64,000 nucleotides of DNA from an uncultured Peptoniphilus sp. (GCA_902489255.1 CABTZF010000001.1:9032-73031), one strand, 5' to 3'. Shown: positions 1 to 64,000, counted from the first letter of the stretch. Notes: generated by a model from the sequence alone, not told the origin. Made by a program: numbers and translations.

Positions 1-15
1 AAGTGGGGATTGTAT

Positions 16-705
16 ATGTATATAGCCAAGACTAAAGTTACCAGAACTCTCATAATAATAAATGCAATTATATTTATTTTTATGACCTTAGCAGGAGGTA
101 GCCAAGATATAAGTACTTTAATTAAATTTAACGCTATGAATAAAATTTTAGTAGCCAATGGTCAGTGGTGGAGATTATTTTGTTCCATGTTTATCCATAT
201 AGGAATCTTACATTTATTAATGAATATGTATTTTCTAAATATAGTTGGCGAGACTTTTGAAATGCTTTATGGGTCAAAAAACTTTTTGCTAATATATTTG
301 GCATGTGGATTAATGGGAAATCTTATTACTTATGCTTTTGGTTCCGCATATACAGTAAGTGCCGGTGCTTCAACATCTCTTTACGGTTTATTCGGCTTAG
401 CATTGGGAATAATTATAAATTATGAGAATGATACCGTTCTAAAATCTTTTGGAAAAAGTTTTATCACTATAATATTGATAAACATAATTTATTCATTTAT
501 AAATCCGAGCATAGGAGTTTTAGGACATTTGGGCGGTCTTTTGGGAGGATTTTTATTTAGTGGAATAATACCTGTTAAAAACAGAACAATATCTAAACAA
601 AGAAAAATTATAAGCTTAATTATTTTTTTACTGATTTGTGTCTTAGCTTATAAATATGGAACATGGACTGTTATAAAAGAAACGTCTCCCTATTTACGGG
701 GATAA
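16..705 (+). CDS. rhomboid family intramembrane serine protease
   Basis: ORF 10..705; the ATG at 16 follows a GGGG run at 5-8. Polytopic membrane protein with GASTSLYGLFG (GxSx catalytic Ser) and GHLGGLLGG (catalytic His) motifs typical of rhomboids. Confidence 0.8.
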   Translation: MYIAKTKVTRTLIIINAIIFIFMTLAGGSQDISTLIKFNAMNKILVANGQWWRLFCSMFIHIGILHLLMNMYFLNIVGETFEMLYGSKNFLLIYLACGLMGNLITYAFGSAYTVSAGASTSLYGLFGLALGIIINYENDTVLKSFGKSFITIILINIIYSFINPSIGVLGHLGGLLGGFLFSGIIPVKNRTISKQRKIISLIIFLLICVLAYKYGTWTVIKETSPYLRG

Positions 706-764
706 AAAGTAATTTATTTGATTAATAATTTGCACTTAGGCTAGCCAATTTAAGGCACTTATAT

Positions 765-793
765 TTGACAAATGTCACTAATAATCATATACT
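765..793 (+). promoter_or_regulatory. sigma-70 type promoter upstream of asnS-leuS
   Basis: TTGACA (765-770), 17-nt spacer, TATACT (788-793), about 30 nt before the asnS start. Confidence 0.55.
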
Positions 794-823
794 AAAATAT
801 TATAAGAAGATTTTGGAGGGACT

Positions 824-2209
824 ATGATTAGTATTAGAGAATTATTTAATAAAAGTGAGGATTATATAAATAAAAATATTGAAATTTGTGGATGGATTAA
901 AACTAATAGGTCATCTAAGAATTTTGGATTTATTGAAATTTCAGACGGAAGTATTTTTAATTCATTACAAGTTGTTTATGGAAAGGAGCTTGAAAATTTT
1001 TCTGAAGTTGAAAAATATACCCTAAGCTCTTCTCTTTTAGTTAAGGGGAAATTAGTTGAATCACCGGGAGCTAATCAATCTTTTGAAGTGCAAGCAGAAG
1101 AAATTAATTTATTAGGATCTTCTGAAAACACTTATCCCCTTCAAAAGAAAAGGCATACTATGGAATATTTAAGATCTGTAAGCCATTTACGTCCACGAAC
1201 AAATACCTTTAATGCAGTTTTCAGAGTTAGATCTTTAATTGCTTATGCCATTCACAAATTTTTCCAAGACAGGGGTTTTGTTTATTTTCATGCACCAATA
1301 ATTACGGCTTCTGATGCCGAAGGTGCAGGAGAAATGTTCCAAGTTACAACACTTCCTCTTGATAATATTCCAAAAGATGAGGATGGAAAGGTATGTTATA
1401 ATGAAGACTTTTTTGGAAAAGAAACCAACTTAACTGTTTCCGGTCAATTAGAAGATGAAGCATTTGCTCTTGCTTTTGGAAATGTTTATACATTCGGGCC
1501 AACATTCAGGGCGGAAAATTCAAATACCCCAAGACATGCAGCGGAGTTTTGGATGATTGAACCGGAAATGGCCTTTGCAGACTTGAATGTTAATATGGAT
1601 GTTGCTGAAGCAATGCTTAAATATATTATTAATTATGTATTGGAAAATGCTAAAGAAGAAATGAAGTTTTTTAATAGATTTATTGACAAGGGACTTTTAG
1701 ATAGGTTAGATAATGTTGTAAACAATGAATTTGCAAGAATAACTTACACAGAAGCTATTGACATACTTAAAAAATCCGATAAAGAATTTAAGTATCCTGT
1801 TGAATGGGGTATAGACTTACAAACTGAACACGAGAGATATATAACGGAAGAGGTTTATAAAAAACCCGTATTTGTAACAAATTATCCCAAGGAAATAAAA
1901 GCATTTTACATGACTGAAAATGATGATAAAAAAACAGTTGCAGCAATGGATCTTTTAGTTCCCGGAGTTGGGGAAATAATTGGCGGATCTCAAAGAGAAC
2001 ATAGACTTGATATCCTGGAAAAGAAAATGATTGATTTAGGAATGAATATGGAAGAGTATGACTGGTATCTTGATTTGAGAAGATACGGAACATGTATACA
2101 TTCAGGATATGGCTTGGGATTTGAAAGAGCTGTAATGTATATTACAGGAATGAAAAATATAAGAGATGTTATACCTTTCCCAAGAACAGTGGGAAATGCA
2201 AATTACTAA
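824..2209 (+). CDS. asnS: asparagine--tRNA ligase
   Basis: 461 aa class II aa[27 protein letters not shown] is the AsnRS signature region; [10 protein letters not shown] is motif 3. GGAGG SD upstream. Confidence 0.93.
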
Positions 2210-2218
2210 GGAGAAATT

Positions 2219-4630
2219 ATGAGAGAATATAAACCGGGAGTTATTGAAAAAAAATGGCAGGATTATTGGGATGAGCATCAAATATATAAGGCTGAAAATA
2301 ATGATGATAAGGAAAAAATTTATCTTTTAGTAGAATTCCCTTATCCTTCCGGTCAAGGACTTCATGTGGGTCATCCCAGACCTTATACTGCACTTGATAT
2401 TGTAGCTAGGAAAAGACGTTATGAAGGATATAATGTTTTATTTCCTATGGGATGGGACGCCTTTGGTTTACCAGCAGAAAATTTTGCCATAAAGAATAAA
2501 ATTCATCCTGCAATTGTTACAAAACAGAATATAAAACATTTTAAAGCCCAATTAAAATCAATAGGATTTTCTTTTGATTGGTCAAGGGAAATTAACACAA
2601 CTGATCCTGAATACTATAAATGGACTCAATGGATATTTTTACAATTATTTAAACATGGCTTAGCATATAAAAAGGAAAGTCCTATTAATTGGTGTCCTTC
2701 ATGTAAGACAGGTTTAGCTAATGAAGAAGTAGTTGGGGGCAAATGCGAGAGATGTGGCAGTACAGTTGTACGTCGAGTAAAAAGTCAATGGATGTTAAAA
2801 ATTACTGAATACGCTGACAGACTTATAGATGACCTTAAAGATCTGGATTTTATTGAAAGAGTAAAAGTACAACAAAAAAATTGGATTGGAAGAAGCGAAG
2901 GTTCAAGTGTACTTTTTCCAATAAAAAATACCGATGAAAAATTAGAAGTTTTCACAACTAGGCCGGACACAATTTTTGGCGCTACTTATTTGGTAATAGC
3001 ACCTGAACATCCACTCATTGAAAAATATAAAGATAAAATTACAAATTTAGATGAAATAAATTCATATAGGGAAAAAGTCTCTTTGAAATCTGATTTTGAA
3101 AGAACTGAACTTGTAAAAGAAAAAACCGGTATAGAAATAAAGGGTTTGAGAGGAATAAATCCAATCACCAAAAAAGAAATTCCTCTTTGGATTTCAGATT
3201 ATGTGCTCATGGGATATGGCACGGGTGCTATAATGGCAGTGCCTGCTCATGATACAAGAGATTATGATTTTGCTAAAAAATTTGGACTTGAAATAGTTGA
3301 AGTTATTGAAGGTGGTGTTATCGACAAGGAAGCTTATACCGACACATCTCATGGTAAAATGATAAATTCAGGATTTTTAAATGGTTTAGAAGTAAAAGAT
3401 GCCATAAAAAAAATGATTGATTACCTTGTAGAAAATAATTTAGGTGAGAAAAAAATTAATTATAAGCTTAGGGACTGGGTGTTTTCAAGACAAAGGTATT
3501 GGGGAGAACCTATACCGATAGTCCACTGCGAAAAATGTGGATATGTTCCAATACCTGAAGAAGAGTTGCCGTTACTGCTTCCTGAAGTAGAAAACTATGA
3601 ACCGTCAGATGATGGTGAATCGCCGCTTGCAAATATTGAAGAATTTGTACAAACCAAATGTCCAAAATGTGGAGGTCCTGCACAAAGAGAAACTGATACT
3701 ATGCCACAATGGGCAGGTTCTTCTTGGTACTTTTTAAGATACACAGATCCTCATAATAAAAATGAGATAGCTTCAAAAGAGGCTTTGGATTATTGGACTC
3801 CGGTAGATTGGTATAATGGTGGTATGGAACACACAACCTTACATCTTCTTTACTCAAGATTTTGGCATAAATTTTTATATGACATAGGGGTTGTTCCGAC
3901 AAAAGAACCATATCTTAAGAGAACTTCTCATGGTATGATTTTGGGTGAAAATAATGAAAAAATGAGTAAATCTCGTGGGAATGTAATAAATCCCGATGAT
4001 ATAGTTAGAGATTACGGTGCAGATACTTTAAGAACTTATGAAATGTTTATTGGCGATTTTGAAAAGCCTGTACCCTGGATGGAAACAGGGGTCAAAGGTT
4101 GTAGAAGGTTTTTAGAAAGAGTTTGGAATTTGTCTGAAATTTTGGTTGATGGAGATAAGTATTCTGAAAAGCTTGAAAAATCTATACACAAAACAATAAA
4201 AAAAGTTTCTTTTGATTATGAAAACTTAAAAGCAAATACAGCTATAGCTGCATTAATGAGTTTATTAAATGAATTTGTAGCAAATAAAAAAATTACCAAG
4301 GCTGATTTTAGAACATTTTTAATGCTGTTAAATCCTGTAGCTCCGCATATAACTGAAGAACTTTGGTATGTTAATGATCTTGGCGGCTACTTGCACGAAC
4401 AATCATGGCCTATATATGAAGAAGCAAAGACTATAGATGAAGTTGTTGAAATTCCTGTTCAGTTTAATGGTAAAGTAAGATTTACAATTCAACTTCCTAA
4501 GAGTGCAGTTTTAGATGAAGCTAGAGCTATAGCTTCACAAAACGATGCCTATAGTAAAAATATTGAAAATAAGAAGATAGTTAAAGAAATATTTATACCG
4601 GGAAAGATTTATAACATTGTTGTTAAATAG
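2219..4630 (+). CDS. leuS: leucine--tRNA ligase
   Basis: 803 aa class I aaRS with HVGH (HIGH) and KMSKS signatures and an editing-domain insertion. Starts 9 nt after the asnS stop. Confidence 0.95.
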
Positions 4631-4640
4631 CAGGTGTGAA

Positions 4641-5516
4641 ATGAATAGTATGACCGGATATGGATTTGGTGAATTGCAAAGCCAAAACTATTTAATAAGA
4701 TTTGATATAAAATCGGTTAATAATAGGTATTGTGATATTAATGTAAGATTACCGGGTTCACTTTTTTCATATGAGGATAAAATAAAAAGACGTATTAAAG
4801 ATTTTGTTGCCAGAGGAAAAGTTGATGTATATCTTAAGTTAACTGAATTAAGCGATAAATCCGCTACTCTTTCAACTGATATTTCAATGGCAAACTATTA
4901 TTTTGATGCCGGAAAGAAAATTTCAGCTTCTCTGAATATAGAAAACAATCTAACAACTAAAGATATTATAAATATGCCCGGAGTTTTAGTTGAGCAGGAT
5001 GTAAATTTACTTGATCAGGAAATGGAAAGTTTACTTATGAAAAGTTTAGACGAGGCTCTTAAAGTTTTTATTCAATCCAGATTAATTGAAGGTAAAGCTA
5101 TTTATGAAGATTTTTTAGAAAAAATAGAAAATATAAATCAATTTATTGGGAGAATAGAAAAATTATCACCAATTTCTTTGAAAGAAAATGAAGAAAAATT
5201 GAAAGAACGGATAAGGACGCATTTAGATGAAAGTGAAATTGATAAGCAAAGACTTGCCACAGAATGTTTTTTACTTATTGATAAGCTTTCAATAGATGAA
5301 GAAATAACAAGGCTAAAAATTCATATGGAAAGCTTAAAAAATATCATTAATTCAAATGATAGCATTGGACGAAAAATTGACTTCTTGCTCCAGGAAATAA
5401 ACAGAGAAATTAATACAATCGGATCAAAAGCAAACAATATTGAAATTTTAAATAATGTTGTGCTTTTAAAATCGGAAGTAGAAAGAATTAGGGAACAAGT
5501 ACAAAATATAGAATAA
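4641..5516 (+). CDS. yicC: YicC/YloC family endoribonuclease-like stress protein
   Basis: ORF 4617..5516. The internal ATG at 4641 gives the family-typical N-terminus MNSMTGYG. C-terminal EINREINTIGSKAN motif. Confidence 0.8.
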   Translation: MNSMTGYGFGELQSQNYLIRFDIKSVNNRYCDINVRLPGSLFSYEDKIKRRIKDFVARGKVDVYLKLTELSDKSATLSTDISMANYYFDAGKKISASLNIENNLTTKDIINMPGVLVEQDVNLLDQEMESLLMKSLDEALKVFIQSRLIEGKAIYEDFLEKIENINQFIGRIEKLSPISLKENEEKLKERIRTHLDESEIDKQRLATECFLLIDKLSIDEEITRLKIHMESLKNIINSNDSIGRKIDFLLQEINREINTIGSKANNIEILNNVVLLKSEVERIREQVQNIE

Positions 5517-5528
5517 TAGAGGTGTAAA

Positions 5529-6143
5529 TTGAGCGGAGGATTTTTATTAGTATTATCAGGCCCTTCCGGAAGTGGAAAAGGAACTGTCAGTCAAGCTATA
5601 TTGAAAAAAAATAAGGAAATAGTATTTTCAACTTCCGTAACTACAAGGACTCCAAGACCCGGGGAAGTTAATGGAGAAAATTATTTTTTTGTAAGTAAAA
5701 ATAAATTTGAGACTATGGTAGAAAACGATGAGCTTCTGGAACATGCTTTTGTTCATACTAACTATTATGGAACACCTAAAAAGTTTGTTTTTGACGAAAT
5801 AGAAAACGGAGAAATAGTACTCTTAGAAATTGATGTTCAAGGTGCCTTACAGATTAAAAAGAAATATAAAGAGGCTGTTTTTATATTTTTAATACCGCCA
5901 ACAATGGAAGAATTAAAAAATAGATTGATAAAGAGAGATACTGAATCAGAGGATGAAATTAATACCAGATTTAAAAACGCTTTTAGAGAATTGGATTTTG
6001 TCGGTGAATATGATTATTTTGTAGTAAACGATCAAGTATCTCAGGCAGTTATAGATATAGAAAATATTATCGCTGCTGAAAAATTAAGAGTAAAAAGGCA
6101 TAAAGATATTAAAAGTGAAGTTTTAAAGGAAAAGAGGATATAA
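5529..6143 (+). CDS. gmk: guanylate kinase
   Basis: GPSGSGKGT P-loop and TTRTPRPGEVNGENYFF signature. TTG start after a GAGGTG SD. Confidence 0.92.
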   Translation: MSGGFLLVLSGPSGSGKGTVSQAILKKNKEIVFSTSVTTRTPRPGEVNGENYFFVSKNKFETMVENDELLEHAFVHTNYYGTPKKFVFDEIENGEIVLLEIDVQGALQIKKKYKEAVFIFLIPPTMEELKNRLIKRDTESEDEINTRFKNAFRELDFVGEYDYFVVNDQVSQAVIDIENIIAAEKLRVKRHKDIKSEVLKEKRI

Positions 6144-6145
6144 AG

Positions 6146-6442
6146 TTGAACATACCTTCATTTAAAGAATTAATTGAAAAATCAGACTCAAGATACGAAC
6201 TATGCATGTTGGTATCAAAAAGATCAAGAAAATTGGTTGATGGGCAAAAACCTTTAATTGAAACAAAAATGAAAAAGCCTGTTTCCATAGCTATTGAAGA
6301 AGTTATGGAAGGTAAAATTATTTTTGGCCCTGAAATGAGTGACAAAGCTTATGAAGAAAAAATTGCAAAAGAAAAATTAGAGTTAGAAGAAAAATTAAAA
6401 AGTGAATATATGGGTTTGCCTAAAACCAATGAAGATGAATAG
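6146..6442 (+). CDS. rpoZ: DNA-directed RNA polymerase subunit omega
   Basis: 98 aa. N-terminal SRYELCMLVSKRSRKL omega motif and conserved gmk-rpoZ position. TTG start. Confidence 0.85.
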   Translation: MNIPSFKELIEKSDSRYELCMLVSKRSRKLVDGQKPLIETKMKKPVSIAIEEVMEGKIIFGPEMSDKAYEEKIAKEKLELEEKLKSEYMGLPKTNEDE

Positions 6443-6443
6443 T

Positions 6444-7640
6444 ATGCTTGAAAATAAAAAGATTCTTTTAGGTGTTACCGGTGGAATAGCCGCTTATAAA
6501 TCACCAATTATCTGTAGCCTTTTAAAAAAAATGGGAGCCGAAGTAAAGGTTATAATGACTGAGGCTGCACAAAAGTTCATCACTCCGCTGACCTTGCAAA
6601 CTATGTCTGGGAATATAGTTTATACTGAAATGTTTAACCAGTTAAATAATATAAATGTTGAACACATAAGTCTAGCAAAATGGGCTGATATTATTTTAAT
6701 TGCACCGGCTACCGCAAACATTATTGGTAAATTTGCTACAGGTATTTGTGATGATTTATTGTCAACTGTTTACATGGCTTCCAGATCTAAAGTTATGATT
6801 GCTCCGGCTATGAATACTTATATGTTAAATTCAGCAGCTAATCAAAATAATATAAAAATTTTAAGAGACAGAGGAGTTATTGTACTTGATACTGAAAAGG
6901 ATCTTCTAGCTTGCAATGATATAGGTCAAGGCAAGATGTTGTCACCGGAATTAATAGTAGATGAAATTGATAGCGTCTTAACTGAAAAGGATCTTTATGG
7001 AAAAAAATTTGTCATTACGGCAGGACCGACAATTGAACCTATTGACCCTGTTAGATATTTAACTAATCATTCATCAGGTAAGATGGGCTATGCATTGGCA
7101 GAGCGTGCAAAAAAGAGAGGGGCGTTTGTTACACTTATCTCAGGACCCACTACAGTTAATCCTCCAAAAGTCGATAATTTTATTAGGATTAAATCAACCA
7201 CTGATATGTTTAATGAAGTAGGAAAATATTTTGATTCCTGCGATGTCTTAATTAAGGCGGCGGCTCCTGCTGACTATAAGCCTAAACATTACAGTAAAGA
7301 AAAAATAAAGAAAAATTCATCAGATGATCTTGATGTTATTGAACTTGAAAAAAATCCGGATATTGCCAAATTTTATGGAAATATAAAAAAGAATCAAATA
7401 ATAGTTGGATTTGCTGCGGAATCTACAAATATATATGAGTATGCTAAGTCGAAATTAAAATCCAAAAATTTTGATATGATTGTTGTTAATAATATAGTAA
7501 AAGAAGGTGCCGGCTTCGGAACGGATACAAATATTGCAAGCATTATAGATAAGGACGGGGAAACTATAGATTATGAAATAATGTCTAAGTATGCAATGGC
7601 TGATGTAATTCTTAATAGAGTAAAAAAATTGTTTAGCTAG
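6444..7640 (+). CDS. coaBC: bifunctional phosphopantothenoylcysteine decarboxylase / phosphopantothenate--cysteine ligase
   Basis: ORF 6402..7640. ATG 6444 preferred because it falls just after the rpoZ stop. N-terminal flavoprotein domain (GVTGGIAAYK) plus a C-terminal CoaB domain. Confidence 0.9.
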   Translation: MLENKKILLGVTGGIAAYKSPIICSLLKKMGAEVKVIMTEAAQKFITPLTLQTMSGNIVYTEMFNQLNNINVEHISLAKWADIILIAPATANIIGKFATGICDDLLSTVYMASRSKVMIAPAMNTYMLNSAANQNNIKILRDRGVIVLDTEKDLLACNDIGQGKMLSPELIVDEIDSVLTEKDLYGKKFVITAGPTIEPIDPVRYLTNHSSGKMGYALAERAKKRGAFVTLISGPTTVNPPKVDNFIRIKSTTDMFNEVGKYFDSCDVLIKAAAPADYKPKHYSKEKIKKNSSDDLDVIELEKNPDIAKFYGNIKKNQIIVGFAAESTNIYEYAKSKLKSKNFDMIVVNNIVKEGAGFGTDTNIASIIDKDGETIDYEIMSKYAMADVILNRVKKLFS

Positions 7641-7670
7641 GATTTCCTAGCTATTTTAGCGGGTGAAAAA

Positions 7671-10016
7671 ATGTACTGTGATGTTTTCATAGAAAATAAT
7701 TACAATAAAATAGACATCTTATACACTTATAAATTTAAAAAAGATTTATCCCTTGATGTTGGTATGAGAGTTGTAGTTTCTTTTGGAAAAAGTACAAGAG
7801 TGGGGATAGTGCTAAAAATTTATGATAAATATGAAGGACAATTTGAAGGTGAACTCAAAGAAATTATTGAAATACTGGATGCCAACCCCATAATCAATAC
7901 TGAATTAATTAATTTAGGCATATGGATGAAAAATAGGTATATACTGGGATATTCAAAAGCATTTGCTCCACTATTACCGCCAGGTGACTTAAAAAAAATA
8001 AAAAAATCCATTGAAGTTCTTGTATATCCAACCGGGAAGGACCTTGAAAATCTTAAAAAATTAAATATAAAAACCTTTTATGAAGATATGGATAAAAATT
8101 CCAGGATAATTGCCAACAACTTATATAAAAAAGGAATAATAAAATTTTCTTATGTTCCAATTACTTCTGTAAAAGCAAAAAGAGAAAAATATTTGAAAAT
8201 TTCTGATGATATAGACCTGAACTTATTATCATCTTTAACAAAAAGACAAGCTGAAGCTATTAACTTTATAAAAAAAGAGGGGGAAATATCAAAGAAAAAT
8301 CTTATGAAAGATTTGAAAATTACGTATTCCCCTATTAAGGCATTAATAGAAAAAGGTTTAGTAAAAGAATATGATAAGGAAGTAAGAATTAAAGAAGAAA
8401 TTATTAAAAGTAAATTTCCTGATATTAATTTAAACGAGGAACAAAATAGTGCTATTAATAATATTGAAAATACTATAAAGGAAGTCTCACTCTTATATGG
8501 TTTAACCGGCAGCGGGAAGACAGAAGTTTATTTGAATTTGGCAAAAAAGACATTGGATAGTGGGGGAGATGTTATTGTATTAGTTCCTGAAATTGGCTTA
8601 ACTCCTCAAATGATTGAAAGATTTAGAAATAAGTTTTCAGATAATATAGCAATTATTCATTCTAAACTGTTAAAAAGTCAAAGGTATGAAGAATATAGAA
8701 AAATATTAAATGGTGAAGTTCATATAGTTGTTGGAGTAAGAAGTGCTGTTTTTGTTCCATTTAATAATTGTAAATTAATTATTATTGATGAATTTCATGA
8801 TACTTCATATAAATTTCATGATGCATTAAAATACGATACTATTGAAGTAGCTATAAGAAGAATGGAAAATCATGGCAAGGTTTTGCTGGGATCAGCCACT
8901 CCTGATATATCATATTATTATAAAGCAATGCTTGGCGAATATAATCTTGTAACTCTCATGAACCGAGCTTTTAAAGGAGCGAGAATTCCACAAACTCAAA
9001 TAGTTGATATGAGGCAGGAACTCCTCATGGGCAATACTTCTATTTTTTCAAGAATACTAAGAGATAAAATTAAAGAAAAGTTGAACAAAAATGAGCAGAT
9101 AATTTTATTTTTAAATAGACGGGGATTTTCAAACTTTGTATCATGTAGATCTTGTGGCAGCGTTATTAAATGTGACAGTTGTGATATTTCTATGACTTAT
9201 CATAAGACAAATAATAGGCTGATTTGTCATTATTGCGGAGCAACAAAAATTTTACCGAAAGTTTGTCCTTCTTGTGGTTCTAAATACATTAAGCAATTTG
9301 GTTTAGGCACGCAAAGGGTGGAAGAAGAGGTTATAAAAAATTTTCCGAATGCCAGAGTTTTAAGAATGGATAAAGACACAACTAATAAAAGGGATTCTTA
9401 TGAATCTTATTATAAAATGATCAAAAATAAAGATGTAGATATTATTATCGGGACACAGATGATATCAAAAGGATTTGATTTTCCTGATGTTACTCTAGTA
9501 GGAGTAATAGCCTCCGACCTTTCCCTATACATTTCAAGTTATAGGGCAAGTGAAGAAACCTTTCAACTAATTACACAGGTTTCCGGTAGAGCCGGAAGAT
9601 CTTTTAAAAAAGGTGACGTTGTAATACAATCCTATAATCCTGGGCACTACGCTATTAGCCATGCAGCCAATAATTCCTATGAAAGTTTTTATAAAGAAGA
9701 ACTTGAAGAAAGAAGGACGTACCTTTATCCACCTTTTAATAAAATAATCTCCTTGGAATTTTCTTCCAAAGATGAAAACTTAGCCATAAAATGGGCAAAA
9801 GCTTTTATTTATAATATAGGTAAAAATGTGGGTGAAATTAATATTCAGTCTACAAAAATAATCAAACTTCCAAAAGTTAAAAATATATACAGATGTCGTT
9901 TCAGTTTAAAGGCAAGGCCGGAAGATGAAAAATTGTTAATAAAATTGATAAAAGGGGTATTAAATAAAAGTAATATTAATAGTAAAAGAGATATAAATAT
10001 AAATATAGAATTTTAG
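7671..10016 (+). CDS. priA: primosomal protein N-prime (replication restart helicase PriA)
   Basis: 781 aa. Walker A GLTGSGKTEVY, DEFH box (IIDEFHD), and paired CxxC zinc clusters (CRSCGS..CDSCD..CHYCG..CPSCGS). Confidence 0.93.
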   Translation: MYCDVFIENNYNKIDILYTYKFKKDLSLDVGMRVVVSFGKSTRVGIVLKIYDKYEGQFEGELKEIIEILDANPIINTELINLGIWMKNRYILGYSKAFAPLLPPGDLKKIKKSIEVLVYPTGKDLENLKKLNIKTFYEDMDKNSRIIANNLYKKGIIKFSYVPITSVKAKREKYLKISDDIDLNLLSSLTKRQAEAINFIKKEGEISKKNLMKDLKITYSPIKALIEKGLVKEYDKEVRIKEEIIKSKFPDINLNEEQNSAINNIENTIKEVSLLYGLTGSGKTEVYLNLAKKTLDSGGDVIVLVPEIGLTPQMIERFRNKFSDNIAIIHSKLLKSQRYEEYRKILNGEVHIVVGVRSAVFVPFNNCKLIIIDEFHDTSYKFHDALKYDTIEVAIRRMENHGKVLLGSATPDISYYYKAMLGEYNLVTLMNRAFKGARIPQTQIVDMRQELLMGNTSIFSRILRDKIKEKLNKNEQIILFLNRRGFSNFVSCRSCGSVIKCDSCDISMTYHKTNNRLICHYCGATKILPKVCPSCGSKYIKQFGLGTQRVEEEVIKNFPNARVLRMDKDTTNKRDSYESYYKMIKNKDVDIIIGTQMISKGFDFPDVTLVGVIASDLSLYISSYRASEETFQLITQVSGRAGRSFKKGDVVIQSYNPGHYAISHAANNSYESFYKEELEERRTYLYPPFNKIISLEFSSKDENLAIKWAKAFIYNIGKNVGEINIQSTKIIKLPKVKNIYRCRFSLKARPEDEKLLIKLIKGVLNKSNINSKRDININIEF

Positions 10017-10024
10017 GTGATGAT

Positions 10025-10525
10025 ATGGCAATAAGAAATATACGAACAGACACAGATCCTATAGTTAGAAAAAAATCAAAAACTATAGAAAAAATAAATG
10101 ATAGATTAAAACTTTTGATTGATGATATGTTTGAAACAATGGATTATGCCGAGGGAGTAGGTCTTGCTGCTCCACAAGTTGGTATTTTAAAAAGACTTAT
10201 AGTTATTGATGACCGAGATGAAGAAGATCAACATAGGCTTTTTATGATAAATCCTGTTATAACAAGGAAAGAAGGTTCGGAAATTTGTAGGGAAGCTTGT
10301 TTATCAGTCTTGGGTAAACAGGGAGATGTTGAGAGAGCCACAGATATTACCGTTACTTATAAAGATTTGGAAGGCAATGAAATAGAATTAAATGCTAAAG
10401 ATTTTTTAGCAAGAATAATACAACATGAAATAGATCATCTAGATGGTATTTTATATATTGATAGAGCTGTAAAAATGTTCAAAATTGTTCAAAAAGAAGA
10501 AGGTTTACAAGAGAGCGAAATATGA
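10025..10525 (+). CDS. def: peptide deformylase
   Basis: GVGLAAPQVG, EACLSV and HEIDHLDG motifs. Confidence 0.93.
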   Translation: MAIRNIRTDTDPIVRKKSKTIEKINDRLKLLIDDMFETMDYAEGVGLAAPQVGILKRLIVIDDRDEEDQHRLFMINPVITRKEGSEICREACLSVLGKQGDVERATDITVTYKDLEGNEIELNAKDFLARIIQHEIDHLDGILYIDRAVKMFKIVQKEEGLQESEI

Positions 10526-11445
10526 AAGTAGTTTTTATGGGGACACCGGCCTTTGCTATTCCAACTATGGAAAGATTAAATGATATAGCAGATTTATGTC
10601 TGGTGGTTACTCAAGAAGATAAGAAAAAAGGAAGAGGAAAGAAACTTCTCCCTTCTCCTGTAAAAAAAAGAGCACAAGAGTTAGGTTTGGAAATTTTTCA
10701 GCCTTGTGATATTAATTCCAAAGAATCAATAGAAAAAATTAAAAGTCAAGGTGCTGATTTATTTGTAGTTGCTGCTTACGGTCAAATTTTAAAAGAAGAA
10801 ATTCTAAAAATACCGAAATATTATCCGATTAATGTACATGCTTCTTTACTGCCTTTACTTAGAGGAGCCGCTCCTATTACCAGAGCTATTATACAAGGTT
10901 TTGAAGAAACCGGAGTCACAATAATGAGGATGGTAAAAGTACTTGACAAGGGAGATATGGCCTTGCAAAAAAAAGTTGAAATTTTAGATAAAAATTCTTT
11001 TATTTTAGAAAATGAATTGGCAAAGGTAGGAGCAGATCTAATAGAGGATTTTATAAATCTTTTAAAAGAAAACAGGGTAGTATTTACTCCCCAAGATGAT
11101 TCTATGGCAACTTATGCTTCAAAAATAACTAACGAAACCTTTAATATTGATTTCTCTAAACCAACAAGAGAAATCTTAAATTTGATTAGAGGTCTAGACC
11201 CTGAATATGGAGCTAGGACTATTTATAAGGATAACACTTTGAAAATCTTTAAGGCCCATCCTATTGATACAAAGTCTGAAGCGGATAACGGAACCATATT
11301 AGATGCAAATAAAAAATTAATCATCAAAACTTCAGATGGAGCAATTTCAGTTGATGAATTACAAATTCCTGGTAAAAAAAGGATGGATATAAAATCATTT
11401 CTACTAGGTCATAGTTTTGATGAACAAGTTAAATTAGGAGATTAA
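10522..11445 (+). CDS. fmt: methionyl-tRNA formyltransferase
   Basis: 307 aa with HASLLPLLRGAAPI formyltransferase signature. Start overlaps the def stop (ATGA). Confidence 0.92.
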   Translation: MKVVFMGTPAFAIPTMERLNDIADLCLVVTQEDKKKGRGKKLLPSPVKKRAQELGLEIFQPCDINSKESIEKIKSQGADLFVVAAYGQILKEEILKIPKYYPINVHASLLPLLRGAAPITRAIIQGFEETGVTIMRMVKVLDKGDMALQKKVEILDKNSFILENELAKVGADLIEDFINLLKENRVVFTPQDDSMATYASKITNETFNIDFSKPTREILNLIRGLDPEYGARTIYKDNTLKIFKAHPIDTKSEADNGTILDANKKLIIKTSDGAISVDELQIPGKKRMDIKSFLLGHSFDEQVKLGD

Positions 11446-11447
11446 AT

Positions 11448-12137
11448 ATGTATTATTACGGTTTTCAATACCTATATTATTTAATACCAGGTATTATATT
11501 GGCAGTGTATGCACAAGCTAAAATTAGTGCAGCGTATAATAAATATAGTGACATTTATTCAAAAAGAAATATCAGCGGTTCTCAAGCTGCCAGATATATC
11601 TTAGATAAAAGCGGGTTAAATTATGTATCTATAAATATAATTGAAGGAAAACTTACTGATAATTATGATCCGAGAACTAAGACATTAAATTTATCAAGAG
11701 ATGTTTATGAAAGTACATCCATAGCATCTATTTCCATAGCTGCCCATGAAGTTGGTCATGCTATTCAAGATAAATTAAATTATATGCCCATGCGTTTTCG
11801 TGAAACTTTAGTACCGCTTGCAAACCTGGGAACGACTTTGTCCATGTGGTTTATTATTGCCGGTTTTATTTTTTCTTATATTTTAACAAAAGTAGGTATT
11901 GCACTCTTTTTCTTTGCAGTGTTATTTCAAATTGTTACTTTACCGGTGGAATTTGATGCATCAAGAAGGGCAAGGCTTGAAATTGAAGAATTGGATTTTT
12001 TAGATACTGATGAATTAATAGGAACTAGGCAAGTCTTAGGAGCTGCTGCATTAACATATGTTGCTGCTACCCTTACAGCCATTGGTCAATTTTTAAGATT
12101 AATTGCATTAATAGATGGCAGTAGGAGAAGAAGATGA
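11448..12137 (+). CDS. membrane-associated zinc metallopeptidase (YugP-like, Zn_peptidase_2 type)
   Basis: 229 aa with an N-terminal TM segment, HEVGHAIQ zinc motif and C-terminal TM helices. Confidence 0.75.
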   Translation: MYYYGFQYLYYLIPGIILAVYAQAKISAAYNKYSDIYSKRNISGSQAARYILDKSGLNYVSINIIEGKLTDNYDPRTKTLNLSRDVYESTSIASISIAAHEVGHAIQDKLNYMPMRFRETLVPLANLGTTLSMWFIIAGFIFSYILTKVGIALFFFAVLFQIVTLPVEFDASRRARLEIEELDFLDTDELIGTRQVLGAAALTYVAATLTAIGQFLRLIALIDGSRRRR

Positions 12138-13429
12138 AGAACATCAGAGAGAAAGCACTTTTTATTATTGACGACATCTTTAATAAAGGTGCTTTTTTAG
12201 AAGAAGAAATTAACATTTTAAAGTTATCAAAAATTTCAACTAGAGATTTTACCTTTGTGAGAGAACTTACAACCGGGGTAGTCAGAAATAAAACTTATTT
12301 GGATTATGTAATAAAAGTTAATACTAATTTTAAATTAAAAAAAATTCATAGAATTATATTAATAATTTTGGAAATGGGAATTTACCAATTATATTTCATG
12401 GATAAGGTTCCTAAATATTCAGTAGTAGATGAATCTGTTAAATTAGCCAAAGTATATGGGAATAAAGGGTCTATTTCTTTTGTAAATGCTATTTTGAGAA
12501 ATATTGGAGGAAAGGAAAAGCAAATAGTAAAAATTAAAGATTCAATTGAAAATTTATCTGTATACTATTCACATCCTAAGTATTATACAAAATATTTTTA
12601 TGAAAATTATGGAGTTGATTTCACCAAAAAGTTACTTCAGGCTAATAATAAAATTGCTGATTTTATTATTAGGGTAAATACTCTAAAAATATCTAAAAAG
12701 GAATTAATAAGCTTATTAAACAATGCTAATTATATAGTTAGGGAAGGAAAATTTGAAGATTCTTTAGTTATTGATAATCCAAAAGATATATTTGAAACGG
12801 ACTTGTTTAATATGGGATATTTTTATGCCCAGGACTATTCTTCAATTAAAGTGTCTCAAATTTTAGACCCCAAAAAAAATTCAAGAGTTTTAGATTTATG
12901 TGCTGCTCCAGGGGGTAAAACAACACATCTGGCCGCTATAATGGAAAACACAGGGCAAATAATCGCCTGTGACAAAAATGAATATAAATTAGATTTAATA
13001 AGAGAAAATGCAAAACGTTTATCAGTGAATAATTTAAAACTTATGATTAATGATGCTCTCTTATATAATGATGAATTTAAAGAATCCTTCGATTATGTAC
13101 TTATTGATGCACCTTGTTCAGGACTTGGTTTATATAGGAGAAAACCTGATATAAAGTGGAAGAGATCTACTCAAGATATAGAAGCTTTGGCGGAAATCCA
13201 AAGAAAAATTATTAATAACGGTGCAAAATATGTTAAAAATGGAGGAACTCTTGTTTACTCCACATGTTCTATATATCCTCGTGAAAATGATGATGTAATT
13301 TGTAATTTCCTTAGTGAAAATAAAAATTTTTCTCCAGTGGAAATTAATGGCGAAAGGATTTATAAATTATTTCCTTTTGAAAATTGTGACGGTTTTTCAA
13401 TTGCGAAACTAAAAAAATCAGTTGATTAA
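12134..13429 (+). CDS. rsmB: 16S rRNA (cytosine967-C5)-methyltransferase
   Basis: NusB-like N-terminal domain, SAM site DLCAAPGGKT, catalytic Cys motifs DAPCSG and YSTCS. Conserved fmt-rsmB position. Confidence 0.88.
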   Translation: MKNIREKALFIIDDIFNKGAFLEEEINILKLSKISTRDFTFVRELTTGVVRNKTYLDYVIKVNTNFKLKKIHRIILIILEMGIYQLYFMDKVPKYSVVDESVKLAKVYGNKGSISFVNAILRNIGGKEKQIVKIKDSIENLSVYYSHPKYYTKYFYENYGVDFTKKLLQANNKIADFIIRVNTLKISKKELISLLNNANYIVREGKFEDSLVIDNPKDIFETDLFNMGYFYAQDYSSIKVSQILDPKKNSRVLDLCAAPGGKTTHLAAIMENTGQIIACDKNEYKLDLIRENAKRLSVNNLKLMINDALLYNDEFKESFDYVLIDAPCSGLGLYRRKPDIKWKRSTQDIEALAEIQRKIINNGAKYVKNGGTLVYSTCSIYPRENDDVICNFLSENKNFSPVEINGERIYKLFPFENCDGFSIAKLKKSVD

Positions 13430-13507
13430 ACTCTTAATTGTTAAATATCAAAAATAGCTTTTTCTTATAGAATGTATTTGTTATAATACTAATAAATAGG
13501 TGGTGCT

Positions 13508-14554
13508 ATGGTATTAAACTCGATGTCTTTAGATGAACTAAGAAATTATTTTCTGGAAAAAGGGGAAAAAGCATTTAGAGCAAATCAATTATATACGTTT
13601 TTTCATAAAAATAGAAGATGGGACGTTGAAAATTCCAATTTATCTAAACAAACATTGGAAATAATTAAAGCTGAAACTATAAACAAAATAGAGATTTTAA
13701 AAATTTTAGAGTCCAAATTAGATGAAACAAAAAAATTCTTATTTACCCTAGATGACTCAAACATCATTGAAGGGGTACTTATGAAGTATAATTTTGGCTA
13801 TAGCCAATGCATTTCTACTCAAGTTGGTTGCAGAATGGGTTGTGTATTTTGTGCATCAACAAAGGGAGGTTTAATAAGAAATTTAACTCCTGCAGAGATG
13901 TTAAATCAGATATATCTTGTTGAAAATGTGTATAAAATTCATGTAAACAATTTTATTCTAATGGGTTCAGGAGAGCCTATGGATAATTTTGATAATGTTA
14001 TTAAATTTCTTAAAATTTTACATTCTAAAGAAGGACACAACTCTTCTTATAGGAATATAACAATTTCGACATGTGGTTTTGCTGATGGAATTTATAAGCT
14101 TGCAGATACTAATTTGCCAATTAATTTGGCAATTTCTCTACATGAAACAAACGATAAAGACCGTTCGATATTAATGCCGATTAATAAAAGATACAATTTG
14201 GATGAACTTTCTAAAGCCTTAAAATACTATAGTACAAAGACAAATAAGAGGATTACTTTAGAATATGCTCTTATAAAGGGAAAAAATGATTCTGAAAAAA
14301 ATGCAAGAGAATTGAGAGATAGATTTTCAAGCAATTTATTTCATATAAATTTAATTCCCTTAAATCCAATTGATGAATATGATGCACAAAGACCAAAAAT
14401 TCAAGATATTTATAGGTTTAAAAAACTTTTAGAAGATTTGTCATTTAATGTAACAATAAGACGTGAACTTGGAAAAGATATTGATGCTTCTTGTGGGCAA
14501 TTAAGATCTAGATTATATAGAGGTGATTATAATGATAGTTGTTGGAGCAACTAA
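13508..14554 (+). CDS. rlmN: 23S rRNA (adenine2503-C2)-methyltransferase, radical SAM
   Basis: CRMGCVFC radical-SAM cluster motif, SGEP, and a C-terminal ASCGQL motif. Confidence 0.92.
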   Translation: MVLNSMSLDELRNYFLEKGEKAFRANQLYTFFHKNRRWDVENSNLSKQTLEIIKAETINKIEILKILESKLDETKKFLFTLDDSNIIEGVLMKYNFGYSQCISTQVGCRMGCVFCASTKGGLIRNLTPAEMLNQIYLVENVYKIHVNNFILMGSGEPMDNFDNVIKFLKILHSKEGHNSSYRNITISTCGFADGIYKLADTNLPINLAISLHETNDKDRSILMPINKRYNLDELSKALKYYSTKTNKRITLEYALIKGKNDSEKNARELRDRFSSNLFHINLIPLNPIDEYDAQRPKIQDIYRFKKLLEDLSFNVTIRRELGKDIDASCGQLRSRLYRGDYNDSCWSN

Positions 14555-15257
14555 TGTAGGCAAGTATAGAAAAAATAATGAGGATTCTTACTATATTGAT
14601 AAAAACGAAAGATTTTTTATATTAGCTGACGGTATGGGAGGTCATCTTGCTGGAGAAACAGCATCGCAATTAGCTACACAACTTATTAGTGAAAATCTAA
14701 TCAAGTTGGGCGAAAATCCTAAAGAATCTGATATAATAAAAGAAATAAAAGAATCTATCGAAAAAGCTAATACTGAAATTTTTAATGAATCAAAAGATAT
14801 TGAAAAATATAGAGGTATGGGAACAACACTTACAGTTGCCTATATCTTTAACAATAAGTTAATTTTTGCAAATGTTGGTGACTCCAGGATATATAGATTA
14901 AATCTAGAAGATAATGAAATATTTCAACTAACCAAGGATGATTCTTATGTTAATTATTTAATTGAAATTGGAGAAATTACTGAAGACGAGGCTAAAGTGC
15001 ATCCAAAAAAGAATGTTCTTACCAAGGCTTTGGGTACAAATGAGAAAGTTTCTTTTGATTTGTGTCAAATTGATCTAAAAAACAAAGATGTAATTTTACT
15101 ATGTTCAGATGGCTTAACCAATATGGTAAATAATGAAGATATTTTAAATTTAGTAAAAAATAACCAACCGTTAAAAACTCATGAAGTACTTATTAATGAG
15201 GCATTAAACAATGGTGGTATAGATAATGTAACTTTGATATTGATATATAATGAGTAG
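14532..15257 (+). CDS. stp: PP2C-family Ser/Thr protein phosphatase (Stp/PrpC)
   Basis: ORF 14523..15257; ATG 14532 follows an AGAGGTGA SD. RKNNEDS, ADGMGGH, GDSR, SDGL and GGIDNVT PP2C motifs. Partner of the downstream kinase. Confidence 0.88.
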   Translation: MIVVGATNVGKYRKNNEDSYYIDKNERFFILADGMGGHLAGETASQLATQLISENLIKLGENPKESDIIKEIKESIEKANTEIFNESKDIEKYRGMGTTLTVAYIFNNKLIFANVGDSRIYRLNLEDNEIFQLTKDDSYVNYLIEIGEITEDEAKVHPKKNVLTKALGTNEKVSFDLCQIDLKNKDVILLCSDGLTNMVNNEDILNLVKNNQPLKTHEVLINEALNNGGIDNVTLILIYNE

Positions 15258-15265
15258 GTGTTTAA

Positions 15266-17275
15266 ATGATTAGTAAAGTTTTGGGAAAAAGATATGAAAT
15301 TTTAGAAAAAATTGGCACCGGCGGCATGGGCAATGTATATAAAGCTCATGACAGAAGACTTGACAGAATTGTTGCTATAAAGGTTTTAAAACTTGAATAT
15401 AATGACGATAATAATTTCATCAGAAAGTTTAAACGTGAATCATTAGCAGCTGCAAGTATTTCGCATCCTAACATTGTCGGTATCTATGATGTTGGAAGTG
15501 AAACGTTGGATAATGAAGTAGTTCATTATATTGTTATGGAATATATTGACGGAAAAACGCTTAAAGATTTAATAAATGAAGAAGGTAGAATTCCTGAAAA
15601 AAGAGCTTTAAACTATGCCATCCAGATTGCAGAAGCTTTAAAAATTGCACATTCTAAACATATAATCCACAGAGATATAAAATCACAAAATATTATGGTA
15701 ACAAAAGATGATAGGGTAAAAGTTACTGATTTCGGTATTGCAAGAGTTGCTGACAATACTACTGTCACAGCTACTAATGCTGTTATGGGGAGCGTTCATT
15801 ATTTTTCCCCAGAACAAGCTAGAGGAGCTAAGGTTGACAACAGAAGTGATATTTATTCAATGGGTATTGTATTGTATGAAATGCTAACAGGAACTCTTCC
15901 GTTTGATGCTGACAATCCTGTATCCGTTGCTTTAATGCAAGTGCAAACAAGCATGCCCAGACCATCTGACAAGGTAAAGAGTCTTTCACAGGGCGTTGAT
16001 GATTTGGTTTTTAAGATGACTCGTAAAGATCCTAATAAAAGATATAAAGATGTTTATGATTTAATTAAGGATATAAAATCAATATTGATAAATGGCAAAA
16101 TTACTCAGCCGGTCAGCCAATACCAAAAAGAAGATTTTGATGAAACTGTATTGGAGAATCCTAACTTTGAGCCTGAAAATGAAAAAAAATACGTTAAGAG
16201 AAGGGACAGAGATTATGATAATGATAGAGAAATAGTTAAGAAGGAATTTAAAAGAAAGAATTCTGCAGCGCCGGCAATTTTAGGAGTATTTTGTGCTATA
16301 TTAATAATTTTTTTACTGGCAAAAGTAGCACCTAAAGCTATTGCCGGATTAAATACAAATCAGAAGGTAGAAAAAGTTGAAGTTGTTGATGTAGTTGGAG
16401 CTTTAAAAGGAGAGGCTGAAGCAAAACTTGATAGCCAAGGACTTAAATATAAAATAAGTACAGTAGAAGATGACTCAAAAAAATCTGAGGAAGTAATTTC
16501 TCAAGATCCGGTAGCCGGAACAGTTGTTGAAAAAGGAGCTACAATTAACCTTGTTGTAAATTCACTACCTGATGATGTAGAAGTTCCTGCTATTAAAAAT
16601 TACACCTTAGAGCTTGCTGAAGAAAAATTAAATAATAGCGGGTTAGAAGTGGGGGATGTTGAGTACATTTTTGATGATGAAATAGAAAATGAAAAAATTA
16701 TCTATACAGAACCTCAAATGGGTGAAAGAGTTGCCAGAGGAATGAAAATAAAATTATTCATTTCCAAGGGAAAGGATGAAACTCCTGTTACAATTCCGGC
16801 ATCTTATAAAGGATTGAGACCTGAAGATCCTAAAGCTGCTTTAGAAAAATTGGGTTTAGTTGTAAAAATAGAAGAAGGATATTCCGGAGATGTTGCGAAG
16901 GGAGAAATTTTTAAAATTGACCCAAAGGTTGGAAGTGAAGTTGCCAAGGGTTCAACAGTTACTCTTTATATTTCAAAGGGAGCACCCACAGAAGATATAA
17001 TTGATGAGTCTGAAACTTCAGATAATCAATCATCATCAAATACAGATAGCTCTGTAAAAACTTATAATTATAAAATAAATGTTCCTGATGATGGTAAATC
17101 TCACAATATAAAAGCATATAGAGTTCAAAATGCCAACGGAGAAGATGTCAATCCGGAAACTGTTTGGGACTATATTAGAGATCCGGGAACAACTGACAAT
17201 ATTAAACTTGTTGGTAAGGGAACTTATGAGATTTATATTGATGACCAATATGTAACAAGAGAAGTTGTAAAATAA
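15266..17275 (+). CDS. prkC: Ser/Thr protein kinase with PASTA repeats (PrkC/PknB type)
   Basis: Hanks kinase motifs GTGGMGNVYKA, HRDIKSQN, DFG and SPEQ; one TM helix (AAPAILGVFCAILIIFLLA); three PASTA-like repeats plus an extra C-terminal domain. Confidence 0.92.
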   Translation: MISKVLGKRYEILEKIGTGGMGNVYKAHDRRLDRIVAIKVLKLEYNDDNNFIRKFKRESLAAASISHPNIVGIYDVGSETLDNEVVHYIVMEYIDGKTLKDLINEEGRIPEKRALNYAIQIAEALKIAHSKHIIHRDIKSQNIMVTKDDRVKVTDFGIARVADNTTVTATNAVMGSVHYFSPEQARGAKVDNRSDIYSMGIVLYEMLTGTLPFDADNPVSVALMQVQTSMPRPSDKVKSLSQGVDDLVFKMTRKDPNKRYKDVYDLIKDIKSILINGKITQPVSQYQKEDFDETVLENPNFEPENEKKYVKRRDRDYDNDREIVKKEFKRKNSAAPAILGVFCAILIIFLLAKVAPKAIAGLNTNQKVEKVEVVDVVGALKGEAEAKLDSQGLKYKISTVEDDSKKSEEVISQDPVAGTVVEKGATINLVVNSLPDDVEVPAIKNYTLELAEEKLNNSGLEVGDVEYIFDDEIENEKIIYTEPQMGERVARGMKIKLFISKGKDETPVTIPASYKGLRPEDPKAALEKLGLVVKIEEGYSGDVAKGEIFKIDPKVGSEVAKGSTVTLYISKGAPTEDIIDESETSDNQSSSNTDSSVKTYNYKINVPDDGKSHNIKAYRVQNANGEDVNPETVWDYIRDPGTTDNIKLVGKGTYEIYIDDQYVTREVVK

Positions 17276-18132
17276 TGGAAGGTAAAATTGTTAAACTTAC
17301 AGGAGGATTTTATTATATAAAGTATGGAGATAAGGTTGTTGAAACAAGAGCCAAGGGAGCTTTTAGATACCTAAGCCAAAGTCCGATTGTAGGAGATAAT
17401 GTTGAATTTAATTATGATAAAAATACTCTGGGATATATTAAAAAAATATATCCCAGAAAAAATATATTAATAAGACCAAGGGTAAGTAATGTAGATTTAG
17501 TAGTTTTATTTGTCCCTATAAAAGAACCGGTTTATAATTTAACGCTAATTGATAAAATGATTGTTCAAATTGAAATGGCAGGAATTGATTTATTAATAGT
17601 TTTTAATAAAGCTGATTTAGATTTTGAAAAAGCAAAAGAATTAGAAAATATATATAAAAAGTCAGGTTTTGAAACTTTGTGTATCTCAGCCAAAAATAAA
17701 ATGAATATAAATCTTTTAAAAGATAAATTAAGAGGCAAAGTAGTTGCCTTTGCGGGAGTTAGCGGAGCAGGAAAATCAACAATTTCTTCTATCATTTTAT
17801 CTAGGGATATTGAAAGTGGCGAGGTTTCAAAAAAAACAGGAAGAGGAAAACATACAACCAGGCACGTAGAGTTGCATTCAAGTGGAGATTTTTATCTATT
17901 TGATACACCGGGATTCTCAGCTTTAGAGATTAAATTAAAAAAAGAAAATTTGTCAACTTACTTTAGGGAGTTTTCAAGATATTCAGGACAATGTAAATTT
18001 GTAAATTGCAACCATATTAATGAACCTAATTGTATAATAAAAGATAAGATAAAAGAAGGGGTCATACCTCTAAGTAGATATAATAATTATAAGTATTTAT
18101 TTGAAGAATTAAAGAAAAAGGAGGAGTTTTAA
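17275..18132 (+). CDS. rsgA: ribosome small subunit-dependent GTPase A
   Basis: Circularly permuted GTPase motifs NKADL, GVSGAGKST and DTPG. C-terminal zinc cluster CKFVNCNHINEPNC. Confidence 0.92.
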   Translation: MEGKIVKLTGGFYYIKYGDKVVETRAKGAFRYLSQSPIVGDNVEFNYDKNTLGYIKKIYPRKNILIRPRVSNVDLVVLFVPIKEPVYNLTLIDKMIVQIEMAGIDLLIVFNKADLDFEKAKELENIYKKSGFETLCISAKNKMNINLLKDKLRGKVVAFAGVSGAGKSTISSIILSRDIESGEVSKKTGRGKHTTRHVELHSSGDFYLFDTPGFSALEIKLKKENLSTYFREFSRYSGQCKFVNCNHINEPNCIIKDKIKEGVIPLSRYNNYKYLFEELKKKEEF

Positions 18133-18776
18133 TGCTTGCACCGTCAATACTATCGGCAGATTTTACAAATATTAGAGAAGATTTTAAAGTTATGAATGAA
18201 GAAGCCTGTAATTTTATTCATGTAGATATAATGGATGGAAATTATGTACCCAATATTTCATTTGGGCCAAGTATAGTAAGACAGTTACGAAAACTTACAG
18301 ATATTTCATTTGATACACACTTAATGATTGAAAAACCTGAAAACTATATTAAAGAATTTGCTGAAGCAGGCTGTAATATAATAACAATTCACCCGTCAAC
18401 TACCAAACATTTAGATAGAACACTAAGCTTAATTAAATCATATGGAATGAAATGTGGAATAGCCATAAACCCATCAGATGATTTACAAGGTTTAAAATAT
18501 ATAATTAATGATTTGTATTTAGTCCTAATTATGAGCGTAAATCCAGGTTTTGGCGGTCAATCTTTTATTGAAAAATCTTTAGATAAGATAAGAGATTTAA
18601 GAAAAATTATTGATTCTAATTCTTACAGGACGCTTATAGAAGTTGACGGAGGCGTTAAGTTAGATAATGCAAAGAGAATATTAAATGCCGGAGCAGATAT
18701 TTTGGTATCCGGTTCAGGCATATTTAACGGAAACGTAAGAGAAAATATAAAAAAATTCAAAGAACTAATGATATGA
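18132..18776 (+). CDS. rpe: ribulose-phosphate 3-epimerase
   Basis: HVDIMDG, MSVNPGFGGQ and EVDGG motifs. Confidence 0.93.
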   Translation: MLAPSILSADFTNIREDFKVMNEEACNFIHVDIMDGNYVPNISFGPSIVRQLRKLTDISFDTHLMIEKPENYIKEFAEAGCNIITIHPSTTKHLDRTLSLIKSYGMKCGIAINPSDDLQGLKYIINDLYLVLIMSVNPGFGGQSFIEKSLDKIRDLRKIIDSNSYRTLIEVDGGVKLDNAKRILNAGADILVSGSGIFNGNVRENIKKFKELMI

Positions 18777-19408
18777 AAAAGGCACTATTAATTTCCGGCG
18801 GAAGCAAGGTATCTAAAAGTTTAATAGAAAAGTATAAGGGAAGATTTACAATTGTTGCAGATGGCGGTATGAAAATGTTAAGAGAATATAATATAAAGCC
18901 TAACCTAATAATGGGAGATTTGGATTCTATGGATTTAGCTACAATTAAGTTCATTAGAGATAATGATATAAAAATTGGAATTTTCCCATCTAATAAAAAT
19001 TTAACAGATACGGAGATTTGTCTTAATAAATTAATAGAAATGGATTATAAGGATATAATTATTCTTTCGGCACGTGGCAGCCGTAGTGACCATGAACTTG
19101 CAAATATATTTTTGCTCATTAAACTATATAAAAAAAATATATTGGCAAAAATTGTTGATGGCAATAATGAAATTTATTTTTTGGGAAAGGGAACTTATAT
19201 TTTTAAGAAAGATAATAAAAAATATTTATCCCTTATATCTTTAAGTAAAAATTCAGTATATTCAACTAAAGGTTTTAAATATGAGGTAGAAAGTTTAATG
19301 ATTTCTAGAGATAATCCGGGTTTTGGTGTTAGTAATGAAATTAAAGATACTATAGGTAAAATAATTATAGAAAAAGGAAAAGTTTTTTTGATTAGGTCTA
19401 ATGATTAA
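18773..19408 (+). CDS. thiamine diphosphokinase
   Basis: 211 aa with GDLDS motif, and the conserved rpe-thiN position seen in Firmicutes. Confidence 0.8.
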   Translation: MKKALLISGGSKVSKSLIEKYKGRFTIVADGGMKMLREYNIKPNLIMGDLDSMDLATIKFIRDNDIKIGIFPSNKNLTDTEICLNKLIEMDYKDIIILSARGSRSDHELANIFLLIKLYKKNILAKIVDGNNEIYFLGKGTYIFKKDNKKYLSLISLSKNSVYSTKGFKYEVESLMISRDNPGFGVSNEIKDTIGKIIIEKGKVFLIRSND

Positions 19409-19418
19409 TAAATATTTC

Positions 19419-19447
19419 TTGCAAAAATTGTTTTTTTTTGATAAAAT
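19419..19447 (+). promoter_or_regulatory. sigma-70 type promoter upstream of rpmB
   Basis: TTGCAA (19419-19424), 17-nt spacer, TAAAAT (19442-19447). Confidence 0.45.
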
Positions 19448-19489
19448 AATTCTTGCGTTTACATTAGAAAAATAATTGGGAGGTGTCTT

Positions 19490-19681
19490 ATGTCTAAGAA
19501 ATGTGATATTTGTGGAAAACAAAAAGTGTTCGGAAATAAGGTCTCATTCTCTCACCGTAAAAGTAATAGAAGCTGGGCTCCTAATATTAGAAGAGTTAGG
19601 GCTGTAGTTAATGGAAGTACAAAAAGAATCAATGTTTGTACAAGATGTTTGAGATCTAATAAAGTTGAACGTGCAGTGTAG
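19490..19681 (+). CDS. rpmB: 50S ribosomal protein L28
   Basis: 63 aa, basic. MSKKCDICGK..SFSHRKSNRSWAPNIRRVR is the typical bL28 sequence. Confidence 0.93.
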   Translation: MSKKCDICGKQKVFGNKVSFSHRKSNRSWAPNIRRVRAVVNGSTKRINVCTRCLRSNKVERAV

Positions 19682-19704
19682 AAAGGGATTTAAAGTCCCT
19701 TTTT
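19682..19704 (+). terminator. rho-independent terminator after rpmB
   Basis: AAAGGGA(T)-TTAAA-(G)TCCCTTT hairpin running into a T stretch, immediately after the rpmB stop. Confidence 0.65.
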
Positions 19705-19751
19705 AAGTACACAAAATTATTTAAAGTTAAAATATGTGTATGGAAAAAATG

Positions 19752-19804
19752 AACTGACCGGCAGAAGTTGGAGTAAAATCCAATTAAAGCGGGTCGGTTT
19801 TTTT
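19752..19804 (+). terminator. orphan terminator-like compound hairpin
   Basis: AACTGACCGGC (19752-19762) pairs with GCGGGTCGGTT (19789-19799): 11 positions with one G-U and one mismatch. It encloses a nested TTGGA/TCCAA stem and is followed by a T run to 19804. No intact ORF upstream. Confidence 0.45.
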
Positions 19805-19890
19805 AGTTACGATTACATTTTTTATAATCCACTTTTTATAGGAATATTTTCAGTTTTTATATAAAATATATAGCAAAGGGTCATGTTTTG

Positions 19891-20124
19891 ATGGGAGAAG
19901 TTATACTCTTAATTGAAATAATTATTTTATGCTCTCTTTTTTTATGATATGCATTTTTGAAACGGGGATAGATAGAAAAATTTAAAAAATTATACTCCCT
20001 ACCCGGATGAAGTTCAAAAAAGAATAATGGAGATACCTGAGTATAGTGGCAAGTTTAAAGATAAAGGGACATTTGCTATATTTATGGAGAATTTTTTATT
20101 ATTTTTAGTATTATTTTTTTTTAA
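19891..20124 (+). pseudogene. decayed N-terminal fragment of a small polytopic membrane protein gene
   Basis: Three frames together read MGEVILLIEIIILCSLF / FMICIFETGIDRK / NLKNYTPYPDEVQKRIMEIPEYSGKFKDKGTFAIFMENFLLFLVLFFF. The shifts fall at a T run (about 19937-19943) and an A run (about 19975-19979). The reading ends at the IS remnant boundary. Confidence 0.45.
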
Positions 20125-20182
20125 ATCACAACAATAAGTTAGCCACTTTTGAATACTAAAGTAAACAAGTGATATAACTTTC

Positions 20183-20610
20183 CTAGCTAGCTAGGGAATT
20201 TTTTTCTATTAACTTAAATTCCTTCATAAATGCTTCTTCAGCAGTGATATATCCTAAAATCTTTCTTGGATAATTATTCATCAAATTCATTATTCTTTCT
20301 ATTTGTTTATCTGTGTATCTACCTATTTCTTCGCCATTTTTAATGAATCTTCTTATTAACTTATGTTGATTTTCACTTGTTCCTCTTTCATAGGAACTGT
20401 AAGGATGACAATAGTAAATTTTTACATATTCACATATTTTTGTTAAGCTTGAAAATTCTAGTCCATTGTCTGATGGCAGCTACATATTTTTTTAGAAATT
20501 TCCCTATTGCTATATCCTTCGCCTTTATATGCCTCTATTAAAATCATTTCTTTTTCTGAAAGATGGCTTCCTTTTATGTTTCTCTTTATGTAATTATTTA
20601 GATAAGTCAT
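20183..20610 (-). pseudogene. IS30-family transposase, internal deletion plus frameshift
   Basis: N-terminal HTH part MTYLNNYIKRNIKGSHLSEKEMILIEAYKGEGYSNREISKKI is joined out of frame to the C-terminal DDE part SDNGLEFSS..YYCHPYSSYERGTSENQHKLIRRFI..NNYPRKILGYITAEEAF. The two Asp-containing catalytic segments are missing. Confidence 0.75.
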
Positions 20611-20669
20611 GTAAACTTTATGATATATTAGTAATGACCAAAAAACCAAATTCACAAAGTTTACATGAC
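20606..20669. repeat. perfect 14-bp inverted repeat overlapping the transposase start codon
   Basis: GTCATGTAAACTTT (20606-20619) and AAAGTTTACATGAC (20656-20669) with a 36-nt loop, followed on the + strand by TTTTTTATTTT. Confidence 0.8.
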
Positions 20670-20926
20670 TTTTTTATTTTAATGTGGCTTACTTCATTTT
20701 ACAATCTTCCTAAAAAGATTAAATATAATTTTAAAAAATTCAAAAAATATCACCCTTAATATGATGTGGAAAAGTTAAAAGTTTAGTAATATAATATTAT
20801 AAAGGATAAAAAAGTATATTTACATATTTTCTCAAAAAGAAATTTTTGGAGGCGATTGCTATGTATTTTTTAATAGCGAAGAAGTTAGAATGTAAAAGTT
20901 TTTAATCTAAATAAAAGGAGGAAATT

Positions 20927-21688
20927 ATGTCAAAAAAGTTTTTAAGTATTTCAATGATTTTAGTCTTTGCTTTTTCACTATTTTCTTTAGGCGATAAGGT
21001 TTATGCAGGCATAAATGACTTTTATGGCTATGGTGATGAAGCGGGCGAAGTAGATTATAATGATGGATATGTAAGTGCAGAAGAAATGATTTCAAATCTT
21101 CCTTACAAAGATGTTGACAAGAATTCTTGGTATGCAATTTATGTTTACGAAGCATACTATGCTGGCATTATTAAGGGAAAATCAAAGGACACTTTTGATC
21201 CTACGGGAAAGGTTACTATGGCAGAGCTTGCCACTATTTCTGCAAAACTGCGAATAGAAAGAATGGTTTCTGCATCAGACATCGTAACAAAAAAGGGCGA
21301 TGTTTGGTATATGCCTTATGTTAGATATTGTTATGAAAATGGGGTTTACAACGACAAAAATGTAAAAAATGGCAAAAAAACTCTTGAAAATTGTCAAGAT
21401 TGGAATAGACCAGCCAAGAGAAGTGAAGTTGCAGGAATGCTTGCAAATTGTGACAATTTTTACAAAATGGGATTCATAAATCCTGATGTTCCAATGACAG
21501 ATATTAATGATATAGATAGCAATATGAAATTTTCAGAAGAAATTTTAACCCTATACAGGGCTGGAGTTGCTGTTGGCGATAAAAATATGAGATTTCATCC
21601 CAATGAAAAAGTTACAAGAGCTGAAGTGGCAGCTATGGTAACTAGAATTTTATACGACGATTATAAAATTGAATTGCCAAAGGGATAA
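20927..21688 (+). CDS. secreted SLH (S-layer homology) repeat protein
   Basis: Signal peptide MSKKFLSISMILVFAFSLFSLGDKVYA. SLH-like repeats (YKDVDKNSWYAIYVYEAYYAGIIKGKSKDTFDPTGKVTMAELA; a degenerate middle copy; TDINDIDSNMKFSEEILTLYRAGVAVGDKNMRFHPNEKVTRAEVAAMV). No other domain is apparent. Confidence 0.75.
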   Translation: MSKKFLSISMILVFAFSLFSLGDKVYAGINDFYGYGDEAGEVDYNDGYVSAEEMISNLPYKDVDKNSWYAIYVYEAYYAGIIKGKSKDTFDPTGKVTMAELATISAKLRIERMVSASDIVTKKGDVWYMPYVRYCYENGVYNDKNVKNGKKTLENCQDWNRPAKRSEVAGMLANCDNFYKMGFINPDVPMTDINDIDSNMKFSEEILTLYRAGVAVGDKNMRFHPNEKVTRAEVAAMVTRILYDDYKIELPKG

Positions 21689-21700
21689 TGAGGTCATGAT

Positions 21701-22447
21701 ATGAAAATTTTAAAAAAGAAAAATATAATTTCAAAATTAATGCTACTTACTTTAATTTTATCTTCTTTAATACTTTGTGGATTTAAAGTTCAACGACCTA
21801 TTAAAATTTATATTAACGGACACTTTGTAGAGTCAGACCAACCGCCAATTATTTGGGATAACAGAACTTTCGTCCCGGTTAGAGTAATTGCAGAAGACCT
21901 TGGCGCCAAAGTAGACTACAACAAGGAAGACATGACTGTGACCATAAGAAGGGATAAGACGGATATTTTACTTGCAATTGGCGATGACATGGCTTGGTTT
22001 TCAGATGAAGAGAAGGCAGGACCGGTTATGTTAGATGAGCCGGCCTTTTTGAAAAACAATAGAACCTATCTGCCGCTTAGGTCTATTTCAGAATTATTTG
22101 GAATGAATGTTGATTGGAATGGGGTGAAAAGGACTGTATACATCAACGATGAATTTTATCTTCCTGACTATATTAATGCAGATAATGCATTAGAAGAAGT
22201 CCTTGAGAGATTGAAGGAACTTGGAATTTTTAAAAATGAAAAAGTTTATTTTGAGGTAGATGACTATGAAATGAAGCTAGATGGCGGAAGTTATGAGGGC
22301 TATCTAGTTACAATTAGGAAGGACAACCCTATTGATGAGAATTTGACGGAAATGATGGGACAATACTTCATCAACAAGAAGGGGACCCTTCTTATGGAAT
22401 ATGATGTTGTTAAAGATAATTTTAAATTGTTAATTGGAGTTAATTAA
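21701..22447 (+). CDS. membrane-anchored copper amine oxidase N-terminal (stalk) domain protein
   Basis: N-terminal hydrophobic anchor. INGHFVESDQPPIIWDNRTFVPVRVIAEDLGAKVDYNKEDMTVTI and NRTYLPLRSISELFGMNVDWN match the Cu_amine_oxidN1 repeat pattern. The C-terminal 100 aa or so are unassigned. Confidence 0.7.
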   Translation: MKILKKKNIISKLMLLTLILSSLILCGFKVQRPIKIYINGHFVESDQPPIIWDNRTFVPVRVIAEDLGAKVDYNKEDMTVTIRRDKTDILLAIGDDMAWFSDEEKAGPVMLDEPAFLKNNRTYLPLRSISELFGMNVDWNGVKRTVYINDEFYLPDYINADNALEEVLERLKELGIFKNEKVYFEVDDYEMKLDGGSYEGYLVTIRKDNPIDENLTEMMGQYFINKKGTLLMEYDVVKDNFKLLIGVN

Positions 22448-22472
22448 AAGTTAAAGATATAAGGAGGAAATA

Positions 22473-23745
22473 ATGGGATTTATACAAGCTTTTATGGGTT
22501 CTTTAGGTGGAACACTAGCAGATCAATGGAAGGATTTTTATGGGCCAATGCCAGGAGTGCCTGCAACAGCAGCAGTCTTTCCTGGAATACCTATGGGAGT
22601 AAACAACAAGAGGGGAGCAAACTATAAGGGCAATGAAAATGTAATTACTAATGGCACAAAGGTAATAGTACCTGAAGGCACAGCCCTTATAACTATTCAA
22701 GATGGAGCCATTACAAATATTATTACTGAAGTTGGCGGTTATGAATATAACACAGAGGACCCCAACTCTAAATCAATATTTGCAGGCGACGGCTTTGTGG
22801 ACTCAATAGTTAAGTCCTCTTGGGAAAAATTCAAGTTTGGCGGCATACCTGCCACTAGCCAACTGCTTTTCTATGTGAACTTAAAGGAAATTCCAAACAA
22901 CAGGTTTGGCACACAGTCAGAAATTTATTGGGACGATGCCTTTTTTGGCACACAAGTTGGTGCCATAACTCGTGGCACTTACACCCTTAACATAATTGAC
23001 CCGATTTTATTTATAAAAAATTTTGTGCCAGTAAAATATTTAATTGCCGATGCAGAAGTTTTTGACTTATCCGACATGGATAATGACGCAGCAGAACAAT
23101 TATTTAACGAAGTTGTTGGAAGTCTTTCAGCTGCCTTTTCAAATTATACAAATGATCCGAGTAGGGGCAATCGAATGAGCAGAATCCAAGGCGACCAAAT
23201 TGGCTTTGCCCAAGCTCTCTCAGGCAGTGGAAGAAGGATATCAATGGAAGACATCAAGAGGACTTCAAATTGCAAAGACTGCAATACTTGCCATTGAATA
23301 TGACGAAGACACTAAAAAACTCATGTCCGATGTTAAAAAGGCAGATGCCCTTGCCGGCAGTCGAGGAAATTCATTTTTCCAACAAGCAGCAGCAAGAGGT
23401 ATTCAATCTGCCGGTGAAAATGGCGGCGGAGCAAATATGGCATTTATGGGTATGGGCATGAATGCAGCCGGAAATATGATGGGTGGAGTTAAACAACCGG
23501 ATACAGGAAATTCTTACCAAGCAAATTTTGGTGCGGGACAATTTAATCAAAACCAAGGATATGGTCAAGGTGGACAACAAAATCCAAATCCGAATCCTAA
23601 TCAAAATATAAACCAAAATCCAAGTCCAAGCCAAAGTCAAGAAGACCCTACAGAAAAATTAATAAAGATGAAAAAACTTCTTGATGCCGGAGTTATAACG
23701 GAAGAAGAATTTGCTAAAATTAAGTCTGATTTGCTAGGCATATAA
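22473..23745 (+). pseudogene. SPFH (Band 7, COG4260 / YdjI-like) protein with C-terminal SHOCT domain, interrupted by a +1 frame change
   Basis: ORFs 22473..23297 and 23200..23745 are consecutive parts of one protein: MGFIQAFMGSLGGTLADQWKDFY N-terminus, then ..SQAVEEGYQWKTSRGLQIAKTAILAIEYDEDTKKLM.., an N/P/Q-rich linker, and a SHOCT-like tail KLIKMKKLLDAGVITEEEFAKIKSDLLG. The frame switch lies between about 23190 and 23215. Confidence 0.7.
23581..23640 (+). repeat. degenerate hexanucleotide tandem repeat (10 units, consensus AATCCA) encoding an NP/NQ/SP/SQ linker
   Basis: aatcca aatccg aatcct aatcaa aatata aaccaa aatcca agtcca agccaa agtcaa, read directly from 23581-23640. Confidence 0.85.
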
Positions 23746-23756
23746 GAGGTGATCTT

Positions 23757-25286
23757 ATGAATGAAGACAATTCAAGAGAAAATGTCAAAATAATTGAAGG
23801 CGAAGAAAATTTAAAAGATGGTCAGGTAAAATGTCCAAAATGTGGCTCAACAGATATTGCCACTAATACAAAAACAGGCAAGCTTAGATGTAATTTTTGT
23901 AGGCATGAATTTGAATTGGCTCTTGCACCGGAAGATGAGGAAATCAGCACGTTACAGGGAACAACAATAAGAGCCGGTGCCAAAGACATAGATGAAGGAG
24001 CTAAAGATTTAATTACACTAAAATGCGAGAGCTGTGGTGCAGAAGTTGTCATTGATACGAGAACTACTACACACGCGAGATGCCACTGGTGCCGCAACAC
24101 CTTGTCTTTAAATAATCAGATTCCTAATGGTGCTGTGCCCGATGTAATTCTACCTTTCAAAGTTTCAAAGGAAGATGCAAAAAAAGAAATTGCAGGTTTT
24201 GTAAAGGCTAGAAAATTTTTTGCTCACCCAAGCTTTACAAGAGAATTTTCTACAGAAAATATTTGCGGAGTTTATATTCCCTATATGTTAGTTGATGTAA
24301 ATGCACACATGAGGCTTGAAGGCGAAGGAGAGATCGAAACAGCTTGTCGTGAAATAGAAGAAAATGGCAAAAAACATTATGAATATGATGCAGATGTATA
24401 TAATGTTGTGAGAGATTTTGACATATTTATAGATGACTTATCTATTGAATCTTCAAGCGACAAACTAGATTACTCATCAAAAAATAAAACTAACAATATA
24501 ATAAATTCTATTATGCCTTTTGATACAGAAAATTGCGTAAACTTCAATTCAAATTATTTGACAGGCTACACATCTGAAAAAAGGGACATTAATATAGATT
24601 ATATTCAAAAGGTAGTCCATGCACAAAGCTCTGATATGGCAAGATTTGAAGCAAAGAGGACAATAAAAAAATATGATAGGGGAGTAAGATGGAAGGTAGA
24701 AAATTTTGAGGTAAAGGGCGATTCTTGGAAGGCAGCTTATTTGCCGGTGTGGCTTTATAGCTATATGCAAACTAAGGGCAAGAAAAATTTGCTTCACTAT
24801 GTAGCAGTAAATGCCAGGACTCTGGAAACTATGGGTAGTGTGCCAATTAATTTTACAAAACTTTATTCCATTTCAATTTTAATTGAAATTTTTGGAGGAA
24901 TATTGGCATTTATAATAACAACCTTTGCTGCACTTGAAAAATATAATGGCACAGATTTTCAAGAATATAGTAATTACTCTTGGCTCTTATTACTTTCCGG
25001 ATTTGTATTTTTTGTAACTATGTATTTGCGATACAGAAATGCCAATGCTAGACATAATTACGAGTTTGAAACTAAACACGAGATTTCAAACCTTGTCTGT
25101 GAAGATGACTTTGTGAGAAGTATTTATTCAGTGAGAAACAGTCAAATTTGGGGAGATAATACAGATGAACTAAAGGGTAACAAACTCGACCTCAAAAAAG
25201 ATAAAGTGCTTAAAAAAGCTATGGATAAGGGAGCCTTAGATGAAGCAATTGAAAATCAACAAAAATTAGAAAAAAAAGACCAATAA
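23757..25286 (+). CDS. double zinc-ribbon membrane protein (TFIIB-type zinc ribbon, YdjG-like architecture)
   Basis: 509 aa. Two CxxC..CxxC ribbons (CPKCGS..CNFC; CESCGA..CHWC), a central domain of about 250 aa, two TM helices (LYSISILIEIFGGILAFIITTFAAL; YSWLLLLSGFVFFVTMYL) and a charged C-terminal tail. AGAGGTGA SD. Confidence 0.6.
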   Translation: MNEDNSRENVKIIEGEENLKDGQVKCPKCGSTDIATNTKTGKLRCNFCRHEFELALAPEDEEISTLQGTTIRAGAKDIDEGAKDLITLKCESCGAEVVIDTRTTTHARCHWCRNTLSLNNQIPNGAVPDVILPFKVSKEDAKKEIAGFVKARKFFAHPSFTREFSTENICGVYIPYMLVDVNAHMRLEGEGEIETACREIEENGKKHYEYDADVYNVVRDFDIFIDDLSIESSSDKLDYSSKNKTNNIINSIMPFDTENCVNFNSNYLTGYTSEKRDINIDYIQKVVHAQSSDMARFEAKRTIKKYDRGVRWKVENFEVKGDSWKAAYLPVWLYSYMQTKGKKNLLHYVAVNARTLETMGSVPINFTKLYSISILIEIFGGILAFIITTFAALEKYNGTDFQEYSNYSWLLLLSGFVFFVTMYLRYRNANARHNYEFETKHEISNLVCEDDFVRSIYSVRNSQIWGDNTDELKGNKLDLKKDKVLKKAMDKGALDEAIENQQKLEKKDQ

Positions 25287-25303
25287 AATTTTGGAGCTTT
25301 ACT

Positions 25304-25899
25304 ATGAAAAAATCTAAAATTAAAATTATTTCTTTATTCTTGGCAGTTATTTTAATGTCAATAAGCTTAGGAGCATGCGCAAAAAAAATGCAGGCACAGA
25401 AGAAGCTGCCAAAGAAGAAGTCAAGACAGAGGAAGCAAGTGAAAAGGAAGAAGAAATAACTTCAGACCAAAGTCTTTTTGAAATTGCAGGAAATAAATTT
25501 GAATTAATTGCAAGTAATCTAATGGAAGACTCCGATGGCGATACAGACCTTGTAAACACATGGAAATTTACAAATAATACCAAAGAGGCAAGATCAGCTG
25601 CCTTAAATGTCTATATAACCTTTATGCAAAAGTACCAAGAACTGGACACACCGGGATCAATTTTCATCAAAGAAGGGTCTACAGACCAATTAAGTGACTA
25701 CGCCTTTGAAAATGTAGAGCCCGGACAAAGTGGAGTTTTCTTCACATCCTATAAATTGAAGGACAAAGAAAGTCCGGTTACAATTAAAATCTCTGACATA
25801 GATGGAGCAGATGAAAGTAAAATAGAAGTGTCAATTGCAGATATGGAAACTGTCACAGTTGACGCCTTAGTTTACCTCAATAGTTATTTAGCTAAATAA
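25304..25899 (+). pseudogene. lipoprotein gene split by a frameshift in an A8 tract just after the lipobox Cys
   Basis: ATG 25304 encodes MKKSKIKIISLFLAVILMSISLGAC (signal peptide plus LGAC lipobox). After the A8 run (25381-25388) this frame stops at about 25462. The mature part (ORF 25375..25899, acidic linker plus a beta-rich domain) is in the adjacent frame and would be joined by A9. Confidence 0.7.
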
Positions 25900-25970
25900 A
25901 AATTATTTTCATTATTAATAGTAATAAATATAAATATTATTATATTACAATATTTTTATTTCTACCTAAA

Positions 25971-26010
25971 CCCCTTTATTGGAAAATTTCTAATAGAGGG
26001 GATTTTTTTT
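25971..26010 (+). terminator. rho-independent terminator ending the envelope operon
   Basis: CCCCTTTATT (25971-25980) pairs with AATAGAGGGG (25992-26001) with one mismatch, followed by a T8 run (26003-26010). Confidence 0.7.
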
Positions 26011-26410
26011 GCTTTATGAAAATATTGGGGAGACTCCTTAATTAGAGTCTCTTTCATTATGAAAAAATTAACATTTATACGCTAATAGGATATCAAATTA
26101 AAATGACAAAAAAACTACTAAAAACAAGAATAGGAAATTATACCTTTAGAGGATTTGCATTTTTTTCTATTTCAATAATTACTACTTACAAGCAAACAAA
26201 ATCCAACTGAAGAGAATGCCTTTAGACAATTAATATTAAGCCGATGGTTCAAACAATCAATTAGGTGTATGCCTATGGAAAAATTGACCTATGAAATTTT
26301 ACTATTAATAAAAAAAATTAAAATGGTTATTTACATTAAAAAATATTAAATTTGAAATAAAAAAACTATGGTATAATATAGATGATAATTAGTATCAACC
26401 GGAGGATCAA

Positions 26411-27019
26411 ATGTTCAAGTGTTTTTTTGAAAATTTTAAAAAGCCAAAAGACAATTTTGGCGGCAGATTTATGTTAAAGAGTATGAATAAAGGGCATGAA
26501 AAATTAGCAAGGTGGGGAAGGTCTTACTTAAATATTGATAAAGATTATACTGTCCTAGATTTGGGCTGCGGTGGTGGACGAAACATTGAATATTTTTTAA
26601 CTAAAGCTGATAAAGTTTATGGAATTGACCACTCAGAGGCAAGTGTAAAAATGGCGAGTGAAATAAATAAAAAAGCAATAAAGTCCTGTAGGTGTCAAAT
26701 ATTAGTGGGAGATGTGAAGAACCTTCCATTTGAAGATGAATCCATAGATATTGTTACAGCTTTTGAAACTATTTACTTTTGGACTGAAATAGAAAAGTGC
26801 TTTAAAGAAATTTATCGAGCCTTAAAAAAAGGCGGACAGTTTTTAATATGCAATGAAGTATCGTCTAAGGAAAGAAAAGATGTAAAAAAATTAGCGGATA
26901 TTATAGATATGGAAGTATACACACCTGAGGACTTGACAAAAATGCTTACAGAAGTTGGTTTTAAATCCCAATACCATTTAGACAGAAAAAAACAAATGGT
27001 AGTTATTGCTAAAAAATAG
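26411..27019 (+). CDS. class I SAM-dependent methyltransferase
   Basis: 202 aa. Motif I VLDLGCGGGRN, acidic loop GIDHS, post-I/II pattern VGDVKNLPFEDESIDIV, and LKKGGQFLI. Confidence 0.8.
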   Translation: MFKCFFENFKKPKDNFGGRFMLKSMNKGHEKLARWGRSYLNIDKDYTVLDLGCGGGRNIEYFLTKADKVYGIDHSEASVKMASEINKKAIKSCRCQILVGDVKNLPFEDESIDIVTAFETIYFWTEIEKCFKEIYRALKKGGQFLICNEVSSKERKDVKKLADIIDMEVYTPEDLTKMLTEVGFKSQYHLDRKKQMVVIAKK

Positions 27020-27047
27020 ATGTGATAAAGAAAGGCAAGGGATAAAA

Positions 27048-27157
27048 ATGAAATATCACAGCTTTTATTTCAATTTATTTAAGCATCCTAAAAAAAAGTT
27101 TTACTGGAAAAATACGAAGATAACTATGCCAGAGAAATAATAAAAAAAGAAAAATAA
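27048..27157 (+). pseudogene. N-terminal remnant of a paralog of the 28829..29455 gene
   Basis: MKYHSFYFNLFKHPKKK, then after a shift in the A8 tract 27090-27097, VLLEKYEDNYAREIIKKEK. This parallels MKYKCFYFLFFKRPMKKVLMEKYDKAYASEIIRKSEK of the downstream gene. It stops after about 36 codons. Confidence 0.6.
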
Positions 27158-27225
27158 TTAATCGAAAATTAATGGTAAATCAAATTTATAATTGATTTCA
27201 TCTAAGAGAAAGAAGGTGTTTAACT

Positions 27226-27864
27226 GTGGCTTTATACAAAAGTATATTAATAGGTCTTATGGGTTCATTTTTGATGTTTTTGGGAGACATGACCTTATAT
27301 TATGATTCAAATGATTACGATGGTAAGGATACTATAAATAATATTATTGGCATAATGAAAAGTGTCAGCATAAAAAGATTATACACTGGTGGTCTTTTAG
27401 GTCCAATATGTGCCTTTATATATTGTATAGGATTTTATCATATTGTTTTGGGCATACAAGAAAAGTATTTAAGCGTTGCTTGGTTTGTCTTTTTATTGAA
27501 TGTTTTTGGCATGATATTAGGGGGCGCTTATCACATTCAATGCGCCTACTTAGGTCTTTTATCAAGATACGAAAACAAAGGAGCTTTTGATGAATTTTTA
27601 AAATTTTTAAAATTTCAAGCAAAAATAGTTTTTGGAATTATGGCTTCAGCAAATATAGCAATAACATTGATAATTTTATTTGGACTTACAATATTTCCAA
27701 GATGGCAAGCCTTATTTACACCTATATTTCTTTTAATTTTTACTCCTCTTGCTGAGAGATTGCCAAAGGGAATCCATATGCTTATTCGCGGAGGTTGGTT
27801 TAACCTAATATATTTTATTTACTACTTATCTTTATTGATAAATTATACTAATATGAATTTGTAA
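27226..27864 (+). CDS. hypothetical polytopic membrane protein
   Basis: 212 aa with about 6 predicted TM helices. GTG start after an AGAAGGTG SD. No motif that I can assign confidently. Confidence 0.55.
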   Translation: MALYKSILIGLMGSFLMFLGDMTLYYDSNDYDGKDTINNIIGIMKSVSIKRLYTGGLLGPICAFIYCIGFYHIVLGIQEKYLSVAWFVFLLNVFGMILGGAYHIQCAYLGLLSRYENKGAFDEFLKFLKFQAKIVFGIMASANIAITLIILFGLTIFPRWQALFTPIFLLIFTPLAERLPKGIHMLIRGGWFNLIYFIYYLSLLINYTNMNL

Positions 27865-27946
27865 GATTATAAGGCTAGAGATTAAAATTATTATTTTAGT
27901 AGACAAAGGGAATTTTATAAAATTAATTATTTAAAGGAGAAAAATT

Positions 27947-28774
27947 ATGAAACAATTAGATTTTATTGATGACAATAAAACAAAAGCTGACTACAAGAAC
28001 TGGGTTCCTGAAAGTTTGTTAAGGAATTTAATACTTGCAAGCCTTATGGCTTTCGTTCTATTTATAGTGCTTGGCCTCAGTGATTTTGTATTTAGTGGAA
28101 GAACTCGTCTAATATGTGCCCTTATTCTTGGGCTTGCAACGTTGATACTTATTTTCTTTGCAAGCTGGATGAGATTTTTATATAGGGCTTTTGATTACAA
28201 CGGGAAAAGAAAGCTTGCCAAAGTCATAATAGAGGGGACTGCCGACTATGTAAAGATCCCAGATGGTGGCGTGGGACTTGACATCGGATGTGGCAGCGGT
28301 GCACTTACCATAGCTTGTGCTAAGAAAAATCCAAAGGCGACTATGGTAGGTTGTGACATATGGAGCGGTTCATATAAAAGTGAATTTTCTAAAAAAGTCT
28401 GTGAAAATAATGCAAAATTAGAGGGACTAGAAAATGTGAGATTTGAAGAGGGCAATGCTGTAAAACTTCCCTTTAGGGATGAGAGTTTTGATGCAGTGAC
28501 AAGCAATTATGTTTATCACAATATTGCAGGGCAAAATAAACAGAAACTTTTACTGGAAACATTTCGTGTACTTAAAAAAGGTGGAGTTTTTGTTATTCAT
28601 GATTTGATGAGTGGGTCAAGATATGGAGATATGAATAAATTCATTGAAAAGCTGAAAAAAGAGGGCTACCAAGATGTGCAATTAATTGATACAACAAGGG
28701 GTCTTTTTATGGGTCACAAAGAAGCCTTATTGTTGGGGCTTCATGGCTCAACTATTCTTATTGGAAGAAAATAA
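27947..28774 (+). CDS. membrane-anchored class I SAM-dependent methyltransferase
   Basis: 275 aa. Two N-terminal TM helices, then GLDIGCGSGALT motif I, VKLPFRDESFDAV and LKKGGVFVIHD. Confidence 0.8.
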   Translation: MKQLDFIDDNKTKADYKNWVPESLLRNLILASLMAFVLFIVLGLSDFVFSGRTRLICALILGLATLILIFFASWMRFLYRAFDYNGKRKLAKVIIEGTADYVKIPDGGVGLDIGCGSGALTIACAKKNPKATMVGCDIWSGSYKSEFSKKVCENNAKLEGLENVRFEEGNAVKLPFRDESFDAVTSNYVYHNIAGQNKQKLLLETFRVLKKGGVFVIHDLMSGSRYGDMNKFIEKLKKEGYQDVQLIDTTRGLFMGHKEALLLGLHGSTILIGRK

Positions 28775-28828
28775 TATTTTATATAAACTACTATAAAATA
28801 TTTTATAAAATTGATTGGGGGGTGCTAG

Positions 28829-29455
28829 ATGAAATATAAGTGTTTTTATTTCTTGTTTTTTAAAAGACCGATGAAAAAAGTTCTTATGGAGAAGTATGAT
28901 AAAGCATACGCTTCAGAAATTATTAGAAAGAGCGAAAAAGTTTATCGAGAACTTGTAGAAAATATGGATGATATCGGCGAGGATAATCCCATGGCATACA
29001 ATGAGATGTTTGCCCTTGCCTTTGTTGCTCCATATATAGCAAGTGAGAAAAAAATTCTACCAGAAACCATCCAGGAAATGATGCGTCGTTCTCTTTATTT
29101 TGTCAAATGGTATTTTTCCTTGATTGATCTCAATACTAAAAGGGGAAAAGAGGCCAATAAGAAAAATATTCTTAAGTATTACAAGTGGTATACAGAGGAA
29201 AAAGAAAAGCTCTATCCAACGTCATTTAAAGTTGATTTTGAAGGGGAACCCTATGAGGGTGCTTGTTATTACAGAATTACTCGTTGTCCCATTTGTGCTT
29301 ACACAAAGAAGCTGGGTGTCGATGAATTAATGCCCCTGTTTTGTGAACTTGATGAGCTTATGATAAGTCTTCAACATGGAGTACTTCACAGAAAAGATAC
29401 TATAGCAAATGGAGCGGATTGTTGTGATTATTTTATTACAGGTGATAGAGAATGA
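28829..29455 (+). CDS. L-2-amino-thiazoline-4-carboxylic acid hydrolase-like (ATC_hydrolase family) protein
   Basis: 208 aa. C-terminal Cys-rich region ACYYRITRCPICAYTKKLGVDELMPLFCELDE..GADCCDYFI resembles this family as I recall it. The remnant at 27048 conserves the N-terminus, which supports the 28829 start. Confidence 0.5.
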   Translation: MKYKCFYFLFFKRPMKKVLMEKYDKAYASEIIRKSEKVYRELVENMDDIGEDNPMAYNEMFALAFVAPYIASEKKILPETIQEMMRRSLYFVKWYFSLIDLNTKRGKEANKKNILKYYKWYTEEKEKLYPTSFKVDFEGEPYEGACYYRITRCPICAYTKKLGVDELMPLFCELDELMISLQHGVLHRKDTIANGADCCDYFITGDRE

Positions 29456-29517
29456 ACTTGAGTTATAGGAATAAGTATTGGTAAAAACTTATAAATGATT
29501 ATTAATGGAGGAAAAAA

Positions 29518-30456
29518 ATGAGTTTAATTTATAAAATTGCTTCGACAATAGTAAAACTTGCCGGTGTCAAAAAAATGTTTTTAAAGAACAAGGAAGAGAT
29601 GCTTGAGTATGCAAAGAAAGAAAATGCAAAGGCGGTATTTGATTTAGATAAGGCAAAGAAAAGGGCGGAGATAAAAAATTACTACCTCATGGACAGAGAC
29701 GTTATGGGTTACAGGCTCATTTCTTATCAAAAAAATAAGAGCCCAGCCCAAGGAGCAGTCCTATATTTCTTTGGCGGAGGAATGATAACACAACCGGACA
29801 AATTAGATTTTGCTTTGTCGGAAAGAATAATGGAACAAATCGGTAAAGACCTTTGGTTTTTATTCTATCCACTTTGCTCGGAAGATGTAAAGATAGACAA
29901 GACATACGAAGTTTCCTTTGAAACCTATAAGCTGATGACCGAAACTTATAAGGCTGAAAACATAAGTGTCCTCGGTTTTTCATCAGGAGCTTGCCTATCT
30001 ATTGGAATATTTCTGCATAACAATGCTTTAGGCAGACCTGTTAAAATGCCCGGCAAAATAATTTCAGTTTCACCCGGTGGCATACCCGATGTATCGCTTG
30101 AAGAAAATAAAGACGTATGGGAAAGAGTAAATGCCCTTAACCACAAAGACATAATGATTGAACCTACATATCTTAAAACGGCAAGAGAGATTACAAAAGG
30201 CGATAAAGACCTGCCTGAATATATGTTAGACGGAACGGTAGGAGATTTTACCGACTTCCCGAAAACATATTTTTATTACGGCGAAAATGAATGCCTCTAT
30301 GCCTTTGCTGACGAATTTAAAAAAGCAATGGAAAAATACAAAGCACCGTACGAAATCATTGTAGGCAAAGGAATGTGCCACTGCTATCCCTTGATGAGAT
30401 TTTTTAAAGAGGGAAGAGAAGCACAAGATGAAATTATCGAATTGCTAAAACAATAG
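29518..30456 (+). CDS. alpha/beta hydrolase (esterase/lipase, fold-3 type)
   Basis: 312 aa. Oxyanion-hole-like FFGGGM, nucleophile elbow GFSSGA (GxSxG), and a C-terminal His region GMCHCY. Confidence 0.7.
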   Translation: MSLIYKIASTIVKLAGVKKMFLKNKEEMLEYAKKENAKAVFDLDKAKKRAEIKNYYLMDRDVMGYRLISYQKNKSPAQGAVLYFFGGGMITQPDKLDFALSERIMEQIGKDLWFLFYPLCSEDVKIDKTYEVSFETYKLMTETYKAENISVLGFSSGACLSIGIFLHNNALGRPVKMPGKIISVSPGGIPDVSLEENKDVWERVNALNHKDIMIEPTYLKTAREITKGDKDLPEYMLDGTVGDFTDFPKTYFYYGENECLYAFADEFKKAMEKYKAPYEIIVGKGMCHCYPLMRFFKEGREAQDEIIELLKQ

Positions 30457-30469
30457 TTGAGGATATAAA

Positions 30470-30967
30470 ATGAAATCACAAGAATTTAAAATGCCTGTTT
30501 TTGGAGTTGGACCGATATATGTTATAACTTGTTTATTTCTAACAATACTAGGGACTTATCTGCATCTTAAAGGATATCTATATGCAGGTGAATCAAGCAG
30601 GGGAAAAATAATTTTTATTATAATAGGAATTCTTTTAATATTATTCGGTCTATATTTATGGGTGCAAGCAGTTATAGTTCAGAAAATAAATAAAAAAGTA
30701 AAAGAAAATAAATTGATTACTATAGGAGTCTATGGCATAGTAAGAAATCCGGTTTATTCAGCGTTCATATTTATATTTACAGGAATTCTTTTTATCGCGG
30801 CTAATTATTTTTTATTAATTCTTCCGCTATTTTTTTGGATTTTTCTAACGGTATTGATGAAAAATACTGAAGAAAAATGGTTGAGGAAAAATTTTGGCAA
30901 GGAATATGAAATATATTGCAATGAAGTTAATAGGATTATACCGTGGTGTAAAAGAAAAAGTTATTAA
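30470..30967 (+). CDS. isoprenylcysteine carboxyl / phospholipid methyltransferase family membrane protein
   Basis: 165 aa with 4 TM helices. GVYGIVRNPVYSAFIFIFTG and EEKWLRKNFGKEY match the ICMT/PEMT C-terminal signature. Starts 13 nt after the hydrolase gene. Confidence 0.7.
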   Translation: MKSQEFKMPVFGVGPIYVITCLFLTILGTYLHLKGYLYAGESSRGKIIFIIIGILLILFGLYLWVQAVIVQKINKKVKENKLITIGVYGIVRNPVYSAFIFIFTGILFIAANYFLLILPLFFWIFLTVLMKNTEEKWLRKNFGKEYEIYCNEVNRIIPWCKRKSY

Positions 30968-31533
30968 TTTATCTTTTTAAGTTAATTTTAATGATGTAAT
31001 AGTAAAAAATTTTAAATTAGATATTTTAATAGAGAGATAAAAAAAAACGGGGAGAAGATATTTCAATCGTCTTTTTTATTTGGACGAACTATTTTGTGTA
31101 AGAAATGTTAATGAATTTACTGACATGCAGATAAAAGCATTTTATTCATGAAAAAGAGCTTTTGTTGAAATATAAGGGATTTTTAAATATTTATATAAAA
31201 GAAGCAATTTAAATTTTAAGAGAAATTGAAAAGAACATGCTATGTATTTTTTATTAATGATGAACCAAATACCGAGATGATATACTTTGTTTTCGGAAGT
31301 ATACTTATATTAAAATAACACAAGGAAATATAATCCGACTATGAATTTATTGAAAAATTCATAGAGAATTTAAGGAAAATAACTCATAAATTTCACCCAT
31401 ATTATGAGGGATGATAGATTATATCTTAATATTAACAAAGCATGCAAGAAATATAAAAAAATAAAAAATGCTATATAAAAAATTGAAGGACTTATTGCAA
31501 CAATTGTGGTTTTATAGATTCTTATAATTCTTA

Positions 31534-31632
31534 TCTCGCCATATTAATTTATCACATCCAAATTCTTAATAATGGCGAAAATAATCTCGCCACTATTGAT
31601 TTATATACGCCATTTGTAGTATAATGGCGAGA
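31534..31632 (+). promoter_or_regulatory. tandemly duplicated promoter unit, each copy bracketed by TCTCGCCA / TGGCGA(A/G)A inverted repeats (candidate operators)
   Basis: TCTCGCCA at 31534-31541 and 31585-31592. Inverted copies TGGCGAAA at 31573-31580 and TGGCGAGA at 31625-31632. The second unit carries TTGATT (31596-31601), an 18-nt spacer and TATAAT (31620-31625). Confidence 0.55.
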
Positions 31633-32691
31633 AAGGCGGTGAGTGTTTTGAGAAAGTTTGACTATAAAAAATTATTAAATTTAAATATACCGGCAAAAAT
31701 GTATGATCTAATAGCAAAGATATATGAGCATAAGGGAAAACAGGAACTCTATGTAGCTAATTTTACAGATGTGCTTGAAAAAATGATAGAAGTGGCAAAA
31801 ATCCAGTCTACCAAATCATCTAATGCGATTGAAGGAATTTCTACTAATGATACAAGATTAGAAGAATTAATGAATAAAAAGAGCGAACCAAGAAATAGAA
31901 ATGAAGAAGAAATATATGGTTATAGGGAAGTTTTAGATATTATTCATGAAAACTATGAGAATATTGAATTTACAAAAAATAATATTTTAACTTTACACAA
32001 TAGATTATATTCCTATTCTGTAGAAAGTCATAAAGGCAAATTTAAGACAATTGATAACAGCATAGTTGAAATGAATTCATTAGGTGAAAAAAAAGTAAGA
32101 TTTCAACCTGTATCAGCTTTTGAAACAGAAAATTATATTGATAGAGTTATTAATGCTTATGATGAGGCTGTAGATTTAAAAATACCACCCCTCATATTAA
32201 TTCCAACGGTTATTCATGATTTTTTATGCATTCATCCATTTTCTGATGGAAACGGTAGAATATCACGATTATTAACTCTTCTACTTCTTTATAAAAACGG
32301 ATTTTTTGTTGGCAAATATATTTCATTAGAAATGATAATTGAAGACACTAAAGACATTTATTATAAAGAATTGCAAGCATCAAGTATAAACTGGCATGAT
32401 GGAACAAATGACGAATTACCCTTTATAAAATATATGCTTTCGGTTATTTATAAAGCATATAGTGAGTGCGATGAAAGATTCAAGATTATTGGGGAGAAGT
32501 CATTAACATCTGCAGAAAGAGTAATGAAAGTATTTGAAAAATCTTTAGAACCCTTATCTAAATCGGATATAGTACTGCTTTGTCCGGATATTTCCCGAAG
32601 AACTGTAGAAAGAGCATTAAAAGAATTAAAAGAAAAGGCTCTTATTAAGCAAATAGGAAATGGAAGATCAACTAAATATATTAAAAAATAA
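31624..32691 (+). CDS. Fic family protein (class II, AMPylation-type motif) with C-terminal winged HTH
   Basis: HPFSDGNGRISRLL matches HxFx(D/E)GNGRxxR. The N-terminal SNAIEG matches the (S/T)xxxE(G/N) inhibitory helix. C-terminal ISRRTVERALKELKEKALIKQIGNGRSTKY is wHTH-like. The true start is probably TTG 31648, after an AAGGCGGTGA SD, because ATG 31624 overlaps the -10 box. Confidence 0.85.
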   Translation: MARKAVSVLRKFDYKKLLNLNIPAKMYDLIAKIYEHKGKQELYVANFTDVLEKMIEVAKIQSTKSSNAIEGISTNDTRLEELMNKKSEPRNRNEEEIYGYREVLDIIHENYENIEFTKNNILTLHNRLYSYSVESHKGKFKTIDNSIVEMNSLGEKKVRFQPVSAFETENYIDRVINAYDEAVDLKIPPLILIPTVIHDFLCIHPFSDGNGRISRLLTLLLLYKNGFFVGKYISLEMIIEDTKDIYYKELQASSINWHDGTNDELPFIKYMLSVIYKAYSECDERFKIIGEKSLTSAERVMKVFEKSLEPLSKSDIVLLCPDISRRTVERALKELKEKALIKQIGNGRSTKYIKK

Positions 32692-32698
32692 TGATTTT

Positions 32699-32724
32699 AG
32701 CATCTGTAAAAGCAGGTGCTTTTT
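32699..32724 (+). terminator. rho-independent terminator after fic
   Basis: AGCATCTG-TAAAAG-CAGGTGCT (8 bp with one G-U) followed by TTTTT. Confidence 0.6.
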
Positions 32725-33225
32725 ATATAGCTGAAATTAGGCACAATGATATTTACATAAAAAATATATTGAAATTGGTCAAACAATAAAACATCTTATC
32801 AATTGATGTGTCAAAGATTAAGTTTATTATCTAACGCAAATGAAACGCTTAAGTTATTTGCAGATGACTAAAAAATAAAAAAAAGGATAGTTAAATGCAT
32901 AATGGAGAGATTGTATTGAAGCAAAAAATTCACACCATACTTTAATAAAAAATTGTAACTATTAAAATTAGAGTCCGCATATAAGTTATTGCAATTACAG
33001 AAAAAGAAATATTAATAAGGTCCTCATACTTAATAAGTTCATAGTAACTTAACTTTACTTCTTGTTGACTAAAAAATAATACACAGCCTGTCTTCTATTT
33101 TAGATTAGTTATAGCTCTAATATTTTTAATTTTCAATTTCCTAATATGTTAAGCTTAAATTTGGAATTTTCTTATTTTTTTATTTTATATCTTCTATGTT
33201 ATAATATTAAAAATAAGGGGGACTT

Positions 33226-34338
33226 ATGGAGCAAAATATATATTTAGATAAAGAAAAATTAGAAAATGCGATTGCTACTGCCGACCAATTGGCTCTTTCA
33301 TTAGATGTCAACGCCTTGCGTCAAAAGATTATTTATTTGAATAAAAAGCAAATGCAACCGGGGTTTTGGGATGATAATGAAAAAGCTCAAAAAGTTATTA
33401 AAGAACTTAATTCTTATCAGAATAAAGTCAATCCTTATGATTATATTATTTCTTTAACTGAAGATGCTAATGATCTTATACTTATCATGGAAATGGAAGA
33501 TGATTATTCATCCTATGATGAATTAGAAAAACTTATAGAAGATATAGAAAAAAAAGTTGAAGCATATAAACTTGAAACTCTTTTAAGCGGTGAATATGAT
33601 GAAAATGATGCAATTTTATCTATTCATTCCGGAGCCGGTGGAACAGAAGCTCAGGACTGGGCTAGTATGCTTTTGAGAATGTATACGAGATACGCTTTAA
33701 ATAAAGGCTTTAAAGTTGAAACTTTAGATATATTAAAAGAAGATGAGGCAGGAATAAAATCTGTTACCTTAAAGATATCCGGGCCAAATGCTTATGGGTA
33801 TTTAAAGGGAGAAAAAGGCGTTCATAGGCTTGTTAGAATTTCACCTTTTGATGCTAATAAAAGACGTCATACTTCTTTTTCTTCTGTAGATGTATTTCCT
33901 GATATAGACGGAGATATAGATGTTGAAATTAAAGATGAAGATATTAAAGTTGATACCTATAGGTCAAGCGGGGCCGGCGGACAACATGTTAATACTACTG
34001 ATTCTGCCGTAAGAATTACTCATATTCCTACAGGGATTGTAGTTCAATGTCAGAACGAAAGAAGTCAAATTCAAAATAGAGAAAGAGCTATGCAAACCTT
34101 AAAGGCAAAGTTATTATCACTTGCTGAAGAGGAAAGAAAAGAAAAAATTGAAGACTTGCAGGGTAATTATTCACAAATAGCCTGGGGATCCCAAATCAGA
34201 TCTTATGTATTTCAACCCTATACCCTAGTCAAAGACCATAGAACAAATTGTGAAGTCGGAGATGTAAACAGGGTTATGGATGGGGATTTGGATTCTTTTA
34301 TAAATGCTTACCTGCAAAAAAATGCCAAAAAGGAGTAA
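33226..34338 (+). CDS. prfB: peptide chain release factor 2 (single uninterrupted frame)
   Basis: 370 aa with SPF (RISPFD) and GGQ (SGAGGQHVN) motifs. Full-length N-terminus read in one frame. AAGGGGGA SD. Confidence 0.93.
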   Translation: MEQNIYLDKEKLENAIATADQLALSLDVNALRQKIIYLNKKQMQPGFWDDNEKAQKVIKELNSYQNKVNPYDYIISLTEDANDLILIMEMEDDYSSYDELEKLIEDIEKKVEAYKLETLLSGEYDENDAILSIHSGAGGTEAQDWASMLLRMYTRYALNKGFKVETLDILKEDEAGIKSVTLKISGPNAYGYLKGEKGVHRLVRISPFDANKRRHTSFSSVDVFPDIDGDIDVEIKDEDIKVDTYRSSGAGGQHVNTTDSAVRITHIPTGIVVQCQNERSQIQNRERAMQTLKAKLLSLAEEERKEKIEDLQGNYSQIAWGSQIRSYVFQPYTLVKDHRTNCEVGDVNRVMDGDLDSFINAYLQKNAKKE

Positions 34339-34342
34339 TGAT

Positions 34343-35044
34343 ATGAAAGATCTTATTATTGCAATGGATTTCCCAAGTAAAAGTGATAGTGATAATTTTT
34401 TAAAAAATTTTAAAAATGAAAGCTTATTTTTAAAAATTGGAATGGAATTATTTTATAAAGAAGGTCCATCCATAGTAAAAGAATACAAGAAAATGGGTCA
34501 TAAGATTTTTTTAGACTTAAAACTTCACGATATACCAAACACTGTAAAGGGAGCTACTGATTCTCTATTAAATCTTGATGTGGATATGATAAATTTCCAT
34601 GCAGCAGGTGGAATTAAAATGATGAAGCTTGCAAGCGACTTAATAAGAGAAAGAAAAAAAGATACAATAACTTTAGGCGTCACAATGCTTACTTCAACTG
34701 ATGAAGAAACCATGCATAGGGAACTTTTAATAGAAAATAATTTACCTTTAAGCCAAGTTGTGTTATCCTATGCAGCCCTTGCCCAAAAAGCAGGCTTAAA
34801 TGGAGTCGTATGTTCAGCGCTGGAAGTTGAAATGATAAAGAAAAAAATTGGAAATGAATTTATTACAGTAACCCCAGGAATTAGACCTAAGGGATTTGAA
34901 TCAGATGATCAAAAAAGAATTGTAAGTCCCAAGGATGCTAGAAAATTAGGTAGTGATTATATAGTTGTGGGAAGACCGATAACAAAGGCAAGTAATCCGT
35001 TAACAGCTTATAAAAATATTAAAAATGAATTTTTAGGAGAGTAA
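34343..35044 (+). CDS. pyrF: orotidine 5-prime-phosphate decarboxylase
   Basis: ORF 34304..35044; ATG 34343 follows AGGAG and the prfB stop. FLDLKLHDIPNTV and IVVGRPI motifs. Confidence 0.9.
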   Translation: MKDLIIAMDFPSKSDSDNFLKNFKNESLFLKIGMELFYKEGPSIVKEYKKMGHKIFLDLKLHDIPNTVKGATDSLLNLDVDMINFHAAGGIKMMKLASDLIRERKKDTITLGVTMLTSTDEETMHRELLIENNLPLSQVVLSYAALAQKAGLNGVVCSALEVEMIKKKIGNEFITVTPGIRPKGFESDDQKRIVSPKDARKLGSDYIVVGRPITKASNPLTAYKNIKNEFLGE

Positions 35045-35049
35045 TTAAA

Positions 35050-35688
35050 TTGAAAGAAATAGCAAGAATACTTTTAGATATAAATGCAGTAACATTAAAT
35101 CCTGATGAGCCCTATACTTGGGCAAGCGGTATTAAAAGTCCTATTTATTGCGACAATAGACTTATTTTATCTTATCCTAAAGAAAGGGATATTGTTGAAA
35201 ATTCTTTAGTTGACCTTGTAAAAAATAATTTTCCTGCTACTGAATATATTATGGCAACTGCCAGTGCAGGTATAAGTCATGGAGCAATAATTGCAGATAA
35301 GATGGGTTTACCAATGGGCTATGTAAGAAATAAGGGGAAAGATCACGGAAAGAAAAACCTTATTGAGGGTAAGATAATTAAAGGGGCAAAAACATTAGTA
35401 GTTGAAGATTTGTTTTCTACAGGATCTTCATCTATAGATGCGGCTTTAGCTTTAAAAGATAAGGGATTTGATGTTATAGGTATTATTTCTATTTTTACTT
35501 ATAATCTAAAAATTGCTGAAGAAAATTTTAAAAAATACAATTTAAAGTTTGCATCTTTAGCAACTTATGATGAACTTTTAGATTTGGCTCTGGAAGTAGG
35601 ATATATAAAAGCTGAACAGCTTAATAAATTAAAAAAATTTAAGGATAATCCACAGGATCCGTCATGGATGAATAATGGGAATTTCTAA
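35050..35688 (+). CDS. pyrE: orotate phosphoribosyltransferase
   Basis: 212 aa with PRPP-binding loop LVVEDLFSTGSS. TTG start. Conserved pyrF-pyrE order. Confidence 0.88.
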   Translation: MKEIARILLDINAVTLNPDEPYTWASGIKSPIYCDNRLILSYPKERDIVENSLVDLVKNNFPATEYIMATASAGISHGAIIADKMGLPMGYVRNKGKDHGKKNLIEGKIIKGAKTLVVEDLFSTGSSSIDAALALKDKGFDVIGIISIFTYNLKIAEENFKKYNLKFASLATYDELLDLALEVGYIKAEQLNKLKKFKDNPQDPSWMNNGNF

Positions 35689-35746
35689 TATGTAGTTTTA
35701 TTAATTTTTTTCGTTCATTTATAACAAAGAAGAGATAAGAATTATT

Positions 35747-36364
35747 ATGAAAAAAGTAAATATCTTAAATAGTGATTTTTTTAATAGAGATACTCTAACA
35801 GTAGCTAAAGAATTACCGGGAAAAAATATAATAAGGAACTATTCCGGTATTTTTTTGCGTGCAAAAATTGTTGAAGTTGAGGCATATTTGGGAATAAATG
35901 ATAAGGCAAGCCATTCATATAAGTCCAGGAGAACTAAAAGAAATGAAGTAATGTATGGTAAAGCCGGTGGAATATATGTATACTTGATATATGGAATGTA
36001 CTATCTATTAAATTTTGTAACAAAAGATATTAATGAACCCGAAGCAGTTTTAATTAGAGCTGTAGAGCCTTTGGACGGAATGAATTTTATGGCACAAAAT
36101 AGGTTCGGGGAAAATTATAGGGATTTAAATAATAAGCGAAGAATTAATTTAACAAATGGACCCGGAAAACTTACCAAAGCTTTAGCTATTGATAAAAGCT
36201 TAAATGGAAAAGACTTATTTACAGATGAGTTATTTATTGAAGATACTAATAATAAAGAAAAAATTTTTATTGATAAACGTATTGGTATTGATTATGCAGA
36301 AGAAGCCAAAGATTATCCTTATAGATTTTATATTGACAATCCTTATATTTCTAAAAAATTGTAA
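35747..36364 (+). CDS. DNA-3-methyladenine glycosylase (Mpg/AAG family)
   Basis: 205 aa. VEVEAYLG, SHSY, YVYLIYGMYY and GPGKLTKALAID motifs of the AAG family. Confidence 0.85.
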   Translation: MKKVNILNSDFFNRDTLTVAKELPGKNIIRNYSGIFLRAKIVEVEAYLGINDKASHSYKSRRTKRNEVMYGKAGGIYVYLIYGMYYLLNFVTKDINEPEAVLIRAVEPLDGMNFMAQNRFGENYRDLNNKRRINLTNGPGKLTKALAIDKSLNGKDLFTDELFIEDTNNKEKIFIDKRIGIDYAEEAKDYPYRFYIDNPYISKKL

Positions 36365-36440
36365 ACAAAATTTTAAAAAATGTAGATAATTAATTGATTT
36401 TATTTTATAATTAAACATTAGAATATAGAAAGGAATCGAC

Positions 36441-37274
36441 ATGATAGAAATTAGGGATCTGTATTTCTCTTATGAAAATGAAGGGGAAAATAAAAATCCA
36501 AGAAATGTTATTAACGGAATAAATATTAATATAAGAAATGGAGAATTCATAGCACTTTTAGGTCATAACGGAAGCGGTAAATCAACTTTAGCTAAGCTAA
36601 TTAACGCATTATATATTCCTAAATCCGGAGATGTTTTGGTCGACGGCTATAATACTAAAGATGAAAAGGATGTTTGGAACATAAGATCTAGAGCCGGAAT
36701 GGTTTTTCAAAATCCTGACAATCAACTTGTAGCAACAGTGGTAGAGGATGATGTAGCTTTTGGTCCTGAAAACCTAGGGATAGATCCTAAAGAAATTAGA
36801 CAAAGAGTTGACTCAAGTCTTGAAGCAGTTAATATGGAAGATTACAAAAAAAATGCCCCACACCTTTTGTCAGGAGGACAAAAACAAAGAGTTGCTATTG
36901 CCGGAATTTTAGCAATGAGCCCGACATATATTATCCTTGATGAACCAACGGCAATGCTTGATCCCAGCGGTAGAAAAGAAGTTATGGATACAATTCTTAA
37001 ATTAAATAAAGAACAGGGAAAAACAATTATATTAATTACTCATTATATGGATGAAGCGGCACTGGCTGATAGAATAATTGTCATGGAAGAGGGAAATATT
37101 ATTCTTGAAGGCACCCCAAGAAATGTTTTTTCACATGTTGAAGAAATTAAGAACATAGGCCTTGATGTACCTCAAGTCACTGAGCTAGCCTATGACTTAG
37201 AAAAAGAAGGATTTAAAATAAGAAATGATGTTTTAACAATAGAGGAGCTGGTAGAAGAAATATGTCACTTATAG
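36441..37274 (+). CDS. ecfA1: energy-coupling factor transporter ATPase
   Basis: Walker [10 protein letters not shown], signature LSGGQKQR, Walker B ILDEPT. First of two tandem ABC ATPases upstream of ecfT. Confidence 0.9.
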
Positions 37275-38125
37275 AAGTAAGAAATTTACATCATATATAT
37301 TCGCCTAACACTCCTTTTGAAAAGCTTGCTATAAAAAATATTAATTTGGATATTGAATTGGGTGAATTTATTGGTTTAATAGGTCATACAGGGTCTGGAA
37401 AATCAACTTTTATTCAACACTTAAACGGATTGTTGATGCCTTCAAAGGGTAGTATTAAGGCTGACAATGTAACTATTACAAATAAATCTCAAAATCTTAC
37501 AGATTTAAGGAGAAAAATTGGACTTGTATTCCAATATCCTGAATATCAGCTTTTTGAAGAAACTGTAGTGAAAGATATTGAATTTGGGCCGAGAAATTTA
37601 GGTTTAAATGATGAAGAAATAAGGAATAGAGCTAAGGAAGCTATGCTTGCCGTTGGTCTTGATTATGAAAAATATAAAAACCGTTCACCTTTTGAACTTT
37701 CCGGAGGTTTAAAGAGGAGAGTTGCAATTGCCGGAGTTTTATCTATGAAACCAAAAGTTTTAATTCTTGATGAACCAACTGCAGGTCTTGACCCAAGAGG
37801 GCGTGATGAAATTTTAGCTGAAATTAAACAAATTCATAGGCAAGGAAATATTACTATAATTTTAGTTTCACATTCCATGGAAGACGTTGCAAAAATTGCA
37901 AGTAGGATTATTGTAATGGAAAAGGGATGCCTGTTAATGGATGATGAGCCCAGAAAGATTTTTGCAAGAGAAGATGAACTGAAAAAAGCCGGTCTTGGAA
38001 TACCACAAATCACATCATTTTTGAGAGCATTAAAAAAGAGAGGTATAAATATAAATACTGATTGTATTACTGTAGAGGAAGCTAAAGAAGCATTAAAAGA
38101 ATACTTAAGGAGTAAAAATGTTTAA
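37262..38125 (+). CDS. ecfA2: energy-coupling factor transporter ATPase
   Basis: Walker [10 protein letters not shown], signature LSGGLKRR, Walker B ILDEPT. Confidence 0.9.
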
Positions 38126-38915
38126 AGATATAACCATTGGACAATATTTTCCGGGTGAAAGTATTGTTCATAAATTTGATCCAAGATTAAAAATCATCAC
38201 AATGATTTTTTTTATAATAACTTTATTTTTTATAAGTACATTTGCTCCCTATATATTTGTAGCTTTATACTTATTAGTTATTATAAAAAATGCAAAATTG
38301 CCTTTAAATTTAGTTTTAAAAGGTATAAGACCGCTTAGGTGGATTTTGTTGATAACATTTGTTATTAATATTTTTTTCTTACCCGGAGAGCCGCTAATAA
38401 GTTTTGGCATCCTAACTATTACAAAAGAAGGATTAAAAACAGCTTTACTAATGGCTATTAGACTAATTTTTTTAGTATTGGGAACAAGTTTATTAACTTA
38501 TACAACTTCACCTATTGAACTTACCGATGGAATAGAAGCCCTTTTAAATCCTATGAAAAAAATTGGAGTGCCCAGCCATGAAATTGCTATGATGATGACT
38601 ATAGCTCTTAGATTTATTCCTACTCTTATAGAAGAAACTGATAAAATTATGAAGGCACAAATGGCAAGGGGAGCTGATTTTGAATCAGGTAATTTAATAA
38701 AAAGAGCTAAGAATTTGGTGCCTTTATTAGTACCCCTTTTTATTAATTCATTTAGAAGAGCGGATGAATTGGCAATAGCTATGGAAGCAAGATGTTACAG
38801 AGGCGGAGCAGGAAGGACAAAAATGAAAATTTTAGTTCTTGAAAAATATGATTATGCTTTATTTATCGGAAATTTAATATTTTTCTTAATACTGGTTCTT
38901 GCAGTAAAACTATGA
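38118..38915 (+). CDS. ecfT: energy-coupling factor transporter transmembrane component T
   Basis: 265 aa polytopic protein with ARG-containing coupling helices ([17 protein letters not shown]). Conserved ecfA1-A2-T order. Confidence 0.88.
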
Positions 38916-39643
38916 ATATATTAATAAAAATTACTTATGATGGTACTAAGTATCATGGTTATCAAATACAAAAAAATGAAAAAACAATTGAGGGTGAATT
39001 GACTCGTGCTGTTTCTGAAACCCTAAAAAAACCCACAAAAATATATTCAGCAGGAAGAACTGATAAAGGAGTGCACTCCTTGGGTCAGTTTGCTAATTTC
39101 TATGCTGAAACTACAATAGATTTGGGAAATCTTCCCAGAGTAATAAACTACCATTTACCTGAGGATATCTCAGTTGTTAGTGCAAAAAAAGTGTCAAACG
39201 ATTTTCATGCCAGATTTTCAGCTAAGAAAAAAATTTATCGCTATATTATTTATAATTCCAGATATAGAAATGCACTTTTTTATAATAGGACTTACCAGTA
39301 TCCTTTTGAATTAAATTTGGAAACTATGAAAAAATCTTTTAATTATCTTATTGGAGAAAGGGACTTCGTTTCATTTATGGGTAGAGATGCTATCGTAAAA
39401 GATACTGTTAGAACGATATATTCAATTAGTATAAGTAGTAAAAATGACTTCCTATATTTTGATTTTGTAGGAAAATCTTTCTTAAAAAATATGATAAGAA
39501 TTATTATGGGAACAGCCATTGAAATAGGCAGAGGTAAATACCCGCCAATTTATATGAAAGAAGTTTTAGAGAATAAAAAAAGAAAAAATGCAGGACCAAC
39601 TGTACCGGCTTGCGGATTATATCTAATGAATGTGATTTATTAA
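38912..39643 (+). CDS. truA: tRNA pseudouridine(38-40) synthase
   Basis: 243 aa. GRTDKGVHS catalytic Asp motif and conserved position after ecfT. Confidence 0.9.
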   Translation: MNILIKITYDGTKYHGYQIQKNEKTIEGELTRAVSETLKKPTKIYSAGRTDKGVHSLGQFANFYAETTIDLGNLPRVINYHLPEDISVVSAKKVSNDFHARFSAKKKIYRYIIYNSRYRNALFYNRTYQYPFELNLETMKKSFNYLIGERDFVSFMGRDAIVKDTVRTIYSISISSKNDFLYFDFVGKSFLKNMIRIIMGTAIEIGRGKYPPIYMKEVLENKKRKNAGPTVPACGLYLMNVIY

Positions 39644-40139
39644 TTATATTAATGGTTTAGATAAATTATTAAATTTAAAAATAATCAACAGTGTATTCAA
39701 GCTACCAAATATGACAATATTAAAATAATACATGTGATTTATATTTTAAAATTTAGAAGAATTCAATTTTTTAAAGATAAAATTTTTTTCATGGAGTTCT
39801 AAACTTGATATCAAGGAATTTTTTTCTACGATTGTCCTGCTTAGGGCTTTTTTTCTTTTGCAATTAGTCTATAAGAAATAGCAAAATATGCAAAGAAATT
39901 TATCTAAAAAAATTTTAAAATTTTCATAAAAATACTATATCATAAGTTCATATTATGCTATAATATTTAAAAATAAGATATATTAATTTAGAAATATTTA
40001 CACTTAGTTAATTATAAGGTGATCTTTATAATTTGAGTAACTATTTTTAAATGATACATTGATTTTTTATAAAAAAAAATATATACTTTAAAAAATAGCT
40101 TTATTAGTGTACTGATTTAGCTAAGTTAGGAGGTACAGT

Positions 40140-41534
40140 ATGATTGAAAAAGTCAATAGTTTTGTTAATGGTATAGTATGGGGTTGGCCAATGTTAATTC
40201 TTTTAGTTGGATGCGGAATTATTTTCACTTTCCGCTTGAATTTTATTCAACTGAGAAAATTTGCCTTTACTATGAAAAATACATTATTTAAAGCGTTTAA
40301 GAAAGATAATAGCGCTAAAGAGGGTGAACTAACAGCATTTCAAGCAGTTTCAACGGCTTTGGCGGCAACAGTGGGTACCGGAAATATTGCCGGAGTTGCT
40401 TTGGCTATAGCTACAGGTGGACCAGGAGCTGTATTCTGGATGTGGTTGTCTGCATTTTTTGGAATGTGCACAAAGTTTGCAGAAGTTGTTCTTGCAGTTA
40501 CTTTTAGAGAAAGAAGTGCTAATGGAGAATATTCCGGCGGACCAATGTACTATATAAAAAATGGACTTAAATTACCATGGCTTGCATATTCATTTGCATT
40601 TTTTGGAGCCTTTGCTTCTTTTGGGATTGGTAATATGACTCAATCAAATGCAATTTCCCAAACCATGAATACAACTTTCCATGTTGACACTAAAATAACA
40701 GGAATTATTTTAGTCATCCTTACGGGAATAGTTGTTATTGGTGGAATTAAGAGAATAGCCTTAGTTACAGAAAGATTAGTACCTTTTATGTCAATATTTT
40801 ATATTATTGGTGGGCTTGTGGTTTTAGCTTTAGAAGCTGATAAGATACCAGGAGCTTTTGCATTAATTTTTAAGTCTGCCTTTAAACCGGAGGCTGCTTT
40901 AGGGGGAGCTTTGGGAGTTTCCTTAAAATTAACTATGAAGATGGGAATTGCAAGAGGAGTATTTACAAATGAAGCAGGTTTAGGTTCTGCTCCTATAGCC
41001 CATGCCGCTTCAAATACAGATCACCCGGTTAGACAAGGTTTATGGGGGATTTTTGAAGTATTTACAGATACAATTATTGTTTGCTCAATAACTGCACTAA
41101 CGATATTGACATCAGGACTTTGGAACAGTGGGCTTGAAGGAGCTGATTTAACTGTAGCTGCTTTTGAAAGCGGATTTACAGGAGCCAAATATATTGTTTC
41201 AATAGGATTATTGTTATTTGCATTTTCAACTACATTAGGTTGGGCATATTATGGAGAAAAATGTTTTAAATTTTTAGTAGGAGATAAAATTGGAAAATAT
41301 TATAGGTTTTTATATGTACCGACTTGTTATTTAGGAGCAACGGGAAGTTTACAACTGATGTGGAATATTTCCGATACCTTAAATGGTCTTATGGCTATAC
41401 CAAATTTAGTTGGGTTAATCTTACTATCAAAAGTTGTTGTTATTTTAACAAAGGATTTCTTTAAAAATCCCGATTATATTAGAGAAAGTCCAAATGAATA
41501 TTTAAACATATTACCGGAGAAGTATAAATTTTAG
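40140..41534 (+). CDS. alanine/glycine:cation (sodium) symporter, AGCS family
   Basis: 464 aa with about 11 TM helices. AATVGTGNIAGVALAIATGGPGAVFWMW is the AGCS signature. Confidence 0.88.
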   Translation: MIEKVNSFVNGIVWGWPMLILLVGCGIIFTFRLNFIQLRKFAFTMKNTLFKAFKKDNSAKEGELTAFQAVSTALAATVGTGNIAGVALAIATGGPGAVFWMWLSAFFGMCTKFAEVVLAVTFRERSANGEYSGGPMYYIKNGLKLPWLAYSFAFFGAFASFGIGNMTQSNAISQTMNTTFHVDTKITGIILVILTGIVVIGGIKRIALVTERLVPFMSIFYIIGGLVVLALEADKIPGAFALIFKSAFKPEAALGGALGVSLKLTMKMGIARGVFTNEAGLGSAPIAHAASNTDHPVRQGLWGIFEVFTDTIIVCSITALTILTSGLWNSGLEGADLTVAAFESGFTGAKYIVSIGLLLFAFSTTLGWAYYGEKCFKFLVGDKIGKYYRFLYVPTCYLGATGSLQLMWNISDTLNGLMAIPNLVGLILLSKVVVILTKDFFKNPDYIRESPNEYLNILPEKYKF

Positions 41535-41753
41535 TAAAGCATGTTGAAAATATTTTTTAAATTTTGGATACTAGAGGACTAAACCCTTAGGCTTAAAGAT
41601 TAAATTAGGGAAATGCCGATGCTTAAATCTCACTTTTACAATTTTAAAATGATATGGAAGCTATAATAGTAATTAAACTAAATAACAATTTATAAGCATT
41701 GCAATTTTTCTATATTGTTAAACCCTAAGGGTTTTCTATACCATAAGTTTTTT

Positions 41754-41781
41754 ATCCACTAAAAATAGTGGATATTTTTTT
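41754..41781 (+). terminator. rho-independent terminator
   Basis: ATCCACTA-AAAA-TAGTGGAT (8-bp perfect stem), then ATTTTTTT. Confidence 0.7.
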
Positions 41782-41985
41782 ATTAAATGACTTTTATAAT
41801 TAGTAGGGAAATAGTATAAGTTTTTTATTTAATAAATTGAGATAATTGCAAATGACTTTATAAAATGCTTTTATTTAACATATACTCTTGTATTAATATG
41901 ATTGTAATTATAAAAATAATGTTAAGGAAATTGAAATATAAATATTATATAAAATCTTTGGAATTATTTGATAAAGCTGCATAAA

Positions 41986-42014
41986 TTGATATTGAAAGGT
42001 AAATTTGGTATAAT
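41986..42014 (+). promoter_or_regulatory. sigma-70 type promoter with extended -10 upstream of asp23-nusB
   Basis: TTGATA (41986-41991), 17-nt spacer ending in TGG, TATAAT (42009-42014). Confidence 0.55.
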
Positions 42015-42036
42015 ATAAAAAATTGGAGGTGGACTT

Positions 42037-42420
42037 ATGGATAACAAGTATTTAATTGATGATAGCTCCGTTGAAGGAAATGTTAAAATTTCTGATGAAG
42101 TAATTGAAACAATCGCTTCCGTTGCAGCTGAAAAAGTTGAAGGCGTGGTTAAAATGCAAACAAACTTAAAATCGCAAGTAACTGATATTTTTTCTGTTAA
42201 GAATCCTAATAGAGGGGCAAAGGTTAATGTTGGAGAAAAAGAAGCACTTGTTGATATATATATTACTGTAGAATATGGCAGGAAAATAGTTGAAATTTGC
42301 AAGAAAGTTCAAGAAGCTGTAAAAGAAGCTATTGAAAATATGACTGATTTATCTGTAATGGAAATCAATGTTCACGTAACAGGTATTGCTATTGAAAAGA
42401 AAGACAAAATAAGGGTATAA
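42037..42420 (+). CDS. Asp23/Gls24 family envelope stress (alkaline shock) protein
   Basis: 127 aa. ISDEVIETIASVAAEKVEGV N-terminal motif of the Asp23 family. Confidence 0.85.
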   Translation: MDNKYLIDDSSVEGNVKISDEVIETIASVAAEKVEGVVKMQTNLKSQVTDIFSVKNPNRGAKVNVGEKEALVDIYITVEYGRKIVEICKKVQEAVKEAIENMTDLSVMEINVHVTGIAIEKKDKIRV

Positions 42421-42423
42421 GAG

Positions 42424-42843
42424 ATGGGAAGAAAAAAGGCAAGAGTAGGAGCTATGCAAGTTCTATATTCAATGGAACTTAATAAGGATTTTTCTGATAT
42501 TAGCCTTGAAACCTTTTTCGAAAACTATGAATTTACAGAAGAGGAGAAGTCTTATATAAGTTCTGTTATTAAAGATTTAGTAAAAAAAATTGGACTTGTT
42601 GATGAAGTCCTTTCTAATAATTTAGAAGGTTGGACTTTGCCTAGGCTTGCAACTGTTGATAGGGAGATTTTACGCATTGCTGTTTATGAATTTCTATATA
42701 GAGATGACATACCTATTGAAGTTTCTATAAATGAAGCTGTTGAAATTGCAAAAAATTATTCTTCTCCGGAATCGCCAAAATTTATTAATGGTATATTGGC
42801 ATCAATTTTTAAAAACTTAAATTATGAAAGCAATAAAAGTTAA
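42424..42843 (+). CDS. nusB: transcription antitermination factor NusB
   Basis: 139 aa with ARVGAMQVLY start, DREILRIAVYE and INEAVEIAK motifs. Confidence 0.9.
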   Translation: MGRKKARVGAMQVLYSMELNKDFSDISLETFFENYEFTEEEKSYISSVIKDLVKKIGLVDEVLSNNLEGWTLPRLATVDREILRIAVYEFLYRDDIPIEVSINEAVEIAKNYSSPESPKFINGILASIFKNLNYESNKS

Positions 42844-44422
42844 AGAACTGAATGCATATTTAAAAAAAATTGTATCTATGGATTTTCTCCTAACCGACAT
42901 AGTAGTTGAAGGAGAAATTTCTAATTTTAAAATACACGAAAATGGCAATATATATTTTTCACTTAAGGATGATTCTAGTAGAATCAACGCTATAATTTTT
43001 TATAAGGATACATCAAACTTAGATTTTAATATTGAAAATGGGCTAAAAATTGTTGTTAGGGGTTCAGTAAATTACTATGAGAAGGACTCTCAGATAACTT
43101 TTTTCGTAAGTGAAGTAATATCTCACTCGTCAGGAAATTTGTTTAATGATTATTTAAGATTAAAACAAAAACTAGAATCAGAAGGACTCTTTAATCCATG
43201 CCATAAAGTTGAAATACCGGTATTTCCAAAAACAATCGGCGTTATTACGTCGTCTTCGGGAGCGGCAGTAAGAGATATTGTAAATATGATTAGGTTAAGA
43301 AATAATTTAATAAATATTATTATTTATCCAAGTTTAGTTCAAGGACCTGATGCACCGGAAGATTTAATTGGCGGAATAGAGTATTTTAATAGTAGAAAAA
43401 ACATTGATCTTATAATCCTAGGTAGAGGCGGCGGCAGTTTTGAAGACTTATTCTGCTTTAATGACGAATCTTTAGCAAGAGCTATATATAATTCTAAAAT
43501 ACCTATTATTTCAGCAGTGGGTCATGAGATAGATTACTCTATTTCTGATTTTGTCGCAGATATGAGAGCGGCAACGCCAACAAAAGCAGCTGAAATTGCA
43601 ACAATAAGTAAAAGAGAAATTGAAAATAAATTGCATAATTCTTTAAAAAGTTTAAACACTAATATCACTGATACAATAGTTAAAGACATAAATAGATTAA
43701 AATCACAAGCATATTTACTTAAAATATTATCCCCACAAAGTACAGTTAAACTTAATAGAGATAATATCTTAAATACTTTTAACAAATTAAATTTTTTAAT
43801 GTCTAATTTAATTAATAAAAATGCAAATTTTCTTAGAATTTCGCACAAGACCTTAAACCTATATGATTTTAAAATAGAAGCCAGAAAAGAAAGTCTTGAT
43901 TTTTTAAGAAAAAAACTAATGTTATATTATTATCAAAAAAATAAATTTTTAAAAAACAAATTAGACCACTATTTAAAGTTAATTAATTACAGCATCAATA
44001 ATAAATTAAAAGTTGAGTACACTAGAATTTCTGAAGCAAAATGCTTCTTTATAAATTATAAAATTAGGGACAGGATAGAAAAAAATCATATAATCTTAAA
44101 AGATTTAGGGTTAACATTATCAAAAATAAGCCTTTCAACAATTTTTATGGAAAATATAAATTATTTAACTAATAAAAAATCTATGTTAAATTACTTAATG
44201 CTAAGTGAGCTTAATAGTAAAAGGAATTATTTAAGTTTACTTAATTACAAATTAAAAAAAATATATAATGATCTTAATAAGATTAATATTTATTTAGAAA
44301 ATGGTCAAATGCTTAAAGATATAAGACAGTTATCTAAGGGAGCAAAGGTTAAAATTTTTTTAAAAAACGGTTATGCCAAAGCTGAAATTAAAGAAATCGA
44401 GGAAAAATATTATGGAAAATGA
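42824..44422 (+). CDS. xseA: exodeoxyribonuclease VII large subunit
   Basis: N-terminal OB fold (VEGEISNFKIHENGNIYFSLKD) and catalytic core (GVITSSSGAAVRDI, GRGGGSFEDL, GHEID). Long N/K/L-rich helical C-terminus; 532 aa in total. Confidence 0.88.
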   Translation: MKAIKVKELNAYLKKIVSMDFLLTDIVVEGEISNFKIHENGNIYFSLKDDSSRINAIIFYKDTSNLDFNIENGLKIVVRGSVNYYEKDSQITFFVSEVISHSSGNLFNDYLRLKQKLESEGLFNPCHKVEIPVFPKTIGVITSSSGAAVRDIVNMIRLRNNLINIIIYPSLVQGPDAPEDLIGGIEYFNSRKNIDLIILGRGGGSFEDLFCFNDESLARAIYNSKIPIISAVGHEIDYSISDFVADMRAATPTKAAEIATISKREIENKLHNSLKSLNTNITDTIVKDINRLKSQAYLLKILSPQSTVKLNRDNILNTFNKLNFLMSNLINKNANFLRISHKTLNLYDFKIEARKESLDFLRKKLMLYYYQKNKFLKNKLDHYLKLINYSINNKLKVEYTRISEAKCFFINYKIRDRIEKNHIILKDLGLTLSKISLSTIFMENINYLTNKKSMLNYLMLSELNSKRNYLSLLNYKLKKIYNDLNKINIYLENGQMLKDIRQLSKGAKVKIFLKNGYAKAEIKEIEEKYYGK

Positions 44423-44618
44423 TTATGAGAAATCTTTTAATGAACTTGAAGCTATTATTAAAGATTTAGAATCTAATAATATCAGTTTGGAAGAGTCTAT
44501 AAAAAAATATGAAAGGGCTATTGAATTATATAGACATTTGGATAATATTCTTAAGGATTATGAAGGTAGGGTCAACACAATAATTAAGGATAATAAAGAT
44601 GTATTAAAAGGTAATTGA
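44412..44618 (+). CDS. xseB: exodeoxyribonuclease VII small subunit
   Basis: ORF 44373..44618. ATG 44412 gives MENDYEKSFNELEAIIKDLESNNISLEESIKKYERAIELY, typical of XseB. Confidence 0.85.
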   Translation: MENDYEKSFNELEAIIKDLESNNISLEESIKKYERAIELYRHLDNILKDYEGRVNTIIKDNKDVLKGN

Positions 44619-44619
44619 T

Positions 44620-45489
44620 ATGGAAAAATTTGAGGAATTAAGTTCTATTATCGGTGAATTGGATTCATATTTAAGTAATACCTTTACTTATGTAGATGAA
44701 TCTCTGGCAAAAATTTATGAGTCAATGAAATTCTCCCTATTTTCAGGGGGTAAACGAATACGCCCTTTACTTGCAATAATTACCTATAATGAATTGTGCG
44801 AAGATCCAAAGTTAGATAAGATTCTTCCATTTGCAGCAGCCTTGGAGATGATTCATACTTATTCTTTAATACACGATGACTTACCATCTATGGATAATGA
44901 TGACATAAGACGAGATAAACCAACCAACCATAAAGTATATTCAGAAGCTATAGCCATTTTAGCAGGTGATGGTCTACTAAATATGTCTATGGAAGTTTTA
45001 GCTAAATATATGGAAAGTTTAGAAGATATGGATGAGTTGAAAAAATGTTTAAAAGCAACAAAATTCATATATAATTCCTCAGGTGTTTTAGGAATGGTTG
45101 GCGGTCAATTATTAGATATAGATAATAATGTTGAAAAATTTAACCAAGAAATTTGTGAAGATATGTATAGTTTAAAAACGGCAGCTTTATTAAAAGCTTC
45201 GATAATTACCGGTGCTATTATTGCGGGCTCTGATTCTGAAGTTATCTCAAAGCTTAAAGAATTCGGTCAATGTGTTGGACTTGCTTATCAGTATAAGGAT
45301 GACTTATTGGATATGGACAAGGATTCAAAAAACTGCAAAAATACAATGCTTAAATTTAAATCAAAAGATGAGATTGAGGATGACATAGAAGCTTTAACCA
45401 AACAGGGCATAGAAGCAATTGCAAATATTAATTTTAAAGATGAAATTTTAAAAGAATTTTGTATGGAATTAATTAAGAGGGATTTTTAA
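44620..45489 (+). CDS. ispA: polyprenyl (farnesyl/geranylgeranyl) diphosphate synthase
   Basis: First Asp-rich motif LIHDDLPSMDNDDIRR and second motif YKDDLLD. Confidence 0.88.
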   Translation: MEKFEELSSIIGELDSYLSNTFTYVDESLAKIYESMKFSLFSGGKRIRPLLAIITYNELCEDPKLDKILPFAAALEMIHTYSLIHDDLPSMDNDDIRRDKPTNHKVYSEAIAILAGDGLLNMSMEVLAKYMESLEDMDELKKCLKATKFIYNSSGVLGMVGGQLLDIDNNVEKFNQEICEDMYSLKTAALLKASIITGAIIAGSDSEVISKLKEFGQCVGLAYQYKDDLLDMDKDSKNCKNTMLKFKSKDEIEDDIEALTKQGIEAIANINFKDEILKEFCMELIKRDF

Positions 45490-46289
45490 TGGCAAAAATT
45501 AGGGCTGATTTATTGTTAGTTAATAAAGGTTTGGCTCCTTCCAGAGAAAAAGCTAAAAGAATAATTATGGAGGCGAAAGCTTTTATTGGAACTAATAGAA
45601 TTGAAAAGCCCGGAGAGCTCCTTGATGAAGATACTGATATAAAAATAAAATCAAATGCTATTGAATTTGTATCAAGAGGCGGCTATAAATTAAAAAAGGT
45701 GCTTGAAGACCATAACATAGATTTAACAGATAGAATATGTATAGATATCGGAGCTTCAACCGGCGGATTTACAGATTGTATGCTTAAACATGGGGCAAAA
45801 AAAGTTTATGCAATAGATGTGGGTTATAATCAGTTAGCTTATAAATTAAGAACGGATTCAAGGGTTATTGTTATGGAAAGATGTAATATAAGGCATCTTG
45901 ACAAAGACAAAATTAAAGAAAAAGTTAGCTTTATTTCAATAGATGTTTCTTTTATTTCATTAGAACTTGTTTTACCTAAGGCTCTTGAGCTTGCCGATGA
46001 AAAATGTGAATTTGTTGCCCTAATAAAACCACAATTTGAAGCAGGAAAAGAAAAAGTTGGAAAAGGCGGTATTGTAAGAGACTGTAAAGTTCATCTTGAA
46101 GTTTTAAAAAAAATTTGCGACTGTGCGAAGACACTAAACTTAAATATTAAGGATATATGTTATTCACCGATTACAGGAACAAAGGGAAATATTGAATTTT
46201 TAATTTACATGGATAATTATTCAAATCATTCAGATAGTTTTGATTTAAATCATATAGTAAAAGAAGCTCGGGATAATTTAAAGAAGTAA
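45489..46289 (+). CDS. tlyA: TlyA family rRNA (cytidine-2-prime-O)-methyltransferase
   Basis: N-terminal S4 domain (RADLLLVNKGLAPSREKAKRII) and FtsJ-type SAM site DIGASTGGFTDC. Confidence 0.85.
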   Translation: MAKIRADLLLVNKGLAPSREKAKRIIMEAKAFIGTNRIEKPGELLDEDTDIKIKSNAIEFVSRGGYKLKKVLEDHNIDLTDRICIDIGASTGGFTDCMLKHGAKKVYAIDVGYNQLAYKLRTDSRVIVMERCNIRHLDKDKIKEKVSFISIDVSFISLELVLPKALELADEKCEFVALIKPQFEAGKEKVGKGGIVRDCKVHLEVLKKICDCAKTLNLNIKDICYSPITGTKGNIEFLIYMDNYSNHSDSFDLNHIVKEARDNLKK

Positions 46290-46298
46290 TGGTGAAAT

Positions 46299-47978
46299 AT
46301 GCTATTAGAATTAAGAATTGAAAATTTTGCAATCATTGAAAATATGACTATTAATTTTGATAAGGGCTTAAACGTTATTACCGGAGAAACCGGTAGCGGT
46401 AAGTCCATTATTATTGATGCCCTGGGTATGGTCTTAGGCGGACGAGCAAGTAAAGATATAATAAAAACCGGTGAGGACTCATGTCATATTGAAGCTGTAT
46501 TCGCAATATATGATGAAAACATTAAAAATTTGTTAATTGATATGGGCATAGGTGAGGATGATTATTTTGTTATTACTAAGGATATAAATATAAATGGTCC
46601 AAGTATTACACGAATAAATAATAGGGTCGTTACATCAGTCACTCTCACAAATATTGTAGCAAAAATTATAGATATATTTGCTCAACACGAGTCAATGTCC
46701 TTAATGAATCAAGAAAGTCAAAAATATCTTTTAGATAGTTTTGGAAATAAGAAACATATAGAAAATTTACTTACCTTAAAATCTTTAGTTAAAGAAATAA
46801 ACACTCTGACCAAAGAATATGAAGAAAAGATAAGCTCATCAACCAATAAAGAAAGGGAGATTGACTTATTAAATTATCAAATCACAGAAATTAATGATGC
46901 CAGACTTTCTTCTTATGATGAAGAGGAATTAGAAGAAGATTATTTGAAATTGAATAACATTACTAGTTCCATAGATTCCTTATCAAAAGCCTTAAATATA
47001 TTAAAATCTAATTTTTCTGATTTTAATATAGAAGATGCCTTAGATAAATCTTTAGTTGAAATTAATAGGGTTTTAAAATTCAATAGTGATCTTAAAACTG
47101 ATTATGAAGAACTTGAAGACATAAGATACAGAATAAAATACATAAATGGGAATATAGAAAGTTATATGAACTCATTAGAGTTTGATGGTGAAAAATTACA
47201 TAATTTAGAAGAGAGATTAAATTTAGTAAATAAGTTAAAAAGTAAATATGGTAAGACCATAGAGGAAATAAATTCTTTTCTTGCAAAGAGTCAAGATAGG
47301 CTTGATTTTTTAGAAAATTCTGAAAATAAGATTGAAGAACTAAAGAATATAATAAAAGAGAAAAAAGATAAAGCCATAGAAATGGCTAAGGAAATTAGTG
47401 AAGCCAGAAAATTATTAGCAGATGATTTGAAACATAAAATATCTAAAGAACTTCAAGAATTAAATATTAAAAATGCAAAATTTAAAATTGATATTAAAGA
47501 GAAAGAATTATCTTATGACGGCATTGATAATATTGAATTTATGATTTCAAGTAACTTAGGAGAAATTTACAAGCCTATTTCAAAAATTGCTTCAGGCGGA
47601 GAAATGTCAAGGCTTATGCTTGCATTTAAAAGTATTATAGCTAATAAGGATAATATTGAAACTTTAATTTTTGATGAAATAGATACAGGAATTAGTGGAA
47701 AAACGGCACAGATTGTAGGTAATAAAATAAAGAAACTTTCTAAGGGTAGACAGATTATTGTTATTAGCCACTTGCCACAGATAGTTTCGCTTGCAGATAG
47801 TCAGTTTTTAATAGAAAAAAAAGTTGATAATAATAAAACTCTATCAACAATAAAAAAATTGTCTATAGAGGAAAGAGTTCTGGAATTAGCTAGGCTTATT
47901 GGAGGCATTAATATAACGGATGCATCTATGAATGCAGCTAAAGAAATGTTAGGGGTGAAAGAAATTGAGTCAGATTGA
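46299..47978 (+). CDS. recN: DNA repair protein RecN
   Basis: 559 aa SMC-like protein. Walker A GETGSGKSI, long coiled coil, signature SGGEMSRLMLA, Walker B LIFDEID. Confidence 0.92.
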   Translation: MLLELRIENFAIIENMTINFDKGLNVITGETGSGKSIIIDALGMVLGGRASKDIIKTGEDSCHIEAVFAIYDENIKNLLIDMGIGEDDYFVITKDININGPSITRINNRVVTSVTLTNIVAKIIDIFAQHESMSLMNQESQKYLLDSFGNKKHIENLLTLKSLVKEINTLTKEYEEKISSSTNKEREIDLLNYQITEINDARLSSYDEEELEEDYLKLNNITSSIDSLSKALNILKSNFSDFNIEDALDKSLVEINRVLKFNSDLKTDYEELEDIRYRIKYINGNIESYMNSLEFDGEKLHNLEERLNLVNKLKSKYGKTIEEINSFLAKSQDRLDFLENSENKIEELKNIIKEKKDKAIEMAKEISEARKLLADDLKHKISKELQELNIKNAKFKIDIKEKELSYDGIDNIEFMISSNLGEIYKPISKIASGGEMSRLMLAFKSIIANKDNIETLIFDEIDTGISGKTAQIVGNKIKKLSKGRQIIVISHLPQIVSLADSQFLIEKKVDNNKTLSTIKKLSIEERVLELARLIGGINITDASMNAAKEMLGVKEIESD

Positions 47979-48507
47979 ACAGACCATGAGTTCTCAAAGT
48001 ATTTATGAGGGAAGAATTCTTAATTTAAGAGTTGATACTGTTGAAATGGATGGAAAAAAATATACAAAAAGGGAAATAGTTGAACATGCTCCTGTTGTTT
48101 GTATTTTAGCACTTACTGAAGATAATAATATTTTAATGGTTAGGCAATTTAGAAAGGCAGTTGACAAAGAATTATTGGAATTGCCAGCAGGTTTTGTAGA
48201 AATTGATGAAGAGCCGGTGGAGGCTGCAAAAAGAGAATTAGAGGAAGAAACGGGCTATTATTCTCATAAGTGTGAATATATAAGTGAATTTTACACATCT
48301 CCGGGGTTTTGTAATGAAAAAGTATATCTTTTTTTTGCAGAGGATTTAGAAAAAAGAGAACAACATTTAGATGATTGCGAAAATTTAACATTTGAAAAAA
48401 TACCTTTTGATGATGTTTTAAAACAAGTAAAAGTCGGAGATATTATTGATGCAAAAACAATATTGGGGATTTTATTGTATAATAATTTAAGAGGACGATA
48501 TGAATAA
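47965..48507 (+). CDS. NUDIX hydrolase (ADP-ribose pyrophosphatase type)
   Basis: Nudix box GFVEIDEEPVEAAKRELEEETG. TTG start after an AGGGGTGA SD; ATG 47986 is an alternative start. Confidence 0.8.
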   Translation: MSQIEQTMSSQSIYEGRILNLRVDTVEMDGKKYTKREIVEHAPVVCILALTEDNNILMVRQFRKAVDKELLELPAGFVEIDEEPVEAAKRELEEETGYYSHKCEYISEFYTSPGFCNEKVYLFFAEDLEKREQHLDDCENLTFEKIPFDDVLKQVKVGDIIDAKTILGILLYNNLRGRYE

Positions 48508-49309
48508 AATTGAGGAAGCTGCTGTTGACTTTATAAAAAGAAAAATAAACGGTAATTATGAAATTGCTATTATTTTGGGTTCAGGTCTTGGTAACTTTGC
48601 AGATATAATAGAAAATAAAAAAATATTGGAATATAAAGATATACCGGGTTTTTCTGCTTCTACTGTCAAAGGACATGATGGCAAATTAATTTTTGGAGAA
48701 ATTAATAATAAAAAAATAGTAGCTATGAAAGGAAGGATTCATTATTATGAAGGATTGGGAATCGATCAAGTTGTCTTTCCTATAAAAATTTTAAGCCAAC
48801 TAGGAATCAAAAATTTAATTGTAACCAATGCAGCAGGCGGTGTAAATAAATCATTTAAAGCTACAGATTTAATGTTAATTACAGATCATATAAATTTTGC
48901 AGGTATTAATCCTTTAGTTGGACCTAATGATGAAAATGGTCCAAGATTTCCTGATATGACATATGCTTATGACAGAAAACTTCAGGAATTGGCAAAAAAA
49001 ACCGCCAAAGATATTAATGTTGATCTTAAAGAAGGAATTTATATGTTTTTTACAGGTCCCAGTTACGAAACTCCTGCCGAAGTAAGAATGGCAAAGATTT
49101 GTGGAGCTGATGCAGTAGGTATGAGTACGGTACCTGAAGTAATTGTAGCAAGACATAGAGGCATTAATGTATTAGGCATATCCTGTATAACTAATATGGC
49201 TGCAGGATTAATAAATAAGTCACTTGATCATGAAGAAGTAGTTAAATCTGCAAGTATAGTAGAAGAAAAATTTCAAAAGCTTATTAGCGGTATTATTAAA
49301 AATATATAA
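48500..49309 (+). CDS. punA: purine nucleoside phosphorylase (PunA type)
   Basis: 269 aa. GSGLG, GRIHYYEG, NAAGG, and SYETPAEVRM..GADAVGMSTVPE motifs. Confidence 0.88.
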   Translation: MNKIEEAAVDFIKRKINGNYEIAIILGSGLGNFADIIENKKILEYKDIPGFSASTVKGHDGKLIFGEINNKKIVAMKGRIHYYEGLGIDQVVFPIKILSQLGIKNLIVTNAAGGVNKSFKATDLMLITDHINFAGINPLVGPNDENGPRFPDMTYAYDRKLQELAKKTAKDINVDLKEGIYMFFTGPSYETPAEVRMAKICGADAVGMSTVPEVIVARHRGINVLGISCITNMAAGLINKSLDHEEVVKSASIVEEKFQKLISGIIKNI

Positions 49310-49310
49310 G

Positions 49311-49943
49311 ATGAATAATATTGATTTAAATTATTTTATAATAAATTTATTAGCCCTATTAATAGTAATTATTCCTCATGAGATTGCCCATGGATATGTT
49401 GCTTATCTTTGTGGCGATAAAACATCCAAAGATGATGGAAGGATTTCTCTAAATCCACTTAAACACATAGATCCAATTGGTTTAATTTTTATGATTTTGT
49501 TTAAATTTGGATGGGCAAAACCGGTGCCGATTAACCCTTCAAACTTCACTAAGAATAAAAAGTTTTCTATTTTTGCTGTATCTATCGCAGGTGTTTTTGT
49601 AAATTTGTTAATGGGATTTATAGTAGGAATTTTTTTTGTATATTCGTATTATAAAAATTTATTTGTAACGCCATTGGTTCAATCTGTTTTTTGGTACTCA
49701 ATAATGCTTGGATTATTTAATTTAGTGCCCTTGCCTCCCTTAGACGGTTCTAAGATAGTGGTAAGTTTATTACCGGATAAGTATCAACATTTTTTTTATA
49801 AGTATGAAAGATATTTTTACATAATACTTGTACTGTTACTTTTTTCCGGTAAAATAGCAGAATTTATTAGCCCGATTATAAGTATTATTATGGATAATAT
49901 TCTAAAAATAGGAGTTAAGATATGGGGTATAATATTGTATTAG
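49311..49943 (+). CDS. site-2 protease (peptidase M50) family membrane protein
   Basis: HEIAHG zinc motif in the first TM helix and NLVPLPPLDGSK second motif. Confidence 0.8.
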   Translation: MNNIDLNYFIINLLALLIVIIPHEIAHGYVAYLCGDKTSKDDGRISLNPLKHIDPIGLIFMILFKFGWAKPVPINPSNFTKNKKFSIFAVSIAGVFVNLLMGFIVGIFFVYSYYKNLFVTPLVQSVFWYSIMLGLFNLVPLPPLDGSKIVVSLLPDKYQHFFYKYERYFYIILVLLLFSGKIAEFISPIISIIMDNILKIGVKIWGIILY

Positions 49944-50641
49944 AAAGATATCAAGGTCCATTGGATTTGTTATTGGATTTAATTAAAAAAAATGAAATTG
50001 ATATATATGATATACCTATATTTAAAATCACCGAACAATTTTTAGATTATATGGATAAGGCAAGTAAAATAAATTTAGAGTTAACAAGTGATTTCATACT
50101 TATGGCATCCACACTTTTAGAAATTAAGTCTAAAATGCTTTTGCCAAAAACTAAATTGACAGAAGATGATGAGGAACCGGAAGATGCTAGAGAAGAATTG
50201 GTAAAAAAACTTTTGGAATATGAAAAGTATAAAGAAATTACAAATGTATTAAAGCTTAATGAAGAATATGAAACAAAGGCCTTATATAGGCTCAAAAGTG
50301 ATTTTTTTGAATTTTCACAATATGAACTTTTAAAAGATTCAAATATTGACGATTTATCAAAATCTTTTTTAAATATTTTAAAAAGAAATGCAAATAAACA
50401 AGTAAAAAGTATTTATAGAGAATCATTTTCTATTGAAGCGGCTACAGATATTTTAATAAATATATTAAACAAAGAAAATAAATTTTATTTTACTAAATTA
50501 ATTAATGAATACCCTTCAAGGGAAGAATTAATTAGTTTTTTCTTGGCTATGCTGGAGCTAATAAAAATTAATTTTATAAATGCGAAACAAAAAAATAATT
50601 TTTCAGATATATTAATCAGGGTAAGGAATGTTAATGACTAA
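49922..50641 (+). CDS. scpA: segregation and condensation protein A
   Basis: FQGPLDLLLDLIKKNEIDIYDIPI-type N-terminus (here YQGPLDLLLDLIKKNEIDIYDIPIFKIT). Confidence 0.88.
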   Translation: MGYNIVLERYQGPLDLLLDLIKKNEIDIYDIPIFKITEQFLDYMDKASKINLELTSDFILMASTLLEIKSKMLLPKTKLTEDDEEPEDAREELVKKLLEYEKYKEITNVLKLNEEYETKALYRLKSDFFEFSQYELLKDSNIDDLSKSFLNILKRNANKQVKSIYRESFSIEAATDILINILNKENKFYFTKLINEYPSREELISFFLAMLELIKINFINAKQKNNFSDILIRVRNVND

Positions 50642-51143
50642 AGATAAAATAAAATCAGTTATTGAATCATTGCTTTTTTTATGGGGAGATTCAATTTCAA
50701 TTAAAGATATTGAAAAATGCTTAAATGTAAAAAAAGATGAATTAAAAATAATATTAGAAGAAATGAAACTTGAATATGAGAATGAGTCAAGAGGCTTGCG
50801 TTTACTTGAAATAAATGATTCATATCAAATTTCGACAAAGCCTGAGAATTATGAATATATTAAAGACTTTGTAAAAGAAGGCAATGAAAAGAATCTTACA
50901 AAGCCATCACTTGAAACCTTGTCGATAATTGCTTACAAGCAACCTGTAACAAAAATAGAAATTGAAGAGATAAGAGGAGTAAATTGCGATTCTACTATTA
51001 AAGGATTATTAGACAGTTCTTTAATAGAAGTGGCCGGGACCTTAGATAAGATAGGTCACCCGAATTTATATGTAACTACAGATTTTTTTCTGAAAAAATT
51101 TGGAATTAAAAACCTGGACGAGCTTCCAAGACTAAAAGATTAA
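50628..51143 (+). CDS. scpB: segregation and condensation protein B
   Basis: 171 aa. IESLLFLWGD, LSIIAYKQPVTKIEIEEIRGV and GHPNLYVTT motifs. Confidence 0.88.
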   Translation: MLMTKDKIKSVIESLLFLWGDSISIKDIEKCLNVKKDELKIILEEMKLEYENESRGLRLLEINDSYQISTKPENYEYIKDFVKEGNEKNLTKPSLETLSIIAYKQPVTKIEIEEIRGVNCDSTIKGLLDSSLIEVAGTLDKIGHPNLYVTTDFFLKKFGIKNLDELPRLKD

Positions 51144-51154
51144 AGGTGATATAA

Positions 51155-51862
51155 ATGAGGCTTCAAAAATATATGGCCCATGCAGGGGCCGCATCAAGAA
51201 GAAAATCTGAAGAATATATAAAGGACGGTAGGGTAAAGGTAAATGAAAAGATTATTACTGATATGGGAGTAGAAATTGATCCGGATAAGGATAGAATTTA
51301 TCTTGATGGAAAAAAATTAACTTTAGAAAAGAAAAAAATTTACTTAATTTTAAATAAACCTGTAGGAGTTGTAACTACAAATAGCGATGAAAAGGGAAGA
51401 TTAAATGTTGTTGATTTAATTGATGTTGATAAAAGAATATACCCTGTCGGCAGATTGGATATTGACACCACAGGCTTAGTATTATTAACTAATGATGGAG
51501 AACTTGCCAATATATTAATGCACCCAAAAAATAAAATTACTAAAACTTATATCGCTACAGTTGAAGGCACCCCAAATTCCAAAGAGTTAAATCTTTTAAG
51601 GAATGGCTTAAATATAAGAGATTTAAAAACTTCTAAGGCACAAGTTAAGATATTAAAAAATTTTCAAAATGATTCAATAATAAAAATAAGCATCCATGAG
51701 GGGAAAAATCATCAAATTAAAAGAATGTTTGCATACATTGGCCATAGGGTTAAAAAATTAAAAAGAATTTCAATAGGAAATATTAAACTTGACGGGCTTG
51801 AAATTGGTAATTATAGATACTTAAATGATGAAGAAATAAACTATTTAGAAGGACTAAAATGA
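51155..51862 (+). CDS. rluB: pseudouridine synthase, RsuA/RluB family
   Basis: S4 domain (MRLQKYMAHAGAASRRKSE) and catalytic GRLDIDTTGLVLLTNDGEL. Confidence 0.85.
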   Translation: MRLQKYMAHAGAASRRKSEEYIKDGRVKVNEKIITDMGVEIDPDKDRIYLDGKKLTLEKKKIYLILNKPVGVVTTNSDEKGRLNVVDLIDVDKRIYPVGRLDIDTTGLVLLTNDGELANILMHPKNKITKTYIATVEGTPNSKELNLLRNGLNIRDLKTSKAQVKILKNFQNDSIIKISIHEGKNHQIKRMFAYIGHRVKKLKRISIGNIKLDGLEIGNYRYLNDEEINYLEGLK

Positions 51863-52407
51863 TTGCAAAAGAGAAATATAATGAAATAGTAGATGAAATT
51901 TTAAAAAATGAATTTAAGGGAAAAACTGCCATAGATGCAACTATGGGTATGGGTTATGATACAGAAAAACTATTAAAAACTGTTGGAGAAAATGGTAAAG
52001 TCTATGCCTTTGAGATTCAAAATCAGGCAGTAGCATATTGCAAAAATAAATTTAGCACAACTAATAATTTAGAAATTTTGGAAGTTAGTAATGAATATAT
52101 TGACGTTATTGACAATTTTGATTTAGTAATTTATAATCTCGGTTATTTGCCGGGCTCTGATAAAAAAATTACCACCACAGCTATGACCACAGTTATTTCT
52201 CTTTCCAAAGCAACAAACCTTATGAATGTAGGAGGGGTAATAATTGTTGTGTCTTATTTAGGACATAAAAATTCAGAAGCAGAAAGAGAAGCGGTTGAAA
52301 AATTTTTAAAATCTCTTGACCAAAAGCAATTCATTGTAGAAAAAAGAGAATTTTTCAATCAAATAAATAATCCTCCCATAGTTTATATAGTGGAGAAGAA
52401 AAATTGA
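51859..52407 (+). CDS. class I SAM-dependent methyltransferase (YtqB/MnmM-like putative RNA methylase)
   Basis: 182 aa. AIDATMGMGYDT resembles the DATxGNGxDT motif of the YtqB family. NLGYLPGSDK motif. Confidence 0.6.
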   Translation: MIAKEKYNEIVDEILKNEFKGKTAIDATMGMGYDTEKLLKTVGENGKVYAFEIQNQAVAYCKNKFSTTNNLEILEVSNEYIDVIDNFDLVIYNLGYLPGSDKKITTTAMTTVISLSKATNLMNVGGVIIVVSYLGHKNSEAEREAVEKFLKSLDQKQFIVEKREFFNQINNPPIVYIVEKKN

Positions 52408-53597
52408 AAATAGGCGTAATAGGTGGTGGCCCTTCTGGCATGATGGCTGCATTTGCGGCTGCTGAAAAAAATCAAGTAGTTTTATATGAAAAGAATGAAA
52501 AACTTGGAAAAAAACTTTTTCTAACCGGCAAGGGAAGATGTAATTTAACAAATTATACAGAAGTCAAGGATTTTTTTAAGAATATAGTGAGAAATAAAAA
52601 ATTTGCTTATTCTTCTATTTTTACTCTTGATCCTTTTATGACTATTTCTCTTTTTGAATCTTTTGGGATTACTTTAAAGATAGAAAGGGGAAATAGGGTC
52701 TTTCCAAAGTCTGATAAGTCTTCAGATGTAATAAAAGCATATGAAAAAATGTTGGAATCAAGAAAGGTTAAAATTCTTTTGAATAATGAAGTTAAAAGCT
52801 TGGAAAAGAAGGATAAATTTATTATAAATAATAAAGATAAGTTTGATAAAATTATTATAGCAACAGGAGGAGTTTCATATAAATCAACGGGATCTACCGG
52901 GGATGGATATGAATTTGCCAAATCCTTTAATATAAATTTGGTTGAAAGAAAACAAGCCTTATGTGGAGCCTTAACAAATGAACCTCTTGACTTAAGTGGA
53001 CTCAGTTTAAAAAATGTTTCAGTAAGAGCTGAAGATTCAGGCAAAATAATTTGTGAAGAATTTGGAGAAATGTTATTCACCCATTCTGGAGTTTCAGGTC
53101 CTATAATATTAACCTTATCCAGCAAAATAAACAGATTAAAGAATATCAAGCTATTCCTTGATTTAAAGCCGGCTATGAATTATTTAACTTTAGATAGAAG
53201 AATATTAAGAGATTTTGAAAAGTATTCAAATAAGGAAATTAAAAATGCCTTGATTGATCTTTTACCAAAGGATTTAATAACATATGTGCTTTTAAGAGCA
53301 AAAATTCCAGATAATAAGAAAGTCAATCAAATAACAAAAGAAGATCGTCAGTCCCTTATCAAAATAATAAAAAATTTTGATTTAGATTTTAAAGAACTTG
53401 AGGACATTGATAGGTCAATTATTACCAGTGGGGGAATTGATACTAGAGAGGTTAATCCTCATACAATGGAAGCTAATAAAGTTAATGGACTTTATTTTGT
53501 TGGGGAAGTTTTAGATATGGATGCTTTAACTGGTGGTTTTAATATCCAATTAGCTAATTCTACAGGATATTTATGTGGTATAAATATTAATGACTAA
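52404..53597 (+). CDS. NAD(P)/FAD-dependent oxidoreductase, BaiN/HI0933 family
   Basis: GGGPSGMMAA dinucleotide-binding motif, TGKGRCNLTN, and GGVSYKSTGSTGDGY. TTG start overlapping the upstream stop. Confidence 0.8.
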   Translation: MKIGVIGGGPSGMMAAFAAAEKNQVVLYEKNEKLGKKLFLTGKGRCNLTNYTEVKDFFKNIVRNKKFAYSSIFTLDPFMTISLFESFGITLKIERGNRVFPKSDKSSDVIKAYEKMLESRKVKILLNNEVKSLEKKDKFIINNKDKFDKIIIATGGVSYKSTGSTGDGYEFAKSFNINLVERKQALCGALTNEPLDLSGLSLKNVSVRAEDSGKIICEEFGEMLFTHSGVSGPIILTLSSKINRLKNIKLFLDLKPAMNYLTLDRRILRDFEKYSNKEIKNALIDLLPKDLITYVLLRAKIPDNKKVNQITKEDRQSLIKIIKNFDLDFKELEDIDRSIITSGGIDTREVNPHTMEANKVNGLYFVGEVLDMDALTGGFNIQLANSTGYLCGININD

Positions 53598-53646
53598 TAA
53601 ATAATATTATTTTATACTTTGAAAAAATATATTTTTGGGGGTACAA

Positions 53647-54270
53647 ATGCAAATTGCTATAGATGGGCCGGCAGGGAGCGGAAAATCAACAATAGCTAAA
53701 AGGCTTGCGGAAAGATTAAATATTGAATACATTGACACGGGTGCTATGTATAGAGCAATAACATTAAAATTAAAGAATGTGGAAAAGGAAGACTATAAAA
53801 AAGTTTTAGACAAAACTAATATTGACTTTAAAAACAATAAAATATTTTTAGATGGTGTGGATGTAAGTAATTTTATTAGAGATCCTGAAATTTCAAAACT
53901 AACTTCTGATATATCAAAATTGCCGGAAGTAAGAGAAAAGCTTGTTATAATTCAAAGGAATATTGCTAAAAATAAATCAGTTGTGATGGAGGGTAGAGAT
54001 ATTTCTACTGTTGTTCTTCCGGAAGCTGATTATAAATTTTATCTAAGTGCTGGCGAAGAAATTAGGGCAAAGAGAAGAACCTTACAACTATTAGAAAGAG
54101 GATTACCGGCAGATTATGAAAAAATACTAAAAGAGATTAAGGATAGGGATAAAAATGACATTAATAGAAAAAATTCTCCTCTAAAAGTTGCTGAAAACGC
54201 AGTTATAATAGATTCTTCTAAACTAAATATTGATGATACAGTCAGCTTAATGCTTTCATATATAAGGTGA
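53647..54270 (+). CDS. cmk: cytidylate kinase
   Basis: ORF 53635..54270; ATG 53647 follows a GGGGG run. IAIDGPAGSGKST P-loop, IDTGAMYR and EGRDI motifs. Confidence 0.9.
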   Translation: MQIAIDGPAGSGKSTIAKRLAERLNIEYIDTGAMYRAITLKLKNVEKEDYKKVLDKTNIDFKNNKIFLDGVDVSNFIRDPEISKLTSDISKLPEVREKLVIIQRNIAKNKSVVMEGRDISTVVLPEADYKFYLSAGEEIRAKRRTLQLLERGLPADYEKILKEIKDRDKNDINRKNSPLKVAENAVIIDSSKLNIDDTVSLMLSYIR

Positions 54271-54273
54271 ATT

Positions 54274-54861
54274 ATGTATAAGTTATTGCGAACAATTTTT
54301 CATATTTTTTTTAAATTAATTTATAGGGCTGAGGTTATTGGCAGAGAAAACATACCGGAAACCAATAAGCTTATCATTATTGCTAATCATAAAAGCAATT
54401 TTGATCCGATTTTTATATCAGCTTTTTTTAATAGACAAATATACTGGATGGCTAAAGAAGAATTATTTAAAAATAAACTTTTTGGTAACTTTATTTCAGC
54501 TTTGGGAGCTTTCCCAATTAATAGATTCGGTGTTGATATAAAAGCTATTAAAACAAGCTTGAGTCATATAAAAAATGGAGAGGTTTTGGGAATTTTTCCT
54601 GAAGGAACAAGGGTAAATGAGAAAAATTATTCAATAGTGAAAGCCGGAACATCAATTATAGCTCATAAATCAAAAGCATTAGTTCTGCCGGTTTATATAG
54701 ATGGTAATTATAAACTATTTTATAAAATGAGACTTATATATAAAAAGCCAATAGATTTATCAAACTTTAGTAAACTTACAAATGAAGAATACGAGATTAT
54801 CTCAAGGAATATGATGAGAAGAATATATGGAGATGAAGAAGTTGAAAGTTTACCTGGCTGA
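54274..54861 (+). CDS. plsC: 1-acyl-sn-glycerol-3-phosphate acyltransferase
   Basis: NHKSNFDP (HxxxxD) and FPEGTR acyltransferase motifs. Confidence 0.88.
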   Translation: MYKLLRTIFHIFFKLIYRAEVIGRENIPETNKLIIIANHKSNFDPIFISAFFNRQIYWMAKEELFKNKLFGNFISALGAFPINRFGVDIKAIKTSLSHIKNGEVLGIFPEGTRVNEKNYSIVKAGTSIIAHKSKALVLPVYIDGNYKLFYKMRLIYKKPIDLSNFSKLTNEEYEIISRNMMRRIYGDEEVESLPG

Positions 54862-57058
54862 TTATCTTGGATTTTGCGGTGGAGTCAAGAGAGCTGTAAA
54901 TATGGCTTTTGAAGCTGCAGATAAGGACGTTTATTCCTTAGGAGATATAGTTCATAATGAAAGTGTTGTCAATAGTCTAAAAAAACTTGGAGTAAGAGCT
55001 ACCGAAGATACAGATATAAAAAATTCTAAAGTTATTATCAGAAGCCATGGAGTTCCAAAGGAAGATTTAGAAAAACTTAAAAAAAATGGTAATGTAATTA
55101 TTAATTGCGTATGCCCAAAAGTTAAAATAATTTATAAGATAGTAGAAAATTATTATAATAAGGGTTATAATATTATAATTATAGGTGATAAAAATCACCC
55201 GGAAGTAAAAGGTATTAATTCTTTTTGCGATTATAAAGCTATTATATTTAACAGTGAAGAAGATTTAAGGGTTCCTCAAGGAAAAATATTAGTAGTATCG
55301 CAAACAACAAATAATGAAAAAATATTCAAAAATTTATCAAATCTAATAAAAAACATTTCAAAATCTGAAGTTTTAGTTTATAATACTATATGTAGTGCGA
55401 CTTTCAATAGGCAAAATAGTGTAAGAAAACTTGCACAAACAGTCGATGCTGTTTTAGTTTTTGGAGGAAAAAAATCATCCAACACAAAAAAACTTGCTGA
55501 TATTGCAAAAGACCATTGTAAAAATGTTTTTTTAATTCAATCAATAAATGATATTGATTTAAATATATTAAAAAATTTTAATAAAATAGGAATTACCGCC
55601 GGGGCATCTACACCGGATGAGGTAATCAAGGAGGCTGTTAGTAGTATGGAAAATTTTGACAAAGGTGAGATGATGGAAGCCATTGATAATTCTTTCAAGA
55701 GAATTAAAAAAGGTGAAATCGTAACAGGGGAAGTATTGTATGTAACTGATAATGAAGTAATGGTCAACTTAGGTTATAGGTCTGATGGAATTATTTCTAA
55801 GGAAGAACTATCTAAGAATCCCGATATTAAACCTTCAGATTTGTATAAGCAAGGCGATGAAATTGAAGTTTACGTCCTGAAAATGGATGACGGAGATGGA
55901 AATGTTGTGCTTTCTACAAGAAGAGTAGAGGATATGAAAGTTTGGGATGATATTGAAGAATCTTTCAACAATCATGAAATAGTAACTGCAAAAGTAATTA
56001 ATCAAGTTAAAGGCGGTTTGACAGCAAGTTTAAATGGTGTTTCAGCCTTTATTCCCGCATCTCATGTAACTGTAAAATTCCAAAGAGATTTAAGTAAGTT
56101 TGTCGGCGATGATTTCCAATGTGAAATTATTGATTTTGACAAAAGGAAAAGAAGAATTGTTTTATCCAGAAAAAATATTCTAATGCGTGAACTTGAAGAA
56201 AAAAGAAAAGAAATATTCGAATCACTTCACATAGGGGATGTTATTGAAGGAACAGTGCAAAGACTTACAAACTTCGGTGCTTTTGTTGATATTGGAGGCA
56301 TTGACGGTTTGGTTCACGTTTCTGAATTATCATGGACAAGAGTTAAAAATCCATCTGAAGTTGTCGCTGCAGGCGATAAGGTAAAAGTTCAAGTATTAAA
56401 TCTTGATGAAGAAAGGAATAGAATTGCTCTTGGATTAAAACAAACTACTGAAAAGCCTTGGGATAAATTTACAAACTCAGTAAAAGTTGGAGATGTAATT
56501 AAGGGTAAGGTTGTCAATATATTAGACTTTGGAGCATTTGTTAGACTTGAAGAAGGCGTTGACGGATTGCTTCATGTTTCTCAAATTTGCAGAGAACATA
56601 TTGATAAACCACAAGATAAATTAACTATCGGGCAAGAAGTTGAAGTAAAAGTTATTGAAATCGACCAAGATAATAAAAAAATCTCATTATCAATGAAAGC
56701 CCTTCTTGAACCAATTGAAGAACCTGAAGATGTTGAAAAGTCTGAAAAGATTTCTGAAAAGCCTAAAGAAAGAAAAGAAAAGCCAAGAAAACCTAAAGAA
56801 AATAAGGTTAAAAAGCAAGTTGAGGAACCTAAGGAAGATGAATTTAATACTACTATAGGTGATTTGTTAGGCTTTTCATTAGGAGATTCTAAGTTAGCAG
56901 AAGTTACCGGCCAACAAGAAAGCGAAGAAACTTCTGAAGAAAACATAGAAAATGATGCTGATGAAAAAGAAATTCAAACAGATACTGTTAATGAAGAAGT
57001 TCAAGATGAGCCTAAAACAGAAGAAATTGAAGTAGAAAATACAAACTCTGAAGAATAA
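54827..57058 (+). CDS. ispH: bifunctional 4-hydroxy-3-methylbut-2-enyl diphosphate reductase (IspH) / ribosomal protein S1-like fusion
   Basis: 743 aa. N-terminal LytB/IspH domain (GFCGGVKRA, the Cys in INCVCPKV, and ICSAT), followed by four S1 repeats (for example GTVQRLTNFGAFVDIGGIDGLVHVSEL) and an acidic/lysine-rich tail. The start could be 54833. Confidence 0.88.
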   Translation: MEMKKLKVYLADYLGFCGGVKRAVNMAFEAADKDVYSLGDIVHNESVVNSLKKLGVRATEDTDIKNSKVIIRSHGVPKEDLEKLKKNGNVIINCVCPKVKIIYKIVENYYNKGYNIIIIGDKNHPEVKGINSFCDYKAIIFNSEEDLRVPQGKILVVSQTTNNEKIFKNLSNLIKNISKSEVLVYNTICSATFNRQNSVRKLAQTVDAVLVFGGKKSSNTKKLADIAKDHCKNVFLIQSINDIDLNILKNFNKIGITAGASTPDEVIKEAVSSMENFDKGEMMEAIDNSFKRIKKGEIVTGEVLYVTDNEVMVNLGYRSDGIISKEELSKNPDIKPSDLYKQGDEIEVYVLKMDDGDGNVVLSTRRVEDMKVWDDIEESFNNHEIVTAKVINQVKGGLTASLNGVSAFIPASHVTVKFQRDLSKFVGDDFQCEIIDFDKRKRRIVLSRKNILMRELEEKRKEIFESLHIGDVIEGTVQRLTNFGAFVDIGGIDGLVHVSELSWTRVKNPSEVVAAGDKVKVQVLNLDEERNRIALGLKQTTEKPWDKFTNSVKVGDVIKGKVVNILDFGAFVRLEEGVDGLLHVSQICREHIDKPQDKLTIGQEVEVKVIEIDQDNKKISLSMKALLEPIEEPEDVEKSEKISEKPKERKEKPRKPKENKVKKQVEEPKEDEFNTTIGDLLGFSLGDSKLAEVTGQQESEETSEENIENDADEKEIQTDTVNEEVQDEPKTEEIEVENTNSEE

Positions 57059-57072
57059 TTGATTAAGTATTT

Positions 57073-57106
57073 AGATGCTACTATTTATCCGTAGCATCTT
57101 TTTTTA
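57073..57106 (+). terminator. rho-independent terminator after ispH/S1
   Basis: AGATGCTAC (57073-57081) pairs perfectly with GTAGCATCT (57091-57099), followed by a T run. Confidence 0.8.
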
Positions 57107-57159
57107 TAAAAATAATTAAATTTTATAAAATTTATGATATTATTATTTAAGGTGATTGA

Positions 57160-57717
57160 ATGTTTTTAATGGTGTTATTCTTATCAATAATGATAATTTT
57201 ATTAAGAGGTGGATCATTTAAGAATTTATTATATTTTAAATATAATAAAGAATATATTTGCCTTGGAGGAATACTGGTATTAGCATCAATAAATCTTTTA
57301 ACAACAAAAGATTTAGGTACAATTACAGATTTTTTTATTAAATATTATTTTTATTTCCATATTTTAGGATTAGCACTCATATTAATTTCTCTTTTATTTA
57401 ATTTAAGGGTAAAAGGAGTTAAACTTATAGCAATGGGAGTATGTTTAAATACTATTCCTATACTATTAAATGGTAAAATGCCGGTTAACATAGATGCATT
57501 AAAAAAGATTGATAACGATTGGCTTTATTATGTAATTAGTAATAATTTATCGCTGAGCCACGGAGTGTTTGAAAACCCCAAGTGCTATTTTTTATCAGAT
57601 ATTTTTGCTTTTAAGCCAAGATTTATGACAGCCAGCGTTATTAGTTTAGGAGATTTAATTATATGTTTGGGACTTATTTATTTTATATACAATATTTCAA
57701 GGAGAAAAGATGCATAG
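57160..57717 (+). CDS. polytopic membrane protein (DUF5317-like by recollection)
   Basis: 185 aa with about 5 TM helices. LNTIPILLNGKMPV and VISLGDLIICLGL motifs. Its stop overlaps the cdaA start by 8 nt. Confidence 0.55.
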   Translation: MFLMVLFLSIMIILLRGGSFKNLLYFKYNKEYICLGGILVLASINLLTTKDLGTITDFFIKYYFYFHILGLALILISLLFNLRVKGVKLIAMGVCLNTIPILLNGKMPVNIDALKKIDNDWLYYVISNNLSLSHGVFENPKCYFLSDIFAFKPRFMTASVISLGDLIICLGLIYFIYNISRRKDA

Positions 57718-58532
57718 TTTAAATAATTATTTAACTTTTTTAAATTTAAGAGATCTTATAGATATAGCAATAGTTGCTATATTAATTTATTATATTTTGA
57801 ATCTCATCAGAAACACTAGAGCAGAGCAAGTTTTTAAGGGAATTATAATTTTACTTGCTTTTATGCTGATATCACAATTTTTCCGACTTTATACGATAAA
57901 TTGGATTTTTTCAAAATTAATCACCGGTGGACTTTTGGCCCTAATAATTGTCTTTCAACCTGAATTAAGAAGAGGACTAGAATTTTTAGGCAGAACGTCA
58001 ACAATTAAAAATAATTTCACATCCGATAAAGATAAAATACCTGCAACGGTTAGGGAAATATGTAAAGCTGTTGCATCTTTATCAAGGCAAAAAATTGGTG
58101 CTTTAATAATAATGGAAAAAAAAGTTGGTTTGATGGAAATTATTGAAACAGGAACTTCAATTAATGGTGATGTATCAAGCGGTTTATTAATTAATATTTT
58201 TATTCCAAATACACCCTTACATGATGGAGCAGTTATTATAAAGGGCAATGTTATTTTGGCAGCAGCTTGTTTTTTACCACTTAGCGATAACAAGAATATC
58301 TCAAAAGAACTGGGAACTAGACATAGAGCCGGTATTGGAATTTCTGAAAAAAGTGACTGTTTATCTATTATGGTATCTGAAGAAACGGGTTCAATTTCCA
58401 CTGCAGAAGATGGCTCTATTTCAAGATATTTAGATGTAGAAACTTTAGAATCAAAGCTTATGGAAATTTATCGACCGATAATAGATGAGGAAAATCCTAT
58501 CATAAAAAAATTAAGGAAATGGAGTAACGAAG

Positions 58533-58546
<14 letters not shown>
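57710..58546 (+). CDS. cdaA: diadenylate cyclase CdaA
   Basis: Three N-terminal TM helices and a DAC domain with GALIIMEKK, PLHDGAVII and GTRHRAGIGISE motifs. Confidence 0.92.
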
Positions 58547-61201
<2,655 letters not shown>

Positions 61202-61207
61202 TATTAG

Positions 61208-61250
61208 AAAAAACTCATTGATTCAAATTATTGAATTAATGAGTTTTTTT
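61208..61250 (+). terminator. rho-independent (A-tract/T-tract, potentially bidirectional) terminator after guaB
   Basis: 14-bp stem ACTCATTGATTCAA / TTGAATTAATGAGT (one G-U) with a 4-nt loop, flanked by A6 and T7 runs. Confidence 0.8.
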
Positions 61251-61278
61251 ATTTATAATAATTTAAGAAGGTGAGGTA

Positions 61279-61968
61279 ATGACAACAAAAATTTTACTTA
61301 TTGAAGATGAAGATTCAATTAGAAAATTCGTTAAAATAAATTTAGAGCGAGAAGGTTATAAAATATTTGAGGCTTCAGACGGAGAAGACGGAATAGATAT
61401 AGCTAGAAAAGTTGAACCGGAAATAGTTGTATTAGACATTATGCTTCCAGGGATCGACGGTTTTGAAGTATGTAAGATTTTAAGAAAAGAGTTTCCAAAT
61501 TTAGGAATAATTATGCTTACAGCTAAAGCTGAAGACTATGATAAAATAATGGGTCTGCAGTATGGAACTGATGATTATATGACAAAACCATTTAATCCAA
61601 CAGAACTTACTTTAAGGATAAAATCTCTTGAAAGAAGATTAGAACCTGATGATTTTACTAGCGACAATTATATAATTCAGAATCAATTTAAGCTTGATTA
61701 TTATCAAAGAAAATTTTATAAAGACAATGAAGAGATAGAATTAACTCCTACAGAATATCAAATTATGAAAATTTTTATGGAAAATCCCAAAAAAGCTATG
61801 AATAGGGATGAAATATTAAAGATGGTTTGGGGAAGTGACTTTATTGGGGATTCAAAAATTGTTGATGTTAATATTAGAAGATTGCGTGCAAAAATAGAAG
61901 AGAATCCAGCCAAACCAATTTTTATTGAAACTGTTTGGGGATTAGGTTATAGGTGGCAAGGTGAATAA
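61279..61968 (+). CDS. OmpR-family response regulator
   Basis: Receiver domain (LLIEDED, VVLDIMLPGIDG, MLTAK) and a winged-helix output domain (IETVWGLGYRW). Confidence 0.9.
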   Translation: MTTKILLIEDEDSIRKFVKINLEREGYKIFEASDGEDGIDIARKVEPEIVVLDIMLPGIDGFEVCKILRKEFPNLGIIMLTAKAEDYDKIMGLQYGTDDYMTKPFNPTELTLRIKSLERRLEPDDFTSDNYIIQNQFKLDYYQRKFYKDNEEIELTPTEYQIMKIFMENPKKAMNRDEILKMVWGSDFIGDSKIVDVNIRRLRAKIEENPAKPIFIETVWGLGYRWQGE

Positions 61969-63375
61969 TTGAAAAATAGAATTGGGAAAAGACTTGTTAA
62001 AAGTTATTTATTGCTAATTATTACAACTATTGTTTTGCTTGACATATTTTTGCTAATTGGATTCAAAATTTTTTATTATAGGAATGTTGAAAATGAGTTA
62101 ATAAATAGACTGAATTTTTCAATAAATTTTTATAATAGGAATTATTCTGATAAAAATTTAGAGGATATTATCATTGAAGATAATGATATTTTTTGGACTT
62201 ATACCAATGCTGAAGTACAAATTTTAGATCCTCAAGGCAGGGTAATTATAGATTCAATTGGTGCAACATACGAAGAACCTATAACATCTCAGGATTTTCT
62301 TTTTGCAAAATCCGGTCGTATAAAACCGTGGACAGGTAAATCCAATACTACAAGCGGAACAATTATGGCCATCTCCTCTCCAATTATTAACAGTGGTGGT
62401 AAAACTATTGGATATTTAAGATTTGTTGCGTCAATGGAAGAAGCAAATCTTGCAATTCTTAAAACATTGATCACTTTAATTATATTTTCAATTATTTTAT
62501 CAATTCTCACAACTGTTGTATCAATTTTATTATCAAGGACTATTGTAAAACCAATAATTAACCTAACTGAAGTTGCAAGGAAAATGGCTGACGGTCAATA
62601 TAAGGTCAAGGCAAAAGATTGGGGCAATGATGAGATAGGGGAGTTAGCCAAAACATTAAATACTATGGCTGAAGAGATTCTAAAAAAAGACCAAATAAAA
62701 AATGATTTTATTTCATCAATTTCACACGAACTTAGAACGCCCTTAACTTCAATTAAGGGCTGGGCTGTAGTATTAAAAGATTCCAAGGGCGATGAAAATT
62801 TATTAGCTGAAGGACTTTCTATAATAGAAAATGAGTCGGACAGACTGTCAAAAATGGTGGAAGAGCTTTTGGACTTTTCAAGGTTTATTTCCGGACGTAT
62901 GACCTTAGAAAAAGAGCTATTTGATATAGCTCAAACAGTCAAAGATGTTACAAAACAAATGAGACCAAGAGCCAATTCAAATAAAATTGATTTCCAAATT
63001 GAATTGATGGAGGAACCTTGTCTTACAATTGGTGATGAAAATAGAATAAAACAATTATTAATCAATATAATTGATAATGCAATTAAATTTACTTCTGAAA
63101 ACGGTTGGGTTAAAGTTCAATCTTTTGAAGAGAAAAATATCTTTAATGTACTTGTGTCTGACAATGGTTACGGTATGAATAAAACAGATTTAGCCCATGT
63201 AAAAGAAAAATTTTATAAAGGAAAACATTCAAAGAGTCATTCAGGACTTGGACTTTCAATATCAGATGAGATTGTTAAACTTCATAATGGAACACTGGAT
63301 ATTTTTTCAGAGTTAAATATAGGTACTACAATTAAAATCAGTTTACCTATTACTAAAGAGGAGGAAATAGCGTGA
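61969..63375 (+). CDS. sensor histidine kinase (HAMP-HisKA-HATPase)
   Basis: Two TM helices flanking an extracytoplasmic domain of about 140 aa. HAMP, H-box SHELRTPLTSIKGW, N-box IDNAIKFT and G-box GLGLSI. TTG start directly after the RR stop. Confidence 0.88.
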   Translation: MKNRIGKRLVKSYLLLIITTIVLLDIFLLIGFKIFYYRNVENELINRLNFSINFYNRNYSDKNLEDIIIEDNDIFWTYTNAEVQILDPQGRVIIDSIGATYEEPITSQDFLFAKSGRIKPWTGKSNTTSGTIMAISSPIINSGGKTIGYLRFVASMEEANLAILKTLITLIIFSIILSILTTVVSILLSRTIVKPIINLTEVARKMADGQYKVKAKDWGNDEIGELAKTLNTMAEEILKKDQIKNDFISSISHELRTPLTSIKGWAVVLKDSKGDENLLAEGLSIIENESDRLSKMVEELLDFSRFISGRMTLEKELFDIAQTVKDVTKQMRPRANSNKIDFQIELMEEPCLTIGDENRIKQLLINIIDNAIKFTSENGWVKVQSFEEKNIFNVLVSDNGYGMNKTDLAHVKEKFYKGKHSKSHSGLGLSISDEIVKLHNGTLDIFSELNIGTTIKISLPITKEEEIA

Positions 63376-64000
63376 AAAAGTCTTTAATTTTTATTATTCT
63401 AATATTTTTAACAGCTTGCTCTCTGATAAACTCCAAAGGTACAAACATTCAAACACCCAAAATAGTTAAACCACCAATTTATGGAAAATGGACAATTACA
63501 AAATTTATTAGTTCTGATAAGTTAAATGAAGATAATTTTGAATACAAAGATATAATAGGTGTTGATGTACTATTTGCTTGTGATGAAGCTATGATTGCAG
63601 GAGACTATATTAAAGATCCAAGTTATAGGACCAAATATGTTAACCTCGCAACATATTTATATAAAAAGTATAATTTGAATTTTGAAAATTTAAATGTTCC
63701 TAATAAAGAAGCCTATGCTATATTAATTCGACAAAATGATTCAGTATACTATGAAGTTATAAAATATTCGGATGATACAGCCTTTATAATTAGAAATAAT
63801 TTTATTTTTCAAATTTCTAAAACTGATGATGAACTGACAGAAAAGCAATTAAAACTTGATATAGCTGAAAAGAAGGAAGAAGGTAGCGACCTAACAATTG
63901 AAACCATAAGCGATAAAACTGACAACGGCTTAATGCTTGGATTAAGAGAACCCAATGAATCAAAATTACCATCATATAATTATAAAACTATATATATTAA
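63372..64000 (+). CDS. lipoprotein, 3-prime partial (runs off the window)
   Basis: The GTG start overlaps the kinase stop (GTGA). VKKSLIFIILIFLTAC gives a signal peptide plus LTAC lipobox. I read the frame as open through position 64000. It is not in the ORF track because no stop is reached. Confidence 0.6.
   Translation, partial: MKKSLIFIILIFLTACSLINSKGTNIQTPKIVKPPIYGKWTITKFISSDKLNEDNFEYKDIIGVDVLFACDEAMIAGDYIKDPSYRTKYVNLATYLYKKYNLNFENLNVPNKEAYAILIRQNDSVYYEVIKYSDDTAFIIRNNFIFQISKTDDELTEKQLKLDIAEKKEEGSDLTIETISDKTDNGLMLGLREPNESKLPSYNYKTIYI

Follow-up and report, generated by a model that had tools for sequence, protein, structure and literature searches.

In Bacillus subtilis, the pspA-ydjGHI (pspA-samGHI) operon encodes a system in which YdjG and YdjH recruit YdjI, and YdjI in turn recruits PspA (PMC8581546). 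SamI also restrains signaling by SamGH, and PspA is dispensable for this phenotype (bioRxiv 10.64898/2026.02.06.704340). Other SPFH scaffolds are likewise encoded beside a membrane partner, as in the SPFH-NfeD (QmcA-YbbJ, YqiK/YuaG-YuaF) and HflK/C-FtsH pairs, which form sub-membrane organizing complexes. Fusion to Band_7_1 (PF13421 with PF09851) is reported as the commonest architecture of SHOCT proteins (Eberhardt et al., 2013; PMC3581485); that report treats architecture only, and a conserved pairing with a YdjG-like gene is not described there.

Here we examine an operon from an uncultured Peptoniphilus strain, carried on a 64-kb stretch of DNA (hereafter, the window). The operon represents a variant of the known YdjI/YdjG (SamI/SamG) module that is specific to its lineage and has partly decayed, two of its five genes being frameshifted in this strain. 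We favor, with a probability of about 0.6, the reading that its functional core would be the YdjI/YdjG-homologous pair, acting as an envelope-stress complex without PspA or YdjH encoded in cis, supplemented by lineage-specific additions, and partly broken in this particular strain.

Operon layout and the YdjI/YdjG-like pair

Five co-directional coding units span positions 20927-25899 (Table 1), separated in order by 12, 25, 11, and 17 nt, and a Shine-Dalgarno motif (GGAGG, GAGG, or GGAG) lies 6-9 nt ahead of every start. The sigma-70-like promoter candidate lies in a region that is colinear with conspecific strains at 96% identity; no sigma-W-type motif is evident by eye at the operon. Given their spacing, the five units are presumably co-transcribed. 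The first-pass annotation had described five plus-strand genes 11-25 nt apart, each with its own Shine-Dalgarno motif and all followed by a strong terminator. This layout is borne out by the coordinates, the motifs, and the 14-pair hairpin with its T-run, but the five genes are not all intact, since the frameshifts in genes 3 and 5 had been overlooked. Its domain calls (SLH, Cu_amine_oxidN1, Band_7_1 with SHOCT, double zinc ribbon, and DUF5067) hold. When the profile check that it had proposed was made, the corresponding Pfam families were recovered, whereas Zn_Ribbon_TF (1.1e-4) fell below that profile's cut-off.

Table 1. Positions of the operon's coding units, signals, and lesions within the window
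Feature	Position	Strand	Description	Basis
Promoter candidate	20767..20795	+	Sigma-70-like, TGGAAA-17-TATAAT; ~130 nt upstream of gene 1	Consensus scan, 10/12 matches; pattern match only
Gene 1	20927-21688	+	SLH-repeat protein, predicted to be secreted, 253 aa	
Gene 2	21701-22447	+	Cu_amine_oxidN1 protein, predicted to be membrane-anchored, 248 aa	
Gene 3	22473-23745	+	YdjI/SamI-like soluble SPFH (Band_7_1) protein with C-terminal SHOCT; interrupted here	
2-bp (TT) deletion	23217..23220, near 23218	+	Strain-specific; frameshifts gene 3	DNA alignments
Gene 4	23757-25286	+	YdjG/SamG-like double-zinc-ribbon protein, 509 aa, intact	
Gene 5	25304-25899	+	DUF5067 lipoprotein gene, frames split; probably a pseudogene in a variable cassette	
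A8 run	25381..25388	+	Frame junction of gene 5	Sequence, ORF calls
Terminator-like hairpin	25971..26010	+	Intrinsic type; 14-pair stem, 5 GC pairs, T-run; closes the unit	

Sequence comparison establishes gene 4 as a genuine homologue of YdjG (BLASTP 5e-25, 24% identity over 358 aa; tblastn 2.5e-24), which upholds the resemblance proposed earlier, and the two proteins align colinearly from the two zinc ribbons across the central domain to the transmembrane (TM) anchor. Of the cysteines in the two CxxC...CxxC ribbons (residues 26-48 and 90-112), C26, C29, C48, C90, C93, C109, and C112 are invariant among 51 sequences, conservation of C45 is at least 90%, and the ribbon cysteines align with those of YdjG. 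Hydropathy (peak at 368-394) and an AF2 model (pLDDT 85, pTM 0.80; helices at ~366-391 and 400-427, then a cytoplasmic tail) confine the TM helices to the C-terminal end, such that the protein is modeled as almost wholly cytoplasmic and anchored by its C-terminal region. Its second TM helix and its conserved tail of 80 aa are additions relative to YdjG.

Gene 3 matches Pfam Band_7_1 (6.4e-08; 32.9 bits versus a cut-off of 24) and, at its C-terminal end, SHOCT (1.3e-07), although the two matches fall on separate pieces of the interrupted gene; the linker is rich in Gly, Met, and Gln. The intact form has the same architecture as described Band_7_1-SHOCT proteins, whereas the window copy is truncated. 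Pairwise comparison with YdjI gives a weak match (E = 0.002), but comparison at the family level (hhalign, 97.4%, E = 1.5e-11 over 253 columns) confirms from sequence profiles the suspected homology between the gene 3 family and YdjI.

Both the B. subtilis and Peptoniphilus operons pair a YdjG-type protein, in which two zinc ribbons precede the same central domain and the TM anchor is C-terminal, with a soluble Band_7_1 SPFH protein that has a Gly/Met-rich linker. The Peptoniphilus operon lacks pspA and the TPM-domain protein YdjH, places the SPFH gene ahead of the zinc-ribbon gene rather than in the G-H-I order, and has additional SLH, Cu_amine_oxidN1, and lipoprotein genes; the permuted order reported previously is evident against pspA-ydjG-ydjH-ydjI. 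Its SPFH protein ends in SHOCT, with no Cys pairs there, whereas YdjI (SamI) ends in a zinc ribbon. Unlike the SPFH proteins of the SPFH-NfeD and HflK/C-FtsH pairs, to which the likeness as an organizing complex is putative, it lacks an intrinsic membrane anchor (no TM segment in an intact orthologue; maximum 19-aa hydropathy 1.40), and its YdjG-type partner is unrelated to NfeD or to the protease partners.

Frameshifts in genes 3 and 5

Gene 3 is split between an ORF at 22473-23297 (frame 0, 274 aa) and a second in frame +1 that runs to 23745, because of the 2-bp deletion. Specifically, DNA alignment with locus L002, from a sister species, and with four conspecific loci (L100, L101, L102, and L015) reveals GCTCT--CTCAGG in the window where the conspecific strains have GCTCTTTCTCAAG. 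These strains encode an intact product of 424 aa, and intact orthologues overall have 424-440 aa. Nearly all of the members listed for the 226-member 90% cluster of gene 3 are 398-440 aa long, the exceptions among them being the window's 274-aa product and one member of 172 aa.

In gene 5, the signal peptide and lipobox (LGAC) occupy one frame (25304-25459) and the DUF5067 domain (Pfam 2e-16) occupies another, in an ORF called from 25375 and ending at 25899. At the A8 run where the frames meet, a lipoprotein of 197-198 aa would be regained with A9 or A6, or through a -1 slip on A_AAA_AAA. The same A8 is found in the window, L016, L017, and L018 (four assemblies, at least three strains), and gene 5 is frameshifted wherever it is present in the species. 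An intact 201-aa orthologue without the A run exists in L002. Conspecific sister strains lack the gene, with homology breaking at 25279 and resuming at 25939, and carry bPH_2 in its place. We consider gene 5 to be probably a pseudogene within a variable cassette. The first-pass annotation had likened it to ydjH, and this proposal fails: YdjH is a TPM_phosphatase protein (1.1e-23), BLASTP finds no similarity between the two, and the absence of a TPM_phosphatase domain excludes gene 5 from the YdjH/SamH family.

Could these lesions be sequencing or assembly errors, such that the organism itself has five intact genes? The gene 5 lesion does sit in a homopolymer, and the sole second assembly of the strain (Logan, SRR2565953), although produced by an independent pipeline and 100% identical over 8.7 kb, possibly comes from the same reads. 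However, the window has at least 28 other A8/T8 runs within uninterrupted ORFs, the gene 5 A8 recurs in three further samples, and gene 3 has lost 2 bp within CTCTTTCTC, a change atypical of homopolymer error. Moreover, no split is seen among the ~60 other long ORFs of the window, which adjoin one another or share a few bases. Because of the intact ORFs that bear A8/T8 runs, the non-homopolymer nature of the gene 3 lesion, and the gene 5 A8 shared by four assemblies, we conclude that the frameshifts are real features of the DNA, and an artifact is very improbable.

Another way to preserve gene 5 function would be programmed -1 frameshifting, transcriptional slippage on the A8, or A8/A9 phase variation. 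Read in the zero frame, the sequence A_AAA_AAA at 25381-25387 is a perfect slippery heptamer for a -1 shift from one ORF into the other, its -1 product is the same as the A9 product, and GGAG lies 7 nt upstream. The conservation of the A8 in four assemblies might also seem to favor recoding, but it is uninformative because the 270 nt surrounding it are identical in all four copies. Similarly, the downstream ORF has a pN/pS of 0.31-0.43 rather than about 1, but this estimate is based on only 8-11 substitutions. No A9 variant has been seen, the repaired proteins are not found among 15 billion sequences, and no RNA structure is predicted downstream of the A8 (fold z +0.52). Furthermore, the window copy carries a second lesion, a 1-bp indel near 25870 that alters the C-terminus, and sister strains have lost the gene. 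Expression of gene 5 by any of these routes is quite unlikely, and we retain the view that it is probably a pseudogene.

With a truncated SPFH gene and a frameshifted lipoprotein gene, the module is probably non-functional, crippled, or altered in this strain, and a strain with a truncated gene 3 may not be using the module at all. Gene 4 nonetheless remains under purifying selection (pN/pS 0.11-0.15) while genes 3 and 5 are broken. For annotation of this genome, the practical consequence is that genes 3 and 5, being pseudogenes or frameshifted, ought not to be entered as intact genes.

Partners of the pair in related loci

Of 93 related loci with upstream DNA, practically all have the SPFH gene immediately ahead of the zinc-ribbon gene and in the same orientation, a small membrane-protein gene intervening in a few, and this pair is the only near-universal element. 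Beyond Peptoniphilaceae only the pair persists, and none of the non-Peptoniphilaceae loci examined has SLH, Cu_amine_oxidN1, or DUF5067. The third position is taken by varied membrane proteins or lipoproteins (e.g. Yip1 with a zinc ribbon, TMEM43-like, or DUF4428).

Genes 1 and 2 encode predicted surface proteins. Gene 1 combines an N-terminal hydrophobic signal (residues 3-23 by hydropathy) with about three SLH-like repeats (Pfam SLH 1.7e-24, two stretches above threshold), and so has both the signal peptide and the repeats of an SLH surface protein. Gene 2 has a TM segment at residues 7-31 (hydropathy), a Cu_amine_oxidN1 domain at residues 37-148 (2.7e-33), and a C-terminal region of ~100 aa without domain assignment; no sequence relative of the protein was found in the PDB, and its earlier description as wall-binding is an assumption. 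Full-length gene 1 orthologues (43-53% identity) adjoin the pair in L008, L022, and L024, and gene 2 orthologues (43-83% identity) lie upstream or downstream of it in 11 loci. As the first-pass annotation had noted for the window, both are joined to the module, and full-length orthologues recur with the pair, in changed order, in another Peptoniphilaceae-like lineage. They are retained across genera despite reordering and different flanks, but among the 93 loci they are restricted to those that are Peptoniphilaceae-like.

One could argue from these associations, as well as from the tight spacing, the single promoter-like site, and the single terminator, that all five proteins act together as a single obligate assembly, a wall-to-membrane scaffold or damage sensor that would constitute a new five-component system. 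We consider this unlikely. The exchange of gene 5 for bPH_2 in conspecific strains, the loss of the SLH gene from the closest sister species (L002/L019), and the pair-only loci elsewhere rule out the five-gene set as a conserved unit, even though the neighborhood survey suggested earlier does find the pair to co-occur widely. In addition, because gene 4 is modeled as almost wholly cytoplasmic, any link to the putative wall proteins would have to run via short TM segments.

An origin as a phage-derived or anti-phage defense module is exceedingly improbable. SPFH and zinc-ribbon proteins occur in some defense islands, and a probable IS30-type remnant lies upstream of the operon. However, none of the five proteins has a PADLOC match, no relative of gene 4 was found in IMG/VR, and PHROG matches are only generic SHOCT or zinc-ribbon pieces. 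Housekeeping genes flank the operon, and its position is stable within the species.

The absence of a pspA/IM30-like gene from the 64-kb window, as originally reported, is corroborated by tblastn with Bacillus PspA (best E = 1.2). PspA and TPM sequences are likewise missing from the window region and the 93 related loci (917 ORFs; best phmmer E = 1.2 and 0.94), for which up to ~8 kb of flanking DNA was examined. The source genome is visible for 64 kb, and PspA could be encoded elsewhere in it.

A putative envelope-stress complex

We hypothesize that the intact gene 3 product would be a soluble, oligomer-forming SPFH protein ending in a SHOCT helix pair rather than a zinc ribbon, and that gene 4 would encode a mostly cytoplasmic double-zinc-ribbon protein held at the membrane by C-terminal TM helices. 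By analogy with B. subtilis, the zinc-ribbon protein would bring the SPFH scaffold to the membrane's inner face, and together they would form an envelope-stress sensing and organizing complex that acts without cis-encoded PspA and without YdjH. In anaerobic Firmicutes, the pair is combined with variable membrane or extracytoplasmic partners, which in Peptoniphilaceae are the SLH-repeat and membrane-anchored Cu_amine_oxidN1 proteins, sometimes followed by a DUF5067 lipoprotein and/or bPH_2. The B. subtilis system from which this mechanism is carried over is 20-24% identical and also needs YdjH, which is absent here.

The central domain of gene 4 (~125-365) is modeled as an all-long-beta fold with strands of roughly 25-33 residues (domain model pLDDT 88). 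A Foldseek search of the PDB yields nothing below E 0.07, and the weak matches, none of them significant, are ring- or pore-forming proteins. Ravi et al. are said to have proposed in 2024 that the central domain of YdjG-type proteins is NTF2-like/YpeB-like. The domain as modeled here might serve as an oligomeric platform for the SPFH cage.

Many Clostridia and Tissierellia also carry the YdjI/YdjG (SamI/SamG) part of the B. subtilis pspA operon as a strongly conserved pair that stands by itself, with no pspA or TPM gene in the flanking DNA examined (up to ~8 kb), in agreement with the recent finding of PspA-independent roles for SamGHI in B. subtilis. This distribution suggests that the pair, and not PspA, is the ancestral unit. 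The gene 4 family comprises 3,594 clusters at 50% identity. More tentatively, the SPFH-SHOCT/YdjG-like pair might provide widespread PspA-independent envelope surveillance in anaerobic Firmicutes with exchangeable extracytoplasmic partners, and might be coupled to the wall or S-layer in Peptoniphilaceae via the SLH and Cu_amine_oxidN1 proteins. The link to these two proteins, specific to Peptoniphilaceae, offers a testable hint at what the module monitors.

Putative envelope-stress sensing would also liken the pair to the Psp and Lia systems (PspABC, LiaIH-LiaFSR), although no PspA/IM30, PspC, LiaI/F, or Toastrack component was detected in the window or related loci. In relatives, as with lia, a two-component system often adjoins the operon, with HisKA_7TM-like, second kinase-like, and LuxR-type response-regulator proteins.

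Layout of the cluster and its relation to the Bacillus operon

In the window, which has a G+C content of 30%, every long ORF lies on the + strand; its L28 protein belongs to a 90% cluster that bears the name Peptoniphilus. Five co-directional coding units occupy positions 20927-25899; they are separated by gaps of 12, 25, 11 and 17 nt, and each of the five starts has a GGAGG, GAGG or GGAG upstream. The first-pass annotation had described these as five genes for an SLH protein (gene 1), a Cu_amine_oxidN1 (CuAO) protein (gene 2), an SPFH/SHOCT protein (gene 3), a double zinc-ribbon membrane protein (gene 4) and a lipoprotein (gene 5). The layout stands and Pfam profile searches bear out the domain calls, but the annotation overlooked that genes 3 and 5 are frameshifted and so not intact. 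PDB sequence searches with gene 2, the gene 3 family and gene 5 returned no relative.

Coordinates and content of features in the window and of regulator genes in related loci
Feature	Position	Domain or content	Score or remark
Gap upstream of gene 1	19682-20926	non-coding, 1.2 kb	~96% identity in conspecific strains
ORF within the gap	20458-20655, - strand	65 aa, HTH_38	E 2.7e-5, 24.3 bits, below cut-off 27
Sigma-70-like site	20767-20795		upstream of gene 1
Gene 1		SLH	Pfam E 1.7e-24
Gene 2		Cu_amine_oxidN1	Pfam E 2.7e-33
Gene 3, N-terminal piece	22473-23297	Band_7_1, 274-aa ORF	Pfam E 6.4e-08, 32.9 bits, cut-off 24
Gene 3, C-terminal piece	ends 23745	SHOCT	Pfam E 1.3e-07
Gene 4	23757-25286	Zn_Ribbon_TF	Pfam E 1.1e-4, below cut-off
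Gene 5		DUF5067	Pfam E 2e-16
A8 run in gene 5	25381-25388		frame junction
Hairpin	25971-26010	14 pairs plus T-run	downstream of gene 5
Modification genes	26411-30967	two class I methyltransferases, DUF6796, ATC_hydrolase, alpha/beta hydrolase, PEMT/ICMT-like methyltransferase	3' of cluster
Fic protein gene	31624-32691		after modification-gene run
Regulator trio beside the pair (related loci)	L002 976-4545; L008 10312-13853; L019, L020, L022, L024	HisKA_7TM-like, second HATPase-like, LuxR/GerE response regulator	adjacent genes

The region upstream of gene 1 (19400-20930) has no similarity to the initial related loci and is colinear with conspecific strains. No Rfam family reaches its gathering score anywhere in the window, and thus no riboswitch or leader is indicated in the gap. 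The small HTH_38 ORF there appears to be left over from the N-terminal part of an IS30-type transposase. On the other side of the cluster, the run of small-molecule modification genes and the Fic gene are unrelated to the operon.

In B. subtilis, YdjG (SamG) combines a pair of zinc ribbons with a YpeB/NTF2-like domain and a TM segment, and YdjH (SamH) is a TPM protein (PMC11237479). Together they bring YdjI (SamI) to the membrane, and YdjI then recruits PspA (PMC8581546). SamI also restrains SamGH signalling, a phenotype for which PspA is dispensable (bioRxiv 10.64898/2026.02.06.704340). The last three genes of the cluster had been likened to these three proteins, and comparison with the pspA-ydjGHI operon of Bacillus stercoris, located with a published ydjG primer, upholds two of the three likenesses. 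Gene 4 is a homologue of YdjG (BLASTP 5e-25, 24% identity over 358 aa), colinear with it from the two zinc ribbons through the central domain to the first TM helix; a second TM helix and a ~80-aa conserved tail set it apart from YdjG. Gene 3 matches YdjI weakly in pairwise comparison (E 0.002), and a 21-sequence profile of its family aligns with YdjI (hhalign 97.4%, E 1.5e-11) in 253 columns that take in the Gly/Met-rich linker. The SPFH protein ends in SHOCT here and in a zinc ribbon in YdjI; the commonest partner of SHOCT is Band_7_1 (PMC3581485). Gene 5, a DUF5067 gene, has no similarity to the TPM_phosphatase protein YdjH. As had been noted, gene order differs from Bacillus, being reversed here, and no pspA is present: Bacillus PspA and YdjH queries found no match in the 64 kb.

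The conserved SPFH-SHOCT and zinc-ribbon pair

Gene 4 is under purifying selection (pN/pS 0.11-0.15) and belongs to a large family, with more than 6,300 homologues at E 0.001 among the 90% clusters scored; at 50% identity there are 3,594 clusters, 207 of which pass 1e-30. Its best named relative is from a Peptoniphilus grossensis MAG. The AF2 model, a confident one (pLDDT 85, pTM 0.80), predicts two small ribbons, a long-strand domain, two TM helices and a tail, with central-domain strands of ~25-33 residues (170-202, 205-231 and 309-340). Foldseek searches of the PDB with the whole chain and with the central domain alone gave nothing significant (best E 0.02 and 0.07, TM-scores at most 0.14). 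The weak matches to pore- or ring-forming proteins are attributable to the long hairpins and count as no evidence. The searches gave no support for the proposed NTF2-like fold. For the name 'PDDEXK family nuclease', which NCBI gives to the homologue P0083 of Aedoeadaptatus acetigenes, the gene 4 profile and fold searches provide no support. The family is very large, yet its confidently predicted central domain has no significant neighbour in the PDB.

Gene neighbourhoods were compared across the window region and 93 related loci, 80 of them metagenomic (917 ORFs from 94 regions). In practically all loci with upstream DNA, the SPFH-SHOCT gene immediately precedes the zinc-ribbon gene and shares its strand, although a small 4-TM gene sometimes intervenes. 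No other neighbour is general; the slot 3' of the pair holds Yip1+ZnR, multi-TM+ZnR, DUF4428, TMEM43-like or unrelated lipoprotein genes. PspA and TPM had no match among the 917 ORFs (best E 1.2 and 0.94). The conserved unit is therefore a YdjI/YdjG-type pair with no pspA or TPM gene in cis, and the cluster, at first not recognised as a described system, is a variant of an already known module and not a new system. If the B. subtilis proteins are a guide, an SPFH oligomer would be held beneath the membrane by the zinc-ribbon protein, the two forming an envelope-stress module. In it, SHOCT may stand in for the zinc ribbon as a contact or membrane-proximal element, and the variable partner proteins may provide extracytoplasmic input.

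A phage or defence origin is argued against by the absence of PADLOC matches for the cluster proteins, the absence of relatives in IMG/VR when scanned with the gene 4 alignment, and PHROG matches to generic pieces only. Upstream of the SPFH gene in six related loci (L031, L034-L037 and L039), both-strand ORFs contain the repeated peptide YAAQPREGTET; these are probably a translated DNA repeat array, for example of CRISPR or other tandem-repeat type.

Partners in Peptoniphilaceae-like loci

Among the loci compared, SLH (5 loci), Cu_amine_oxidN1 (11) and DUF5067 (6) genes are confined to Peptoniphilaceae-like loci. The SLH and CuAO proteins there are full-length orthologues with 43-53% identity. 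The CuAO gene shifts from upstream to downstream of the pair, and the flanks change from rpmB (window) to rplQ (Aedoeadaptatus). Retention of both partners despite this relocation and these changed flanks is reasonable evidence for a lineage-specific functional link. The Peptoniphilaceae version of the pair carries SLH and CuAO partners.

The trio of regulator genes, often divergent from the operon, occurs in ~10 loci, all Peptoniphilaceae-like, and is a candidate regulator of the pair module. Searches of the window for this two-component system and for bPH_2, both neighbours in relatives, found neither.

Gene 5 had been read as part of one transcription unit with the other four. Homology to conspecific strains stops at 25279 and restarts at 25939/26011, and those strains carry bPH_2 in place of gene 5. 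bPH_2 (PF03703) lies 3' of the zinc-ribbon gene in the sister species as well as in conspecific strains, and the window lacks it (25939-26420 compared with the conspecific loci L015/L100). The sister species (L002/L019) has an intact DUF5067 gene together with bPH_2 and no SLH gene. Because the bPH_2 flanks abut in the window, DUF5067 and bPH_2 act like cassettes that alternate or have been lost. In these comparisons gene 5 belongs to no stable unit.

Frameshifts in genes 3 and 5

Gene 3 coding is split over two frames, and the remainder beyond the first ORF encodes the linker and SHOCT. Alignment with relatives attributes the split to a 2-bp loss, the window reading GCTCT--CTCAGG and four conspecific assemblies GCTCTTTCTCAAG; nucleotide identity to these assemblies across the operon is 96-97.5%. 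Conspecific strains have an intact product of 424 aa, for instance at L100:3261-4535. In its 90% cluster (226 members), nearly all listed members are 398-440 aa, the short exceptions being the window's product and one of 172 aa.

Gene 5 has DUF5067 in one frame, while its signal peptide and lipobox (…SLGAC) are read in another. A9, A6 or a -1 slip at the A8 junction would yield a lipoprotein of 197-198 aa, and a peptide indicative of frameshifting or slippage would span ...GACAKKNAGTEE.... Near 25870 the window copy has one more 1-bp indel, as a result of which the conserved …DALDLPQ end is replaced. The A8 run is also present in three assemblies from other samples (L016-L018), with differing downstream sequences. 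The gene 5 ORF has a pN/pS of 0.31-0.43, from 8-11 substitutions only. Exact look-ups of the repaired gene 3 protein and of the repaired gene 5 proteins (A9 and A6) found none.

Programmed frameshifting at the A8 is not supported, since no RNA structure is found downstream (z +0.52) and the surrounding 270 nt are identical in all copies. Assembly error could also split both genes, and the sole second assembly of the strain (Logan, SRR2565953), although 100% identical, may share reads. However, the gene 3 lesion sits outside any homopolymer, and at least 28 other A8/T8 runs lie within ORFs without interruption, which argues against artefacts. The SPFH and lipoprotein genes are disrupted in the window's strain. 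About 35 A8/T8 runs in all lie within ORFs of the 64 kb, but runs of nine or more are absent from coding DNA, all A9/T9 runs being intergenic; this suggests that selection acts against slippage-prone tracts in coding DNA.
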